Source: Patescibacteria group bacterium (GTDB lineage Bacteria > Patescibacteriota > Microgenomatia > UBA1400 > PJMF01). Taken from it: a stretch of DNA of 50,745 nucleotides. The translations under genes and the position numbers were made by a program. The notes below the pieces were generated by a model. It saw only the letters and a program-made list of their open reading frames with translations. It did no database searches and was not told the origin of the DNA. The stretch covers positions 1 to 50,745 of the forward strand of contig JBMORQ010000026.1 of assembly GCA_049322575.1 (NCBI GenBank), in the 5' to 3' direction. Of the stretch, positions 1 through 50,745 are shown piece by piece (the stretch's first letter is position 1; each line of letters starts with the position of its first letter).

Positions 1-207
1 TTGGACAACCTATATTGTATGGTCTAGAGACTAGATTTTGTTCATTCTGAGGAAAATATCATAAAAAAGGATTGATACAAGCAAGAGAAATACCAATTTT
101 AGCAACCCATTTGTTTTACATTAGCCACAGATTCGCTTTTCTTTCGTTAAGAAAATGACAACAATCATGCTGCTAAAACATCACCCAAACAAAGAACGAA
201 AAAGAAT

Positions 208-846
208 TTAGGCGAAAATCTGACTAACAGCCATTGGCAACATAGCTGGACTGGAAACTTGACTGGCAGGTTGTTTCTTCTGTTTTGCGAACGCCACAGA
301 GCTGTTAAGCCCCCATTCTACCGCCACCATCTTAACGCCAACTTTATTTGCTGCCTCCAAATCCCGAACCTCATCTCCCACGTATATTACCTGATCTTTG
401 GTTAGTTTATGCTTTTTTATGACCGACAGTAGCATTTTATCCTTACCAAAAAGGGACTTCTCAGAATAGACAAAATCAAAAAATTCCAAATTGTACAGTT
501 CAAGAAAGCGTACAATGTTGTCTCGCCTGTTAGAACTGACAATTCCTAACGAGTAATTAGTTGCAAGCTGGGTTAAAACCTCAGAAATATCGTCAATCGG
601 CCGTAATTTTGCTAATCGTTTACCAATTTCCTGGTTAATGCGCAGAGCCATTCTGGGTACCTGCCACCAGGGAATTTTAAGTTTCTTCAGCACGCTCTTT
701 AAACCTAAATCGCGAAGATTCAACAACTCCGATTCACTTAGCACTTCATAACCAAACTCTGGAGCAATTATCTCAAGTAACTCTCCAACCATTTCCCAAG
801 TGTTTGCAATCGTTCCGTCAAAGTCAAAAATCACTGTCTTCCTCAT
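208..846 (-). CDS. HAD-superfamily hydrolase (phosphoglycolate phosphatase-like)
   Basis: Motif I FDFDGT, motif II VSSN, motif IV YVGDEVRD. Confidence 0.88.
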   Translation of the reverse strand: MRKTVIFDFDGTIANTWEMVGELLEIIAPEFGYEVLSESELLNLRDLGLKSVLKKLKIPWWQVPRMALRINQEIGKRLAKLRPIDDISEVLTQLATNYSLGIVSSNRRDNIVRFLELYNLEFFDFVYSEKSLFGKDKMLLSVIKKHKLTKDQVIYVGDEVRDLEAANKVGVKMVAVEWGLNSSVAFAKQKKQPASQVSSPAMLPMAVSQIFA

Positions 847-918
847 TATTCACCTCCTCGATGGCATTGACTGTGCAATAGAATCCTGCAGTGAGAGATT
901 CTGACTCATTCCCACAAT

Positions 919-1081
919 TAGACTTGTAGCGAAATAAAATTTTGTAGTGAAAAACTGATTTTTTTGAACGAAAAGGGTTTTTTTGAGCGAAGTAGTAGCA
1001 TGGCTACTTCGAGCGAGAAAAAAACCTTTGCAGTACTTAAAAGCAGTTTTGTAATAAAAATGTTATTTCACTACAAGTCTA
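919..1081. mobile_element. 163-bp palindromic MITE-like element with TA termini
   Basis: Ends TAGACTTGTAGCGAAATAA / TTATTTCACTACAAGTCTA are inverted repeats with one mismatch; arms continue imperfectly to a central AGTAGC-ATG-GCTACT hairpin; related short copy at 19441-19496. Confidence 0.7.
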
Positions 1082-2215
1082 TTAAATAGACAACTCCTTA
1101 AAATAACCCACAATTTCTCTAAAAAACTCTGCAATTTCTTGATCGTTGGCATCTCCCGTTATCTGCCAAATTTTACCAAACCCCTGTTGGTCAATCTTCT
1201 GCTGTAGAAGTCGCTTTTTTGTAAGGAAATCATATTGGCTGGCCAAACGAGTTGCAATCTGCTCAGCACTCAAACCCCTGTTGGCCATCCTTTTTGCCTG
1301 AACCTCAGGCGACAAATCAATTAAAATCATGCGATTGTTGGATAAATGGCTCATGTTTGATTCTATTAGCAAGGCAGCGTTGAATAAAATTAGACCTTTT
1401 TTTCCGTACAAGCTACGTCTCAAACGTACCAGTAAAGGCTGGTACATGATGCGATTCAATTGGGAGAGCTTTTCGCGATCGCTAAAAACAATTTCACCTA
1501 ATTTTTTACGGTTGATTAGGCCATTTCCCTCAGCAACCTCCTTGCCAAAACACTCGATAATCTGTCGTCTCACATCAGCGTAACGGGGCTCAGTCAAAGA
1601 ACCAATGATTTCATGACCGATCTCATCAAGATCAATATTACAGACTGGAATGTTGTACTGTCTTCCTAGTTCCACCAGGCGGTGACATAGGTACGATTTA
1701 CCGGCTGCAATTTCACCTGTTACACCGATGATGTATTGTCCAGACAACCTCTCCTCCAAGCGACTTTTAACGGACAAACTCACAAATTCGTGTATTAAAC
1801 CCTGTTCTCGCTGTAGTGCTTTGACCGCACTCGAGCTAACGTGAGCTAATTTAGGATCGGCCGGCAACAAAACTGTTTCCAAACCTAATTTCTGGCTATC
1901 CCCAAGCTGATTCAAAACAGCCTCGTAATTAAAGTCGGCTGCATTACGCACACCTTTAACAATCACATCGGCTTTTTGCTCGTAGGCAAAGTCAACCAAT
2001 AATCCCTGGAAAGACAGAACCCTGACTTCCGGCAAATGGCTTAATGACTGGCGGGCCATCTCAACACGTTCCTCGAGTGAAAAAGTATATTTTTTATCTG
2101 GGTTGACACCAATTGCAACAATAATTTTGTCAAAAATCTTGGCAGCACGCTCAATAATGTTGATGTGGCCAAAAGTTATTGGATCACCAGAAAAAGCATA
2201 AATCGCTGTAGACAT
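1082..2215 (-). CDS. coaD-coaE: Bifunctional pantetheine-phosphate adenylyltransferase / dephospho-CoA kinase (CoaD-CoaE fusion)
   Basis: N-half SGDPITFGH, KGVR, SSSAVK (CoaD); C-half GVTGEIAAGKS P-loop, RKKLGEIVFSD, RLASQ (CoaE). Start moved to ATG 2215. Confidence 0.88.
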   Translation of the reverse strand: MSTAIYAFSGDPITFGHINIIERAAKIFDKIIVAIGVNPDKKYTFSLEERVEMARQSLSHLPEVRVLSFQGLLVDFAYEQKADVIVKGVRNAADFNYEAVLNQLGDSQKLGLETVLLPADPKLAHVSSSAVKALQREQGLIHEFVSLSVKSRLEERLSGQYIIGVTGEIAAGKSYLCHRLVELGRQYNIPVCNIDLDEIGHEIIGSLTEPRYADVRRQIIECFGKEVAEGNGLINRKKLGEIVFSDREKLSQLNRIMYQPLLVRLRRSLYGKKGLILFNAALLIESNMSHLSNNRMILIDLSPEVQAKRMANRGLSAEQIATRLASQYDFLTKKRLLQQKIDQQGFGKIWQITGDANDQEIAEFFREIVGYFKELSI

Positions 2216-2221
2216 AGAGGT

Positions 2222-2231
2222 ATTATATAAT
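2222..2231. promoter_or_regulatory. Overlapping bidirectional -10 elements for two divergent leaderless genes
   Basis: ATTATATAAT gives TATAAT on both strands, 6 nt before ATG 2215 (-) and 7 nt before ATG 2239 (+). Confidence 0.55.
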
Positions 2232-2238
2232 GTGTAGT

Positions 2239-2706
2239 ATGCAAACCACATTCAAAAAAGTCTTTTTAGCAGATTATGCCGTTATGGTCTCGACTCTTAC
2301 TCCGCTAATTGCTGGCGTAGTTTTCATCGATTCGGTCACTTTAAGAATTTTACCTGGAATTTTAAGCAGAAATGGAAATGAAAGTATTAATCCTTGGTTT
2401 TTTTCTGGATTGTTCATAATATCATTGCTCATTTTTTTACCACTACTAGCTATTCGCATTAAACAAATTAAAGACATTTTGAAAAATGGCAAAATCATAA
2501 ATGCTAAAGTTACCTTTATTAACCTATACAATGATCGAGGCCGAATTGAATATCGCTATAACTTCGATGGCAAAGAATTCATAACTGGCAATGCGCTACA
2601 TCGCAATAAATACGTGGAGTCACTAAAAGTTGGAGATGCAATTAAAATCGTTGTTTCAGGTGACAATCCGAAAAAAGCGTTAATAAAATCGCTATTTGTT
2701 GAGTAA
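2239..2706 (+). CDS. Hypothetical two-TM membrane protein (DUF3592-like C-terminal domain)
   Basis: Two hydrophobic segments, then NGKIINAKV...IEYRYNFDGKEF...LKVGDAIKIVVSGDNPKKA. Confidence 0.65.
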   Translation: MQTTFKKVFLADYAVMVSTLTPLIAGVVFIDSVTLRILPGILSRNGNESINPWFFSGLFIISLLIFLPLLAIRIKQIKDILKNGKIINAKVTFINLYNDRGRIEYRYNFDGKEFITGNALHRNKYVESLKVGDAIKIVVSGDNPKKALIKSLFVE

Positions 2707-2724
2707 AATAAAATCAAAGAACTA

Positions 2725-3084
2725 ATGCCAAACGACAAAACAAAAACTAAAAACAGTCAAAAAAATTCTAACAATTCTTGGCAGGTTGTAGTGCTCTTTC
2801 TAGTTCTGATTGGGCTTATTTTTGCAGTCGAAAGGTACTTCTTTTATCTCACCGAATTGCGAAATAAGTATGCAATAAAGGAGGTCCTCTTATACTCAGC
2901 AAGACTCGATCTAGAAAAATTTGGCCAAAAGCAACTTGCCTATTCCGAATGCGTCGTCCATACCAAGTTTACCGATATGCTCCTACCTTGGTTACTCCAG
3001 AATCAAATAGATGAGTTAGACAGCAAAATCAAGATCTGTAATGAGAAAGTTACTCAATTACAATCCTCGCATCCAGAGCCTTAA
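2725..3084 (+). CDS. Hypothetical single-TM protein
   Basis: 119-aa ORF with basic N-terminus and one TM; 3' end overlaps the convergent acetate-CoA ligase gene by 35 nt. Confidence 0.55.
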   Translation: MPNDKTKTKNSQKNSNNSWQVVVLFLVLIGLIFAVERYFFYLTELRNKYAIKEVLLYSARLDLEKFGQKQLAYSECVVHTKFTDMLLPWLLQNQIDELDSKIKICNEKVTQLQSSHPEP

Positions 3085-5161
3085 CCCCCTCCCCCTCAGG
3101 TAAAACCAAAAGTGGATTGATATCGAGCTCAACGATCTCCGGGAAATCACTTACTAGTTGCGCTAAACGACCAATACTCTCGATCATCAAGGCTCGGTCG
3201 GCTGGTTTTTGGCCACGCACACCGGCAAAAATTGCTGACGAACGTAGGCCATCAATCATTCTCTCGGCGTCTGTTTTAGTAAGAGGCACAAAAGCTAAGC
3301 TAACATCCTTGAGAACCTCGACATAAATTCCTCCCAAACCGAACATCACCATGGTTCCCAATCCTGGGGCGCGATTAACACCCAGAATTGTTTCGGTTCC
3401 GTAGGCTGGAGCCATCTCGACCAACAAGACACCGTCCAGACGAGCCTCGGGTTTATTCTTGGCAACAGTTTTCATCATTTGCTTGAAGCTGTCTTCGACT
3501 GTTTCACAGGTAACATTCAGCATTACCCCACCCACGTCACTCTTGTGCAAGATATCCTGCGAGACGATTTTCATGGCAAACTTCATCTCTTTTTTGCCTG
3601 CCATCTTGGTAGCGGCTTTTTTAGCGTCGACAGCAGTAGCAGCTTGAGCCGACTGCAACATTGGGAAACCGTAAGCAGCTAATATTTCAATTGCCTCAGA
3701 CTCTGGGAAGGAGGTCTTGCCTTTTGCTTTTGCTGCCGCAAAGATTTGGCCAACCTTTTCTTTGTCAACATCAGCATAGCGCAAAGGACGAGCTATTGGC
3801 TTGTCGGCGCGATCCACAAATTTGCCAAAGGTTGCCATGGCCTTAGCAGCTGGCTCGGGGAAGGTTGAAGTGACCACTCCGGCTTGTTTCATAGCGTCAA
3901 CTCCAGGTTGGACAGTTTCTTGCCCCATGAAACTAACAATCATCGGCTTATTGGTGTTGGCACGTGTCGCTACCACTGCCTTGGCTGTTTTGACAATTTC
4001 TGTCATTGACTGAGGTGTTAATAACAAAATGATGGCGTCGGTATTTGGGTCTTCGGCAACTAATTCCAAAGCCTGTTTGTAACGGTCACCTACCGCGTCA
4101 CCCAAAATATCCACCGGGTTGTGGGTGCTGGCAGCGGCTGGCAGAAATTCTCGGAGAGCTTTGACAGTTTTAGGAGCCAATTCGGCCATCTCCAAGCCAC
4201 TCTCCACCACTGCATCAGTAGTTAAGACACCAGGACCACCAGCGTTGGTGATGATGCTAACGCGACGAACTTTTTGCAAACTGTTTTTTGAAAAGATCTG
4301 TGCGTAATCAAACAACTGACTAATACTTTCGGCACGAATGATACCTGCCTGAGCAAACAATGATTCGTAGGCAATGTCACCACCACTCAACGAACCTGTG
4401 TGAGAGGCAATAGCGCCAGCACCAGCCTCGGTCTTACCGGACTTGAGCATAATGATCGGCTTGGGATTTTTACCTCGAGTAATTTCTTGTACAGTTTTAA
4501 TGAGTTCTGGGGCATTTTCCAATTGCTCAACGTACATGGCAATTACTTTCGTTTGTGGATCTTGGGCAAAGTATTTAATGAGTTTTAACTCGTTAATGTC
4601 TGCCTTGTTGCCAATGCTCATAAATTTGGAAAAACCAATACCGAGTTCTTTAGCGTAGTCCAAAACGGCCGTACAAAGTGCGCCACTCTGAGAAACAAAA
4701 GCTACATCGCCTGGCTCTGGCATCAGGGCGGCAAAAGAGGCGTTCATTTTGATTTCAGGATTGATAATTCCCAGACAATTTGGACCAACCAACGACACAC
4801 CTAGTTCGCGGCATTTTGCCGATAAATTGCGTTCCAGCTCAATGTTGCCAATCTCTTTGCAACCAGCCGAGATGACGATAGCTGCCTTGGCACCTTTAGC
4901 AGCAGCTTTTTCTATTTCGGCTGTCACGAAAGACGCTGGTACAGCGATCACAGCTAAATCAATGTCTCCAGGGATCTGTTCAACGGAGGCATAAACCTTT
5001 TTACCATAAAGTTTGTCTGCTTTAGGATTTACCGGATAAATCTCACCCTCGTAGCCCTGAGTTACAAGATTTTTGACCACGTCATTACCCACTGTCTTCA
5101 GGTTCCTGGATGCGCCAATCATGGCTATGGCTTTGGGATAAAAAAGAGCTTGATAGGACAT
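3050..5161 (-). CDS. acdAB: Acetate--CoA ligase (ADP-forming), fused alpha-beta type
   Basis: CoA-binding N-domain (IGAS, YPVNP, VGPNCLG), SQSGA, phospho-His motif ASHTGSL, TNAGGPG, ATP-grasp C-domain HKSDVGGV and ELDINPL; no GNAT domain. Confidence 0.9.
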   Translation of the reverse strand: MSYQALFYPKAIAMIGASRNLKTVGNDVVKNLVTQGYEGEIYPVNPKADKLYGKKVYASVEQIPGDIDLAVIAVPASFVTAEIEKAAAKGAKAAIVISAGCKEIGNIELERNLSAKCRELGVSLVGPNCLGIINPEIKMNASFAALMPEPGDVAFVSQSGALCTAVLDYAKELGIGFSKFMSIGNKADINELKLIKYFAQDPQTKVIAMYVEQLENAPELIKTVQEITRGKNPKPIIMLKSGKTEAGAGAIASHTGSLSGGDIAYESLFAQAGIIRAESISQLFDYAQIFSKNSLQKVRRVSIITNAGGPGVLTTDAVVESGLEMAELAPKTVKALREFLPAAASTHNPVDILGDAVGDRYKQALELVAEDPNTDAIILLLTPQSMTEIVKTAKAVVATRANTNKPMIVSFMGQETVQPGVDAMKQAGVVTSTFPEPAAKAMATFGKFVDRADKPIARPLRYADVDKEKVGQIFAAAKAKGKTSFPESEAIEILAAYGFPMLQSAQAATAVDAKKAATKMAGKKEMKFAMKIVSQDILHKSDVGGVMLNVTCETVEDSFKQMMKTVAKNKPEARLDGVLLVEMAPAYGTETILGVNRAPGLGTMVMFGLGGIYVEVLKDVSLAFVPLTKTDAERMIDGLRSSAIFAGVRGQKPADRALMIESIGRLAQLVSDFPEIVELDINPLLVLPEGEGVKALDARIVIE

Positions 5162-5432
5162 GGAGCCTTTCGAATTTTGTCGTTAATTAAGATTGTGATT
5201 ATTAATGACGAAATTTTTTTTAGTAGATATACAGCTAAAATAATGCGGTGATTTTATTACAAACTATGCTTACTTAAAAGTGGAGTAATAGAAAAAATCA
5301 TACTTAAAATAAAAAATTTGTGGTGAAAACTGATTCTGCAGCTTTCGCTCATCTCACCACAGTTCAAATCTCTCAAGAAACATTACTCAAGTACAGTCTT
5401 GATATATCAACCTTTTCATTTATAATCGACGC

Positions 5433-5999
5433 ATGTTATTTCAGGAAAGAGATAATACTGGAATCGAGCCAATTGCCAGTGATAACTTAAATTATTTTCA
5501 CTGCCTACAAAATGCATTTCATATAGCAAATAATTTCTTTGGTTTTCATGAAGATTCTAAATTATATTTACCTAGAAAATCGGCGCATGTTGTTGTTAAC
5601 AAAGAACCCTTCAAGATTAGAATGGAAGCCGAGCAGATTTCCTTATTAACCGAGGATGAGATCCTAGAACAAGTTCACTCGATAAATTTTTTATTGCTGC
5701 AGCAAAGTGTTGATAAGATTGCCAGTCATCTTATTTCTAACGAACATGCAAACCAAAATACTAGCAACCTTAACACTGATGCAAACATAATTTCGCAACT
5801 CTATTCACGACTAAACAGTCTATCATGCTTACTCAAGCAAATTATATTTCTCGATCCTAATACTAAACAAAGACAGGATAAAATAATTACAATTCTCTGG
5901 TCGCTCAATGAGCTTTTTAAGGATGAATCTGGAAAAAGTATGCCATATTCAAAAGTTTTTGTGTCATTTTTGGCAAAAACTCATTTTTTTGATAATTAG
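5433..5999 (+). CDS. Hypothetical protein
   Basis: 188-aa ORF filling the gap; TATAAT 6 nt upstream of ATG. Confidence 0.55.
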   Translation: MLFQERDNTGIEPIASDNLNYFHCLQNAFHIANNFFGFHEDSKLYLPRKSAHVVVNKEPFKIRMEAEQISLLTEDEILEQVHSINFLLLQQSVDKIASHLISNEHANQNTSNLNTDANIISQLYSRLNSLSCLLKQIIFLDPNTKQRQDKIITILWSLNELFKDESGKSMPYSKVFVSFLAKTHFFDN

Positions 6000-6031
6000 C
6001 TGACTCAATCTCTCTCGACGTTTCGCCAAAC

Positions 6032-6763
6032 TCATCTCACCACCACGTTTTTCAAATGCCTATCAAAAATCTCTTTAGCTGCCTCAGCCTGCTCTTTTGT
6101 GGCTGGCGGTACGCCTTCCAATTGATATGGCAAGCCCATGGCTTTATATTTGTGAACTCCAAGAGTGTGATAAGGCAAAATCTCAACTTTTTCTAGGTGT
6201 TTAAAATTTGAAAAGCGCTTGGCCCATGCCTCCAGGTGTTCCGGTTGATCACTCCAGCCAGGCACAAGCACATAGCGCAACCAAAGCCGCTTACCAATTT
6301 TTTCGGCATAATCAGCATTTTTAAGCGGATTTTCGTTGCTCTGGCCAGTTATTTTTTTATGCCACTCTGGATCAATGTGTTTGACATCCAACAAAATCAC
6401 GTCCGCCAACTCATAAATGCGATTAATTTTTTCGTCAAAAAATGCCCCGCAAGTGTCTAAAGCAATACTAAAACCAGCTTTTTTAACCGCGGTAAATAGT
6501 TCAATCAAACCATCAGCCTGGACAGTTGGCTCACCACCTGAGACAGTGAGGCCACCCCCATCTCCAAAATAGGTTTTTTGTTTTTGCAACAAGGCTACAA
6601 TTTGTTCTGAAGTCATGTCTCTTGCCTCTGGACTTTGGCGCGGCCGCGCATCTGGATTTTGACAATACAGACAACGAAAAATGCAGCCCTGCAAAAACAG
6701 TACCAGCCTGATTCCTGGGCCGTCATGAGTGCCAAATGTCTCGATCGAGTGAATATGGAGCAT
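6032..6763 (-). CDS. pflA: Pyruvate formate-lyase activating enzyme (radical SAM)
   Basis: HSIETFGTHDGPGIR, CIFRCLYC CxxxCxxC, SGGEP, ILPYH. Confidence 0.95.
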   Translation of the reverse strand: MLHIHSIETFGTHDGPGIRLVLFLQGCIFRCLYCQNPDARPRQSPEARDMTSEQIVALLQKQKTYFGDGGGLTVSGGEPTVQADGLIELFTAVKKAGFSIALDTCGAFFDEKINRIYELADVILLDVKHIDPEWHKKITGQSNENPLKNADYAEKIGKRLWLRYVLVPGWSDQPEHLEAWAKRFSNFKHLEKVEILPYHTLGVHKYKAMGLPYQLEGVPPATKEQAEAAKEIFDRHLKNVVVR

Positions 6764-6810
6764 ATTGGGTATTCTCTATTATAATATCTAGATATTCAAC
6801 TTTATTAAAT

Positions 6811-7746
6811 ATGTCCCACCTCTCACCCCTCCGCGTTAAAAACTATTTCTTCTCCAACCATCAGAGACTTTCAGATTACACCTGGTTTCACTTTCTAAGT
6901 CGCAGCTGGTTAATCATTCAAGACAGAGACGCCAAAAAAATACTTGACCAAATATTCGATCAAGAAATCAAAGATCAACAGACAGAGTACCAAATTAAAA
7001 CTCTGCAACATTATCTTAAAAACCCACTCGATCCGGTACTTCCTGAAAGAGTAGCTTATTTGAACAAATATCCAGATTTGCGACCATTAACACGCGATTC
7101 TCTGACCGCGATTTTTGCTCAAAAGCTTTGGAAGCTTGATCTTAAACAAGTCCTAAAATCCTGGCAACCGCAGCAGCTTGATCAGGTTGCCAATCGTCTT
7201 TGGCTTGATCAACCAGCCATGCTATCCCTGGCCACCTATGCCATCAACTTTCTGACTCTTTACTACTATTCTTTTGCTGAAGACAGATTTGCAAATTGTA
7301 TCGATCATCTATATCAAATAATAGATGAAGCTTGGGAAAAGCTCTCCCAAGTGCCAGGTGGTTTACAAAGTATCGCCTACTTTGTCACTCACATTATTAT
7401 CAACGACTCACTTTTTTACACTCGGCCAATACCCAAAGAACGTCGAGAGTTGCATCTTAGATTTCTCGACAGACTTGTCACTGAAATTTATCCTGATCGC
7501 ATCACCGATGTCTCTGTTGATTGTCATTGCGAAATCCAAACTTGTTACCTAATTTTGGAATCGATCTCGCCTTTTATGGAGCTGGCCAAACAATATGTGG
7601 AACAGCACACTGATCCAACTAACCAATTTTTAATCGAAGAACATCAAAAATCGGTCCCGTTTTCCAGGATTGAGCATCAAAATGTTCTATATACTGTTGG
7701 TTTTGGAAACGCGTCGACAATCAGAATAAAAGAAGATTTCCGGTAA
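6811..7746 (+). CDS. Hypothetical helical protein
   Basis: Long ORF; ATG 6811 preferred because the ORF-track start overlaps pflA. Confidence 0.6.
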   Translation: MSHLSPLRVKNYFFSNHQRLSDYTWFHFLSRSWLIIQDRDAKKILDQIFDQEIKDQQTEYQIKTLQHYLKNPLDPVLPERVAYLNKYPDLRPLTRDSLTAIFAQKLWKLDLKQVLKSWQPQQLDQVANRLWLDQPAMLSLATYAINFLTLYYYSFAEDRFANCIDHLYQIIDEAWEKLSQVPGGLQSIAYFVTHIIINDSLFYTRPIPKERRELHLRFLDRLVTEIYPDRITDVSVDCHCEIQTCYLILESISPFMELAKQYVEQHTDPTNQFLIEEHQKSVPFSRIEHQNVLYTVGFGNASTIRIKEDFR

Positions 7747-8031
7747 CTCCAACCCTCAACGAAAACTAACAAAATTTTTTGTATTGAGACGATACCATCA
7801 AAGAATTTCACCAAAAAAAACAAATAATTCAACTCCACTTGCAAAACGAACATGTAACAATTTTTTTGTTACCTAAATCCGATTCCTGCAGCCTGACAGA
7901 AAAACTCTGGCAATTATTTATCAAACCACAACACCAGTCAAAGTGTTTTCTGACAGTAAAAATAAAAGAGGATTTCCAGTAACTCCAACCCGCAACGAAA
8001 ACTAACAAATTTTTTTGTATTGAGACGATAC
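7725..8031 (+). repeat. 71-bp direct repeat, two copies (7725-7795, 7961-8031), plus a degenerate partial copy near 7830-7870
   Basis: AATAAAAGARGATTTCCRGTAACTCCAACCCKCAACGAAAACTAACAAAWTTTTTTGTATTGAGACGATAC, 4 mismatches, 236-bp period. Confidence 0.9.
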
Positions 8032-8141
8032 GAGCAAAATTGGCAAAAAAGATTGAGACAGCACAAAAAAAATAACACCAATACTTTTTTGCCAATTACA
8101 AACAAAAGAGTCTCACGGACAAAAAAATTTGTTAGTGTAAC

Positions 8142-10400
8142 TTACATGGATTCATGAAACGTTCGCGCAATCACCTCTTTTTGTTTGTCTGGTGTTAGAC
8201 GTACAAAGTTGACAGCATAACCAGAGACACGAATTGTCAGCTGGGGATACTTTTCGGGATGCTCCATAGCTTCAATGAGAGTCTCACGGTTCAAAACGTT
8301 GACATTTAAATGATGGGCATTCTTTCCAAAATATCCATCAAGCGTGCCAACTAAATTACCAACCTGCTCTTCTCGACCACCACCAAGAGACTTCGGCACG
8401 ATCGAGAAAGTGTTAGAAACACCGTCACGAGCGTTCATGTAGTCAATTTTTGAGACCGAGTTCAAGGAAGCGATAGCTCCTGATCTGTCTCGGCCGTGCA
8501 TAGGGTTGGCTCCTGGGGCGAAAGCCTCACCTAATTTTCGTCCATCGGGAGTAGACCCTGTCTTTTTACCATAAACAACGTTGGACGTAATTGTCAAAAC
8601 TGACAATGTTGGCACTGCATTACGATAAATGTGGTGCTCACCCAATTCCTGATTGAAGTCACGCACCAGATCACGAGCTATCATATCAACCCGATCATCG
8701 TCGTTGCCGTAGCATGGGTAATCACCCTCGACTTCGAAATCGACTGTCAAACCCTGCTCATTACGAACAGGAGTGACTTTGGCAAACTTAATAGCCGATA
8801 ATGAATCCGCCACCACGCTCAAACCAGCGATACCAAAAGCCATGTTACGCTTGACCTCAGTGTCCATAAAAGCCATCTGGGCTTTCTCGTAGTAGTATTT
8901 GTCGTGCATGTAATGAATCACGTTCATAATGTTGGTATAGCTACCTGCCACATGATTCATGGTGATATTAAAACGACGCATAACTTGATCGTAGTCAAGT
9001 GGACCCTCAGGCATTGGCTCGATTCCTGGAACCAACTCCACTCCAGAAATTTCGTCACGACCCTCGTTTAGAGCAAGAAGCAAGGTTTTGGCCAAGTTAC
9101 AACGAGCACCAAAAAACTGCATTTCTTTACCTGTCTCCATCATGGAAACACAACAAGCGATACAGTAATCATCGGTATCACCAGCGCTGCACATTAATTG
9201 ATCGTTTTCGTATTGAAGAGATGACGTATCAATCGAAACCTTAGCGCAGAATTTTTTAAAACCTTCTGGCAATTTATCGGACCAAAGAATGGTTAGATTC
9301 GGCTCAGGAGCAGAGCCTAGGTTGTACAGGGTCTGCAAGAAACGAAAACTAGTTTTAGTAATCTTATGTTGGCCGTTTTTCCACAAACCACCAATCGATT
9401 CCGTTACCCAAGTAGGGTCACCGGCAAAAAGTTGGTTGTACTCGTCCATGCGCAAGTGACGAATTAAGCGCAGTTTCATGACAAAATGGTCAACCATTTC
9501 TTGCGCTTCGGCCTCAGTAATCCAACCATTAGCCAAGTCTCGCTCGATGTAGATATCCAAGAAACTACTGACATTACCTAAACTCATAGCTGCGCCATCT
9601 TGTTCTTTAACAGCTGCCAAAAAAGCAAAATACGTCCACTGAATCGCCTCCTGAGCAGTGGTGGCAGGCTTGGTCACATCAAAACCATACTCTTGCGCCA
9701 TCTGGGCAATCGCTTTGAGTGCACGGATCTGCTCGCTAACCTCTTCGCGCAACCGGATTACCTCATCGGTCATGACTCCCTCGAGGGCTTTTTTATCGGC
9801 TTCTTTGGCCTCAATCAAGCGATCTGTACCGTATAAAGCAAGACGACGGTAGTCGCCGATGATCCGACCACGAGCATAGTTGTCTGGCAAACCAGTAATC
9901 AAGCCAGAGGATCGAATCTTGCGCATTTCTTCAGTGTAAACGTCAAATACGCCATCATTATGGGTTTTTCGATACTCACTAAAAATTTTAATCACCTCTG
10001 GATCAAGCTCCTTGCCGTTTTCCTCGCAAGCCTGCTTAACTACGCGCCAGCCACCAAAAGGTTTGATAGCTCTTTTTAAAGGTTCATCTGTTTGGACGCC
10101 AACAATGGTTTCGAGTTTCTGATCAATATATCCTGGCTTGTGTGAAGTTACGGTTGGAATTGTTTTGGTGTCAATGTCAAGAACGCCACCATTTTTGCGT
10201 TCTTTTTCCAAGATTTTTTTGGTTTTTTCCCAAAGTTCTTTTGTTCTGGCAGTTGACCCCTCAAGAAAAGAGTCATCACCATCGTATGAAGTCATGTTCG
10301 TGAAAATGAAATCGCGGACGTTGATCTCATCCTGCCAGATATTTTGTTTAAAAGCTTGACGCTCAGAATTTTTTTTTGCAGAAGTAGTTTTTTGTGACAC
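8142..10400 (-). CDS. pflB: Pyruvate formate-lyase (formate C-acetyltransferase)
   Basis: Adjacent catalytic Cys in IACCVS, glycyl-radical motif [19 protein letters not shown]; GTG start. Confidence 0.97.
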
Positions 10401-10618
10401 ACTTACCCCTTTTTATGTTTAACAAAAAAAAGCACAACGCAGCCTCTTTTGTTAATCGTATTTAATAAAATTGACTTGAACATGCAAGTCTCAGGAACTA
10501 ACTTAGGAAGACAATTATACATTACGAGTATGCAAAACCGGAAATTGCATATCGCCATAGAATTCTCTCAAGTCTAGGTTTTTTGCTCTGGATAGAATTC
10601 ACCAAATATTTGCCAATT

Positions 10619-11503
10619 CTACCTCGGCCAAAGCATAATATCTTGGCTAACAGTCTGACCAGCCTGAACTTCTGTTCTAAAATTCTTGTAATAGGCATAT
10701 GGCAAGTTTGCATCCGTTTGAAGTTGATAGGTGCCTGCGTACTTATCGATAGTTAATTCAAATTCACCAGCGCTGTTAGTTTTAGTGGTGGCGCCCAAAA
10801 AAACCTTATCATTGGAAGCAAAAAAGTAGGCATATATCGGTTGGTCAGCCAGCAGTTTGTCATTTGGGTCGTATTTGTTGTCGCTATTGGCATCTACAAA
10901 CAACTTGCCAGTAATTTTCCCTGGCTTAGTGTACATAGCAACGGGCGCACCCTGGAGATATTCTAAAATTTCAACAGTTTTTTGGGCTGTTCCAACCTTG
11001 GTATCTGTCTCGCCCTTGATTGTATAAGTGCCGGCCTGGAGATAAAAAATTGCGTCTGGGGTATCGAGAGCTCCACTTGCAACTTTCTCGTACGAAGCTT
11101 CGCTGGTTTTAGTCGCAACCAGTTTGCCTTTGGCATCATAAACCGAGAACTTGACACTGGTTACAAAGTCGATTGCCCGACCGTCAGAGTAATCGATTCC
11201 ATAAACATTTACTTGAGTCACTGCCGGTGCTGGCGTAGGAGTTGGGGTTGCTGTTGGCTCAGGGGTTGGGGTTGCTGATGGCTGGGGAGTTGTGGAGGGC
11301 ATCTGTGCCTCTTTTACCTGGTTGGGGGCAGTGTTCGGGCCATTTTTTTGAGAATTATTGGAGACAATTGAAAGCTCCAACTTTTTACCATTCTTTCCCA
11401 AAAGCATGCCGATCAAAATCACTACACCTAGTAATGAAGCCAAAATAATTAGAGAGAACGCTAAAAATTTTTTATAATCGTTGGTTGGTTTTTTCATAGA
11501 CAA
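10619..11503 (-). CDS. Membrane-anchored exported protein with Pro/Thr linker and SdrD-B-like beta domain
   Basis: N-terminal TM, PTPEPTATPTPTP linker, ITGKLFVDANSDNKYD and TTKTNSAGEF motifs. Confidence 0.7.
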   Translation of the reverse strand: MSMKKPTNDYKKFLAFSLIILASLLGVVILIGMLLGKNGKKLELSIVSNNSQKNGPNTAPNQVKEAQMPSTTPQPSATPTPEPTATPTPTPAPAVTQVNVYGIDYSDGRAIDFVTSVKFSVYDAKGKLVATKTSEASYEKVASGALDTPDAIFYLQAGTYTIKGETDTKVGTAQKTVEILEYLQGAPVAMYTKPGKITGKLFVDANSDNKYDPNDKLLADQPIYAYFFASNDKVFLGATTKTNSAGEFELTIDKYAGTYQLQTDANLPYAYYKNFRTEVQAGQTVSQDIMLWPR

Positions 11504-11517
11504 ATTCTATCATTTAT

Positions 11518-11901
11518 CTACCACAAACCCTGTTGTTTCATGTAACAGGCGTTGCTAATAACCTCGGCTCCATGACTTTTGGCAATTTTAATGGCCTCGT
11601 CGGACTCTGACCCCGGCTGAAACCAAATGCGTTTTATTCCCAGCTCGGCGGCTTGTTCTGCAACTTTTATGGCAATAGCTGGGGGCACAACTATGATGAC
11701 TAAGTCGGGAATTGGTGTGATTTCCTCAAGACGCGAAACCAGCTTCTGACCAGCCACTTCCCCACCCTTGGGATTAACGCCAATCACAGGATGTCCCGCT
11801 GCCAACAAGTCAACAAAAATCTTGTGGCCATATTTTTGCGGATCGTTGGAGACTCCGATGATTGCGATAAGCTCACGAGCGATAGTTTTTTGTCGATTCA
11901 T
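11518..11901 (-). CDS. CoA-binding protein (YccU-like)
   Basis: IAIIGVSNDPQKYG, GVNP, IWFQPG, NAC. Confidence 0.88.
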   Translation of the reverse strand: MNRQKTIARELIAIIGVSNDPQKYGHKIFVDLLAAGHPVIGVNPKGGEVAGQKLVSRLEEITPIPDLVIIVVPPAIAIKVAEQAAELGIKRIWFQPGSESDEAIKIAKSHGAEVISNACYMKQQGLW

Positions 11902-11914
11902 ATTTTTTAACAAC

Positions 11915-12391
11915 TTACTCTTGGGACACTACAAGTACAGCACTCAGTGCCAATGGAGCATCATCAACAATTTCATGTCTCAATTGATTTATTTCTTGTT
12001 CCATATCTTTTCTAAAAAACAGCCATATTTCCTCTTTACAAGCAAGCCAGGTTAAGCCTTGATTCAAACCGCCAAGTTGAAGATAAAGATTCTCTCTGGC
12101 GGAAATAATATTAGGATCATCAGAAGTAAAAAATGGAGTATAAACTGGGTAAATGATGACACCATAAGGCCATTTTTGGCAAAATGTTTCTGCTTTTTCG
12201 ATCGAACCAAAAACATCCAAGACATTTCTTTCAGGAATTAATTGCCAACTTGAGCTGATATTATACGTGAAACTTCGCAGACAAAGATTCAAAACACCCT
12301 CCAACAAACTTGATACAGACAACTCTCCACTTTGGGACGGATCGCCATCTTCAGGATAATTATTAGTCCCATGTATATTTTCGACTGTCAT
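11915..12391 (-). CDS. Hypothetical protein
   Basis: 158-aa ORF co-oriented and closely spaced with downstream genes. Confidence 0.55.
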   Translation of the reverse strand: MTVENIHGTNNYPEDGDPSQSGELSVSSLLEGVLNLCLRSFTYNISSSWQLIPERNVLDVFGSIEKAETFCQKWPYGVIIYPVYTPFFTSDDPNIISARENLYLQLGGLNQGLTWLACKEEIWLFFRKDMEQEINQLRHEIVDDAPLALSAVLVVSQE

Positions 12392-12624
12392 TTTCTTCTC
12401 TGTTTTTTAACAACTACAAAATAACTAATTAACCTTACTATGAGTATTCTAACCCATATGTCGATTAGTTTATAAAATTGGCTTAAAAAATAGAGTTTAT
12501 AGAAAAACTGTCTTATAAGTCGTAGTATGGAATCACTTTTTTATAAACTCTTGATGCTCAACCTCTGCTATATTAGTTTACAATAAAAACATTTTTATGA
12601 ATTAGTTACTTTAAAAAGGACTCC

Positions 12625-13503
12625 ATGCCAATTGCTAAAGCTGTCATTACCGCTGCTGGTTTTGGTTCAAGATTCTTGCCAATCACCAAAACCATCCCCA
12701 AAGAAATGCTGCCCGTGATCGACAAGCCAATTATTCAATATCTGGTCGAAGAATGCGCCGAAGCCGGCATCAAAGAAGTTATTATTGTGGCAGCACCACA
12801 CGAAGTTAGCAAATTTGAGGACTTTTTTTACGGCCGAGCCAATAATATCAAGGCCTTAATGATCAAACAAAAAAAGATGGATCGTTGGGAAAAAGTCCGC
12901 CGACTTTTTGACCTACCCAGAGTTACGGTCGTACCTCAAGACGAAACCCTCCCCTACGGCAATGGCCGCCCCTTTTTAACTGTCAAAGAAATGGTTAAAG
13001 ACGAAGAGGCCTTTGTAGCTATGTGGGGCGATGATCTTGTCCTGAGCCAGGTGAGCGCTGTCAAGCAACTAGTCGACGATTATCACCGCGACCCCTGTGA
13101 CGGAATCTTGGCGGTTCAGCCAGTGCCAGATTCAGAGATTAACCGCTATGCCATGGTCAAAATCAAGCCTGGTACTGATGATGAAGTCGAGACAGTTTTG
13201 GAAAAACCCACTCCCGCAGATGCTCCCTCCAACCTGGCCTCTTATGGTCGCTATATCTTGACTCCCAAAATTTTTGAATATCTCAATCCCGATGCGCTCG
13301 GCCTAGACGGCGAACTCTGGCTGCAGGATGCCAACCACCACGTTGCCCAAAACGGTCGGGTGCGCCTCAAAGTTGTTGACGGCGAGTGGATGACCACCGG
13401 CGATCCAATCCGTTACATCAAGGCGCACTTGAGTTTTATGCTTGCCGATGAAAGCTATCGCAAAGACCTTTTACAATTTTTCGGGGAGAAGATTTCTGGT
13501 TAA
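12625..13503 (+). CDS. galU: UTP--glucose-1-phosphate uridylyltransferase family (paralog 1)
   Basis: KAVITAAGFGSRFLPITKTIPKEMLP, GDD, EKP, GRY, GELWLQDA; AAGGA SD upstream. Confidence 0.85.
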   Translation: MPIAKAVITAAGFGSRFLPITKTIPKEMLPVIDKPIIQYLVEECAEAGIKEVIIVAAPHEVSKFEDFFYGRANNIKALMIKQKKMDRWEKVRRLFDLPRVTVVPQDETLPYGNGRPFLTVKEMVKDEEAFVAMWGDDLVLSQVSAVKQLVDDYHRDPCDGILAVQPVPDSEINRYAMVKIKPGTDDEVETVLEKPTPADAPSNLASYGRYILTPKIFEYLNPDALGLDGELWLQDANHHVAQNGRVRLKVVDGEWMTTGDPIRYIKAHLSFMLADESYRKDLLQFFGEKISG

Positions 13504-13602
13504 CAGACAGTTTCGCTCGACAAATCACTCTTGGGCATTGGGCTACTCCACCAACCCAAAATAATGGAGAGTCAGGTCTTCTGTTCCATCATTGGCTATG
13601 GC

Positions 13603-14112
13603 ATGTTGTTCACCTGGTTCAATAACAAAACAATCACCCCTAGCAATCTTGAACGTGCAAAAGCAAGAATTGAGCAACAGTGGCAAAAACTCTCCACTAA
13701 AGCAAGAATGAGTGTTGTCGTACTTTCATTAGTTTCACTTGGTTTATTATCCGCAACCGGCATAACCGTATTCCAAAAACACCAGGCATACCAAAATTTT
13801 GATCCATACGATATTCACCAAATTTCTCCGGGTTTAAATATTTCTAGAAGTGCTTTCGGTGATGGTGAGTGGAGTAAAAAGTGTCAGTGGGAGCTCTCAC
13901 AAAAACCAAACCAAGAGCTGGAAGAACTAATTGGAAGATGCGAACCACATAATCGCGTCAGTTTGTTCAATACTGGGGCTCGAGACCTAATAATTACTTT
14001 TGAATATCCAAATGATAGAAAAACAATAACCACTGAGCTTGTTATTCCTCCAGGAGAAAAAGAGATTTCTGTCTCCATCGGCAACATCGTTGAAATAAGG
14101 TGGGGAGAATAA
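13603..14112 (+). CDS. Hypothetical single-TM exported protein
   Basis: TM VVVLSLVSLGLLSATGITVF; start uncertain (ORF track begins at 13531). Confidence 0.55.
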   Translation: MLFTWFNNKTITPSNLERAKARIEQQWQKLSTKARMSVVVLSLVSLGLLSATGITVFQKHQAYQNFDPYDIHQISPGLNISRSAFGDGEWSKKCQWELSQKPNQELEELIGRCEPHNRVSLFNTGARDLIITFEYPNDRKTITTELVIPPGEKEISVSIGNIVEIRWGE

Positions 14113-14134
14113 AGAACGAGACATTCTTTTTTAG

Positions 14135-14163
14135 TGCAGGGCTTGGTGGAGGATGTTGGAACC
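14135..14163. repeat. att-like motif copy A, related to tRNA-Trp 3' end
   Basis: TGCAGGGCT identical to 16408-16416; 21/27 identical to copy B. Confidence 0.6.
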
Positions 14164-15278
14164 TATTTCTTTTCCATCAACACTTTTCTTAGACCAACAT
14201 GTACATAGGTATCAGCCAGTCCTCTTTTATGACTTTTCTTTAATAAGCCAATCTGTTCAAAACGCAAAATATTATTTCTAGCTGTTTGATAAATAGCCTT
14301 AAGGGGAACTTTTTTCTTTTTGAGATAAGCTTCAAATTCTGTAATAGTAAAGAAAAACTCCTGAAGTGAAAAGTCCAATAATAACAACGGGGTAGAACTG
14401 TTTCTAAAGCTTGAGGTTACAACCTCTTCGTCTTTTCTTTTGATATTTCGTAGTTCATTTATCAACCTTACGACTTCTCGAGATTGTTCTTCAACTCCCT
14501 TTAAGAAAAAAAGCGTCCATTTTTTATAATCTCCGACATCTGTAACATTTCTAAGATGGTAAACGTATTCATCTCTATTTTTTTCAAAAAATTGACTAAT
14601 ATTCAATATTGGAGCAGATAAATGTTTCTTATTCAATAGAAGATAAGCAAGGATCAGCAACCGTCCAGTTCTTCCATTTCCATCTTCGAATGGGTGTATG
14701 GCTTCAAACTGAAAATGACGTATAGCAATCCAAGGCAAACTCAAATCGGGTAAATTAGAAACCTTTTCAAATAATTGAGTTACTAAATAACTAACCTCAA
14801 AAGGCTCAGGAGGAAAGAAGTCTCCAAGCTTACTGTTACGAATCTTAACTTGAGTGGTTCTAAAGATTCCTGGATCACCGTGGGTTGCTGGATCATTTTT
14901 CGTTAGAAGTTTATGCAAATGACGAATAAGACCAGCGTCAATTTTTCCATATCCAGCAACAATTCTTTCCAACTCATTAATTGTATATTTATAATTCAAG
15001 GCACTAAACAATTTTAATTCCTTTTTCTTCTCAAGACTCAAGAAGTCTTCCATGTATAGGTCTTCCAAGTTGCCGGTTGTCCCCTCAATTTTGGCACTAT
15101 TTAATGCCTCAATATTTTTTAAAGTGTCAATAATAAACGATAAATCAAAAATTGAAGTTGAAAGCTGATTTACTTGACCTAAATAATGGGACGCTTGTTC
15201 CCATGCTTCAAGAACTTGAATTGAGGATAAACTATCTGTTGGGATATCAAAAATATCTTGTTTTTGGGCAAATTTCAT
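14163..15278 (-). CDS. Fic family protein (class II-like, N-terminal inhibitory motif)
   Basis: Canonical HPFEDGNGRTGR and upstream SAKIEG (S/T)xxxE(G/N). Confidence 0.93.
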   Translation of the reverse strand: MKFAQKQDIFDIPTDSLSSIQVLEAWEQASHYLGQVNQLSTSIFDLSFIIDTLKNIEALNSAKIEGTTGNLEDLYMEDFLSLEKKKELKLFSALNYKYTINELERIVAGYGKIDAGLIRHLHKLLTKNDPATHGDPGIFRTTQVKIRNSKLGDFFPPEPFEVSYLVTQLFEKVSNLPDLSLPWIAIRHFQFEAIHPFEDGNGRTGRLLILAYLLLNKKHLSAPILNISQFFEKNRDEYVYHLRNVTDVGDYKKWTLFFLKGVEEQSREVVRLINELRNIKRKDEEVVTSSFRNSSTPLLLLDFSLQEFFFTITEFEAYLKKKKVPLKAIYQTARNNILRFEQIGLLKKSHKRGLADTYVHVGLRKVLMEKK

Positions 15279-15358
15279 AATCTATAACAGATTATAGACC
15301 ATTTGTTTAAAATATAAAATAGTGGCATTAATTTATATTTTAGCCTGGAAATTTATCA

Positions 15359-15386
15359 GCAGGGACTAGTGGAATGTGTTGGAACT
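15359..15386. repeat. att-like motif copy B
   Basis: GCAGGGACTAGTGGAATGTGTTGGAAC vs copy A GCAGGGCTTGGTGGAGGATGTTGGAAC. Confidence 0.55.
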
Positions 15387-15441
15387 TGGTTTTCGTCGAG
15401 TATGAGAGCAAATTTGAGCCTATAGTTTGAAAATGTTAAAA

Positions 15442-16212
15442 CTAAGTTATTTGAGCAACGTCAATCCTATGATTCTCTGCCCATTTCTTCCAATCATTAA
15501 GACTGTAACCTCCATTCTGCGGTGAAGCCTCCATTTCGACATTATCCATTCCCATAATCCATAAGGCAATAAAATCAGCGTTTGTTTCTGGAGTAGAATT
15601 AACATACTTAGAGTATTCTTCAACTGTATAATTTTCTGAATCTAAACAAGTACCATCCCAAGCACGATCTATATCGTCATCGAAAAGCATAAGAAAAAAA
15701 CTTTGAGCCTTTTTTATTGCTTCATTCTCCTGAACACTTTGATTATATCTAGCAATTTCTCGTTTTAATGCTTCAGCTTCTGCCATCCTGTTTAGATCCA
15801 TATCTTCCAAGGAAACATAATCAGCTAAACCTTGAATTAAATGCCCAAGTTCGTGACCAACAGCAAAGCGAAAAATATCTTCATCTGTAACGTTTTCCCT
15901 CCCAAGTCTAATTGCAATTCTTCTCCTTAAATTGCGACTTTTGAGCCCTTTTTCTATATTCAAATCAATACTCGGTTTGGCAACTCCATTATCAACAATA
16001 ATATTTGCACCAAAACCACCATCTGTTGTGAAATAAGCAGACTTGTCATTATCATTCACATAATTTTGCACCATTTGTACCACAAATGGTGCCCTAGCAA
16101 AAAATGATTCTCTTGAATCTAAGATTATGTTTAGTATGCTATGAAAAATTCTCTGGCACTCTTCGACACTAAGCCTTGATTTATCTTCGGGTAAAACTGT
16201 TTCTTCAATCAT
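15442..16212 (-). CDS. Hypothetical protein with HExxH zincin-like motif
   Basis: FAVGHELGHLIQG and downstream ETNADFIA (possible third ligand Glu). Confidence 0.7.
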   Translation of the reverse strand: MIEETVLPEDKSRLSVEECQRIFHSILNIILDSRESFFARAPFVVQMVQNYVNDNDKSAYFTTDGGFGANIIVDNGVAKPSIDLNIEKGLKSRNLRRRIAIRLGRENVTDEDIFRFAVGHELGHLIQGLADYVSLEDMDLNRMAEAEALKREIARYNQSVQENEAIKKAQSFFLMLFDDDIDRAWDGTCLDSENYTVEEYSKYVNSTPETNADFIALWIMGMDNVEMEASPQNGGYSLNDWKKWAENHRIDVAQIT

Positions 16213-16409
16213 AAACTTATTATCTTTTTTCTACAATTTCCTGAGTATATCAAAACTATAGATCCTATACTTAAGTGAAAAGCTCGAACCTAGTAAAAAA
16301 TCATGTCACTTCAGTCAAAAATTACAAAACTTTTAGGAAATTTTCTTCCGTCCCTTTTCTTTTTATAGGCTGTCTTCTTGAGAAAAAATGTGCTGGTCTC
16401 CCTTATTTG

Positions 16410-16481
16410 CAGGGCTGGAAGGATTCGAACCCTCTCGAGAGGTTTTGGAGACCCCCATGCTACCATTGACATCACAGCCCT
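16410..16481 (-). tRNA. tRNA-Trp(CCA)
   Basis: Acceptor AGGGCTG/CAGCCCT, anticodon arm GGGGT-CTCCAAA-ACCTC, GGTTCGAATCC. Confidence 0.96.
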
Positions 16482-16609
16482 ATCGTCTCGGCCCAGGTAG
16501 TATAAAGCCAGGATAATTACTTGGCAACAGAATCTTGTGTTGCGCGAATCTTGCGCTGATTTTGTCGTTACGTAAGAAACACTTCTGAATCTGGCAATAC
16601 GTTCTCGCA

Positions 16610-17005
16610 CAAAAATCGCTCCTTGCTCAATTAGCCCAGAGCAACGACCAAACTATTTCCGACATTGTAAGAAAAGCCATTGACCTTGCAACCAAAATCG
16701 GACATCAAAAAAATGTAACTTCCCAAGCGGTTTTAGGAGAAGTGCTTACTGTTGGCAGTCAGAGATTTGACAAAAAAACAACTGTAGAGTTTGTGGCCAT
16801 GATTTTTGAAAGTGACACGATAATAATTACCGAAACAAAATCAACAATAGAATCCGCCTGAAAAATATTTTGCGCATGTAGTTCAAAAAATATTAGCTGG
16901 GTTGATTGTTACACTTTAGCAATCATGAAATCACTGGGACTGTTCAACCTCTTTACCTTCAACAAAGACTTAATAAAACTTGCAGAAAAAATTGCCTTAC
17001 GGTAA
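16610..17005 (+). pseudogene. Degraded VapBC-like module: RHH-like fragment fused in frame to a PIN-domain remnant
   Basis: Translation LAQLAQSNDQTISDIVRKAID...VTSQAVLGEVLT...ESA*KIF...ISWVDCYTLAIM...FTFNKDL; internal TGA 16859-16861; no start codon. Confidence 0.65.
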
Positions 17006-17214
17006 TCGCAATCTTTTTGTTGAGCTATCATTTTGCTAACTGTTTTTGCCCACCAATTTAACCCTTTTACACACCAGTACCACTTTTCTTCTTTCATTTC
17101 CATCTTGCCCCAACCAGCAAAAACCTCTACCCTATTTATATGTCCAACGGCCGTGCTGACTCGACAAATTTCAACCAAAATACCAACCCAAATTTTCCTC
17201 TCAAAAATCAGGCG

Positions 17215-18636
17215 ATGACTGCCCCCAACCCCACAAGCGAGATCCTTGACCCAGCTCTGCAAAAAACCTTTCTCAAAGATAAAGCCTACCTCGAATCGAC
17301 TAAGCTGCCCATCATTACCGTTTCGGCAACATACAAAGAAGACCTCAAGGGTCTGCACCAGCTAAAAGAAAACGATCGCATCCCCGACTTTGTTTTTTCC
17401 CGGGCACACTATTCGATGGCTCTTGCCGCAGCAGTTCACGCCTGGAAAGGTCGAATTAATCCGCAAAAAGCCTGGATTGTTGACCCATCCAACTACGTAG
17501 CACATCAAGATTGGTTTAATATTTTGCTGACCGATGCCATTGGCCGAACTCTTGCCAGACAGCCATTGCTCAAAAAACTCAAGGATGTAATCGACAAATT
17601 TGGCAGACAAAAACTGCCCATCCTCAAGAGCATCACGCCCCCTTTGATCTACCTTACCAAGGACATTGAGAGGCCAATTCTGTCTTTTCATATCGCCTCT
17701 GGCAACATCATAGCGCAATTGGGTAAAAAAGTTATCCAAGTTGTCACTGATCCCCATGTGCGCGAGGATTATCTGGTCAACGCCGATCTACCAAATATTC
17801 GTTTTTGTGTTTTTGACGAGCGCACCAAGCACGAATTCCTTGAAAAAGCCCATCTCTTGGGTAAAAAAGTCAACCCAAACCGAGTGATTGTCACCGGCCC
17901 TCCGGTTGATCCTCGCATAATTGCGGCTCGCAGCAATAAACAACCCTGGGAGTCACATCGTCCTCTTCGCCTTTGTTTAACCACTGGTGGATTGGGTACA
18001 AATAAACCAGAGATCGAACGGTTTTTGCAACAAATTTTACCCGCAATTAAAGAAAAACGTTTGCCCATTGAGCTAATGGTTTACGCTGGTACACACCAAG
18101 ACATTTGTGATTTAACAGTTGAACTTGCCAGAGTAAATAATCTGCGCCATAAATTGATAAAGACTGAAGATCCAGCCAATTTTGAGATTGGCAGCCAGCT
18201 AAATCACACCCAGCAGACCAAACTTAACCCTCATAGCCATCTAACGATTTTGCATCATCCCCAGATTGTTGATGCCAATGAGCTGCTGATCCGTTTTGCC
18301 TTCCCCTGGGCCGACGGCTTCATCACCAAGCCCTCTGGAGACATGGCCTATGACGCAGCTGCTGCAGGTTGTTTCTTACTGACTCTTGAGGAATGGGGTG
18401 AATGGGAATACAACATTAGGGCTGTATTCGAAGGCCTGGGCATTGCCCAAAAAATTCAAGCGGTAGACGCTGTAGGCCAACTTCAGTACTTGATGGGCCC
18501 TGCTGCTTTAGGCAAAATTTACAACCCCAAAATTCACTTTCAACCATGGATTACTGTCGCCACCCGCAAAGCTCATCACCTTGAGCCGCTATTTCTGCAC
18601 GGCATAAAAAAGATTGTGGACGTTGCCAAAGAATAA
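17215..18636 (+). CDS. Putative GT-B glycosyltransferase (MGDG-synthase/GT28-like motifs)
   Basis: QVVTDP, VTGPPVDP, LTTGGLG, ADGFITKPSG, WEYN; start may be 17140. Confidence 0.6.
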   Translation: MTAPNPTSEILDPALQKTFLKDKAYLESTKLPIITVSATYKEDLKGLHQLKENDRIPDFVFSRAHYSMALAAAVHAWKGRINPQKAWIVDPSNYVAHQDWFNILLTDAIGRTLARQPLLKKLKDVIDKFGRQKLPILKSITPPLIYLTKDIERPILSFHIASGNIIAQLGKKVIQVVTDPHVREDYLVNADLPNIRFCVFDERTKHEFLEKAHLLGKKVNPNRVIVTGPPVDPRIIAARSNKQPWESHRPLRLCLTTGGLGTNKPEIERFLQQILPAIKEKRLPIELMVYAGTHQDICDLTVELARVNNLRHKLIKTEDPANFEIGSQLNHTQQTKLNPHSHLTILHHPQIVDANELLIRFAFPWADGFITKPSGDMAYDAAAAGCFLLTLEEWGEWEYNIRAVFEGLGIAQKIQAVDAVGQLQYLMGPAALGKIYNPKIHFQPWITVATRKAHHLEPLFLHGIKKIVDVAKE

Positions 18637-18679
18637 TAAAAAAGAAAAAGTTGGCCTATTGGCCCTAAAGGACAAAGAG

Positions 18680-18883
18680 TTACTTTAACTTCTTCATCGT
18701 CTTGTGTGTGGTGTGCTTTTTACAGCGTTTGCAGTATTTACTGATAGGAAAAGAACCCTCACCAGTGGCTTGTTTTAAAGCGATCTCATTATTTTTGTTG
18801 TACTCGGTAACGTAGTTGTGGGCTTTGCATTCACTACACTGCAAACCAACAATTTGTCGTGGACCTTTTTTCTTTTTTGCCAT
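18680..18883 (-). CDS. rpmG: 50S ribosomal protein L33 (Zn-ribbon type)
   Basis: RQIVGLQCSECKAHNYVT...KYCKRCKKHTTHK; AAGGA SD before ATG 18883. Confidence 0.93.
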   Translation of the reverse strand: MAKKKKGPRQIVGLQCSECKAHNYVTEYNKNNEIALKQATGEGSFPISKYCKRCKKHTTHKTMKKLK

Positions 18884-18961
18884 ATTTTCCTTTTTGATTC
18901 GAGTTTTTTGCCTCTGGTTCAGCGTAAGTTTTTCCCTTACACCGCATTTCTCATTTGTCTG

Positions 18962-19035
18962 AGCCATCTCAGGGATTCGAACCCTGGACCTACAGTTTAC
19001 AAAACTGTCGCTCTAACCAACTGAGCTAAGATGGC
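18962..19035 (-). tRNA. tRNA-Thr(TGT)
   Basis: GCCATCT/AGATGGC acceptor, ACAGT-TTTGTAA-ACTGT. Confidence 0.96.
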
Positions 19036-19126
19036 AATTTTACACTGACTTTACTTGTTTTTCTAGAGCTGCTTCTGATGTATTTCAGAACAACCAGCCA
19101 CAAATAAAGATTTGCTTCATCACCAG

Positions 19127-19208
19127 TGCCAGGAGCAGGATTCGAACCTACGAAGGCTATGCCAGCAGTTTTACAGACTGCCCTCGTTGACCACTTGAGT
19201 ATCCTGGC
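19127..19208 (-). tRNA. tRNA-Tyr(GTA)
   Basis: GCCAGGA/TCCTGGC acceptor, GCAGT-CTGTAAA-ACTGC, long variable arm. Confidence 0.96.
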
Positions 19209-19327
19209 TTATCTTCTTCCCGCCAATTTGTCGTTTCTTGTACCAACAGACTGTGTACTAATACTAATTAATATAACAAAATATTAAATACACGAACAAA
19301 TGAGCGATCACCAACTGTCAGAAACTG

Positions 19328-19399
19328 AGCCGAAGATGGGAATTGAACCCATGACCCCCATCTTACCAAGATGGTGCTCTACCCCTGAGCTACTTCGGC
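19328..19399 (-). tRNA. tRNA-Thr(GGT)
   Basis: GCCGAAG/CTTCGGC acceptor, CCATC-TTGGTAA-GATGG. Confidence 0.96.
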
Positions 19400-19440
19400 G
19401 ATTTGCCTTGCTTAAACCGATCTTTTATCTATTCGTCCAA

Positions 19441-19496
19441 TAGACTTGCAGTGAAATAGCATTTTTATTACAAAATTTTATTTCGCTACAAGTCCA
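19441..19496 (-). repeat. Internally deleted, inverted copy of the 919-1081 palindromic element
   Basis: Reverse complement TGGACTTGTAGCGAAATAAAATTTTGTAATAAAAATGCTATTTCACTGCAAGTCTA joins both ends of the long copy at a shared TTTTGTA. Confidence 0.8.
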
Positions 19497-19653
19497 ATAA
19501 AAATTGGTCTCAAAACTTTCTTCATCAAAGGCATATTCATGAAAACAGCCACAAACGCTGGCTATTATAACCTATTGAGCGATTTTTTTTGAGAAAGAAA
19601 CACACTAGCAAAACTGTGTATCAGTAAAAACAAAACAATTTAAATCTAACTCC

Positions 19654-19800
19654 TCAAGAGCCAGGCGTGAGGGGTAGCCGTTCCCCCGGATAAACCAGGT
19701 GGGCAGGACGACCATCACTCCACGAAGTAACGGCACAATCCATCGGCCCGTTAAAGAACTGTTGAGGAAAATTCGCTTACCCCTCAGGACTGACTCTTAA
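19654..19800 (-). ncRNA. ssrS: Probable 6S RNA
   Basis: Long closing stem AAGAGTCAG-CCTGAGGGGTA / TACCCCTCA-CCTGGCTCTT; CCCACCTG...CGGG...AACGG resembles Firmicute-type 6S; CATAAT -10 on minus strand at 19811-19816. Confidence 0.55.
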
Positions 19801-19884
19801 AGAACAAGCCATTATGGCCCAAAAACTTAGAAAAATAAAGATCATCAAAAATAGACTTATAGGGTTTAACCAGGCCGGCAACAA

Positions 19885-20775
19885 TTAACACCAGTCTTTG
19901 ATTTTGGTACCGTATTTTTCGTTTTTCATCACAAACTGCAAATGGGCTTTGAAATAATTTTCAGGGTCACCTGTGGTCATCCATTCTCCTTTGGTACGCT
20001 CGACTAAAACCCTTCTAGAATGCGCAAGTTGGGTGATGGCGTCAACCGTCCAGAGCTCATTGTCTTTTCCCGTGTTTGTTGGAGTGAGAAACTCAAAAAT
20101 CGAGGGTTTGAGCAAATAGCGACCGTAGGAAGCCAAATCTGATGGCGCAGTACCTACCTCAGGTTTCTCTATAATATTGTCCAATAAACAATCGCTCTCC
20201 CGCGCGAAACTGATTATGCCGTATTTATCAACTACCTCTGGAGCAACAGGTTGTGACATAATGATCGCCTCAACACTTGTATCGCGCTCATAGGCTTCTA
20301 CCAGGCTTTTGGCATCTCCTGGTTCACCAAAAATCACGTCGTCGCTATACAAGACCAAGAACGCCTCTTCACCCTCAACAAACTTTTGAGCAGAAGCCAC
20401 TGGTGAACCATTGCCGTAAGGCAAACTCGGATCCTGAGTGATGACATGGATCTTGGGAAAATCTAAAATATGCTGCACTGGTTCGTAACGATCTTCTTTT
20501 CCCTGGGAGGCAAGTTGTTTGCGGATTCGATTGACGCTGTTATTAAAATAATCCTCATATATCGGCAAACCTTCGGGTGTAGAGACGATGATAATTTCCT
20601 CTATGCCGGCCTCAACACACTCCTCTACAACAAACTGCATGATGGGACGATTGCCAAGCGGCAACATTGCTTTCGGGATTGTTTTGGTTATCGGTAAATA
20701 TCGGCTAGCGAAACCAGCGTCGGTTATGATGGCCTTTCTGACTTTCTTCTCAACTCGTTCATTTTCTGAATGCAT
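19885..20775 (-). CDS. galU: UTP--glucose-1-phosphate uridylyltransferase family (paralog 2)
   Basis: KAIITDAGFASRYLPITKTIPKAMLP, IEKP, SYGRY, ELWTVDA. Confidence 0.8.
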   Translation of the reverse strand: MHSENERVEKKVRKAIITDAGFASRYLPITKTIPKAMLPLGNRPIMQFVVEECVEAGIEEIIIVSTPEGLPIYEDYFNNSVNRIRKQLASQGKEDRYEPVQHILDFPKIHVITQDPSLPYGNGSPVASAQKFVEGEEAFLVLYSDDVIFGEPGDAKSLVEAYERDTSVEAIIMSQPVAPEVVDKYGIISFARESDCLLDNIIEKPEVGTAPSDLASYGRYLLKPSIFEFLTPTNTGKDNELWTVDAITQLAHSRRVLVERTKGEWMTTGDPENYFKAHLQFVMKNEKYGTKIKDWC

Positions 20776-20988
20776 TTTGCTCCTTGTTTAGCTAAATCCA
20801 CGTGGACTAGTAGCTCTGAAAAGCAGTTTGGTAATAAATAACGTTATTTCGCTATTAATCAAAAGATAATAGTCAGATTTCAAAAATCTACTTGCGTGAC
20901 TAGTATACTAAACTTTCATCAAAAAGGCATTTTTACAAAACACCAATAAACATGACAACCCTATTGACTTCATCTTTGAAAATTCTGT

Positions 20989-21984
20989 ATGCTAAAAGTC
21001 GAACAATTTTTTTGGCTAGTGCTAGTAGTGTCCAAGGCAAAATTGACCAAGATTTCAGTTAGACCTCCAGTTAAAAACTTACTCTCCTCTCAGGCAGTTA
21101 GGTTGTCAGTTGGCCTTTTTGCTTTCGTGGTCATTTTGGGGGGCACGATGTCGGCCATCCGCCTGGCCAGTATTAACCAAGAAACCAGAAAGCAAGCCCA
21201 AGAGGCTGATGATAATCTATGTGAGTGGTGTGGCTCAACCTGCAAGCTTAAAAACACCATGCAAGCCTGCCAAGAGGGTGATCCGCTCAGGGGCTATGAT
21301 TGCCAATACATCAGTACCGATGAGCATCGAGGCTGCTTTGCTATTCCAGAAGATCCTCAAGATCCAAATAATTGTGAGTGGTGTGGCCGAGAGTGCGTCA
21401 AAACCGGTAGTGTTAACAACTGCCTGGCTGTCTTGCCACCTATCGATGAAAGATGTGAATGGATTCCAGAAAGACTCGACTGCGATGAGGTGCCAATAGT
21501 CGCCCAGCCCACTGCCACCCCAATCCCTTCAATTTCACCCACCCTCACAACCACTCCTCGTCCAACCAGCACTGTAACTCCTCTTCCAACCGCCACCCCT
21601 CAACCTGGCAGCCCCACCCCAACACCTCGTCCAACTCTTGTACCTGGGGTCACAGTCTCTCCCGCCCCAACTTCAGCAACCTGTGAGCCCCAGTGCCAAA
21701 GCTACCCTGCATGTTATTACGCTATCCCCAGCTGTGAGATTGATGGTCTACCTCGACCAGTTGGCGGCTGGTGCAAACCAGCTGATTTTGACAAAGACCA
21801 TGACGTTGACTCGGCCGACGTTAGCTATCTCGTTGATCGTTTCTTCTCTACATCATCCTCAACCTCTGTACAACTCGCTGATTTGAATCGAGACGGTTCG
21901 GTAGATCTTCGTGATTACCACGAACTGGTCAAACAGTGGACAGGGTCGAGAAATGTCGATATTTGTGAGAACACCATTCATTAA
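20989..21984 (+). CDS. Exported protein with Cys-rich repeats, Pro/Thr linker and C-terminal dockerin domain
   Basis: TM, two CEWCG repeats, PT linker, duplicated Ca-loops ADFDKDHDVDSAD and ADLNRDGSVDLRD. Confidence 0.75.
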   Translation: MLKVEQFFWLVLVVSKAKLTKISVRPPVKNLLSSQAVRLSVGLFAFVVILGGTMSAIRLASINQETRKQAQEADDNLCEWCGSTCKLKNTMQACQEGDPLRGYDCQYISTDEHRGCFAIPEDPQDPNNCEWCGRECVKTGSVNNCLAVLPPIDERCEWIPERLDCDEVPIVAQPTATPIPSISPTLTTTPRPTSTVTPLPTATPQPGSPTPTPRPTLVPGVTVSPAPTSATCEPQCQSYPACYYAIPSCEIDGLPRPVGGWCKPADFDKDHDVDSADVSYLVDRFFSTSSSTSVQLADLNRDGSVDLRDYHELVKQWTGSRNVDICENTIH

Positions 21985-21990
21985 GAGCCA

Positions 21991-24942
21991 ATGACTACAA
22001 TGAGCAAAGAGAAAAACACAAAAGCACCAGCAAAAAACCTCGCAAGCAAGTTCTCGTTCTTTGCCGGAGTCTTTAGTTTAGTTCTACTGTCTGTTCTAGC
22101 CGTCAGCTCGATAATTCTGCAAAAACGCGTCAGGGAACAGAGCTTCGATACCCGCAAAGCCGCCCAAGTTCCACCAGGACAAAGCGTTTTAGTCTCCTCG
22201 GTGCCAACAAGTAGCACTTCCACCACTTTCAACGTCGGCGAACGCTCCTCCGTGGTTCTTAACATCAACACACAAGGTTACTCAATCGATGGTATACAAC
22301 TCATAATGCGCTTCCAAGGCGAAGGCGAGATGTTTGCCGACAACAATCTAGTAGTTGAAGCTCTAGCCGCCCAAGGACTACGAGTTGCTCACTTGGATAA
22401 TAATCCCATTAGTTGCACCGGATGCAGTAATGCTCGTTTAATTCGCGTCATTGCCATCACTGATGATCCAACACGACCCTTCACTACTAATAATTCTAAC
22501 GTGCCGTTGCTGCGTTTTAACTTTACACCTCGCTCAGCAGGGCAAATTAGCCTCGATTTTCAAGCACAATCATTGGCAATCATCAATGGCACCGGCACGG
22601 TTGTCGATCTAAGCAATCTCTCTTTTGACTACACCGCTGTTGTCAACACCCCAGTTGCTCACCCAATCAACTGGCGCACCAACGATGCTTATCTCGAAGC
22701 TGACGATTTTTACATCATGGCTAACGGCCGTCGTTTCACTGGTGCAGCTACTTATAGTATCGCCTCAGACCCGCCTACTCCACCCGACGTTAATTACACA
22801 ACATTAGAAGTTACCTGGAGTGAAAACGGCACTGAAATGCGCACTTACCTATATTTCCGCAAAAATGCCCAGGGTTGGTATGTTGATGAAATTCGCACCT
22901 ATAACGGCAATAATCCGGGTGACTGGATCTACTACCTCAATCCTGAAGCTCAAATTCCTCAAACCGCCGTCGGTCGTGCTTACACTAACTCTGGAGAACT
23001 TATTTTCACCAGCAGCCAAGGAGGCGTTGGCGAAATCCACTTCAGAAACCTTAGGCTTCAGGCATTTCTACAACCGGAACCAGCCCAGTGCCACTACACC
23101 TACGGTAGCTGGTCCACCTGCACCAACGGCTGGCAAACCCGCAGCTACTCCTACGGGCCAGATGGCTGTTATTGGTACCAGCCCGAGACACTCCAAGAAT
23201 TAGCCAGACCATGCTCGACAGGTGGCACTTTGCCCATCACCACAGACTACTTTATGGTCTATTCCTACGAGTCCTGCTGGCACGGTGACTCAGAAGGTTA
23301 CACTCTACTTTTCGCCTGGAATGACGATATCTTCTCCGACGTCACCTGGATCGACATTTCTGAATCACCGGACTTCAGTAATTTTGCCCACAAAAACGTT
23401 CAAGATGATGTTCAACCATACTATGGTTGGTTGCTAACCAACGGTTTGGGTTTTTTCCGAGGTAACAACACCCAAGACCGCTTTTATTTCAGACCTGATA
23501 CCAGATATTACGTTCGCCTTTACAATTGCCGCAACCACAGTGGCGTCTTAACTTTTTACATGCCCCGTTGCAGCGGTGTCGGCGGAACCTCCTACAGACA
23601 GTGTAACGAAAGCTGCGACAGCAACCGTCAATGCGCCCCCAACCTCACTTGCTACAACGGCCAATGTCGTTTAGCAAGCAACGTTGGTAGCAACGTCTGT
23701 GCGCCCAGACCAGACCAAGGTCTAAACAGAACCTGCAACGAATATTGTGCTAACTCTGGTGAATGTCAGGCTGGATACACCTGCTGGTGGAATCGTTGTC
23801 GCAACCCTCAAAACCTCGAGGATCAGTACTGTCGCTCAACGGTGACTACTACCACCTACTATTACTATACCTCGAATGTAAGTGGTCAAGAAGTTGACGC
23901 CGAATGCAACACTGTTTGCCAAAGCAACCATCAATGTCCCGCCAATTACCGCTGTTATGGTGGCCAATGTCGCTTGGCAGCCAATCCACAGAGCAAAACC
24001 TGCAACCCAAGCGAAATTGTACCCATATCCGGCGAAAAGGGCGATGATTCAGGTGCCATTAGTCAAATGGACAAAGACCCAAGTGCCACCAACGAAGCCG
24101 AACTCTCGCCCACCCCAACTACAGCTCAAGCCAGCACTAAGGAAACTGAGGAAGAAACTGAGCTGGCCAACGAGACAAGTCTTGATCTTTTCAAAAGCTT
24201 CTTACGAGACCGCCACATCTCTCCCTGGCTTTTAGTGTTGGCCGGACTGGGCTTACTACTTGTTATCATCGTTTTGATTGTCATTGCAAATCGCCAAGAT
24301 GAGTCGAGTCCCTCTGTCTACTCAAATCCAAGCACTTATCAGAAAAGCCAGTCAAACTACCCGACAAACACTTCCAGTGGCAGCACAACCAAAGCAACAA
24401 CCGGTTACGGAACATCGGCTTACAATCCCACAAACAAACAAACAAACTCAACCTCACCTGTAGCAAAATCCTATGGCACTGGTATCGTCTCGACCATCCC
24501 AACCACCAAACAACCTAGCTCCTCGGGCTATAGTTTAACTAAAAACACCTATGGATCTGGTAGTTATGCCAGCAAGCTGCAGAGCGGTAATACACCAACC
24601 AAACCAACCTCTGCCACCACCAGCTCAACTCCGGTGGTTAATGTTGCCAAGACCAGTCCTATCACCAATCCTTCTCAATCTGGGCCAACCTCAACCGCTC
24701 TTCACAGCAACACAACTCCATTCAATAAAACTGCTACCTCCCTCACTCCAAGCACCAGGCCATCTGTCAGCCAACCAACCACACCTGTGACCGAGAAACG
24801 TGTTCAAGTTGGCTACTCTGGCGTATCAAGCAATTCCGGCATGATGGACAAGCTTAAGAGCCGAGGCATTACACCCACAGTTACCTCCCAAGCCAATCAG
24901 TCTCAGGCTAATAAAGGTGGTCAGGACAATAAAAAAAGCTAA
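21991..24942 (+). CDS. Large surface protein with cohesin-like domain, Cys-rich repeats, second TM and Ser/Thr-rich tail
   Basis: TFNVGERSSVVLNINT..IDGIQLIMRF..LLRFNFTPRSAGQISLDF; TSP1-like YGSWSTCTNGWQTR; three six-Cys repeats; TM WLLVLAGLGLLLVIIVLIVIA. Confidence 0.7.
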   Translation: MTTMSKEKNTKAPAKNLASKFSFFAGVFSLVLLSVLAVSSIILQKRVREQSFDTRKAAQVPPGQSVLVSSVPTSSTSTTFNVGERSSVVLNINTQGYSIDGIQLIMRFQGEGEMFADNNLVVEALAAQGLRVAHLDNNPISCTGCSNARLIRVIAITDDPTRPFTTNNSNVPLLRFNFTPRSAGQISLDFQAQSLAIINGTGTVVDLSNLSFDYTAVVNTPVAHPINWRTNDAYLEADDFYIMANGRRFTGAATYSIASDPPTPPDVNYTTLEVTWSENGTEMRTYLYFRKNAQGWYVDEIRTYNGNNPGDWIYYLNPEAQIPQTAVGRAYTNSGELIFTSSQGGVGEIHFRNLRLQAFLQPEPAQCHYTYGSWSTCTNGWQTRSYSYGPDGCYWYQPETLQELARPCSTGGTLPITTDYFMVYSYESCWHGDSEGYTLLFAWNDDIFSDVTWIDISESPDFSNFAHKNVQDDVQPYYGWLLTNGLGFFRGNNTQDRFYFRPDTRYYVRLYNCRNHSGVLTFYMPRCSGVGGTSYRQCNESCDSNRQCAPNLTCYNGQCRLASNVGSNVCAPRPDQGLNRTCNEYCANSGECQAGYTCWWNRCRNPQNLEDQYCRSTVTTTTYYYYTSNVSGQEVDAECNTVCQSNHQCPANYRCYGGQCRLAANPQSKTCNPSEIVPISGEKGDDSGAISQMDKDPSATNEAELSPTPTTAQASTKETEEETELANETSLDLFKSFLRDRHISPWLLVLAGLGLLLVIIVLIVIANRQDESSPSVYSNPSTYQKSQSNYPTNTSSGSTTKATTGYGTSAYNPTNKQTNSTSPVAKSYGTGIVSTIPTTKQPSSSGYSLTKNTYGSGSYASKLQSGNTPTKPTSATTSSTPVVNVAKTSPITNPSQSGPTSTALHSNTTPFNKTATSLTPSTRPSVSQPTTPVTEKRVQVGYSGVSSNSGMMDKLKSRGITPTVTSQANQSQANKGGQDNKKS

Positions 24943-24971
24943 ACAGAAATTTCGTGTTAGAATAGTGCCCC

Positions 24972-25154
24972 ATGCAAGCAATTAAAAAATACTTCCAGGA
25001 AGTTGTTCAAGAGCTTAAAAAAGTTAGCTGGCCCTCCAGGCAACAAACAATTAACATGACCATGGTGGTAATTGTTGTTAGCCTGATAATAGCCGCTTAC
25101 CTAGCTGGTTTGGATATCGTTTTCCAGAAAATGATGGGCGCTGTCTTGGGCTAG
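24972..25154 (+). CDS. secE: Preprotein translocase subunit SecE
   Basis: ELKKVSWPSRQQ plus single TM, upstream of nusG. Confidence 0.95.
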   Translation: MQAIKKYFQEVVQELKKVSWPSRQQTINMTMVVIVVSLIIAAYLAGLDIVFQKMMGAVLG

Positions 25155-25315
25155 TTATCAGCTAGACCAAGATTTTAGAGGACAAAAAAATCACCAGAAA
25201 CTCCCGCTAAAAAAAACGGCAAAAATGATGTAAAATACTCGGATCTAGTTGAGATTTACCTCATAAGTACATTAATCAAGAAAATCACAACGCTTATTCA
25301 GCAACTAGGAAAATT

Positions 25316-25948
25316 ATGGCAAAAACAGCTCAAGTTAACCAAGACCAACCACTAACTCCCCCAGAGGTGCAGGAAGTGCGTGTAGATTCACCCAATATTG
25401 TCACAATCTCCGATGAAGAGAACAAAAAAGCCCGATGGTACGTTGTTCACACCTACTCTGGTCACGAAAATAAAGTTGCCGAAACACTCAAACAAAGAAC
25501 TGAAACTCTACACCTAACAGGTCAAATCCTAAAAGTTTTGATTCCAACCCAAGAAAAAATTCAAATCCGCCGCGGTCAACGCAAAACTGTCAACGAGAAA
25601 ATCTTCCCAGGCTACATGTTGGTTCAGATGGAGATGTCAGATGACGCCTGGCTGGCTGTCCGCACCACTCAAGGTGTGACTGGTTTTGTTGGCATGAGCA
25701 GCAAGCCAACTCCCTTACCAAGACACGAGGTCGAAGCTATCACTAAATACATGTCTCAAGGCACTCCTCAATTTAAGGCCGACTTTGTCGACGGTGAGGC
25801 CGTTCGTATCGTCGACGGACCCTTCAACGATTTCTTGGGTACAGTTAACTCCATCGACGAAGGCCGTGGTAAAGTTGAGGTTTTGGTGAGCATTTTCGGA
25901 CGCGAGACTCCAGTCGAGTTAGATTTCTTACAAGTTCAGAAAGTTTAA
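25316..25948 (+). CDS. nusG: Transcription termination/antitermination factor NusG
   Basis: WYVVHTYSGHE, FPGY, GVTGFVG, KOW domain, IFGRETPVELDF. Confidence 0.98.
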   Translation: MAKTAQVNQDQPLTPPEVQEVRVDSPNIVTISDEENKKARWYVVHTYSGHENKVAETLKQRTETLHLTGQILKVLIPTQEKIQIRRGQRKTVNEKIFPGYMLVQMEMSDDAWLAVRTTQGVTGFVGMSSKPTPLPRHEVEAITKYMSQGTPQFKADFVDGEAVRIVDGPFNDFLGTVNSIDEGRGKVEVLVSIFGRETPVELDFLQVQKV

Positions 25949-26093
25949 AGACTAATACCTAAATATTGGCTTGCTTATGGCACCTAGCCCTTGCAGTTGA
26001 GCCGAGCAACAAGCCAGAAAGTATGCTAAAATAGCGCTTCCGAGAAACTGATTGCTTCTGTCAGGATCTCAACAAACGCATCAGAAAGAAAAA

Positions 26094-26516
26094 ATGGCAA
26101 AAAAAGTTAAACAAATCTTAAAATTGAATTTACCAGCCGGATCAGCTACCCCAGCTCCTCCAGTCGGTCCTATTTTAGGTCAAGCTGGTATTAACATGAT
26201 GGATTTTTTGAAGCAATATAATGACGCCACTAAAGATCAACGTGGTCAAGTTATCCCCGCTTTAATTACTGTCTACGAAGATCGTTCTTTTACCTACGTT
26301 CTTAAGCTACCACCAGTTTCAGACATGATTAAGCAAACCCTGAAACTCAAACAAGGCAGCGCCAAGACAAAATCGGATGTGGTGGGCAAGTTGACCCAAG
26401 ACCAAGTTCGAGAAATCGCAGAGAAGAAATTACCAGACCTCAACACCACTAACCTGGATGCGGCGATTAAGTCCGTTACCGGCACCGCCAAAAGCATGGG
26501 AGTGGAAGTTATATAG
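26094..26516 (+). CDS. rplK: 50S ribosomal protein L11
   Basis: ATPAPPVGPILGQ, YEDRSF, GTAKSMG. Confidence 0.98.
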   Translation: MAKKVKQILKLNLPAGSATPAPPVGPILGQAGINMMDFLKQYNDATKDQRGQVIPALITVYEDRSFTYVLKLPPVSDMIKQTLKLKQGSAKTKSDVVGKLTQDQVREIAEKKLPDLNTTNLDAAIKSVTGTAKSMGVEVI

Positions 26517-26569
26517 TAACGAAATTGCCCCCTGGGCAAGCCGATCGGGATGGTCGGCAAGAGGAAAAT

Positions 26570-27298
26570 ATGGCAAAAAGTAGAAATGTCGACATGTCGG
26601 CAAAAGTTGATGAAATTAAAATTGTAGCTGCCCCCGAAGATAGCGCTGAAACACAGCCAACGGCCGAAGCTGAAGTCGCTGAAGGTAGTAAAGTCAACAA
26701 GAAAGCCAAACAAGGTCGTAGCGCCAGATATCAAGCAGTTCGCGCTCAAGTTGACAGAACCCGCAAATACGATTTAGCAACCGCTGTTGAGATGGTCAAA
26801 AAGCTCTCATACAGCAAGTTTAAAGGTTCTGTTGAGGCTGCCCTCGTCGTAAAAGAAGTTGGCTTTTCAACTAGCGTCAGCTTCCCCCACTCAACAGGTA
26901 AATCGATTAAAGTTGCCATCGTTGATGATCAAATCTTGCAAGATATTGAAGACGGCAAAATCGACTTTGATGTTTTGGTTTCCAAACCAGAGTACATGCC
27001 AAAATTGGCTAAATTTGCTAAAGTTCTAGGTCCAAAAGGCTTAATGCCAAACCCAAAGAACGGTACTTTGACCACTAATCCAGAGTTAAAGGCTAAAGAG
27101 TTGCAATCTGGCAAGATGACAATCAAAACTGAGAAAAAAGCTCCATTAATTAACCTATCAGTCGGTAAAATTTCCATGGACGACAAAGAATTAATTGAAA
27201 ACCTAGAGGCTTTACTCAAAGCGGTTAAAGGCAAACTTGTTCGTCTGTCTATTTCTGCAACCATGGGTCCTGGAATTAAAGTTGCTTTCGAGCAGTAA
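26570..27298 (+). CDS. rplA: 50S ribosomal protein L1
   Basis: LGPKGLMPNPKNGT, ATMGPGIK; GAGG SD before ATG 26570. Confidence 0.96.
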   Translation: MAKSRNVDMSAKVDEIKIVAAPEDSAETQPTAEAEVAEGSKVNKKAKQGRSARYQAVRAQVDRTRKYDLATAVEMVKKLSYSKFKGSVEAALVVKEVGFSTSVSFPHSTGKSIKVAIVDDQILQDIEDGKIDFDVLVSKPEYMPKLAKFAKVLGPKGLMPNPKNGTLTTNPELKAKELQSGKMTIKTEKKAPLINLSVGKISMDDKELIENLEALLKAVKGKLVRLSISATMGPGIKVAFEQ

Positions 27299-27322
27299 AC
27301 TTAAAAATTCATTTGTTTAGGG

Positions 27323-27352
27323 AAAAAAACCGGCCTGTTAAGGCCGGTTTTT
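27323..27352. terminator. Bidirectional intrinsic terminator (rplA / thrS)
   Basis: A7-CCGGCCT-GTTA-AGGCCGG-T5. Confidence 0.88.
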
Positions 27353-27388
27353 GATTTCATTTACAAACAATGTCAGAAAAGCAACCAA

Positions 27389-29224
27389 TTACTTTTTATT
27401 TTCAACATCTTCCTCAAGTCTTTTTGCGAAATCAGCAACGCTCATAACTTCTTGTTCTTCTTGGTCTCGATGACGGACGCTCACCTGTTTAAGCTCTACT
27501 TCCTTATCACCCAAAACCAACATGTATGGCACTTTTTCCAGTTGCGCCTGGCGAATCTTGGCTGAAAGACGCTCGCTTCTGTCATCAATTTCAACGCGCA
27601 AGCCCTTTGCCTCCAACATTTGACGAACTTCTTGAGCAAAAGCTTGATGACGATCGGCGATTGGTAGCAGTTTTACTTGTACCGGTGACAACCAAACCGG
27701 GAATTTTCCAGCATAATGCTCGATCAAAATCGAGATATAGCGCTCAATTGATCCCATGATGGCCGCGTGGATCATTACCACTCGCTCTTTTTCACCCTGC
27801 TCATTTATGCAGATTAAATCAAACCGCTCTGGCATCTGCATATCAAGCTGGTTAGTGGCAACCTGCCACTCGCGACCGAGTGAATCGTTAGCCATAAAAT
27901 CGAGCTTGGGACCATAAAAAGCTGCCTCTCCTGGAGCCTCCTCTACGGTTATGCCGCGCTCGCGAGCCAACTCTCGTAGTTGGTTTTCTGCCATATCCCA
28001 ATCTTCGCGACTTCCAAGATATTTTTCTGGATGAGCAGGATCACTCAAGGATAAACGAACTTTGAGTTTAAAGCCAACCGCGCCATAAAACTCTTCGATG
28101 ATGTCCCAAATCTTGAGCATCTCTTCTTTAACTTGCGATTTGCGACAAAAAACATGAGCATCGTCTTGCGTAATTGAGCGGACACGCGACAAACCGGCCA
28201 ATTCACCGGTTTGTTCGTCACGATACACCATGGTGGTATTGGCGTAACGCTGTGGCATTTCTTTATAGCTGGTGGGCTTACGAGCAAAGATTTGAGTATG
28301 ATGTGGGCAGTTCATTGGCTTCATCACAAATTCATGTCCCTCACGAGTTGTAATACGAAAAAGTTCGTCACCAAATTTTGCCCAATGACCACTTTTTTCG
28401 TAGAGATCTTTCTTGGTGATGTGCGGGATTTCCACCTTAACGTAACCACGTGCCTGACGAAGCTGCCAGACGAAATTATCCAAGATATTGCGCATAACCG
28501 TGCCGCGAGGTGTCCATAGCGGTAACCCAGGACCTACCAGTTCTGAGAAAGTGAACAGATCCAGCTCACGACCTAGCTTCTTATGATCGCGCTTTTTGGC
28601 TTCTTCAAGCTGATAGACATAGGCATCAAGTTCTGCCTTGCTGGCAAAAGCAGTTCCGTAGATGCGAGTTAACATCTTATTTTTCTCGTCACCATGCCAA
28701 TAGGCACCGGCCAAAGACAGCAGTTTAAAATGCTTGACCTCACCCGTGGAGACAACGTGGGGACCAGCACAGAGATCAACCATTGAGCCGGCTTTCTGTG
28801 GCTCACCTGTCCAATAAACGGATACTTCTTCTCCCTTGGCTTCGATCTCATCTAACCATTCCTGTTTGTACGGATTGCCGGCAAAAAGTTTTCGACCTTC
28901 TTCAACAGAGATCATTTGACGAGTCACAGGCAAATTCTTGGCGACTATCTCGGACATGCGTTTTTCGAGAGCGGCAAAGTCCGATTCAGAAATCGACACA
29001 GCCTCCTGACCATCTGGAGAGTTGTCGAAGTCGCAGTAAAAGCCTTCTTCGGTGGCTGGACCCATAGCTAAATGGACACCTGGGAAAAGCTCTTTAACTG
29101 CTTGCTGCAAGATATGCTCTGCGGTATGTCTGATTTTGTGCAGTTGGGATTTTTCTGCGTCAAGTCTATCCTGCTTTGAAGACGATGACATTGACAGTTC
29201 TGACAATGATTTTTTATTTGACAT
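27389..29224 (-). CDS. thrS: Threonine--tRNA ligase
   Basis: RHTAEH, DLCAGPH, RDHKKLG, KPMNCPHH, AAFYGPK, GSIER. Confidence 0.98.
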   Translation of the reverse strand: MSNKKSLSELSMSSSSKQDRLDAEKSQLHKIRHTAEHILQQAVKELFPGVHLAMGPATEEGFYCDFDNSPDGQEAVSISESDFAALEKRMSEIVAKNLPVTRQMISVEEGRKLFAGNPYKQEWLDEIEAKGEEVSVYWTGEPQKAGSMVDLCAGPHVVSTGEVKHFKLLSLAGAYWHGDEKNKMLTRIYGTAFASKAELDAYVYQLEEAKKRDHKKLGRELDLFTFSELVGPGLPLWTPRGTVMRNILDNFVWQLRQARGYVKVEIPHITKKDLYEKSGHWAKFGDELFRITTREGHEFVMKPMNCPHHTQIFARKPTSYKEMPQRYANTTMVYRDEQTGELAGLSRVRSITQDDAHVFCRKSQVKEEMLKIWDIIEEFYGAVGFKLKVRLSLSDPAHPEKYLGSREDWDMAENQLRELARERGITVEEAPGEAAFYGPKLDFMANDSLGREWQVATNQLDMQMPERFDLICINEQGEKERVVMIHAAIMGSIERYISILIEHYAGKFPVWLSPVQVKLLPIADRHQAFAQEVRQMLEAKGLRVEIDDRSERLSAKIRQAQLEKVPYMLVLGDKEVELKQVSVRHRDQEEQEVMSVADFAKRLEEDVENKK

Positions 29225-29294
29225 GTTTTTTACTCCTTAATATTTACTTTTTGATTTTATTACTTTTTAAGGTATTTTTGAGTTGTGTTTCTAC

Positions 29295-30581
29295 TCAGGG
29301 TCTTTTTTTGCTGGTAAATGAGGTATATTTGCTGGTCATCCCAGCAGTAGATATAGTAGTTCTGCCGGTTTTCTTTAAACCACCAACGGAGAAAACAGAG
29401 AAAATTGACAGTAATTTGCTAAATCTCAAGATTGGTTCAAAAACACTCACTAAGGCAATAGCCGCCGCAATAAGCGTTAAAGACATCGACCAATCAGCCA
29501 TACGTCCCAGAACGGGATTGAGAATTACCAAACTCAGACGCTGAAACATCGAAACTGAGGAAATGACCGTGGCACGCTGCTGCGACGGAATGTGTGGTTG
29601 CATTAGCGCCGAAAAATAGGTTTGACGTGTCAAGCCAAACCCACCAGCCAAAACCACAAATGCGGTAATTGTGAAAAAGTTGGTACTAATTGCCGGCAAA
29701 ATAAAACCAACTACTACCAAGGCGGCACTTAGCTGGGCGTAAGAAAGAGGTAGTTTAAGCCATATGAGTAGTCTTTCAAACGGCCTAAACATATTTAAAA
29801 TTGCGATTTCCACCAAAACCAAGCCCGCATGAAAAAAACCAAATTGCCAAATCGGCACACTGATTTTTTGTAGCAATAGTTGATAAAACCATATTACAAA
29901 ATAAGCCGCCGAATGCACTAAAATCGAGTCCAATGCCAATCGTCGCAGCGAACGATGCTTGGCAAAATAACGCACTCCCTCGACAGCAATTTTTAAATAG
30001 CGTTGCGACTCTTTTGGACCAGATGAAATCTTTGGCTCACGCAGTGTAAATGCCACCGCGGCAGCCAAAGCAAAAGGAATTGCCGAAAATTGCATAGGAG
30101 CCACCACCCCAAACCACTTGGCCACCTGACTACCAAGAAGTGAGCCAATCATGATACCGGTAAAATGAAATGAGCGCATCCTTGCCAAGATTTCTTTAGC
30201 CTGACTCTCTCTCCCCTGCTCTTTAAGCGTGTCATAGAGCCAAGCCTCATTTGCCCCGGAGATTAAGGAAATGCCCACTGCAAAAACCATTTCCGCTACT
30301 AAGAAAAAACCAATTTCAGGCTGTCTGGTGTAGATAAATGTTGCTAATACCCCAGCCAAACTTCCCAAGCCAATCGAAACCCTACGTCCAAAACGGTCAG
30401 CGATTGCCCCTGTTGGCACTTCTAAAAGAAAAATCCAAAGCATAAACCAAGACTGGATTAACTGCATTTGAAAAACCGAGATCCCTCCCCAATCTTTAAA
30501 AAATGGCACCAAAACAGCTCCGAACAAAACCATGTCGTGCAAAAACGAAAAAAGATAAAAACGGTTTATTTGATTTTTCAT
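29295..30581 (-). CDS. MFS transporter
   Basis: LEVPTGAIADRFGRR motif A, SGANEAWLYDTL, about 12 TM segments. Confidence 0.9.
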   Translation of the reverse strand: MKNQINRFYLFSFLHDMVLFGAVLVPFFKDWGGISVFQMQLIQSWFMLWIFLLEVPTGAIADRFGRRVSIGLGSLAGVLATFIYTRQPEIGFFLVAEMVFAVGISLISGANEAWLYDTLKEQGRESQAKEILARMRSFHFTGIMIGSLLGSQVAKWFGVVAPMQFSAIPFALAAAVAFTLREPKISSGPKESQRYLKIAVEGVRYFAKHRSLRRLALDSILVHSAAYFVIWFYQLLLQKISVPIWQFGFFHAGLVLVEIAILNMFRPFERLLIWLKLPLSYAQLSAALVVVGFILPAISTNFFTITAFVVLAGGFGLTRQTYFSALMQPHIPSQQRATVISSVSMFQRLSLVILNPVLGRMADWSMSLTLIAAAIALVSVFEPILRFSKLLSIFSVFSVGGLKKTGRTTISTAGMTSKYTSFTSKKRP

Positions 30582-30732
30582 TGTTTGTGATTGTTAGATT
30601 AGTGTCAGATTTCTTACAATTGCGTAAGATTGTCCTGATGAAGCATCTGTTTTGTTGATTAATTGGTCGGTTGATCGATCGGCGTTTAATGTAATTTGTA
30701 AGCCAACCGCTCATCCACAGCCAAAAAACTAC

Positions 30733-30786
30733 AAAAAAACCCCGCTTGTCGGGGTTGTTGTTTTTGTCCAGCAGCACAACCAACCC
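30733..30786 (-). terminator. Attenuator terminator / antiterminator
   Basis: Terminator AACCCCG-ACAAG-CGGGGTT followed by a T run; upstream GGGGTTGGTTG can pair with its 5' arm CAACAACCCC. Confidence 0.8.
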
Positions 30787-30834
30787 CTAAAAAGGAGTGA
30801 CGGTAGTGTTGGTAGTTGGACAAATCGATTTCAT
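30787..30834 (-). CDS. Thr-rich leader peptide MKSICPTTNTTVTPF
   Basis: 15 codons with 5 Thr (ACT ACC AAC ACT ACC GTC ACT) immediately before antiterminator/terminator, upstream of MFS-thrS. Confidence 0.78.
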   Translation of the reverse strand: MKSICPTTNTTVTPF

Positions 30835-30910
30835 CACCGGTTATTGTAACACAGCTGTAAAAGCTGTTGGTAGAAATTGTCTGAAAATTCCGCCGAACAA
30901 ATATACTTGT

Positions 30911-31324
30911 CTATGAATAGATGGCAAGGTAACCATATTTTGGGATAAGCACCAAATATCGGTTGGTTGCAGTTCTCACACCTTCATCTCCCTCATAAAT
31001 TTGACCAGCATATGATGCTATACCATCGGTATGAGTTTCTTCACATTTAAAGAAAATATTTGTAGAGATACCTTCTTTGGAAACTTGGACAAATTTAATC
31101 TTGAACAGTTTTTCTCTACTATTGTTTGATAATTGTGGAGTGCCTTCAAAAGTTTTACATGAATAACTAACATGCAAAGAGAAAAAATAATTCTGTGCAA
31201 TTTTTCTCAAAACAGCATCAGCAAATTTTGGCGCATTTTCTGCCCCACTCCTCAGTGGATCATGATATTGCTCATTAGTCCAAGAGGGATATCGAAATGA
31301 TAACTCTCCAGTTGTTCCGCTCAT
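30911..31324 (-). CDS. Hypothetical protein
   Basis: 137-aa ORF with consensus promoter upstream; motif similarity to the next ORF. Confidence 0.6.
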   Translation of the reverse strand: MSGTTGELSFRYPSWTNEQYHDPLRSGAENAPKFADAVLRKIAQNYFFSLHVSYSCKTFEGTPQLSNNSREKLFKIKFVQVSKEGISTNIFFKCEETHTDGIASYAGQIYEGDEGVRTATNRYLVLIPKYGYLAIYS

Positions 31325-31472
31325 ATTGATAAACAGTTCTCTCTAATCTGTTCTCTACAGGACTCATGACGAACTACCTGAACGTCAAGGACAGAAAACT
31401 GTTTATGACCAACAAGGGCAGGAGTTTTCCTTAGAAACCAGTCGTTGGGAAAAGCTTGTTTATCTGGAACGT

Positions 31473-31502
31473 ATTATACTATGTATGTAATGGATATGTC
31501 AA
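31473..31502 (-). promoter_or_regulatory. Consensus sigma70 promoter
   Basis: TTGACA-18 nt-TATAAT on minus strand. Confidence 0.7.
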
Positions 31503-31584
31503 AATGCTCTGTCTTCATACCAATTTTGAAAAATTCTCTCTCAGTCTTCAATTTGTGAGACCCAGGAGATATATCAAAAATAGC

Positions 31585-32082
31585 TTAATCATTTGGGCAA
31601 TAAATAGCACAATAATTGTCTTTTAGATTATTTGATTCTGCTGGAATATAAATGAGTATTTTAGGAGTTTGAATCGTTCTTCCAATCGATCTCGGCATAT
31701 TCATAGCCTTTTCTCCCTTCATCATTTTTTTAATCTTCTCAAAAAATCCAGTACTAGAAGTTTCGATTTTTGTTGGTTCCTCTTCTTTTACTACTCGGCC
31801 AGCGAAAAAAGTATCTCCCTTCTCGTTTTCACAGCGTGTAATCTCAAAAAGAATTATGTGTGTCCCATCTTTATCGGAAATACTCAATTGGGCGATGTTG
31901 TTGACCTCATCCAGCAGCACAATTTTCGGGACAGAACCAAAGAATTCTCGATGATATTGTGACGGATCTCTGACTAAACAAGCAAAATACTCATCTGCCG
32001 TTTGTGGGATACGCGTTATCTGATCCCTCTGGGGCAAACGATTAACTGAACCAGCTTCCCTATAAGTAACTGCATTTGTCAT
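31585..32082 (-). CDS. Hypothetical protein
   Basis: 165-aa ORF. Confidence 0.6.
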   Translation of the reverse strand: MTNAVTYREAGSVNRLPQRDQITRIPQTADEYFACLVRDPSQYHREFFGSVPKIVLLDEVNNIAQLSISDKDGTHIILFEITRCENEKGDTFFAGRVVKEEEPTKIETSSTGFFEKIKKMMKGEKAMNMPRSIGRTIQTPKILIYIPAESNNLKDNYCAIYCPND

Positions 32083-32125
32083 ATCGTTTAAAAAAAATGA
32101 CTATAAAAAAAACTCAAAAAAATTC

Positions 32126-32530
32126 TTATTTGCCAAAAAACACCTTGCTGAGTCTGCTTGAGATTTTACTAACAAGACTAGGTTCTTTTAATTGAAATCC
32201 ATACTTATTAATTAGTGCATCTCTGATTCCACAGGCATTGGTCACTCTCTTCAATTTTTCATATAAGATCTTCGAGTTTTCACCACCAGAATGAACTCTT
32301 GAATTGGCAATGCCTCGACTCCTATTTTCTATGATGTGACCTGTAAAGGCTTTTTCACAATCTTGAATAGCTGCGATCACAGCTTCCGGATAAATTTTCA
32401 TACCACTACTTGGAGATGTTAAATGAACATTATTTCTTTCCAATAATTTCAGTGCTTTGACCAATTGATCAACGTCAAATCGATCAGCCTGGACAATAAC
32501 TTCCAATCCGGACCGTTCTTGATCTGTCAT
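32126..32530 (-). CDS. Hypothetical protein
   Basis: 134-aa ORF, co-oriented with neighbours. Confidence 0.55.
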   Translation of the reverse strand: MTDQERSGLEVIVQADRFDVDQLVKALKLLERNNVHLTSPSSGMKIYPEAVIAAIQDCEKAFTGHIIENRSRGIANSRVHSGGENSKILYEKLKRVTNACGIRDALINKYGFQLKEPSLVSKISSRLSKVFFGK

Positions 32531-32655
32531 TAGCCTGGTTTGATAACGCTCTTACTCATTTCCAGCATTTATTATCGGATTACTTTCTATCATTTGATCC
32601 TTTTTGCGCTAATTTTTTTATTATTGCTTTTAATTGTACTGCATTTTTTATTCAA

Positions 32656-34752
32656 CTACCCCGCCCCGCCACCTCCACCGCCACCACCCCCACCCCCTCC
32701 ACCGGAAGCACCACCGCTGCCTCCCACCCCAGATGCGCCATAGCTTGAGCTAACTGCTGCCGAGAGGCTAGAGAGAGCTTCTGAGACAGAACCCAAACTC
32801 TCACCCAAACTGGACAACCCAGCTGCTCCTTCAAGGCCTCCGCTCAAATCACCAACTCTTGACCCAGAATAAAATCCCCAATAACCGAGAGCGGCTTCGT
32901 CTTCAGAGCTGAATTTCACCGGTAGTTGAGACAATGCCTTGATAGAAACTCCCAAAACCGTACCATAAACTAAGTATTTTTCCCATAAAATGATCGAGTC
33001 GATTGGGTAATTCTTGGTCTTGGCATATTTTTTAATGTGTTTCTGAAAAGCCAGCCACTTGGCAGCCTGCTCTCTTCCCACGTCTGATAATCTCTCACCA
33101 TGCCTAATGAAGATCGAAACCAAAATCAAATATAAAACGCATATGATCAAACCGCCCACAGCACTTAAAATTACCAGCAAAAATCGACTGTCACTTTCCT
33201 GCAAATTTGCCGCAACAATTATTAAAACGATCTCGGAAATCAGAAAAACTACCAATCTACCCACCGCCCCAAACTGGCTTTTCATTTCGTGAGTGGTCTT
33301 GTCAAACAAACCATCTCTTAGGTTTTTAGCCATAACAATCTTCCCCAAGCTTTTGAAAAAATCATAGCTAAACTTCTTGTTGGCTGAAGCAAAACTCACA
33401 ATGTCATCAAGGGGAATTGCCTCAACCTCCCGACCATCGGCTTGAACAGTTTTTAAGCCAACCATCATCAAGTAATTGGCAACTTTTTCCTGTATTTTTG
33501 ACTTTGCCCCAGACTTTGACGACATCTTTTCAAGCGGTTCCAAATAGTACCGATACTTTTTAAATACCAAGCCTAACTTTTGGTTACTGCGTACCAACTT
33601 AAAATGGCGATTTTGCACTAATGACAATACCGTTGCCACAAAAGACTTGGGAGTTCGATCCTCAACCTTGTTTAAAAGCTGCTCAACCTGAGCTGGATCA
33701 ATGTTGCTGGGCGGTTCCCACATCCCACCTGAAACAGCCAGCTTTGGCAGCGGTTTGTCCTTGCCATATTGCCAAAAAAGACGCGCTTGCATGATAAATT
33801 GATAAGTGGCAACCAACGCCAACAATCCTGCCAAGACCACACCAAATATAATTATCCAACGATTGCGATTTAAGGTTTCGATTGTCTGATTAATATAACC
33901 CTGCTCCTGTGAAATAATCGCACTTTTGCTAGATAAACCTTTGGCTCCAGACGCAAAAACTTCAGGTGCAAAAACTGCCCGGACTTCGAAGAAACGCCCT
34001 TTGGGCAATTTGTCCACTCTGGCTGTAATCAAATCAGTGTCGGGGATCGCTACCTCACCGTCGAGTGGACCATGGGCCCAAGCCTGAATTTCGTCTTCTT
34101 TAATTTTCAGTGCGACGTTTTCTGGTATTTTGATTGCTACATTAATTCTGTGCTGATCAATTTCCCACCCCGAACCAACAGCCTGCCAGTAAATCTCAGA
34201 GATATCCTGATGGTTTGTCACCAGATTTTTAACTCGATAATGAACCACAAAGCGCCTGGTTTCGTCGGTAGCTCGGTAAAACCACTTAATATAGTAGTCA
34301 TCACCTCGATCAACAACATAAAAATAACCGTCTGGACGATCTATGTCTGCCTCAGCAATTTCATTGAAATCAGAAATTTGTTTGTAACACCTGAGTTGGT
34401 ATTCTCTGCCACCCTCTGAGTTTACTCTTGAAATTGTTGGGTCAGGCTCGCAAACTTTAATCTGTTCAATATAATATGGTTCGGTTCTACCAGAATACTT
34501 GGTCTGATCAGATTTTTTATTAATGGTCTGGTAAGCAAAAGTGTAACTACCGGTAAATTTGTAGTTTCGTGACTCTTGAACCTCAGCCGAGCCGTCGAGA
34601 CTTGGCTTAATAATGACATTAACATCACCAATTGTATATTCCTTATCAGCTGCAAAAGCGGTTAAGGGTAAAAAGGCGACAGTGAGCAACCAAGCAATTT
34701 TTAAAAACACACTAACCAAGATCAATCGAGCAAAACGAGATCGGAAAATCAT
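32656..34752 (-). CDS. DUF2207 family membrane protein
   Basis: DGSAEVQE, EIYWQAVG, AWAHGPL, FFEVRAVF, WEKYLVYGTVLGV, Gly-rich C-terminus. Confidence 0.88.
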   Translation of the reverse strand: MIFRSRFARLILVSVFLKIAWLLTVAFLPLTAFAADKEYTIGDVNVIIKPSLDGSAEVQESRNYKFTGSYTFAYQTINKKSDQTKYSGRTEPYYIEQIKVCEPDPTISRVNSEGGREYQLRCYKQISDFNEIAEADIDRPDGYFYVVDRGDDYYIKWFYRATDETRRFVVHYRVKNLVTNHQDISEIYWQAVGSGWEIDQHRINVAIKIPENVALKIKEDEIQAWAHGPLDGEVAIPDTDLITARVDKLPKGRFFEVRAVFAPEVFASGAKGLSSKSAIISQEQGYINQTIETLNRNRWIIIFGVVLAGLLALVATYQFIMQARLFWQYGKDKPLPKLAVSGGMWEPPSNIDPAQVEQLLNKVEDRTPKSFVATVLSLVQNRHFKLVRSNQKLGLVFKKYRYYLEPLEKMSSKSGAKSKIQEKVANYLMMVGLKTVQADGREVEAIPLDDIVSFASANKKFSYDFFKSLGKIVMAKNLRDGLFDKTTHEMKSQFGAVGRLVVFLISEIVLIIVAANLQESDSRFLLVILSAVGGLIICVLYLILVSIFIRHGERLSDVGREQAAKWLAFQKHIKKYAKTKNYPIDSIILWEKYLVYGTVLGVSIKALSQLPVKFSSEDEAALGYWGFYSGSRVGDLSGGLEGAAGLSSLGESLGSVSEALSSLSAAVSSSYGASGVGGSGGASGGGGGGGGGGGGGAG

Positions 34753-34882
34753 ATGGTTAATGTTAGCATTTTTTAATAAGTTTTTGCCTGACTATTCCTG
34801 AGTTGTGTTGACGCATGATTCCAAAGCTATGTGTTGACAACACATAATCGACAGACCACAAACTCGTGGTATAATTCATCCA

Positions 34883-34958
34883 TTCCGTAGACAGTGTGGG
34901 TTATGTTGTTAGCCAGAAATACGCTTACAACCAGACTTAAAAATCGCACCGAGGAGAA
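34883..34958 (+). promoter_or_regulatory. L10 leader (ribosomal protein autoregulatory RNA)
   Basis: CCGTAGACAG...CCGAGG signature upstream of rplJ, just after extended -10 TGGTATAAT (34867-34875). Confidence 0.7.
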
Positions 34959-35078
34959 CTTCAAATAAAGCAAATCATTGCTCGCTCGAAATTCTTCTTC
35001 CCATTCTGTCTTCAAGAAAGTAATTAAACAGTCTTTGTCTGCGGTTTTTGCCTTAGACATTTGTACAACAGGAGAACC

Positions 35079-35597
35079 ATGCCAAGTCAACAAAATCAGG
35101 CACAAGTTAAAGTCTTACAAGACAAAGTAGCAGCTGCTAAATCAGCCGTGATCGTCGATTATTCAGGCACAACTGTTGCCGATCAGGTCGAACTGCGCAA
35201 CATGTTGCGCGAAGCTGGTGGCGAAATGTATGTCGCAAAAAATACACTTGTCAATGTCGCTTTTGGCAAGAAAGAATTAGCCGAATCGCTCGAAGGAATG
35301 AATGCCGTTATTTTTTCCAACGAAGATGCCGTTTCTGCCTTAAAAAAGCTCTTTGAATTTCACAAGGACAAAGAAAAACTAGTCATTAAACAGGGCGTGA
35401 TGGAAGATAAAGTTCTCTCGCCTGGTGAGGTTGAGGCATTAAGCAAACTCCCAAGCAAGAACGAATTAGTCGTGATGTTAATTCAACGCATCCAAGGCCC
35501 AGCTTATGGTTTGGTCAATGTGCTCAAGGCCAGCCAACGAGACTTGGTTTATGCACTCAAAGCTATTGTCGATAAAGGCGCCCAACCAGCTGCCTAA
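35079..35597 (+). CDS. rplJ: 50S ribosomal protein L10
   Basis: [28 protein letters not shown]; AGGAG SD. Confidence 0.96.
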
Positions 35598-35669
35598 TTA
35601 ATTTGTATTAAAAAGTAGTAAATAACGCCCAACACTAAAACCAAACAAGGCGTAATATAAAGGAGAAAG

Positions 35670-36089
35670 ATGTCAGAAGACACACAAAAAGACAACAAAG
35701 AGTTGTCCAAAGCCGTACAAACTATCGTCGACGCCGTCAAGAAATTAAGCTTGATGGAAGTTTCCGAGTTGGTTAAAGCCCTCGAAGACGAATTTGGCGT
35801 TAGTGCTGCCGCTCCAGTCATGATGGGTGGCATGATGCCAGCCGCCGGTGCAGCCGCTGCTCCAGCTGAAGAGCAAACCGAGTTTGACGTCATCTTGAAA
35901 GATGCCGGTGCTAACAAAATCGGTGCTATTAAAGCTGTCCGCACCTTAAAACCAGAATTAGGTTTGGGTGAAGCCAAAACTTTCGTTGAGTCAGCTCCCA
36001 AGACTGTCTTGGAAGGTGCCAAGAAAGAAGACGCCGAAGCTGCCAAGAAAGCTTTGGAAGAAGCTGGTTGTGTTGTTGAGCTCAAATAA
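35670..36089 (+). CDS. rplL: 50S ribosomal protein L7/L12
   Basis: [28 protein letters not shown]. Confidence 0.98.
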
Positions 36090-36116
36090 TTGTTTCAATA
36101 ACTTAACTTTGTTAAC

Positions 36117-36143
36117 AAAACCCCGCCACAAGGCGGGGTTTTT
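36117..36143. terminator. Intrinsic terminator after rplL (likely bidirectional)
   Basis: AAAA-CCCCGCC-ACAA-GGCGGGG-TTTTT. Confidence 0.88.
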
Positions 36144-36201
36144 GGTTCTCTGGCAAAGTTATCTGGTAGATTCTGATCGGCCAGGTTACACCGTTAGTTG
36201 C

Positions 36202-36945
36202 CTAGTTGGCGTTGACAGGAATAGCTTTTGACCTATCTAGAGTAGGCATTTGAGGGTTTGTAAACATTTCCAATATTCCTAAACTACGCAAACATTCATA
36301 GGCGTTTTCACCAATTGCATTAAACCTCTCCATAGTTGCATCAAGGCGTCGCTTGATTTCGTGCTTTTCTTGCTCAAAACGATCTCTCGCACCGCTCACC
36401 GATCTATAAACCACCGTTTGGCCAGCAGTCTCTGGCTCAAGGCTGCCAAGTTCAGATATGGCAGTATTAATCCTCTTCTCTTCCTTCTCCAATCGACTTA
36501 TCTTTTCCTGCAGAACAATTTTCTGGATGATTTCTAGGGTTTTAACAATTACAAGCAACTGCTGCTTACATTCTTGTGAAACTGTTTGAAGTACGTCCAA
36601 AGAGCTCATGACATTTAATGTCAGAGTTTTAAAAACACCAACTGCTTCTGGAATTTGAGGTTCACCAAATCGATTCCAAAGCTCAGCTGCTGCATTTTTT
36701 TCCAAAGCTGAATCAATTAGCAATCCAAGATTTTCTTGTAAAACCTGCAAATTAGCCTGAAGATACTGCCCCATCTCAGCTGGCAACTGACTCATTGTTT
36801 CTGTTATATCAGCCAAATTGAGACCAATTCTGGAAAGAAAAAAATGCTCTAATGCACTTAGGACTGGCCTTTCGCCATTAAACATTGTAGCGAGAGTTTC
36901 TCTCGACCGTCCTATTCCTGAGGTTCTAGCGCTGGTTTGTGGCAT
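36202..36945 (-). CDS. Hypothetical helical/coiled-coil protein downstream of cobalamin riboswitch
   Basis: ATG 36945 preceded by AAGGAG; heptad-like KISRLEKEEKRINTAISEL; no TM or signal peptide apparent. Confidence 0.65.
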   Translation of the reverse strand: MPQTSARTSGIGRSRETLATMFNGERPVLSALEHFFLSRIGLNLADITETMSQLPAEMGQYLQANLQVLQENLGLLIDSALEKNAAAELWNRFGEPQIPEAVGVFKTLTLNVMSSLDVLQTVSQECKQQLLVIVKTLEIIQKIVLQEKISRLEKEEKRINTAISELGSLEPETAGQTVVYRSVSGARDRFEQEKHEIKRRLDATMERFNAIGENAYECLRSLGILEMFTNPQMPTLDRSKAIPVNAN

Positions 36946-36969
36946 AAAAAAAGCTCCTTTCAAAGGAGC
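36946..36969 (-). terminator. Terminator / SD-sequestering hairpin of riboswitch expression platform
   Basis: GCTCCTT-TGA-AAGGAGC-T7 directly followed by ATG. Confidence 0.75.
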
Positions 36970-37041
36970 ATCTGGCAAAGGCTTTGCCGTTTAAAAATGT
37001 CGGCAAAAGCTCAAAGTCTCGATGCTCGTCGATTAATAATT

Positions 37042-37196
37042 GCTGAAGATCGGACTTTTTGCTTTCTAACACCTGGTTTTTGGCCAAAAGCAAATCACCG
37101 TTGCGGCACAGTCACGGATTTTCACCGTGTTCCACAGCTTAGTTTGTTACCTCCTGCATAGCCTGCGCTTGGTTTTGCGGGTGCGGTTACAAACTA
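37042..37196 (-). ncRNA. Cobalamin riboswitch
   Basis: Minus strand GCTG-TGGAA-CACGG-TGAAAAT-CCGTG-ACTGT-GCCGCA-ACGGT...AAGTCCGATCTT-CAGC matches J3/4, P4 T-loop, P5 and B12-box pattern. Confidence 0.82.
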
Positions 37197-37609
37197 TCAA
37201 TAGATTTATACAATTATGCAAATATTGCAAGGTGTAATTTCTATTACTTTTCCCCATTTTTGGTTCATAAAAAAATATAGGACAAAATTTGCACTCTTTT
37301 ACAACAATATAGGATCTTTTTGTGGATAATCTGTTGATAAAAAATTGACAAATGTTTATCGTCTCAAAAAAGCGTTAAAAAGTCATTGCCTACCCAAACA
37401 ACTGCTGATTAACACTTGATCACTAACGCGTCGAATCAATGCAATTTGACCCTTGACCCATTTGATACTACTCTGCTACTTTTAAGGTAATAAAGGCAAA
37501 CTTTGATCCAAATTGAAATACTCCTCACCACCGGATCAGCTTGTACATTTAAAAAGTAACATTTACTGGCGTCATTGCCCGAGCGGCAATCGCAACTTAC
37601 AAGGAATCC

Positions 37610-37891
37610 ATGACAGACCAATTTGTCGCCAATCAGAACTATGATCTAGAGGGTGAGGACAAAAGAACCGGCCGCGTCGCCGATGCAACTAAATTAGACA
37701 TCAACAATTTACCCGATCTTCTTACAGTGCGTGAAGTCGCTGATTTGTTGCGCGTCTCACCTCTAACCATCAAGCGCTGGGGCAAACGCGGCAAATTGCC
37801 AGCAATTCGCATCAACTCTAGGGGCGATCGCCGTTATAAGAAGGAGGCTGTGCTTTGGCTGCTCGGTATAAATCCCGAGGGCGACGAGTAG
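37610..37891 (+). CDS. Excisionase-family / BldC-like winged HTH DNA-binding protein
   Basis: LLTVREVADLLRVSPLTIKRWGKRGKLPAIRINSRGDRRY. Confidence 0.88.
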   Translation: MTDQFVANQNYDLEGEDKRTGRVADATKLDINNLPDLLTVREVADLLRVSPLTIKRWGKRGKLPAIRINSRGDRRYKKEAVLWLLGINPEGDE

Positions 37892-38159
37892 GCTTTTCCT
37901 GCTCATCACCTATAGTTTGCAGCAAAAATACAACAGGTTTGTTTTCATCAGTTTTTTTCCTGGTAAAACCAAGAAAACATTGCGCTACGATCGGACACTC
38001 TTTGGACATTTCACAAATGATTTGAGTAACACCCTGAAAAGTCTCCAAGCGTATTACCTCCTCGTATCTATGAGGGCACTCTAGAGGAATGAAAGGATCG
38101 CCATCGATCTCAGGCAATGGTCCATATTTTGGCAGTAGTTCTGCGGGACTAATTAACAT
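37818..38159 (-). CDS. Hypothetical protein
   Basis: 113-aa ORF; 3' end overlaps convergent HTH gene by 74 nt. Confidence 0.35.
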   Translation of the reverse strand: MLISPAELLPKYGPLPEIDGDPFIPLECPHRYEEVIRLETFQGVTQIICEMSKECPIVAQCFLGFTRKKTDENKPVVFLLQTIGDEQEKPTRRPRDLYRAAKAQPPSYNGDRP

Positions 38160-38266
38160 ATTTGTTATGTAAAAAACAAGGGCTGCATTCTCTAACGCTT
38201 TCTATATATCTCCAAGACGCATTTAATATGTAAAACTGGCTTTTTTGATATATAATCGCCTCTTGT

Positions 38267-39499
38267 ATGGTCGAGCTTTTACTAAAAAAAGAACAAGATA
38301 TTGACACTCCATATGGCGAATTACCAATTGGCTTCTCAACTGGCGCCGCTCACCCCTTTTCTCCAGAAGGACAGTTAGAAAGACTTAAAGCATTGGCAGA
38401 AACTACTACACCAAAGCGAGTTCCTCTCGAAATTAACCTCTGGACCTGGAAGCAAGTAGAAGAACTAAAAACAAATACACGCTTCCAAGCGTTACTAATT
38501 CAACACAAACAACGAGGAGGCAAATTAATTTTCCACTCCCCACCGCCAGAAAAAGATCAAAGTCACAGTCATCCGACCTTTGATCCAACCGACCCCCAAA
38601 CACTCAACCGATTTCAATCCTTAAAGCAATTGGCGATGTCTTTCCAAGTAGAATACGTAGTTTTTCACCCTTATTGGTTTAAAAAGCCGGAAGATCTTGT
38701 AACTCTGTGGGCAAGTAGTAATTCCTCCCAGGATAAGATCGCTCATTCAGTCACACCAGCAATTGAAGCAGCAGATATTAGACAACTGCGGTGGATGACA
38801 GCTGAAGCCCTTAAACAGTTCATTTTGCTTGGGGCCAGAGCTCATGTTGACCTCGGCCACCTGCTAAGTTTGCTCAATGTCGGAGCTGCACCCGAGACTG
38901 TTGCCAAGGTATTTAGAGAGCTCTGTCAACTAAACCCAATCGGATTTCATGTTAGCGATGTAGTAAGCGATTACCAAAACGGCCAGGCAGTCCAAAGCGG
39001 CAGACACGCACCGGTCTCAGAAATTTCAGATCCTATAAAAGAAAAGCTTTTGGCATATATGCTCTCAACCATTCGCACCAAACTTCCCCAAGCACCGATC
39101 ACTATCGAAAGTCCAGTTTCTCCCACAAAACTTAACGAGATTTTTGGTAGAAACGGAAGCAAAGAGGCAACCACTAGCAGCAACGCTACTCTGGAATACT
39201 GGTTGATTATGGCCTTCTATCTTTCTGTAGCTGAATCAAACGATCTTCGAGAAGAAACTGTCAGAGCTAGTCACTCAATTGCAATTCTTAAAAAGGCTCT
39301 AAAGCTGGCTGATGAAATACTGGATTTTGTTCCAGCTGGCCCTGATAGTCTGCACAAAAAAATTGAACTTTTATCTCAAGCTAGAGAAATGATGAAAAGG
39401 CTCACTTTGGTCAAACTAATTTCAGAAGAATATCAAAACACCATTAGTTTAATCAAGATTCTTGAGAATTTTCTCCAAGACTTTGAAACAAACAACTAG
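38267..39499 (+). CDS. Xylose isomerase-like / AP-endonuclease-2 TIM-barrel protein with helical C-terminal extension
   Basis: Ordered metal motifs FHSP, VFHP, AIE, VDLGH, FHVSD, RHAP, ITIE. Confidence 0.65.
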   Translation: MVELLLKKEQDIDTPYGELPIGFSTGAAHPFSPEGQLERLKALAETTTPKRVPLEINLWTWKQVEELKTNTRFQALLIQHKQRGGKLIFHSPPPEKDQSHSHPTFDPTDPQTLNRFQSLKQLAMSFQVEYVVFHPYWFKKPEDLVTLWASSNSSQDKIAHSVTPAIEAADIRQLRWMTAEALKQFILLGARAHVDLGHLLSLLNVGAAPETVAKVFRELCQLNPIGFHVSDVVSDYQNGQAVQSGRHAPVSEISDPIKEKLLAYMLSTIRTKLPQAPITIESPVSPTKLNEIFGRNGSKEATTSSNATLEYWLIMAFYLSVAESNDLREETVRASHSIAILKKALKLADEILDFVPAGPDSLHKKIELLSQAREMMKRLTLVKLISEEYQNTISLIKILENFLQDFETNN

Positions 39500-39527
39500 T
39501 TTCTCGCTCAAAAATTTACGGGGAACC

Positions 39528-40385
39528 CTACCAAATCTCTCTTGCTACCCACCCCCAAAACTTAATCAATCGCAATTGTCTTCTCCACCGCCAAGGTTCG
39601 GTTAATAAACGGAAAAGCCATTCTAAAGCCAAATTCTGCATCCAAACTGGTGCTCTTTTAGCTTTACCCAAAATAAAATCAATTGACCCACCCACCGACA
39701 TCGCTAGCTTTACACCAGAGTCAGTCAGAAAATCTTTATGATCAATCAGCCATTTTTCTTGCAAAGGCGCACCAAAAGCCACCAAAACACCATCGGGCTT
39801 TAGACTAGAAACTTGCTGTAATAATTTATTTTCTTCATCCTGCCCAGGGCAATTAACATCTTCATACGCTGATGTCCAAAAAAAACTCAATCTTTTGCCA
39901 GCTGATACATTGGAAAACTCGTATAAATCTAGCTGGTTTTTTTCTTTAATTTGCCAGTTATTGGTAAGTTTTAGCTGGTGATAATCTCTACCACCAATTA
40001 CCAAAATCTTTTGGTCATGGTTAGCAGCCATTTCTAACAAATTTCTGACAATATCAACCCCAGTAATGCGCTCTGTTAATGACCGAGCTCGCAACTTGTT
40101 AGAATCTTTAGCCAATTTACTAATAATTTTTGAAGCAATAACCAAGCCAGCTCCATCAGGAATAAGAACATCAGCTGCCTGCAAGTGACTTAAAAAGGTC
40201 GGATTCTCTCTCGATAAAACAATCTGCTCGGCATTGGGAGTTAATAGAATTGTCACTTTCTTTTCAAAAATCAATCTGTCCTTTAGCCAAACAAGCAATT
40301 GATTTTTCCGGCCATTAAAAATTTCAAGCTCAAAAAATCTGCTAAAACTCAACTGATTCTGACCATCAACGGTGCTATTATTCAT
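39528..40385 (-). CDS. WecB/TagA/CpsF family glycosyltransferase
   Basis: TPNAE, IPDGAG, ERITGVD, AFGAPLQEKW, VGGSIDF, RAPVWMQNLALEWLFRL. Confidence 0.95.
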   Translation of the reverse strand: MNNSTVDGQNQLSFSRFFELEIFNGRKNQLLVWLKDRLIFEKKVTILLTPNAEQIVLSRENPTFLSHLQAADVLIPDGAGLVIASKIISKLAKDSNKLRARSLTERITGVDIVRNLLEMAANHDQKILVIGGRDYHQLKLTNNWQIKEKNQLDLYEFSNVSAGKRLSFFWTSAYEDVNCPGQDEENKLLQQVSSLKPDGVLVAFGAPLQEKWLIDHKDFLTDSGVKLAMSVGGSIDFILGKAKRAPVWMQNLALEWLFRLLTEPWRWRRQLRLIKFWGWVAREIW

Positions 40386-40429
40386 TAGCTAATTTTATCA
40401 TCAACCAGAGACAAGGTATAATATTGATA

Positions 40430-43375
40430 ATGAATCTTGCAGAATTGCGTACCAGACATTCACGATTAATATATCGAGGTTTTTCCTGGAAATTACTTGG
40501 TTCGAATCTCCATATCACTGCCGACTTCCTACTTGAACCATCGATTGTTTTTCAACCATTGCTAATAATTCAAGGCGTTGGCAAGGAGCGCGTCGAGCAG
40601 ATAGGTACTTCAAAACTCGACCTGCTTGCTTTTCACCTCGGGCTAGCAGAGTTACCCAGCTATTGGAAAGCAGCCTGTCCCGCGGAAATTGTGGTAGAAG
40701 CTGGCCCTCTAACAGAGAAACAAATTAAATGGTGGCGCAAGCTAATTATCAAAGGTTTGGGAGAATTTTTTTACCTCAATAAAATCGACTTTACTCAAGA
40801 CAATTTCCTCAAAATTCGTTCCGTTTCCGAGAAAATAATCCCAACCGTCCCCTCCTCCTCTGCCATGGCCTTTGTTAAAACATCAGCCTCTCCGACAGTT
40901 TTCGAAGGCACTCCAATTCTAACCAATACAGAGACAGCCACTGATAAACCAACCTTTCACTGCAAAGACATCTTGGACCCAGAAGAAATCATCTGCACTC
41001 CAAAAAAGACTGATTTACCAGAGTGTTTGGTACCTATCGGCGGTGGAAAAGATTCGGCCTTAACCATTAGTCTGCTGCAACAACATGATCTACCTTTCTC
41101 TGTTCTCCTACTCGGTCCACACTCACCTGCTGCAAATGAGATCGCCAAAAAATCAAAGGCAACTGAAATCATACGAGCAAGGCGCCAAATTGACCCAAAA
41201 TTACTTGAACTAAACCGAGCTGGATACCTTAACGGCCACACACCTTTTAGTGCCTATTTAGCCTTTTTAAGCAGCTTAGTGGCACAACTTTTTCGAAAAG
41301 ACAGGGTCCTACTCTCGAACGAGTCCTCTGCAAATGAAGGAAATGTTCTTTTCCATAGCCAAACAATCAACCACCAATATTCAAAAACCCTTGAGTTTGA
41401 GACTGCTTTTCGTCAGTATGCTTCAGAATACCTTGCCACACCGGAATACCTCTCTTGGTTGAGACCTCTCAACGAGCTACAAATAGCACGACTTTTCAGT
41501 CAATTCAGTAAATACAGACCAATTTTTAGAAGTTGTAACGTTGGTCAACAAAAAAATATTTGGTGTGGACATTGTCCGAAATGTCTTTTTGTTTACTCAA
41601 TGCTGGCACCATTTGTCGATCAAGCGATTTTGAGTAAAGAAATTTTCGATCATAATCTTCTCGAAGACCAAGATAATTTACAATTTGCAACTGAGTTGCT
41701 TGGATTCTCAAAGCAAAAACCGTTTGAGTGTGTGGGCACTTACGAAGAAGTTCAAGCAGCTTTTTATCTAATCATCAATCAATATTATCGATCTGGACAA
41801 CAAATTCCCTCAGTTGTTGCTGGAGTTTTTGACCGTCTATCCAACAATTTGGATGGCTGGCAACGCAGAGTACAAAAACTCCTCAGCGGCTGGCAACCAC
41901 ACCACCATCTCGATGAGAAATTGGAACATATTTTGAGATCAGAAGTCATCTCAAACCAACTAAGAGGCCAATTTTCTGATAAAACAATTGCTATTCTCGG
42001 CCTAGCGAGAGAGGGTCTATCGACATACAGCTTCATTCGCCAATACTTACCTAAAACAAAAATCGTACTACTAGATCAAAAAACGACAGATGAACTCTTC
42101 GAGTCAGAGGAAGAAAAAAAACTTCTCGAAAAAATTATGGAAGATGACAAAACCGATCTACTTTTAGCAGAAGAACACCAAAAGTTCCTTAAAGAACAAA
42201 CAAATAATCACACTGTTCTGTTTAAAGCACCTGGCATACCAAAGAGCATTGCCCTTATTCAGACTGCTCTGAAACGAGGAGCACAACTCCACTCACAAAC
42301 CCAATTATTCTTCGAACTTTGTCCCGCTAGAATAATCGGCGTTACCGGTACTAAGGGCAAAAGCACCACCTCGTCCCTGATTCACCATCTACTCAAGGAA
42401 ACAGGACGAAAAAGCGTCCTTGTTGGCAACATTGGCTCACCAGCTTTGCAAAGTTTGATCAAGATAGACTCAGAAACAGAAGTAGTTTATGAACTTTCTT
42501 GCCACCAATTAGATAGCATAAAGCAAAGTCCAGAGATCGCTGTCGTCCAAAGAATAACCTCAGAACACCTTGATTACTACGCCACAACCCAGGAGTATGT
42601 TGCTGCTAAATCAGCCATAACAAAACATCAATCGAAGAATGACTATGTCATCTATTGTTCTGATTTTGAGGGTGCAACAAAATCAATTGTTGATCTCAGC
42701 CCAGGAATAAAACTTCCATTTTCATTGGAAAATCCTACTGAAGAACAAAAGAGCGTCGATCTTTCCGGTAGCAAACTGCCCGGAAAACACAACCTATATA
42801 ATCTTGCTCCCGCAGTTAAAATTGGCCAATTGCTTGGAATACCAGATGCAGAGATTAGTCATGTTCTCAGCAGCTTCTCTGGACTTCCTCATCGTCTTGA
42901 GTATGTTGCTACTATTCGGCAAGTCGACTATTTCAACGACTCTCTCGCAACAATGCCAGATGCAACTGTTCGTGCCATTGAAAGCTTTACCGGTCGGCCA
43001 ATCACCCTAATTGCCGGAGGATATGATCGACATCAAGATTTTATGGAACTTGTCGAAACAATCTCTAACTCAACTGTTCGGACCATCGTCCTCTTTCCAA
43101 CAACTGGTGCAAGATTAAAGGAGGAACTAAAAAACAACCAACCAAAGACTAACCAACATAGAAAAAAGGCCATTTTGCCAGCTATCTTTGATGCAAACTC
43201 AATGAAAGAGGCTGTTGAGATAGCTTTTAGAGAAACCCAACCTGGAGGAGTTGTTCTAATGAGTCCAGCAAGCGCTAGTTTTGGCATGTTCAAAGATTAT
43301 GCCCAGAGAGGTCATGTTTTTAAACGACTTGTTAAAGACATCCAGGAAGACATAAATGGGAGTTCTGAGAAGTAA
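40430..43375 (+). CDS. murL-murD: Fusion of MurL-like UDP-MurNAc-L-Ala-L-Glu epimerase and MurD-type ligase
   Basis: N-half SYWKAACP, GGGKDS, NGHTPFS, SNESSA, NHQYSK, FRSCN, WCGHCPKC, KPFECVG; C-half GVTGTKGKSTT, GNIG, YELS, EHLDY, HRLE, NDSLAT, SPASASF. Confidence 0.82.
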   Translation: MNLAELRTRHSRLIYRGFSWKLLGSNLHITADFLLEPSIVFQPLLIIQGVGKERVEQIGTSKLDLLAFHLGLAELPSYWKAACPAEIVVEAGPLTEKQIKWWRKLIIKGLGEFFYLNKIDFTQDNFLKIRSVSEKIIPTVPSSSAMAFVKTSASPTVFEGTPILTNTETATDKPTFHCKDILDPEEIICTPKKTDLPECLVPIGGGKDSALTISLLQQHDLPFSVLLLGPHSPAANEIAKKSKATEIIRARRQIDPKLLELNRAGYLNGHTPFSAYLAFLSSLVAQLFRKDRVLLSNESSANEGNVLFHSQTINHQYSKTLEFETAFRQYASEYLATPEYLSWLRPLNELQIARLFSQFSKYRPIFRSCNVGQQKNIWCGHCPKCLFVYSMLAPFVDQAILSKEIFDHNLLEDQDNLQFATELLGFSKQKPFECVGTYEEVQAAFYLIINQYYRSGQQIPSVVAGVFDRLSNNLDGWQRRVQKLLSGWQPHHHLDEKLEHILRSEVISNQLRGQFSDKTIAILGLAREGLSTYSFIRQYLPKTKIVLLDQKTTDELFESEEEKKLLEKIMEDDKTDLLLAEEHQKFLKEQTNNHTVLFKAPGIPKSIALIQTALKRGAQLHSQTQLFFELCPARIIGVTGTKGKSTTSSLIHHLLKETGRKSVLVGNIGSPALQSLIKIDSETEVVYELSCHQLDSIKQSPEIAVVQRITSEHLDYYATTQEYVAAKSAITKHQSKNDYVIYCSDFEGATKSIVDLSPGIKLPFSLENPTEEQKSVDLSGSKLPGKHNLYNLAPAVKIGQLLGIPDAEISHVLSSFSGLPHRLEYVATIRQVDYFNDSLATMPDATVRAIESFTGRPITLIAGGYDRHQDFMELVETISNSTVRTIVLFPTTGARLKEELKNNQPKTNQHRKKAILPAIFDANSMKEAVEIAFRETQPGGVVLMSPASASFGMFKDYAQRGHVFKRLVKDIQEDINGSSEK

Positions 43376-43411
43376 AAATACTACGCGGATAGCCAAATAA
43401 CCAATCAGAGG

Positions 43412-44434
43412 CTAATTTCTGTAGCCCAAACTGGATTTGAACATTTCCAAATGTTGAGAGACGGTGGCTATACCCTCGATCACCGCTCGATCCGGCTCCT
43501 CAACTACCGAAACGGGTACACCAAGTTTCTTGATCAGCCAATCCTCCAAACCAGTCAGCCTTGACCAGCCCCCAGACAAAAGTAACCCCTTATCAATGAT
43601 ATCGGTTGTTAACTCTGGCGGAATCTTAGCCAAAAGCCGTTTGAGTAACTCATCGTAACGCTCAGCCAACTTTAAAAAAGGTTCGGCTATCATCAACGAA
43701 TTGACAAGTAGTTCAGTGGGTGCATTGTCATCAAGACTTTTACCAGTCACAGCAAAACTAGGTTGTACATCATTAAGAAAGACTGAGCCAACTCTCTGTT
43801 TAATCTCTTCACAGTCTTCAAAACTGACTAGCGTTTTCTGACCCTGGCGCAAAGACTTTTGTAACAATAAATCTGCCTCAAAACCAGCCCGAAGTGTAGA
43901 CTCCCAAGCCACCATGCTACCTAACGAAACTACTGCCCCCTCCACTACACCAGCTCCCATCTGCAAAATAAACGCACCCGAGGCATCAGCAACAGGTACT
44001 CCTGCACCAATAATTGCTGCCAGAGGCTGAGCAATAATGGAAACCTCTCCCATACCAAGCGATTGAAAGAGATCAACCACAATCTGCTGGTCAACTTTTG
44101 TTGAGCTTGCTGGCATACTAACCATCACGGATGGTGTAAGAAAGCTTCTACCAACGGCTTGATCCAACAAATTCCTGACAAAAATCCTGGCGTATTCTAA
44201 GTCAAAAACCACACCTCGACGGATCGGATAAACAACTTTTATGTGCTTACCGACCCTACCCACCATTTCTACAGCCTCATCGCCAACTGCCAGAACTTGA
44301 CGAGCCCGAGTGTCAACAGCTAAGCATGTCGCCTCGTCGACTACCAAACCTTTTTTATCAGTCCAGATTCTCGTCCGGCTACTACCCAGATCAACCCCAA
44401 GCCGATTGGTAAAATTAAGAGAAAAAATTCGCAT
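43412..44434 (-). CDS. mreB: Divergent MreB-like actin-fold protein
   Basis: GVDLGS, YPIRRGVV, QPLAAIIGAG, EEIK, PPELTTDIIDKGLLLSGG. Confidence 0.85.
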   Translation of the reverse strand: MRIFSLNFTNRLGVDLGSSRTRIWTDKKGLVVDEATCLAVDTRARQVLAVGDEAVEMVGRVGKHIKVVYPIRRGVVFDLEYARIFVRNLLDQAVGRSFLTPSVMVSMPASSTKVDQQIVVDLFQSLGMGEVSIIAQPLAAIIGAGVPVADASGAFILQMGAGVVEGAVVSLGSMVAWESTLRAGFEADLLLQKSLRQGQKTLVSFEDCEEIKQRVGSVFLNDVQPSFAVTGKSLDDNAPTELLVNSLMIAEPFLKLAERYDELLKRLLAKIPPELTTDIIDKGLLLSGGWSRLTGLEDWLIKKLGVPVSVVEEPDRAVIEGIATVSQHLEMFKSSLGYRN

Positions 44435-44590
44435 CACTACTGGTATAATACACTAATAGACTATTTGTAAAATAAGATTTCGTCAGACCTGCTGAGAAAT
44501 TAAAATTTATAAAAACTGGTTTTTCGATTGTTTGCCATCATAGTTTGACATATAGATCCAAAACCACTGTCTAACAAACATCTAAGAAAA

Positions 44591-46045
44591 ATGAAGAACA
44601 AGTCTGCCCCCCATCAACAAAATACTGCTGATTCAAGTGGTTTGCCAAATCCGCAACACAATCCACCGATCTCACCCCAAGCTAATCAACCAACCCAGTC
44701 AAATAAAAGTGCTATTCATTTTGGCCTAATCAGCACTTTTTTATCAGCAGCGGTAATTATTGCCGGAGCTTTTTTTGCCATCCAATATGCCAAGGGTAAC
44801 TATCGCCTTACCCAACAAGGTTTTGCTGACAAAACTGGTCTGCTCAGCGCCAACTCTTTCCCCACTGGAGCTCAAGTTTTTATCGATGGGCAACTAGCCA
44901 CGGCCACCGATGATACGCTATACCTCGAGCCAGGTGATTACACAGTAGAAATCATTAAAGACGGATATTCCAACTGGAAAAAACTATTAAAAATTGAAGA
45001 GAGCTTAGTAACCCAGACTAACGCTCAACTATTTCCCACCACACCAACACTGATTCCTCTAACTTTTACTGGAGTCAAAAACATCTCGCCATCACCAGAC
45101 GGACAAAAACTCGTTTTTTACACTGCATCGGCATCAAGTCAGCTCAAAAATGGCCTATACGTCTTAGAGTTATCTAGCAGCAACCTGTTACCCAGCCAAA
45201 AATCACCCCGCCAATTGACCGAAGACGATTCCAACATGGATTTGTCTACAGCTCGTTTTATCTGGTCACCCGATAGCAACGAGTTAATCGTAGTAGATGA
45301 GGCAAAGGAAGTTTTGCTTGACATTAGCCGCAAAGTTCGCCTCGAGGAACAACCCGATATCCGTCTAAAAAAGAAACAAATCTTGAGCGAGTGGGAAGAA
45401 GAAATGTATCTGCGAGAAAGGCAATATTTGGCAGAATTCCCAGAACCCATGATCGAAATTGCCACTTCATCAGCAAAAAATGTCTACATCTCGCCTGATA
45501 AAAAGAAGCTCCTCTATACTGCTACCTCGGAGGTAGACCTGCCAGAAAACTTAATTCCACCTGTTCCAGCCACTAGCAACCAACCAGAACAACGTCACCT
45601 TCTCCCAGGTCACATTTATATTTATGACAGAGAAGAAGATAAAAACTTTGCCATCGGCATGGAGAAAGGCGAAGTACAAACAGCTAAAAACCTACTTGCG
45701 ACTGATTTATCGAACGAAAAACCGCTCGACCTGATCTCCTCACCCAGCGCTTTTCAAACTTTGCAGGCAAGCACCTCTGCTCAAACTGCCATTAACTTTG
45801 GCGCCTACCACAGTTCACTATTTATCAATACCCTCCAGTGGTATTCTGACTCGAGACATGTCTTGTACGCTGATGATAATACCATTCGTATCATGGAATA
45901 TGATGGTACCAATAACAACACGGTGTACTCAGGACCTTTTGCAGAAAATTTCGTCTACCCATGGCCAGATGGCAGTCGGCTAATCATACTAACTGCCTTC
46001 AGTCCAGATTCCCCGCTCAATTTGTACGCTATTGAGATAAAATAG
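44591..46045 (+). CDS. PEGA-domain membrane protein with TolB-like propeller repeats
   Basis: TM, GLLSANSFPTGAQVFIDG..LEPGDYTVEIIKDGY; SPDG/WSPD repeats. Confidence 0.85.
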   Translation: MKNKSAPHQQNTADSSGLPNPQHNPPISPQANQPTQSNKSAIHFGLISTFLSAAVIIAGAFFAIQYAKGNYRLTQQGFADKTGLLSANSFPTGAQVFIDGQLATATDDTLYLEPGDYTVEIIKDGYSNWKKLLKIEESLVTQTNAQLFPTTPTLIPLTFTGVKNISPSPDGQKLVFYTASASSQLKNGLYVLELSSSNLLPSQKSPRQLTEDDSNMDLSTARFIWSPDSNELIVVDEAKEVLLDISRKVRLEEQPDIRLKKKQILSEWEEEMYLRERQYLAEFPEPMIEIATSSAKNVYISPDKKKLLYTATSEVDLPENLIPPVPATSNQPEQRHLLPGHIYIYDREEDKNFAIGMEKGEVQTAKNLLATDLSNEKPLDLISSPSAFQTLQASTSAQTAINFGAYHSSLFINTLQWYSDSRHVLYADDNTIRIMEYDGTNNNTVYSGPFAENFVYPWPDGSRLIILTAFSPDSPLNLYAIEIK

Positions 46046-46100
46046 CTTGACTTGGGTTTTAAAAATCTCTTAAAGCCCAGAGATTTACTTGTAAAGAAAA

Positions 46101-46174
46101 CGGAGTGTAGCTCAGATGGCTAGAGTGCGTCGTTCGGGACGACGAGGTCGCAGGTTCGAGTCCTGTCACTCCGA
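46101..46174 (+). tRNA. tRNA-Pro(CGG)
   Basis: CGGAGTG/CACTCCG acceptor, CGTCG-TTCGGGA-CGACG. Confidence 0.97.
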
Positions 46175-46212
46175 CTAATAAAAAAACAGACATCAAGCTG
46201 TTTTTTTATTAG
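46175..46212 (+). terminator. AT-rich hairpin after tRNA-Pro
   Basis: CTAATAAAAAAACAG-ACATCAAG-CTGTTTTTTTATTAG. Confidence 0.6.
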
Positions 46213-46319
46213 TTGAAGAGACGCAGAATCAAAACTCCGGTTCGTTCTGTGCAGTTATGCAATTACAAAAGATCTGCACAGCGCGAAGTACTGATAAAAA
46301 AATAAAGATAAAACAAGCC

Positions 46320-46335
46320 GTCCTGTCATTCCGAC
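46320..46335 (+). repeat. Duplicated tRNA-Pro 3' end (att-like)
   Basis: GTCCTGTCATTCCGAC vs GTCCTGTCACTCCGAC at 46160-46175 (15/16). Confidence 0.75.
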
Positions 46336-46377
46336 AAACGGAAATGACTTTAAAACCTTAAATGCTTTTTTGTTTGG

Positions 46378-46770
46378 CTAATCTAGCCTCTCGTGCTCAT
46401 GTTGCTCTGCCGCATCAGCTTCCGCCTTAGTTGTGTGAACAGTTCCAGCTGGATGATTGGCCGGACTATAGATGGTGTAGAGCTTAAGTTCAACATCGCC
46501 AACATTGATAACCTTATGCTCTGCACCAGCAGGCACTATAACAGCAAAATCATCTGAGGCTAAATACTCTTCCCCATTGATGATAAATTTTGCCCTACCC
46601 TGCTCAATACGAAAAAATTGGTCAACATTTCCGTGCACTTCAAGTCCAATTTCTTCTCCTGGCAGAAGTGACATCACCACCAGTTGGCAGTGCTGCCCGG
46701 TAAATAATACCCGACGGAAATTGGTATTTGTCAAAGTCTCTTGCTGAATGTTGGCAAAATATCCTGTCAT
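46378..46770 (-). CDS. Cupin domain protein
   Basis: NFRRVLFTG, EIGLEVH, DQFFRIEQG, VPAGAEH, LKLYTIYSP. Confidence 0.92.
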   Translation of the reverse strand: MTGYFANIQQETLTNTNFRRVLFTGQHCQLVVMSLLPGEEIGLEVHGNVDQFFRIEQGRAKFIINGEEYLASDDFAVIVPAGAEHKVINVGDVELKLYTIYSPANHPAGTVHTTKAEADAAEQHEHERLD

Positions 46771-46915
46771 TTTTCCTTTCAATTAAGGTACTAAGATTAT
46801 TCAGTATATCTTTAAGGTCTTTACAACACAAACTAAGCAGCTATATCAGGAAAATCAGTTATAATAGTCCGTGAAGATCCCGCCCTATCAATTAACTTTT
46901 TAACAAACCAATTAA

Positions 46916-46987
46916 GCCTTCATAGTTCAATGGATAGAACGAGTGCCTCCTAAGCGCTAGATCCAGGTTCGATTCCCGGTGAGGGCA
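46916..46987 (+). tRNA. tRNA-Arg(CCT)
   Basis: GCCTTCA/TGAGGGC acceptor, AGTGC-CTCCTAA-GCGCT. Confidence 0.94.
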
Positions 46988-47004
46988 CATGTCTGGAAGA
47001 TCGA

Positions 47005-48314
47005 ATGCCAATCATTTTTAAAATACTAAAACGAGAATTAAGTCGATTCTCTGACATCCCACAAAGAGGCCGAAAACTGACCCTATCGATTATGCTGTAC
47101 TTGGCTGCAGACATAATCTCGTGGATTTTCTCCATGGCTTATTTGTACAGTAAAACGCAAAGGTTTGAGACAACTGCTGTCTTTGATCTTGGTCTATATC
47201 TAACAATTTGCCTTGGTTTTCTAATAAACTCAAAATTGATTAGCCGATTTAGTTCAAAAAAAATCACAACTCTCGGACTATCGGGCATGGGACTTGTTTT
47301 TCTTATCCTCTTTCTAATTCCCTGGCTTGGAGTGTATAACAGCAAAATTGATCTAATCACCAGTTTTGTTCTTGGTCTCATGTACGGATTACCTTGTGGT
47401 TTGTATTGGTCTAACCGCCTTTTTCTTTTCACAACAGAAGTTAGAGATCAGCAAAGAGACTATGTGTCCGCTGTTACGGGTGCCTTCGCCTCAATTTCCG
47501 GCGTTGTTTTGCCTTTATTGGTGGGTTGGCTGATAGCGCTCTCACCCGCACTTGGCTGGGAAAAGCTAGTGACGTACCGCTGGATTATGGTGGTTGCCTT
47601 TCTTCTCTATTTCTTCTCAGGAAAAGTTCTTAGTAGTCAAAGCAGCACAAGCCAATAATAAAAAATCTGCTGCTTAAAAAAGTTAGTCCGAGTTGGCGTT
47701 TGTTCCGTTGGCTGGTTTTTTTGGGAAGTATCCATACTGGAGTCAGCCTAACTCTCCCAGAAGCATTGACTCTTTCGTATTTGGGCGACGAAGGAATTCT
47801 TGGGACAATCAGTAGTATCCTTAGTCTGGGATCAGCTGTCTTTCTATATTTTCTTGGCAAACAAGAGAAAGCATACAAAAAACGAACTCAGGTTTTGACA
47901 TTTGCACTTATTCCGTTATTGGTTGCTTCTGCGCTACTTCTCGTAAGTTTTGGCAAAAACACTATTTTGCTTTTCCTAGTTGCTAACGGGCTTTTCAATA
48001 CATTTTTCTGGTATGTCTATTTCCCAATCCTGTCATATCAAGTTGACAAAAATAGCCTAGACGACCCTGCAAGTAGCTACCCATACTACTTCGACCACGA
48101 AATTTTCATTAATCTCGGGCGTATTTTGGCTGTCACCGGATACATTGTGCTCGTTTTGTTAATCAAGGAAAAAGCCATCCCAGTTGCTGTCGCCATCTCA
48201 ACCTTCTCTCAATTAGGTATGTTAATTGTTGTCAAAAAGATGCATACAAAAAGTGTTATAAAGGACAGTAATGAAATCGGTCTGGCAGTTAAATCTGAAG
48301 GATTGATAAGTTAA
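47005..48314 (+). pseudogene. MFS-like transporter split by a frameshift at about 47637-47655
   Basis: Two about 6-TM ORFs (47005-47658, 47700-48314); second frame is open from 47637 and overlaps the first. Confidence 0.65.
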
Positions 48315-48365
48315 CAGTTGGAGAACTCAGCTGCTGCAACCAGTGGAGCTAGTTTTGCCCTACAA

Positions 48366-48441
48366 GCCGATATAGTTCAACTGGATAGAACTGGGGTTTC
48401 CGGAACCTCAAATCCGGGTTCAAGTCCTGGTATCGGCACCA
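48366..48441 (+). tRNA. tRNA-Arg(CCG)
   Basis: GCCGATA/TATCGGC acceptor, GGGGT-TTCCGGA-ACCTC, encoded CCA. Confidence 0.95.
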
Positions 48442-48448
48442 AACACCC

Positions 48449-48475
48449 AAAAACCCCGCTTTTAGCGGGGTTTTG
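48449..48475. terminator. Bidirectional terminator (tRNA-Arg / ndk)
   Basis: AAAAA-CCCCGCT-TTT-AGCGGGG-TTTT. Confidence 0.85.
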
Positions 48476-48499
48476 AACGTCGGCTCAAACTTTTGAGAA

Positions 48500-48970
48500 T
48501 TATTTTCTCTCCTCGTCAGCGTAAACAACCTGCTCCATGACTCCTTCATAATCAAACAACTCATCATCTCCAAAAACGATTTTAATCTCGCGTTCGGCGT
48601 CAGAATTATTCGAGGATGCATGAATCAGGTTAAACTGTTGACTCATACCGAAATCGCCACGAATTGAACCTGCCTCTGCCTCACGACCCAAAGTTGTACC
48701 AACCAATTTGCGCACAACCGGCACTGCGTCAATTCCTTGCCAAGCCATTGCCACAATTGGCATAGATCCCATAAAAGACTTAAGATCGCCAAAAAAGCTC
48801 TTATCACGATGTTCAACATACCACTCCGAAAGCATTTCGTCGGTCATTGAGACCATTTTGATCCCCACAAGTTTCAAACCCTTACGCTCAAAACGGCTGA
48901 TAATTTCACCGATTAAGCCTCTCTGCAAACCGTCTGGTTTCACCAAGACTGCTGTTTTTGTAAACTGCAT
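48500..48970 (-). CDS. ndk: Nucleoside diphosphate kinase
   Basis: KPDGLQRGLIGEIISRFERKG, GSIRGDF, NLIHAS. Confidence 0.96.
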   Translation of the reverse strand: MQFTKTAVLVKPDGLQRGLIGEIISRFERKGLKLVGIKMVSMTDEMLSEWYVEHRDKSFFGDLKSFMGSMPIVAMAWQGIDAVPVVRKLVGTTLGREAEAGSIRGDFGMSQQFNLIHASSNNSDAEREIKIVFGDDELFDYEGVMEQVVYADEERK

Positions 48971-49252
48971 ACTCTCCTTTCATCCTTGCCACCTAGGCAA
49001 TTTCTACCAATCACATATCAGATTATTTTACACCGAGGCTTTTCGTAAGGGAACTGCTTGATTGACTATCAATATCAAAATATAAAACAATGCTATTTAA
49101 GGTCAAATAACTATTCATTTTTTTCTAGTTTCTGGAAAGTGTAATCAAACAAAGAAAATAACTCAGTCAATATGCATCAAAATAGATTTTTGTGTTCAAT
49201 TATGAATAAGCCAGACAACAGAAAACGATGTTTTGAGGCAATCAACGTCAGT

Positions 49253-50566
49253 CTACCACCCGACCATTTTCAGTTGCGAGGCAAAATGAACTTCTCTTTC
49301 TTGGTAAGGTCCAGTAATTGCAAAACGAGTTTCATCATGCACAATTAGCTCTTTGACAAGAGACTCCAAGTCATCAAGAGTAACAGCCTTGAGTTTTTCA
49401 ACCACTTGCTCAGGAGTTTCAATAGAACCATTTAGAATTTGTTTCAAACCATAGTATTGTGCTAGTGATTCACTATCTTCAAAGCTCAAAACCATCTTGC
49501 CAATCAAATAATCCCTTGCTCGAGTCAGTTCCTCTTGAGAGATGGCCTTGGTGCCATTAAATAGATTGCCGAACTCTGACAAAGTGGTTTGAATTGCTTC
49601 GTCAACCCTTTTCAAATCAACCCCTGCCGAGACAGCCAAAACACCTCCGTCGTGAAACTGATCAATCCCCGAGTTAATATAGTAGCAAAGACCGCGTCTT
49701 TCTCTGATCTCGCTAAAAAGCCTTGAGCTCATATTTCCACCAAGAATAGTTGACAAAACTGACAAGGCATATCGGCGAGGGTCTTTACGTTTAATCCCAG
49801 GCCAACCTAGAATAAAATGAGCCTGCTGGGTTTGTCTTGATTCGACTAACAGCCTTTCTTGTGAAACAGGACCTTGAGGACACAACCTGTCAGTAATATT
49901 AACTTTTCCTTGCCTTTCACCACCATCTTTGGTGAAATACTGATCAATTTTTTCCATCAAGTCCTGGCTGCCAACAACCTTTTCGTCGCCCGCCACCACC
50001 AAAACCAAATTGCCCAATCCATACCACTTCTTCAAGAAATCGCGGAAATCAGCCGATAGCATAGAATTAATTGTTTCTTTTTGGCCAATAATATCGTGAC
50101 TCAAGCCACTCCCACGGTAAATCATCTGATCAAACAAGTTACCAATATGCCTGGCAGGATTATCGACATACATATTTAACTCTTCAATGATCACGCCCTT
50201 TTCCAAGTCAATGTCTGTCTGGCGAAGCTTTGGACTAAGCAACATATCAGACAAAACGTCCATGGCCAATTCCAAGTGAACCGAAGCAGATTTGACGTAG
50301 TACCCGGTGTACTCTTTGCTGGTAAAAGCGTTGAAATCAGCGCCGATACTATCAACTGTTTTTGCTAAAGTCTGGGCATCAGGGTATTTCTCAGTACCTT
50401 TAAACACCATGTGTTCAAAAAAGTGTGCAATACCTTGCTTATTGGGCTCTTCATATCTGGAACCAGTGTTTGACAAGGCCAGAACGACAACTGACTCAAT
50501 ATTTTTTAGAGGTATTCGGATAACCTCTAAGCCGAGGTTGGTAGTAGATATCGAGTGTTTAAACAT
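49253..50566 (-). CDS. M16 (pitrilysin/insulinase) family zinc peptidase
   Basis: GSRYE, GIAHFFEHMVFKGT (HxxEH), NAFT, GGNMSSRLFSEIRERRGLCY. Confidence 0.95.
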   Translation of the reverse strand: MFKHSISTTNLGLEVIRIPLKNIESVVVLALSNTGSRYEEPNKQGIAHFFEHMVFKGTEKYPDAQTLAKTVDSIGADFNAFTSKEYTGYYVKSASVHLELAMDVLSDMLLSPKLRQTDIDLEKGVIIEELNMYVDNPARHIGNLFDQMIYRGSGLSHDIIGQKETINSMLSADFRDFLKKWYGLGNLVLVVAGDEKVVGSQDLMEKIDQYFTKDGGERQGKVNITDRLCPQGPVSQERLLVESRQTQQAHFILGWPGIKRKDPRRYALSVLSTILGGNMSSRLFSEIRERRGLCYYINSGIDQFHDGGVLAVSAGVDLKRVDEAIQTTLSEFGNLFNGTKAISQEELTRARDYLIGKMVLSFEDSESLAQYYGLKQILNGSIETPEQVVEKLKAVTLDDLESLVKELIVHDETRFAITGPYQEREVHFASQLKMVGW

Positions 50567-50633
50567 ATAGGCGATTCTATCACTATCGAACTTGATAAGA
50601 CATGATCGATCAGAAACGATCAGGACTTTCGCT

Positions 50634-50744
50634 TCAGCCACAGTAAATATGGATGATAGGTTGACGCAACACAGATGTTAAATACTCATCAATGAGGGTA
50701 GTTTTTCTGGCATAGATGGTTTGTTTCATCTGGTGAGCAGCCAC
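50634..50744 (-). CDS. Possible 3' end of a gene truncated by the window edge
   Basis: Open frame VAAHQMKQTIYARKTTLIDEYLTSVLRQPIIHIYCG* running in from the edge. Confidence 0.3.
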   Translation of the reverse strand: MAAHQMKQTIYARKTTLIDEYLTSVLRQPIIHIYCG

Positions 50745-50745
50745 T

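Follow-up and report, generated by a model that had tools for sequence, protein, structure and literature searches.

Leader-peptide control of an aminoacyl-tRNA synthetase (aaRS) operon has its precedent in the pheM-pheST attenuator of Escherichia coli, and leader peptides before trpS and leuS are given for Streptomyces in the available excerpt of PMC1262725. The accessible part of PMC8079986 describes leader peptides before thrS (thrL), alaS, trpS and leuS in Streptomyces lividans TK24; the thrL transcript is reported there as leaderless, and the leader as having only two Thr codons and lacking a clear U-rich terminator. Swaps from T-box to leader peptide between lineages are reported for other genes in the available passages of PMC2965389, where the translational operator of E. 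coli thrS is also mentioned. The pheM-pheST leader combines a short uORF rich in cognate codons, alternative hairpins and an intrinsic terminator before the synthetase gene, and the ribosome translating the uORF senses the level of charged cognate tRNA. The thrL leader of E. coli (Thr_leader, RF00506) encodes a Thr-codon-rich peptide, follows the 1:2 / 2:3 / 3:4 pairing logic and senses threonine through translation; it controls the biosynthesis genes thrABC and uses Ile codons as well. The T-box of Firmicutes thrS (RF00230) binds uncharged tRNA directly and does not need translation. ThrRS of E. coli represses its own mRNA by binding a tRNA-like operator at the ribosome-binding site, with neither a uORF nor a terminator.

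Patescibacteria cannot make most amino acids, and matching tRNA charging to supply is therefore central to their dependent lifestyle. Gene-regulation mechanisms in the group are virtually unknown according to the available part of PMC11665869. We found no published description of leader-peptide attenuators in Patescibacteria/CPR; supplementary lists (e.g. those of PMC2965389 and PMC4833913) may hold some. The window, the whole stretch of 50,745 nt analysed here, comes from an ultrasmall, uncultured bacterium of the Patescibacteria with a genome of 1.11 Mb. It carries a Thr-rich leader upstream of an MFS gene and thrS (Table 1). With a probability of about 0.82, this leader would be a leader-peptide transcription attenuator of the ribosome-mediated class that responds to the supply of charged tRNA-Thr, is the ancestral leader of thrS in its order and has had the MFS gene inserted behind it. 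The mechanism would be the textbook one of the E. coli pheM-pheST type, and Patescibacteria a new host group for it.

Table 1. Features of the thrS leader region and its neighbourhood in the window.
Feature	Position	Strand	Remarks
rplA (L1 gene)	26525-27298	plus	converges on the MFS-thrS unit
Two-way terminator, 12-bp stem	27325-27352		shared end of the MFS-thrS unit and of rplA, which converges on it
thrS, threonine--tRNA ligase, 611 aa	27389-29224	minus	TIGR00418, 673.5 bits (cut-off 383.65)
MFS_1 transporter gene, 428 aa	29295-30581	minus	PF07690, E 4e-21; starts 151 nt past the terminator
Attenuator terminator AACCCCG-ACAAG-CGGGGTT + T run (T7)	30733-30756	minus	7 pairs, 5 of them G-C, loop 5; -11.1 kcal/mol
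Region 3, CAACAACCCCG	30750-30760	minus	putative antiterminator partner and terminator 5' arm
Region 2, stop codon + GGGGTTGGTTGTGCTGCTGG	30767-30789	minus	pairs with region 1 or region 3; 2:3 = putative antiterminator
Leader peptide uORF MKSICPTTNTTVTPF + TAG stop	30787-30834	minus	15 codons; best own-genome profile match
Region 1, Thr codon block ACT ACC AAC ACT ACC GTC ACT	30796-30816	minus	putative sensor; pairs with region 2
Extended -10 promoter box TGTTACAAT	30843-30851	minus	8 nt before the uORF ATG
Upstream gene	30911-31324	minus	stop 155 nt before the attenuator terminator

The leader is compact and measures about 105 nt between the start codon and the T run. The minus strand reads GTG ATG AAA TCG ATT TGT CCA ACT ACC AAC ACT ACC GTC ACT CCT TTT TAG, with an in-frame GTG one codon upstream of the uORF ATG. 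Five of seven codons are Thr (codons 7, 8, 10, 11 and 13), and GGGGTTGGTTG follows directly 3' of the uORF (30789-30777, stop codon included). The sequence-only reading had described a Thr-rich uORF, competing pairings and a terminator, followed by the MFS gene and thrS 70 nt apart, and this layout was confirmed from the sequence and the folds. A genome-wide scan (1.11 Mb) for uORF-terminator pairs in which one residue occurs at least four times within 7 codons returned 18 cases, of which just one had 5 Thr, namely this leader. Its Thr codons are fewer and more interrupted (5; at most two consecutive) than those of most relatives, which have runs of 5-8.

The motif TGNTANNNT has a single match on the minus strand of 27161-30851, at the extended -10 box, and none in 27161-30842. 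Among the relatives, 51 of 75 leaders have a -10-like box 6-12 nt ahead of the uORF start. An SD-like motif was seen before 1/75 uORFs, compared with 28/75 thrS starts. The position of the -10 box implies a leaderless or near-leaderless uORF, and the uORFs appear to be leaderless or nearly so; their translation is predicted.

With pheM-pheST the leader shares the elements and the predicted signal listed above, and the direct counterpart of that system in this genome is the MLNSQKFTTFFFFSLI leader with its terminator before pheS. It differs in serving Thr and thrS, in belonging to another phylum, in its apparently leaderless uORF lacking an SD and in its small size. A sequence relationship to the E. 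coli attenuator is not expected. The pairing logic and the Thr-rich peptide are those of E. coli thrL, but the target here is a synthetase, the organism has no detectable thrC or homoserine dehydrogenase, and cmscan gave no RF00506 match in 26500-32500 at E <= 10. S. lividans thrL likewise stands upstream of thrS itself, is reported as leaderless, as appears to hold here, and shares its genome with several cognate aaRS leaders; as far as the available part of PMC8079986 goes, the Patescibacteria leaders differ from it by their runs of 4-8 Thr codons, their canonical terminator and their presence in many genera. The Firmicutes T-box has the same target gene, the same tRNA-Thr charging signal and the same terminator/antiterminator output, whereas the window leader has a uORF, presumably translated, and RF00230 gave no match in 26500-32500 at E <= 10. 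The E. coli thrS operator also acts through a 5' leader RNA; nothing of its kind was seen in the window. No Rfam family reached its gathering score in 26500-32500. A match to asX2 was rejected (24.9 bits against 70), as it covers the terminator hairpin alone.

The conservation of the leader was examined in 129 thrS loci of relatives, of which the 123 with at least 300 nt of upstream sequence were counted. A strict rule asked for a uORF that has a start codon and is no longer than 35 aa, for 4 or more Thr within 7 codons, and for a terminator 5-80 nt past the stop; 75/123 loci were positive, and a variant of the detector gave 77/123. The same rule found 1/123 on the reverse complement and 1/118 in the region further upstream, and no other amino acid exceeded 4/123. 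The conserved Thr-rich uORFs expected before thrS homologs were thus found. A profile search of the negatives added 10 full-length leaders, which brought the total to 85/123. The other 38/123 had no leader by either the strict rule or the profile search; therefore, the element is dispensable. Within the own family, to which thrS loci were assigned by hand, 74/108 met the strict rule.

A profile of 73 thrS leaders of relatives, with the window excluded, had its best match in this genome at 30844-30732, over the full length and with E 4e-12. Judged by this match, the window element is the homologue of the leader that lies directly upstream of thrS in relatives. A sequence-only leader model (R1), built after alignments had given no consensus structure, matched 38/151 genomes of the order (E < 1e-6, nearly full length). 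Seventeen of these 38 genomes lie outside the own family, and thrS adjoins in 7/9 such loci examined. The thrS leader is kept across many genera of this Patescibacteria order, and it would be the leader that thrS had there ancestrally.

The 176-nt leader has a folding energy of -52.5 kcal/mol (z = -2.99), a value equalled or bettered by 3/200 shuffles. Its minimum-energy fold pairs the Thr-codon region with the G/U-rich segment; this helix between regions 1 and 2 was present in all 6 sequences folded, those of the window leader and 5 relatives. When the uORF was masked and the 3' arm of the terminator omitted, the antiterminator GGGGUUG.GUUG x CAAC.AACCCC reached -14.7 kcal/mol, against -11.1 for the terminator hairpin alone. 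The alternative structures proposed earlier could thus be folded. When a stalled ribosome was simulated, the equilibrium folds of the full leader still retained the terminator. Because of this, switching in the window leader would have to be kinetic, during transcription, as the classical model has it.

The geometry was measured over 74 leaders. In the window, the antiterminator strand runs from +1 to +9 relative to the stop codon; the median span of the 74 is +1 to +12. The first and last Thr codons lie 25.5 and 9 nt upstream of the stop, and the terminator arm starts 21-44 nt past it. Mean energies were -13.0 (antiterminator) and -11.8 (terminator). RNAalifold found 5 weak consensus pairs on 12 sequences and none on a MAFFT alignment of 58 leaders. 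A column-wise search of the MAFFT alignment did not recover the helices because the stems vary in length and the columns are out of register. The co-variation therefore rests on a duplex test that needs no alignment, whose sequences, being related, are not independent of each other. Between post-stop segments and the terminator arms of their own leaders the mean pairing energy was -11.70 kcal/mol, compared with -9.86 +/- 0.26 when permuted, and 0/5000 permutations were as low. For the Thr block and the post-stop segment the values were -12.73 and -11.68 +/- 0.25, again with 0/5000. A leader that is kept in relatives and whose strands co-vary agrees with the earlier proposal of a thrL-type attenuator that responds to Thr codons and belongs to thrS.

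The following sequence of events is proposed. Transcription would start at the extended -10 box, and the 15-codon leader would be translated leaderless or near-leaderless. With plentiful Thr-tRNA, the ribosome would reach the TAG and cover the G-rich segment, so that the terminator could form and transcription would end. Without translation, the Thr-codon block would pair with the G-rich segment and termination would likewise follow. When Thr-tRNA is scarce, the ribosome would stall at the ACT/ACC codons, 9-27 nt short of the stop. This would leave the G-rich segment free to pair with the terminator 5' arm as an antiterminator, and RNA polymerase would continue into the MFS gene and thrS. Read-through is thus predicted to depend on Thr.

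The MFS gene start has no SD-like motif, while thrS has an AAGGAG Shine-Dalgarno sequence 70 nt past the MFS stop, in an A+T-rich gap. A terminator scan of the MFS-thrS interval gave one weak 5-bp site, located inside the MFS gene, and nothing convincing; overall, the scan was at chance level (8 found, 5.2 +/- 2.1 expected). A single MFS-thrS transcript is plausible, given that neither an extended -10 motif nor a convincing terminator was seen in between. The order leader-MFS-thrS occurs in this genome only, which alone represents its genus in the set searched; across the 129 thrS loci of relatives, no leader stands farther than 450 nt from thrS. The MFS gene was most likely inserted between the leader and thrS, and it is therefore most likely under the control of the leader. 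Of the proposed co-induction of the two genes, the link between leader and thrS held, and the co-regulation of the MFS gene with thrS is plausible. The MFS gene and thrS have GC contents of 0.433 and 0.464 (GC3 0.420 and 0.446), with 0.421 for the window. The composition of the MFS gene, set against thrS and the window, gave no sign of recent foreign origin. If the order arose as suggested, the insertion is an example of a gene falling under an existing switch.

The MFS assignment itself is clear, with 75.8 bits to PF07690 (gathering score 33.4) over residues 11-353, and all its structural neighbours in the Atlas are MFS_1. The idea that it imports threonine or Thr-peptides did not hold up. 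Among 37 loci of MFS relatives, 0/37 had thrS as a neighbour and 0/37 had a Thr-rich uORF, and the conserved leaders predicted before MFS homologs were thus missing. The relatives, none of which exceeds 50% identity over the main segment, were located at 8 loci in genome contigs and 26 in metagenome contigs, none with thrS. Several have an attenuator of their own, a uORF and terminator with no amino-acid run, and their terminators are of the type AACCAGC..GCTGGTT, unlike that of the window. An Rfam search before the MFS relatives gave no riboswitch and, at E <= 0.05, tRNAs alone. The nearest named NCBIfam families are efflux pumps, namely TetA(P), Tet(40) and CmlA. Assignment as a TetA(P)/Tet(40)-type tetracycline efflux protein was rejected, since 58.5 bits against a cut-off of 750 and 46.1 against 800 indicate a distant resemblance only. 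No amino-acid or peptide importer family was among the NCBIfam or Pfam matches.

Threonine uptake by this protein is thus unsupported, and its role in a threonine response is conjectural. We consider it unlikely, on present evidence, that the transporter was recruited into a threonine-starvation response, whether as an importer of threonine or Thr-peptides or as an exporter of a ThrRS-blocking compound; export is suggested because the relatives are efflux-like. If it exports, a drop in charged tRNA-Thr, by starvation or by an inhibitor, would raise the target enzyme and the pump together. Either role would give this orphan transporter of an ultrasmall, uncultured organism a physiological function, assigned through the attenuator. 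The case is a caution against inferring function from operon position alone.

Other origins of the element and other ways to express thrS were weighed. The leader could control the MFS gene alone or be a leftover, with thrS transcribed mainly from its own promoter and outside threonine control. The strong AAGGAG motif and the A+T-rich gap upstream would suit such a promoter, the 38/123 relatives lacking a detectable leader show that thrS can manage without one, and the 151 nt between terminator and MFS gene or the 70-nt gap could hold promoters unseen by scans. A promoter-like TTGAAA-16-TAAACT lies inside the MFS gene (29779-29752). However, this site scores 9/12, and the promoter-like total of 5 is below the chance expectation of 7.3 +/- 2.7. 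The lack of a terminator between the genes and of an extended -10 box on the minus strand of 27161-30842 also argues against a separate thrS promoter. A leftover is hard to reconcile with an intact element that keeps an open uORF, both alternative pairings and the T7 run. We therefore hold this explanation to be improbable.

Leader peptides of efflux and resistance genes sense ribosome stalling by translation inhibitors. An attenuator that arrived with the MFS gene might sense general stalling of this kind, with its Thr codons incidental, and the elements of the MFS relatives and the efflux pumps among the nearest families lend this some weight. It is nevertheless very improbable. The elements of MFS relatives matched the thrS-leader profile at E 0.04 at best, through their terminators only, and the full-length window match is far stronger; the window terminator is of another type, the window peptide resembles the thrS leader MKSLIVITTNTTTL of a relative (G022), and the efflux-family scores fall well under their cut-offs. 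Hardly any credence is left for a hairpin that simply terminates the upstream gene, with the uORF arising by chance inside a long untranslated region at its 3' end. The hairpin does lie on the same strand, 155 nt past the stop of that gene, and the AACCCCG...CGGGGTT type is frequent in this genome. Yet a promoter box separates the upstream gene from the uORF, the element is homologous over its full length to thrS leaders, it accompanies thrS rather than the upstream gene in 75-85 of 123 relatives, and the one Thr-rich case among the 18 residue-enriched pairs genome-wide is this one. Termination of the upstream gene and attenuation are compatible with each other. An attenuator that is the ancestral thrS leader of the order remains the preferred reading.

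Neither thrC nor homoserine dehydrogenase was detected in this genome, and the search controls were positive in 14/14 genomes. This fits threonine auxotrophy, which the sequence-only reading had thought likely. Its suggestion that other aaRS genes may have cognate leaders was borne out as well, with Phe, His and Trp leaders before pheS, hisS and trpS, respectively. Accepting the preferred reading, this Patescibacteria order would use a classical translation-coupled attenuator at the synthetase gene itself, from an apparently leaderless uORF, and the same class would serve at least three more synthetases. If so, the apparently leaderless thrS, pheS, hisS and trpS leaders would be direct genomic evidence for transcription-translation coupling in Patescibacteria. 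A switch this small could serve as a natural inducible element in the emerging genetic tools for the group.

In sister families, T-box-like leaders stand before thrS at 3/5 loci scanned, as sub-threshold RF00230 matches (44.3, 39.1 and 32.4 bits, where the gathering score is 93; E 6.6e-7 to 7.8e-4). The loci L039 and L042 were T-box-like by eye, gave no RF00230 match at E <= 0.1 and were not counted. With these sister-family leaders, the order would offer a clear-cut natural example of a swap between sensing systems, and leader peptides would have taken over from T-boxes in this order. A sub-threshold RF00230 match also lies before proS of this genome. The design of the pheS, hisS and trpS leaders was found in some relatives too.

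The genome that carries the window comprises 1.11 Mb in 42 contigs, of which the window is contig C26. The genomes of all relatives searched were 0.5–1.6 Mb in size. The leader upstream of the MFS gene and thrS contained the Thr-rich uORF, the alternative pairings and the terminator that the sequence-only reading had proposed, and coordinates and folds bore them out. The fold of the 176-nt leader gave z = −2.99 against shuffled sequences, and 3 of 200 shuffles were equally good. The minimum-energy structure had the Thr codons paired with the G/U-rich segment that follows the stop, and the terminator was formed in it. With the uORF masked and the 3′ arm of the terminator absent, the post-stop segment paired with the 5′ arm at −14.7 kcal/mol, compared with −11.1 kcal/mol for the terminator hairpin by itself. 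Rfam returned no family match at the leader, and neither Thr_leader nor T-box appeared there even at E ≤ 10.

Features of the thrS leader unit in the window and of leaders at other aminoacyl-tRNA synthetase (aaRS) genes of the same genome (G000; C, contig; L, extracted locus; locations without a prefix are window positions)
Feature	Location	Strand	Remarks
Extended −10 box	30851-30843	minus	TGTTACAAT; 8 nt ahead of uORF ATG
Leader uORF	30834-30787	minus	MKSICPTTNTTVTPF; Thr at codons 7, 8, 10, 11, 13
Post-stop segment	30789-30777 (including stop codon)	minus	GGGGTTGGTTG; directly continues the uORF TAG
Antiterminator partner	30760-30750	minus	CAACAACCCCG; overlaps terminator 5′ arm
Attenuator terminator	30756-30733	minus	stem 7 bp, loop 5 nt, T7 run
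MFS_1 gene	30581-29295	minus	downstream of leader
thrS	29224-27389	minus	TIGR00418, 673.5 bits (cut-off 383.65)
Two-way terminator	27325-27352		12 bp; between the MFS-thrS unit and converging rplA, closing the unit
pheS leader	G000:C27:109222-109328 (L066 ~123-229)	plus	MLNSQKFTTFFFFSLI; post-stop GGCGGG; terminator AACCCCGCC..GGCGGGGTTTTT; 70 nt before pheS
hisS leader	G000:C27:185640-185759 (L067 ~141-260)	plus	uORF MSQPETITTTFQFVHHRHYSIA (His-His-Arg-His; end FVHHRHYSIA) and terminator; 122 nt before hisS
trpS leader	G000:C24, L063 ~1130-1245	minus	uORF MSKKCFAFDACWRTLG; TAG then GGGAG; terminator arm GCTCCC..GGGAGTTTTTTT; 93 nt before trpS
proS T-box match	G000:C27:7818-7999 (L065:219-400)		RF00230, sub-threshold: 30.5 bits (gathering score 93), E 0.0024

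Conservation was examined at 129 thrS loci of relatives (29 and a further 100), of which 123 had at least 300 nt upstream. The strict rule demanded a uORF that has a start codon, is no longer than 35 aa and contains 4 or more Thr in 7 codons, a terminator 5–80 nt past its stop, and a distance of at most 450 nt from thrS. Thr-rich uORFs, whose conservation before thrS homologs was one of the checks proposed by the first reading, were found by this rule at 75 of the 123 loci (77 with a detector variant), compared with 1/123 when these regions were reverse-complemented and 1/118 in the next 450 nt upstream. The same rule for any other amino acid gave at most 4/123, the maximum being Leu. A profile search added 10 full-length leaders missed by the rule (85/123); as the profile was built from the rule positives, only its matches among the negatives are new information. 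Because 15 of the 123 loci, with one positive, belong to other families of the order, the strict-rule count within the own family, assigned by hand, was 74/108. A profile of 73 relatives' leaders, excluding the window, had its top match in the own genome at 30844-30732 on the minus strand (E 4e-12, full model length), and its second-best match was the leader before pheS. The window peptide resembles the leader peptide MKSLIVITTNTTTL of a relative (G022). In every positive relative, the terminator ended 14–341 nt before thrS. Judged by this distribution, the leader element is one that belongs to thrS.

RNAalifold on MAFFT alignments gave 5 weak pairs from 12 sequences and none from 58, because the stems vary in length and MAFFT does not register them; a column-wise helix search of the alignment likewise failed to recover helices. 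Alignment-free duplex energies of 74 distinct leaders, with partners permuted 5000 times, were used instead. Post-stop segments bound their own terminator arms at a mean of −11.70 kcal/mol (permuted −9.86 ± 0.26; 0/5000 as low), and Thr blocks bound their own post-stop segments at −12.73 kcal/mol (permuted −11.68 ± 0.25; 0/5000), figures that serve as support and not as probabilities since related sequences are non-independent. Shuffling the post-stop segments gave −8.26 and −8.97 kcal/mol in the two pairings. The competing pairings are, by these energies, conserved in design.

The uORFs were 12–31 codons long (mode 14–15), and the gap from stop to terminator was 21–44 nt. The antiterminator strand had a median span of +1 to +12 from the first stop-codon base (5′ edge IQR −1 to +3), so it would be covered by a ribosome that has reached the stop codon. 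The first and last Thr codons lay at medians of 25.5 and 9 nt before the stop, and thus stalling of the ribosome on the early Thr codons would leave that strand accessible. This geometry fits the classical attenuation model. ACT and ACC made up 86% (356/412) of leader Thr codons, compared with 64% in the own genome's long ORFs.

The uORFs of the thrS leaders appear to be leaderless, as judged from the motifs near their starts. A −10-like box (at least 5/6 matches to TATAAT, ending 6–12 nt before the start) preceded 51 of the 75 uORFs, 22 of these 51 with a TG extension, and was found at that distance before 10 of the 75 thrS starts. SD-like motifs preceded 1/75 uORFs versus 28/75 thrS starts. 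On the minus strand of 27161-30851, the sole match to TGNTANNNT was the −10 box ahead of the leader. Across the whole window the motif was not enriched (119 matches, 111.5 ± 10.5 expected), so little weight can be put on its absence inside MFS-thrS. The transcript could have a longer 5′ end if it started from a sigma-70-like site, TTGCCA-16-TATATT, located at 30927-30900.

In the own genome, 27 intergenic terminators with a gene downstream were found. Ten of the downstream proteins were named, and five of these were aaRS (trpS, proS, pheS, hisS, lysS). The search for cognate leaders at other aaRS genes, also suggested by the first reading, was positive for pheS (Phe), hisS (His) and trpS (Trp), and in each of the three the post-stop segment was complementary to its own terminator arm, through GGGAG in the trpS leader, which has one Trp codon only. 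Among 29 relatives' loci for each gene, Phe-run leaders preceded pheS in 4 (L210, L219, L226, L227) and His-run leaders preceded hisS in 6 (L247, L256, L257, L258, L259, L263). Trp-containing leaders preceded trpS in 4/29, three of them with WW (L270, L271, L290). At proS, where the T-box match lies, GGTGGTACCGCG stands immediately ahead of the start. The own genome seems to employ T-box and leader-peptide control side by side.

At thrS itself, some sister families have T-box-like leaders in place of the Thr leader, with sub-threshold RF00230 matches in 3 of 5 loci scanned. The Thr leader was followed across the order with R1, a sequence-only model of thrS leaders. Of the order's 151 genomes, 76 had an R1 match at E ≤ 1e-3, and weak matches were often confined to the terminator part. 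At E < 1e-6 and nearly full length, R1 matched 38/151, 17 of them spread over five families other than the own. All nine such loci inspected had a Thr run; thrS adjoined in seven, and the remaining two were short contigs. In the phylum beyond the order, 3 of 148 genomes matched at E ≤ 1e-5, with thrS seen adjoining in one of the three.

The MFS gene lies between leader and thrS, 70 nt from the latter, and is plausibly co-transcribed with the leader. None of the 129 loci had a full-length leader further than 450 nt upstream of thrS; for most of them 1.4–2.2 kb of upstream sequence was covered, and the window's distance of about 1.6 kb would be at the edge of reach in 29 of the loci. Among the genomes examined, the MFS insertion is, on the loci compared, specific to the own genome. 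The composition of the MFS gene bore no mark of foreign origin.

The first reading had also predicted uptake of threonine or Thr-peptides by this MFS, and this prediction found no support. The nearest MFS relatives had at most 50% identity over the main segment, and among 37 loci of MFS relatives thrS was absent from all and a Thr-rich uORF was present in none. The nearest NCBIfam names were efflux pumps, namely TetA(P) (58.5 bits against 750), Tet(40), HP1165 and CmlA, all far under cut-off, and the Atlas neighbours were generic MFS_1. The first reading is weakest in what it infers about the transporter. The thrS-leader attenuator is well supported.

Several MFS relatives had an unrelated uORF-plus-terminator element of their own, with no Rfam match. 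It was conserved about 60–260 nt before the MFS start in L174, L179, L186, L188, L195, L200 and L202, and consisted of a TATAAT-like box, a 20–33-codon uORF without an amino-acid run, and a terminator AACCAGC..GCTGGTTTTTTT, with AACCAGC/GCTGGTT repeats laid out 1-2-3-4. This element may be a stalling-type attenuator. In another relative (G032:C14, L002 ~1300-1460), an Ile/Thr-rich uORF, MNAVIINTITICPAVLEKGLRGGGFVGWRT, and a terminator preceded a 45%-identical MFS relative; the thrS gene of that genome, at a distance of 8 kb, has a T-box-like leader in front of it.

Neither thrC nor homoserine dehydrogenase was found in the own genome (94.8% complete), and both searches were positive in 14/14 control genomes. 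This gene content fits a threonine auxotroph and is compatible with the auxotrophy that had been thought likely. In an auxotroph, the switch could not raise synthesis, just the enzyme capturing scarce threonine for translation.

In the available parts of the cited papers, control of aaRS genes by leader-peptide attenuation has been established for pheST of E. coli, and predictions cover trpS and leuS of Streptomyces (PMC1262725), alaS, thrS, trpS and leuS of S. lividans TK24 (PMC8079986), and hisS paralogues of bacilli, with T-box/leader-peptide switches also described (PMC2965389). The S. lividans TK24 thrL is leaderless, carries two Thr codons and is without a clear terminator (PMC8079986). 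The available part of a 2024 Patescibacteria review mentions riboswitches solely as a prospective tool (PMC11665869), and our literature search did not turn up any publication describing such leaders for Patescibacteria. The leaders belong to a known class of attenuator mechanism, here in a poorly studied phylum.

The genome has Thr-tRNA genes with anticodons UGU, GGU and CGU. Two of the three (UGU, GGU) are located in the window at 18961-19399 on the minus strand, about 8 kb from thrS. In the ThrRS of genera g11 and g17 (e.g., G010:C1:813227-815194 and G016:C12:30422-32224), the query matched in two pieces within one frame of about 680–720 aa, which suggests an insertion of about 80–100 residues after the N-terminal domain. 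Upstream of the leader, at 30911-32530 on the minus strand, three ORFs of 137, 165 and 134 aa had no Pfam match, and the 137-aa ORF had no NCBIfam match either. Their GC3 was 0.25–0.31, well below that of thrS, the MFS gene and the window, and the three are possibly of foreign origin or rapidly evolving.

Follow-up and report, generated by a model that had tools for sequence, protein, structure and literature searches.

B12 riboswitches repress genes needed at low B12, and they also control B12-independent substitutes. The best-scoring Rfam family for the copy described here is RF01482, that of the AdoCbl riboswitch of yvrC in Bacillus subtilis, a gene that we take to be btuF-like. In the sections of PMC7367189 that deal with the yvrC switch, a P13/P14 rearrangement is drawn where parts of both P13 and the terminator form an alternative stem. 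[quoted passage not shown]

We analysed the leader of a minus-strand gene encoding a 247-aa protein, P0001, in a window of 50,745 nucleotides (the whole stretch of DNA considered). The candidate riboswitch shares with that of yvrC the core GGUGAAAAUCC hairpin, the GCCGCAAC-type L5 region, the AAGUC...UCUU B12 box, and P13 with a CGAG(G)CA-type loop, followed by a terminator hairpin and poly-U. It differs in having no conserved P2 module and one G fewer in L13; the 12-bp outer stem of the RF01482 model is replaced by a 4-bp closing stem, and the downstream gene does not encode a transporter. The features of the Cbl-IIb subclass are present, namely the lack of the P2 loop-stem-loop, the short closing-stem junction, the small P6 hairpin extension and the L5/L13 design. 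In both the window and its relatives the closing stem has 4-7 bp and P6 is extended by one hairpin (37097-37054), in agreement with the structural criteria for Cbl-IIb. This likeness is structural, ligand preference (AdoCbl vs MeCbl/OHCbl) aside; in the Rfam clan competition RF01482 came out best, and no score is given for RF01689, presumably the Cbl-IIb (env8HyCbl) family.

At the Rfam gathering threshold, the scan found seven tRNAs only and no cobalamin match; the window copy was missed because of its short closing stem. In a permissive Rfam scan, RF01482 matched positions 37042-37138 (minus strand) with 44.1 bits (cut-off 50, E 7.8e-7), the aligned part being model positions 23-98 (model length 149), placed with posterior probabilities close to 1, and RF00174 scored 24.5 bits (cut-off 31.5). 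In this check against Rfam cobalamin models (clan CL00101: RF00174, RF01482, RF01689), as proposed in the first-pass annotation, the window copy stays below the gathering cut-offs of RF01482 and RF00174, but the orthologous switches of two relatives, G025 and G010, pass that of RF01482 at full length (56.1 and 55.6 bits). This cut-off was exceeded in two of 61 genomes scanned, or two of the 32 with a match. A clade covariance model, R1, built from the relatives' switches, gave the window copy 101.6 bits (37015-37149, minus strand), its single match in the whole 1.11-Mb genome. According to this model, Rfam thresholds miss most switches of the UBA1400-type lineage.

The aptamer together with P13 occupies positions 37015-37149 of the minus strand. 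The window copy has the four-way core, the B12 box and the GGUGAAAAUCC / GCCGCAAC motifs. The core is formed by P3 (37138-37135/37045-37042), P4 (37129-37125/37117-37113), P5 (37110-37108/37104-37102, with L5 GCC at 37107-37105) and P6 (37100-37098/37053-37051), and the B12-box-like sequence AAGUCCGAUCUUCAGC lies at 37057-37042. In 27 related sequences the 21 pairs are formed in 90.8% of cases, compared to 29.5-43.7% in slid controls, and none of 500 shuffles reached the observed pairing; 15 of the 21 pairs are changed on both sides. In the model-fitted alignment of 30 sequences, 95.6% are paired, compared to at most 48.9% in controls. By helix, pairing among the 27 relatives is 73.5% in P3, 98.5% in P4, 100% in P5 and 98.8% in P6, with 11 of 17 P3-P6 pairs altered on both sides. 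This covariation excludes a chance origin of the aptamer. The minus-strand B12 aptamer core noted in the first-pass annotation is thus upheld by the permissive Rfam match, the R1 score and the covariation, and segment 37149-37015 is almost certainly a genuine B12 riboswitch.

Downstream of the core there are three mutually exclusive structures: P13, an antiterminator, and a terminator with the Shine-Dalgarno box in its 3' arm. The P13 hairpin (37019-37032, UCGA/UCGA) with the loop L13 CGAGCA (37028-37023) is the counterpart of P13/L13 of the Rfam AdoCbl model, as the alignment of that model to G010 shows. All four pairs of P13 vary on both sides in the 27 relatives (94.2% paired). L13 CGAGCA and L5 GCC are invariant across the relatives, and two or three Watson-Crick pairs can be drawn between the loops. 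The antiterminator (36966-37027), seen in minimum free energy (MFE) folds, pairs GAGCAUC (37027-37021), that is, L13 and the 3' side of P13, with GAUGCUC (36972-36966), which overlaps the 5' arm of the terminator. The intrinsic terminator (36946-36969), GCUCCUU-UGA-AAGGAGC, has the stem 36969-36963/36959-36953 and is followed by a U7 run (36952-36946), with the ATG at 36945. The Shine-Dalgarno box AAGGAG (36959-36954), 8 nt 5' of the ATG, is a part of the 3' arm; the terminator scan and the sequence thus confirm the earlier observation that a hairpin with U7 hides this box. The terminator/antiterminator design matches the rearrangement model given for yvrC in the relevant sections of PMC7367189.

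The alternative folds of the platform are nearly isoenergetic. When the platform is folded by itself, its MFE structure (-23.3 kcal/mol) contains the antiterminator, which is also the MFE structure as long as the 3' arm of the terminator has yet to be made (-21.9 kcal/mol); the conformer with P13, the insert hairpin and the terminator has -21.9 kcal/mol. Antiterminator-type complementarity was observed in 13 of 30 related leaders, or in 18 of 30 by a second count. The insert hairpin, 37010-37001/36989-36981, enclosed by the antiterminator, is not conserved. Alternative stems at 36974-37010 had been suggested from the sequence, and this hairpin does exist there; however, it is a lineage-specific insert, and the sequence of the relatives in this place is unrelated. 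The pairing of CGGC with the GCCG loop, proposed as the mechanism, is not backed by conservation, the conserved regulatory partner being the P13 hairpin 37032-37019 with its loop CGAGCA.

It is likely that this element is an OFF switch acting through termination and occlusion of the Shine-Dalgarno box. Upon binding of AdoCbl or another cobalamin, the L5-L13 contact would keep P13 closed. GAGCAUC would then be occupied, the terminator would fold, and transcription would end at U7; in read-through mRNA with the ligand bound, the ribosome-binding site would be paired. Under B12 shortage the antiterminator would form and the P0001 gene would be expressed. If the switch is of the OFF type, P0001 would therefore be made only under B12 scarcity. 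The opposite assignment would have the ligand stabilise the long GAGCAUC:GAUGCUC helix as "P13", so that B12 blocks the terminator and induces the gene. Indeed, this helix is incompatible with the terminator, and in G010 cmscan puts the model P13 on the long GAGCAU...AUGCUC helix with a CGAGG-containing stretch as the loop. However, it is the short hairpin NNGA-CGAGCA-UCNN, with its L13-like loop, that covaries in all four pairs, whereas the interior of the long helix is not conserved, and several relatives (G025, G002, G005) lack the long helix, their start codon coming directly after the short hairpin. Cobalamin switches of such design are OFF switches in the sections of PMC7367189 that treat them, and an ON switch is highly improbable here.

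The P0001 gene occupies positions 36202-36945 of the minus strand (247 codons and a TAG stop), its start being backed by the family alignment. It is convergent with rplL (35670-36089, plus strand), and rplJ lies at 35061-35597 of the plus strand. A GC-rich palindrome with T runs, detected by the terminator scan between P0001 and rplL (36120-36134), is probably a terminator for both directions, which would make P0001 a one-gene unit. No Pfam or NCBIfam family matched P0001 at E up to 0.01, which, together with the translation, agrees with the initial description of a 247-aa ORF devoid of recognisable B12 motifs. Likewise, no PHROGs or PADLOC family matched P0001 or one member of each long family described below. 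P0001 was unmatched by models of the known B12 regulon (BtuF/BtuCD, ECF-type or DUF6580 membrane parts, DUF4430 binders, cob/cbi enzymes, MetE, NrdAB, NrdDG). Among PDB sequence profiles, the best match of the short-family alignment A2 was syntaxin with E 0.072, and A3 was unmatched. In the ESM Atlas, the best feature score was 0.80 with TM at most 0.49, inside the stated noise.

The AF2 model of P0001 (pLDDT 91.5, pTM 0.82) is an elongated helical bundle, and the protein is predicted to be a soluble elongated bundle of long helices. For what the first-pass annotation called a coiled coil, a long helical bundle is the better description. There is no membrane segment (the top 19-residue Kyte-Doolittle mean is 1.27, and across the family such maxima have a median of 1.1) and no Sec-like N-terminus; P0001 is not a membrane transporter. 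The short family, of which P0001 is the founding member, averages about 0.4 cysteines per protein, and none of its conserved positions is a His or Cys able to bind cobalt. Besides M1, its invariant residues are F93 and G94, and the conserved hairpin motif is E..AA..L...FG.P....A..V...L.

The short family is narrow and fast-diverging, and comes from UBA1400-type (Microgenomates, CPR) bacteria. It has 79 representatives of uniform length among 1.84 billion sequences, and its members are 11-27% identical to P0001. The related-locus search with P0001 alone yielded no relative, and that with its G010 homolog yielded three loci. In all 30 short-family loci examined the switch is upstream on the same strand, so that the homologs do keep the riboswitch, a point that the initial description had left to be checked; 23 of these 30 genomes lay outside the building set of R1, and no member without the switch was found among the loci examined. 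Within 1.5 kb, no ORF cluster is common to the genera besides the P0001-family gene itself. Since the switch is found in every relative examined, the P0001 family is a candidate player in B12 shortage. A decaying switch, or an ORF that is not a real gene, might be suspected from the scores under both Rfam cut-offs and from the word-indexed protein search, where P0001 was alone among 588 candidates. This reading is close to refuted, as it is contradicted by the covariation, the linkage in 30 of 30 loci, the 79 family representatives of uniform length, the high-confidence fold derived from co-evolving positions, and the intact Shine-Dalgarno box, ATG and terminator. The RNA is a known kind of element, and the regulated protein is new.

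In sister genera, the orthologous switch directly precedes Cys-rich proteins of about 600 aa (about 500-730 aa, alignments A3 and A4), more than twice the length of P0001 and with conserved Cys motifs. The two long families share a Cys block only. No homology is detectable between the short and the long families (hhalign probability 0.03% and 0.09%); from hhalign, and from HMM searches run on the window's genome, we reject the idea that P0001 is a truncated long-family protein. Unlike P0001, the long proteins often head a type-IV-secretion-like (T4SS-like) operon: in nine of 15 loci the long-family gene runs into the gene of a giant M23-peptidase protein (gap -4 to 116 nt), followed, where scanned, by PrgI. 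The T4SS-like cluster of the window's genome is on another contig and has no switch. Overall, there are three switch-linked protein classes, one class per genome. In a sample of 37 genomes of the bacterial family, including that of the window, all 28 genomes with a switch-linked class carry the switch next to the gene (Rfam detects 26, and R1 two more). Together with the 30 of 30 loci, this contradicts the refuting case named in the first-pass annotation, in which the switch would be left over from a canonical gene since lost.

The window's genome has one RNR-barrel frame, which carries RNR-II_ins_dom and thus is NrdJ, no match to NrdD, and a PduO adenosyltransferase (163 bits). With NrdJ the only ribonucleotide reductase (RNR) found, this gene content implies that ribonucleotide reduction in the organism depends entirely on B12. 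The search of the genome for NrdJ and other B12 enzymes, suggested at the outset, thus returned both NrdJ and PduO, and therefore a new B12-responsive function, as proposed in the first-pass annotation, is supported as a lead. Four of the 37 genomes lack NrdJ; they also lack the switch, PduO, the three protein classes, and the DUF4430-DUF6580 pair. Among the 33 genomes with NrdJ, 17 have a switch-linked protein only, four the DUF4430-DUF6580 pair only, 11 both, and one, 81% complete, neither. Within the bacterial family the long Cys-rich proteins are confined to genomes with NrdJ. These counts come from kin, and few events may underlie them; besides, the co-loss of the switch with NrdJ is partly trivial, as a cell that contains no B12 has no use for a B12 switch.

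One explanation starting from this dependence is that P0001 aids survival when NrdJ stalls and B12-dependent dNTP synthesis ceases, for instance by salvaging deoxynucleosides or DNA, arresting replication or entering dormancy, by analogy with switched B12-independent isozymes. It agrees with NrdJ being the sole RNR found, with B12-independent substitutes being among the targets of B12 switches, with the switch heading operons with T4SS-like genes in relatives (such genes take up DNA in some bacteria), and with G039, where the switch-linked 364-aa gene is directly upstream of nrdR-nrdJ. However, a helical bundle of 247 aa in which two residues are invariant does not look like an enzyme, P0001 resembles neither kinases nor nucleases, nor transporters or RNR subunits, and there are no conserved neighbours; we consider this role quite unlikely.

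The explanation that we favour, with confidence no better than even, is that a compact (class-II-type, Cbl-IIb-like) cobalamin riboswitch governs P0001 as a one-gene unit, and that P0001 would most likely be an accessory factor by which cobalamin is obtained or handled in B12 starvation. This role in cobalamin acquisition or handling is more tentative, its probability being somewhat below even. Against it, P0001 has neither a membrane segment nor a Sec-like N-terminus nor conserved cobalt-binding His or Cys. Moreover, contig C5 of the window's genome already encodes a DUF4430-DUF6580 pair that could plausibly take up B12, and this pair has no switch. In G049, a member of the same order with the canonical arrangement, the same kind of switch and the same B12-dependent lifestyle, it is this pair that is switched, whereas in the window's genome it is P0001: the order is riboswitch (RF01482, 49.0 bits), DUF4430, the membrane protein DUF6580, nrdJ. 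DUF4430 is a transcobalamin-like binding domain according to the section of PMC4350170 that describes it. Finally, with members only 11-27% identical to P0001 and three protein classes found in the same slot, variable cargo seems a better description than a housekeeping protein for cofactor handling.

This pattern is one argument for the other idea of the first-pass annotation, cobamide as a cue, where intracellular B12 would report on host or environmental conditions. P0001 would then be a host-directed or surface factor, possibly a membrane-active helical bundle like ClyA/AhlC, which the cell would use once its B12 is exhausted to draw resources from a partner cell. The top Foldseek match for both models is soluble AhlC (E 5.1e-3 and 6.6e-3) of the Aeromonas tripartite alpha-pore-forming toxin (PDB 6r1j, 6h2e, 6h2d; ClyA superfamily), which P0001 resembles in size and as an elongated bundle of very long helices. 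Eight further ClyA-superfamily proteins are among the matches listed (YaxB, PaxB, ClyA, SmhB, MakA, AhlB, XaxB, NheA), and VIA gave AhlC with Z 11.8 and 10.7 over 195-196 residues. The very fast divergence, the replacement of the P0001 family by non-homologous proteins, and the nine of 15 long-family loci running into the M23-peptidase / PrgI T4SS-like cluster point in the same direction. However, all fold matches are under significance (Foldseek E above 1e-3, 8-16% identity, rmsd 5.2-5.7, TM 0.39-0.57, Z 10.7-11.8, below the helical-bundle noise of about 13), and equal scores are reached by de novo bundles and by Snf7 and chemoreceptor domains. AhlC/ClyA toxins have a hydrophobic head segment able to enter the membrane, whereas P0001 has no such segment and no A/B partner genes, as its gene stands by itself and its neighbours differ from genus to genus; also, the T4SS-like cluster of the same genome has no switch and is on another contig. 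This makes the cue reading fairly unlikely. Slightly further still, the slot behind the switch might be an "exploitation" module triggered by B12 starvation, with the intracellular AdoCbl level of an ultra-small, host-dependent bacterium cueing interchangeable, fast-evolving soluble factors that act on a partner cell for cobamides or deoxynucleotide sources. This is unlikely; if true, the factor would be an AhlC-like bundle here and the Cys-rich leader of a T4SS-like operon in sister genera, and the riboswitch would govern host interaction, not metabolism or transport.

We found no paper on cobalamin riboswitches in Patescibacteria or Microgenomates (subscription journals and supplements were outside the search) and none on DUF6580; the passages found for CPR/Saccharibacteria B12 riboswitches concern TPP switches in a Variovorax genome. 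Genes behind B12 riboswitches have repeatedly revealed new B12 biology, e.g. the accessory binders of Bacteroides in the pertinent passages of PMC8941943. CPR bacteria like the host of this window make no B12 and, having NrdJ and PduO, would need it for every deoxynucleotide. The P0001 family, a small soluble target with a confident predicted structure that should express in standard hosts, could reveal an undescribed B12-handling step in CPR bacteria, or B12 as a host-directed cue.

Two further pairings were observed in the leader. A candidate 6-bp P1 (37201-37196 with 37037-37032) is complementary, yet absent from both free and constrained predicted folds. The hairpin AGUUUGUAACC...GGUAACAAACU (37140-37196, minus strand), seen in MFE folds, is lineage-specific, having no counterpart in the leaders of relatives, and lies outside the conserved model, abutting the 5' side of the aptamer.

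A cobalamin riboswitch lies on the minus strand of the window. The aptamer with its P13 hairpin (37149-37015), supported by a permissive Rfam scan, by R1, a clade-specific covariance model, and by covariation, is followed by a variable insert of 50 nt, a terminator hairpin with a U7 run (36969-36946; GCUCCUU-UGA-AAGGAGC-U7) and, from the ATG at 36945, a 247-codon ORF (36945-36202) encoding the protein P0001. Immediately 5' of the aptamer stands a 57-nt hairpin (37196-37140, minus strand) that is specific to this genome, G000. At curated thresholds Rfam missed the RNA, and all seven matches in the window are tRNAs. In the permissive scan the AdoCbl model RF01482 matched locally (model positions 23-98 of 149) with 44.1 bits, E 7.8e-7, against a cut-off of 50 bits, and RF00174 scored 24.5 bits, below its cut-off of 31.5 bits. 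The match is local and sub-threshold because the outer stem is short. The aptamer has a closing stem of 4-7 bp, no conserved P2 module and a P6 with one small hairpin, the features by which PMC7367189 (Figure 1 legend) defines the Cbl-IIb architecture. We conclude that the feature is real and that this RNA belongs, as a divergent member, to a riboswitch class already known. The Rfam models and R1 give no other such match in G000 (1,112,664 bp in 42 contigs, 94.8% complete). Counting G000, 32 of the 61 related genomes have an RF01482 match at E <=0.01, and just two of the 61 exceed its cut-off; nearly all matched genomes have one copy. A search of open-access texts on Patescibacteria, Saccharibacteria, the candidate phyla radiation and Microgenomates returned nothing published on B12 riboswitches there.

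The RF01482 search of relatives yielded 30 loci, for which the invariant GCCGCAAC and GAGCA served as anchors. Three were left out, G012 and G043 having no GAGCA by the pattern used and G048 having a stretch that was ambiguous and 257 nt long, and the other 27 were aligned. The tested structure (P3, P4, P5, P6 and P13, 21 pairs) was read off the sequences. Pairing is observed in 90.8% of cells, a level reached by none of 500 shuffles (mean 70.2%), and it falls to 29.5-43.7% when the 3' partners are slid by 1-3 columns. Both-sided changes occur in 15 of the 21 pairs. P3 is paired in 73.5%, lowered by three rows (G025, G006, G022) that are one column off register in the 5' arm. R1, built from this alignment, scores the window copy at 101.6 bits. 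The pairs were also counted in a further 30 loci (the second set), of which 23 come from genomes outside R1's building. Here 95.6% are paired versus at most 48.9% when slid, in an alignment that was fitted to R1 and leans towards the structure.

All four pairs of the P13 hairpin NNGA-CGAGCA-UCNN (37032-37019) covary, and its loop is similar to the RF01482 consensus for L13. The segment GAGCAUC (37027-37021), from the loop and 3' side of P13, is the complement of GAUGCUC (36972-36966), whose GCUC also belongs to the terminator's 5' arm. For the isolated platform, the antiterminator-containing fold is the predicted minimum free energy structure (-23.3 kcal/mol), and the conformer with P13, insert and terminator has -21.9 kcal/mol; with the 3' arm of the terminator not yet transcribed, the antiterminator is the minimum, at -21.9 kcal/mol. 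Such near-equality of the two modelled states would be required of a switch tipped by ligand. The rearrangement is of the same kind as the P13/P14 one drawn for the yvrC switch of B. subtilis in section 16 of PMC7367189. The alternative hairpin with CGGC noticed in the first-pass annotation (37010-36981) does exist; it is not conserved and sits within the antiterminator, in its variable inner part. Loops L5 and L13 are both invariant. Bound ligand would stabilise P13 via a putative L5-L13 contact, upon which the terminator would form and the Shine-Dalgarno box would be paired; we infer an OFF switch. The Shine-Dalgarno box AAGGAG, 8 nt ahead of the ATG, is at the same time the 3' arm of the terminator. 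Among loci of the P0001 family this double use is seen in the window only; it recurs in several leaders of the long families described below. An exact-match script recovered the P13/antiterminator/terminator design from 13 leaders among the 30 in the first set (10 of those with GAGCA...) and from 18 among the 30 in the second. In that second set, 24 of 30 leaders had a hairpin resembling a terminator together with a U run. Six leaders, all from one genus, have no terminator and presumably are controlled at translation only.

P0001 matches no family in Pfam, NCBIfam, PHROGs or PADLOC, and a word-indexed protein search found no close relative. A profile of seven switch-linked homologs was searched against 1.84 billion proteins and matched 79 cluster representatives at E <=1e-3 (40 at 1e-10, 6 at 1e-30), nearly all of 225-260 aa; the family of P0001 is hereafter called the short family. 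Within the bacterial family to which G000 belongs, 42 of 140 genomes encode such a protein, as do 16 of 57 genera. Across a 64-member alignment identity to P0001 is just 11-27%, and only M1, F93 and G94 are invariant, the latter two inside the motif E82..AA..L89...FG.P96....A101..V104...L108. The sequence of P0001 has no membrane segment and no Sec-type N-terminus, and cysteine is almost absent. AlphaFold2 predicts a very long bundle made of helices 31-51, 56-93, 99-173 and 177-228, with pLDDT 79.1 from 7 sequences and 91.5 (pTM 0.82) from 64. Fold searches with these models (Foldseek, VIA) gave no significant match. The top Foldseek rows, below significance, are soluble AhlC (E 5.1e-3 and 6.6e-3, TM 0.39-0.57), with other ClyA-family toxins lower in the list; in VIA, designed bundles, chemoreceptor domains and Snf7 score as high as AhlC (Z 11.8 and 10.7), whose values lie below the noise level for helical proteins (Z ~13). 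A live rival to the role in B12 acquisition or handling considered below is a host-directed factor for which B12 is the cue.

The switch lies upstream on the same strand in all 30 short-family loci fetched (86.6-109.7 bits). Within 1.5 kb, no ORF besides the switch-linked gene is common to different genera. What is new here is the regulon: a soluble, fast-evolving helical family found only behind the switch in all loci examined. In G013, contig C10 ends in the riboswitch and C1 in a truncated gene of the short family; C10 and C1 are probably joined at these ends. What follows the orthologous switch in other genera of this bacterial family is a protein of 508-734 aa that has conserved cysteine motifs (the long families A3 and A4). 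By hhalign the short family has no detectable relation to either (probability 0.03% and 0.09%), and A3 and A4 have a cysteine block alone in common (76%). No long-family member was found in G000. Single in-frame stops interrupt profile matches at G022:C1:332495-334222 (TAG), G027:C1:420816-422348 (TGA) and G141:C19:3647-4366 (TAG); a pseudogene, an incorrect start or a sequencing error may account for each.

In nine of the 15 long-family loci, the switch-linked gene is followed after -4 to 116 nt by a gene encoding 1056-1681 aa. Pfam places an M23 peptidase domain at the C-terminus of six of seven such giant proteins scanned, and in three of three scanned cases a PrgI-family protein comes next. 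These genes form a type-IV-secretion-like cluster, and since it stands directly behind the switch-linked gene, B12 may control it in these nine loci. The cluster of G000 (contig C15:4144-14917) has no switch. In relatives (L037-L047) and G000 the cluster comprises the giant M23 protein, a protein of about 330 aa, a PrgI-CarboxypepD_reg fusion and further genes.

G010 (CP011212), placed in the same family as G000, is assigned to GTDB order UBA1400, candidate family PJMF01, Microgenomates group, in the Figure 4 legend of PMC7143001. G000 contains one RNR-barrel frame, behind nrdR, with the insertion domain of B12-dependent ribonucleotide reductase (NrdJ) and a LAGLIDADG insert. A search of G000 for NrdD gave no match; neither a B12-binding domain (best 15.7 bits) nor BtuF (best 17 bits) rose above cut-off, and a PduO-type adenosyltransferase scored 163 bits. 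The organism makes no DNA precursors without B12. Compensation for stalled NrdJ is a second live rival for the function of P0001. This NrdJ (C24:50466-53552, L056) has 1028 aa, versus mostly ~730-800 aa for the matching frames of relatives, and its LAGLIDADG-type domain (E 1.6e-4, 22.3 bits) is slightly below the cut-off of 22.5, which suggests an intein or homing-endonuclease insert.

Genes with DUF4430 and DUF6580 are adjacent in G000 (contig C5, L059:1426-2500, minus strand), without a switch by R1 search, and the pair occurs in 20 of 61 relatives. DUF4430 is described in the Results of PMC4350170 as the C-terminal domain of transcobalamin-type binders, and in G049 the switch stands directly in front of DUF4430, DUF6580 and nrdJ, in this order. 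Therefore the pair, probably serving B12 capture and uptake, is the most plausible uptake route of the lineage.

Phyletic counts were made in 37 mutually related genomes of the bacterial family, including G000. NrdJ is present in 33. The switch is matched at the Rfam level in 26, all NrdJ-positive and all with a switch-linked protein beside the switch. Any of the three switch-linked protein classes occurs in 28 genomes; that of G014 is a single B/C hybrid frame. The two without an Rfam match, G028 and G029, have the switch by R1 (81.8 and 81.9 bits). The NrdJ-negative genomes G007, G011, G018 and G021 lack the switch, PduO, all three protein classes and the DUF4430-DUF6580 pair. Such co-loss of a B12 switch with B12 enzymes is partly trivial. 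Among the 33 NrdJ-positive genomes, 11 have protein and pair, 17 the protein alone, 4 the pair alone and one (G031, 81% complete) neither. This partial complementarity among kin genomes is the main positive argument for a role in B12 acquisition or handling. We tentatively regard P0001 as a starvation-induced accessory factor for this role, a reading we hold at somewhat under even chances.

The P0001 gene is convergent with rplL, at the place where rpoB is usually expected. The nusG-rplK-rplA (25316-27298) and rplJ-rplL (35061-36089) blocks are about 8 kb apart, separated by thrS, an MFS transporter, three family-less ORFs and a DUF2207 membrane protein. Just ahead of the riboswitch leader, a 93-aa MerR/HTH_17 ORF (37610-37891, plus strand) overlaps a family-less 113-aa ORF (37818-38159, minus strand); probably only one of them is real. 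The window further encodes an ADP-forming acetyl-CoA synthetase-like protein (3050-5161) and a Fic-domain protein (14163-15278). The minus strand at 6032-6763 and 8142-10400 carries a pyruvate formate-lyase (690 bits) and, some 1.4 kb downstream of it, a radical-SAM ORF that may be its activating enzyme. GC skew over 1-50745 is negative in all 2-kb bins (-0.011 to -0.242), a bias of the same kind as the persistent strand-composition bias that PMC7143001 names in its title and shows for UBA1400 genomes in Figure 4.
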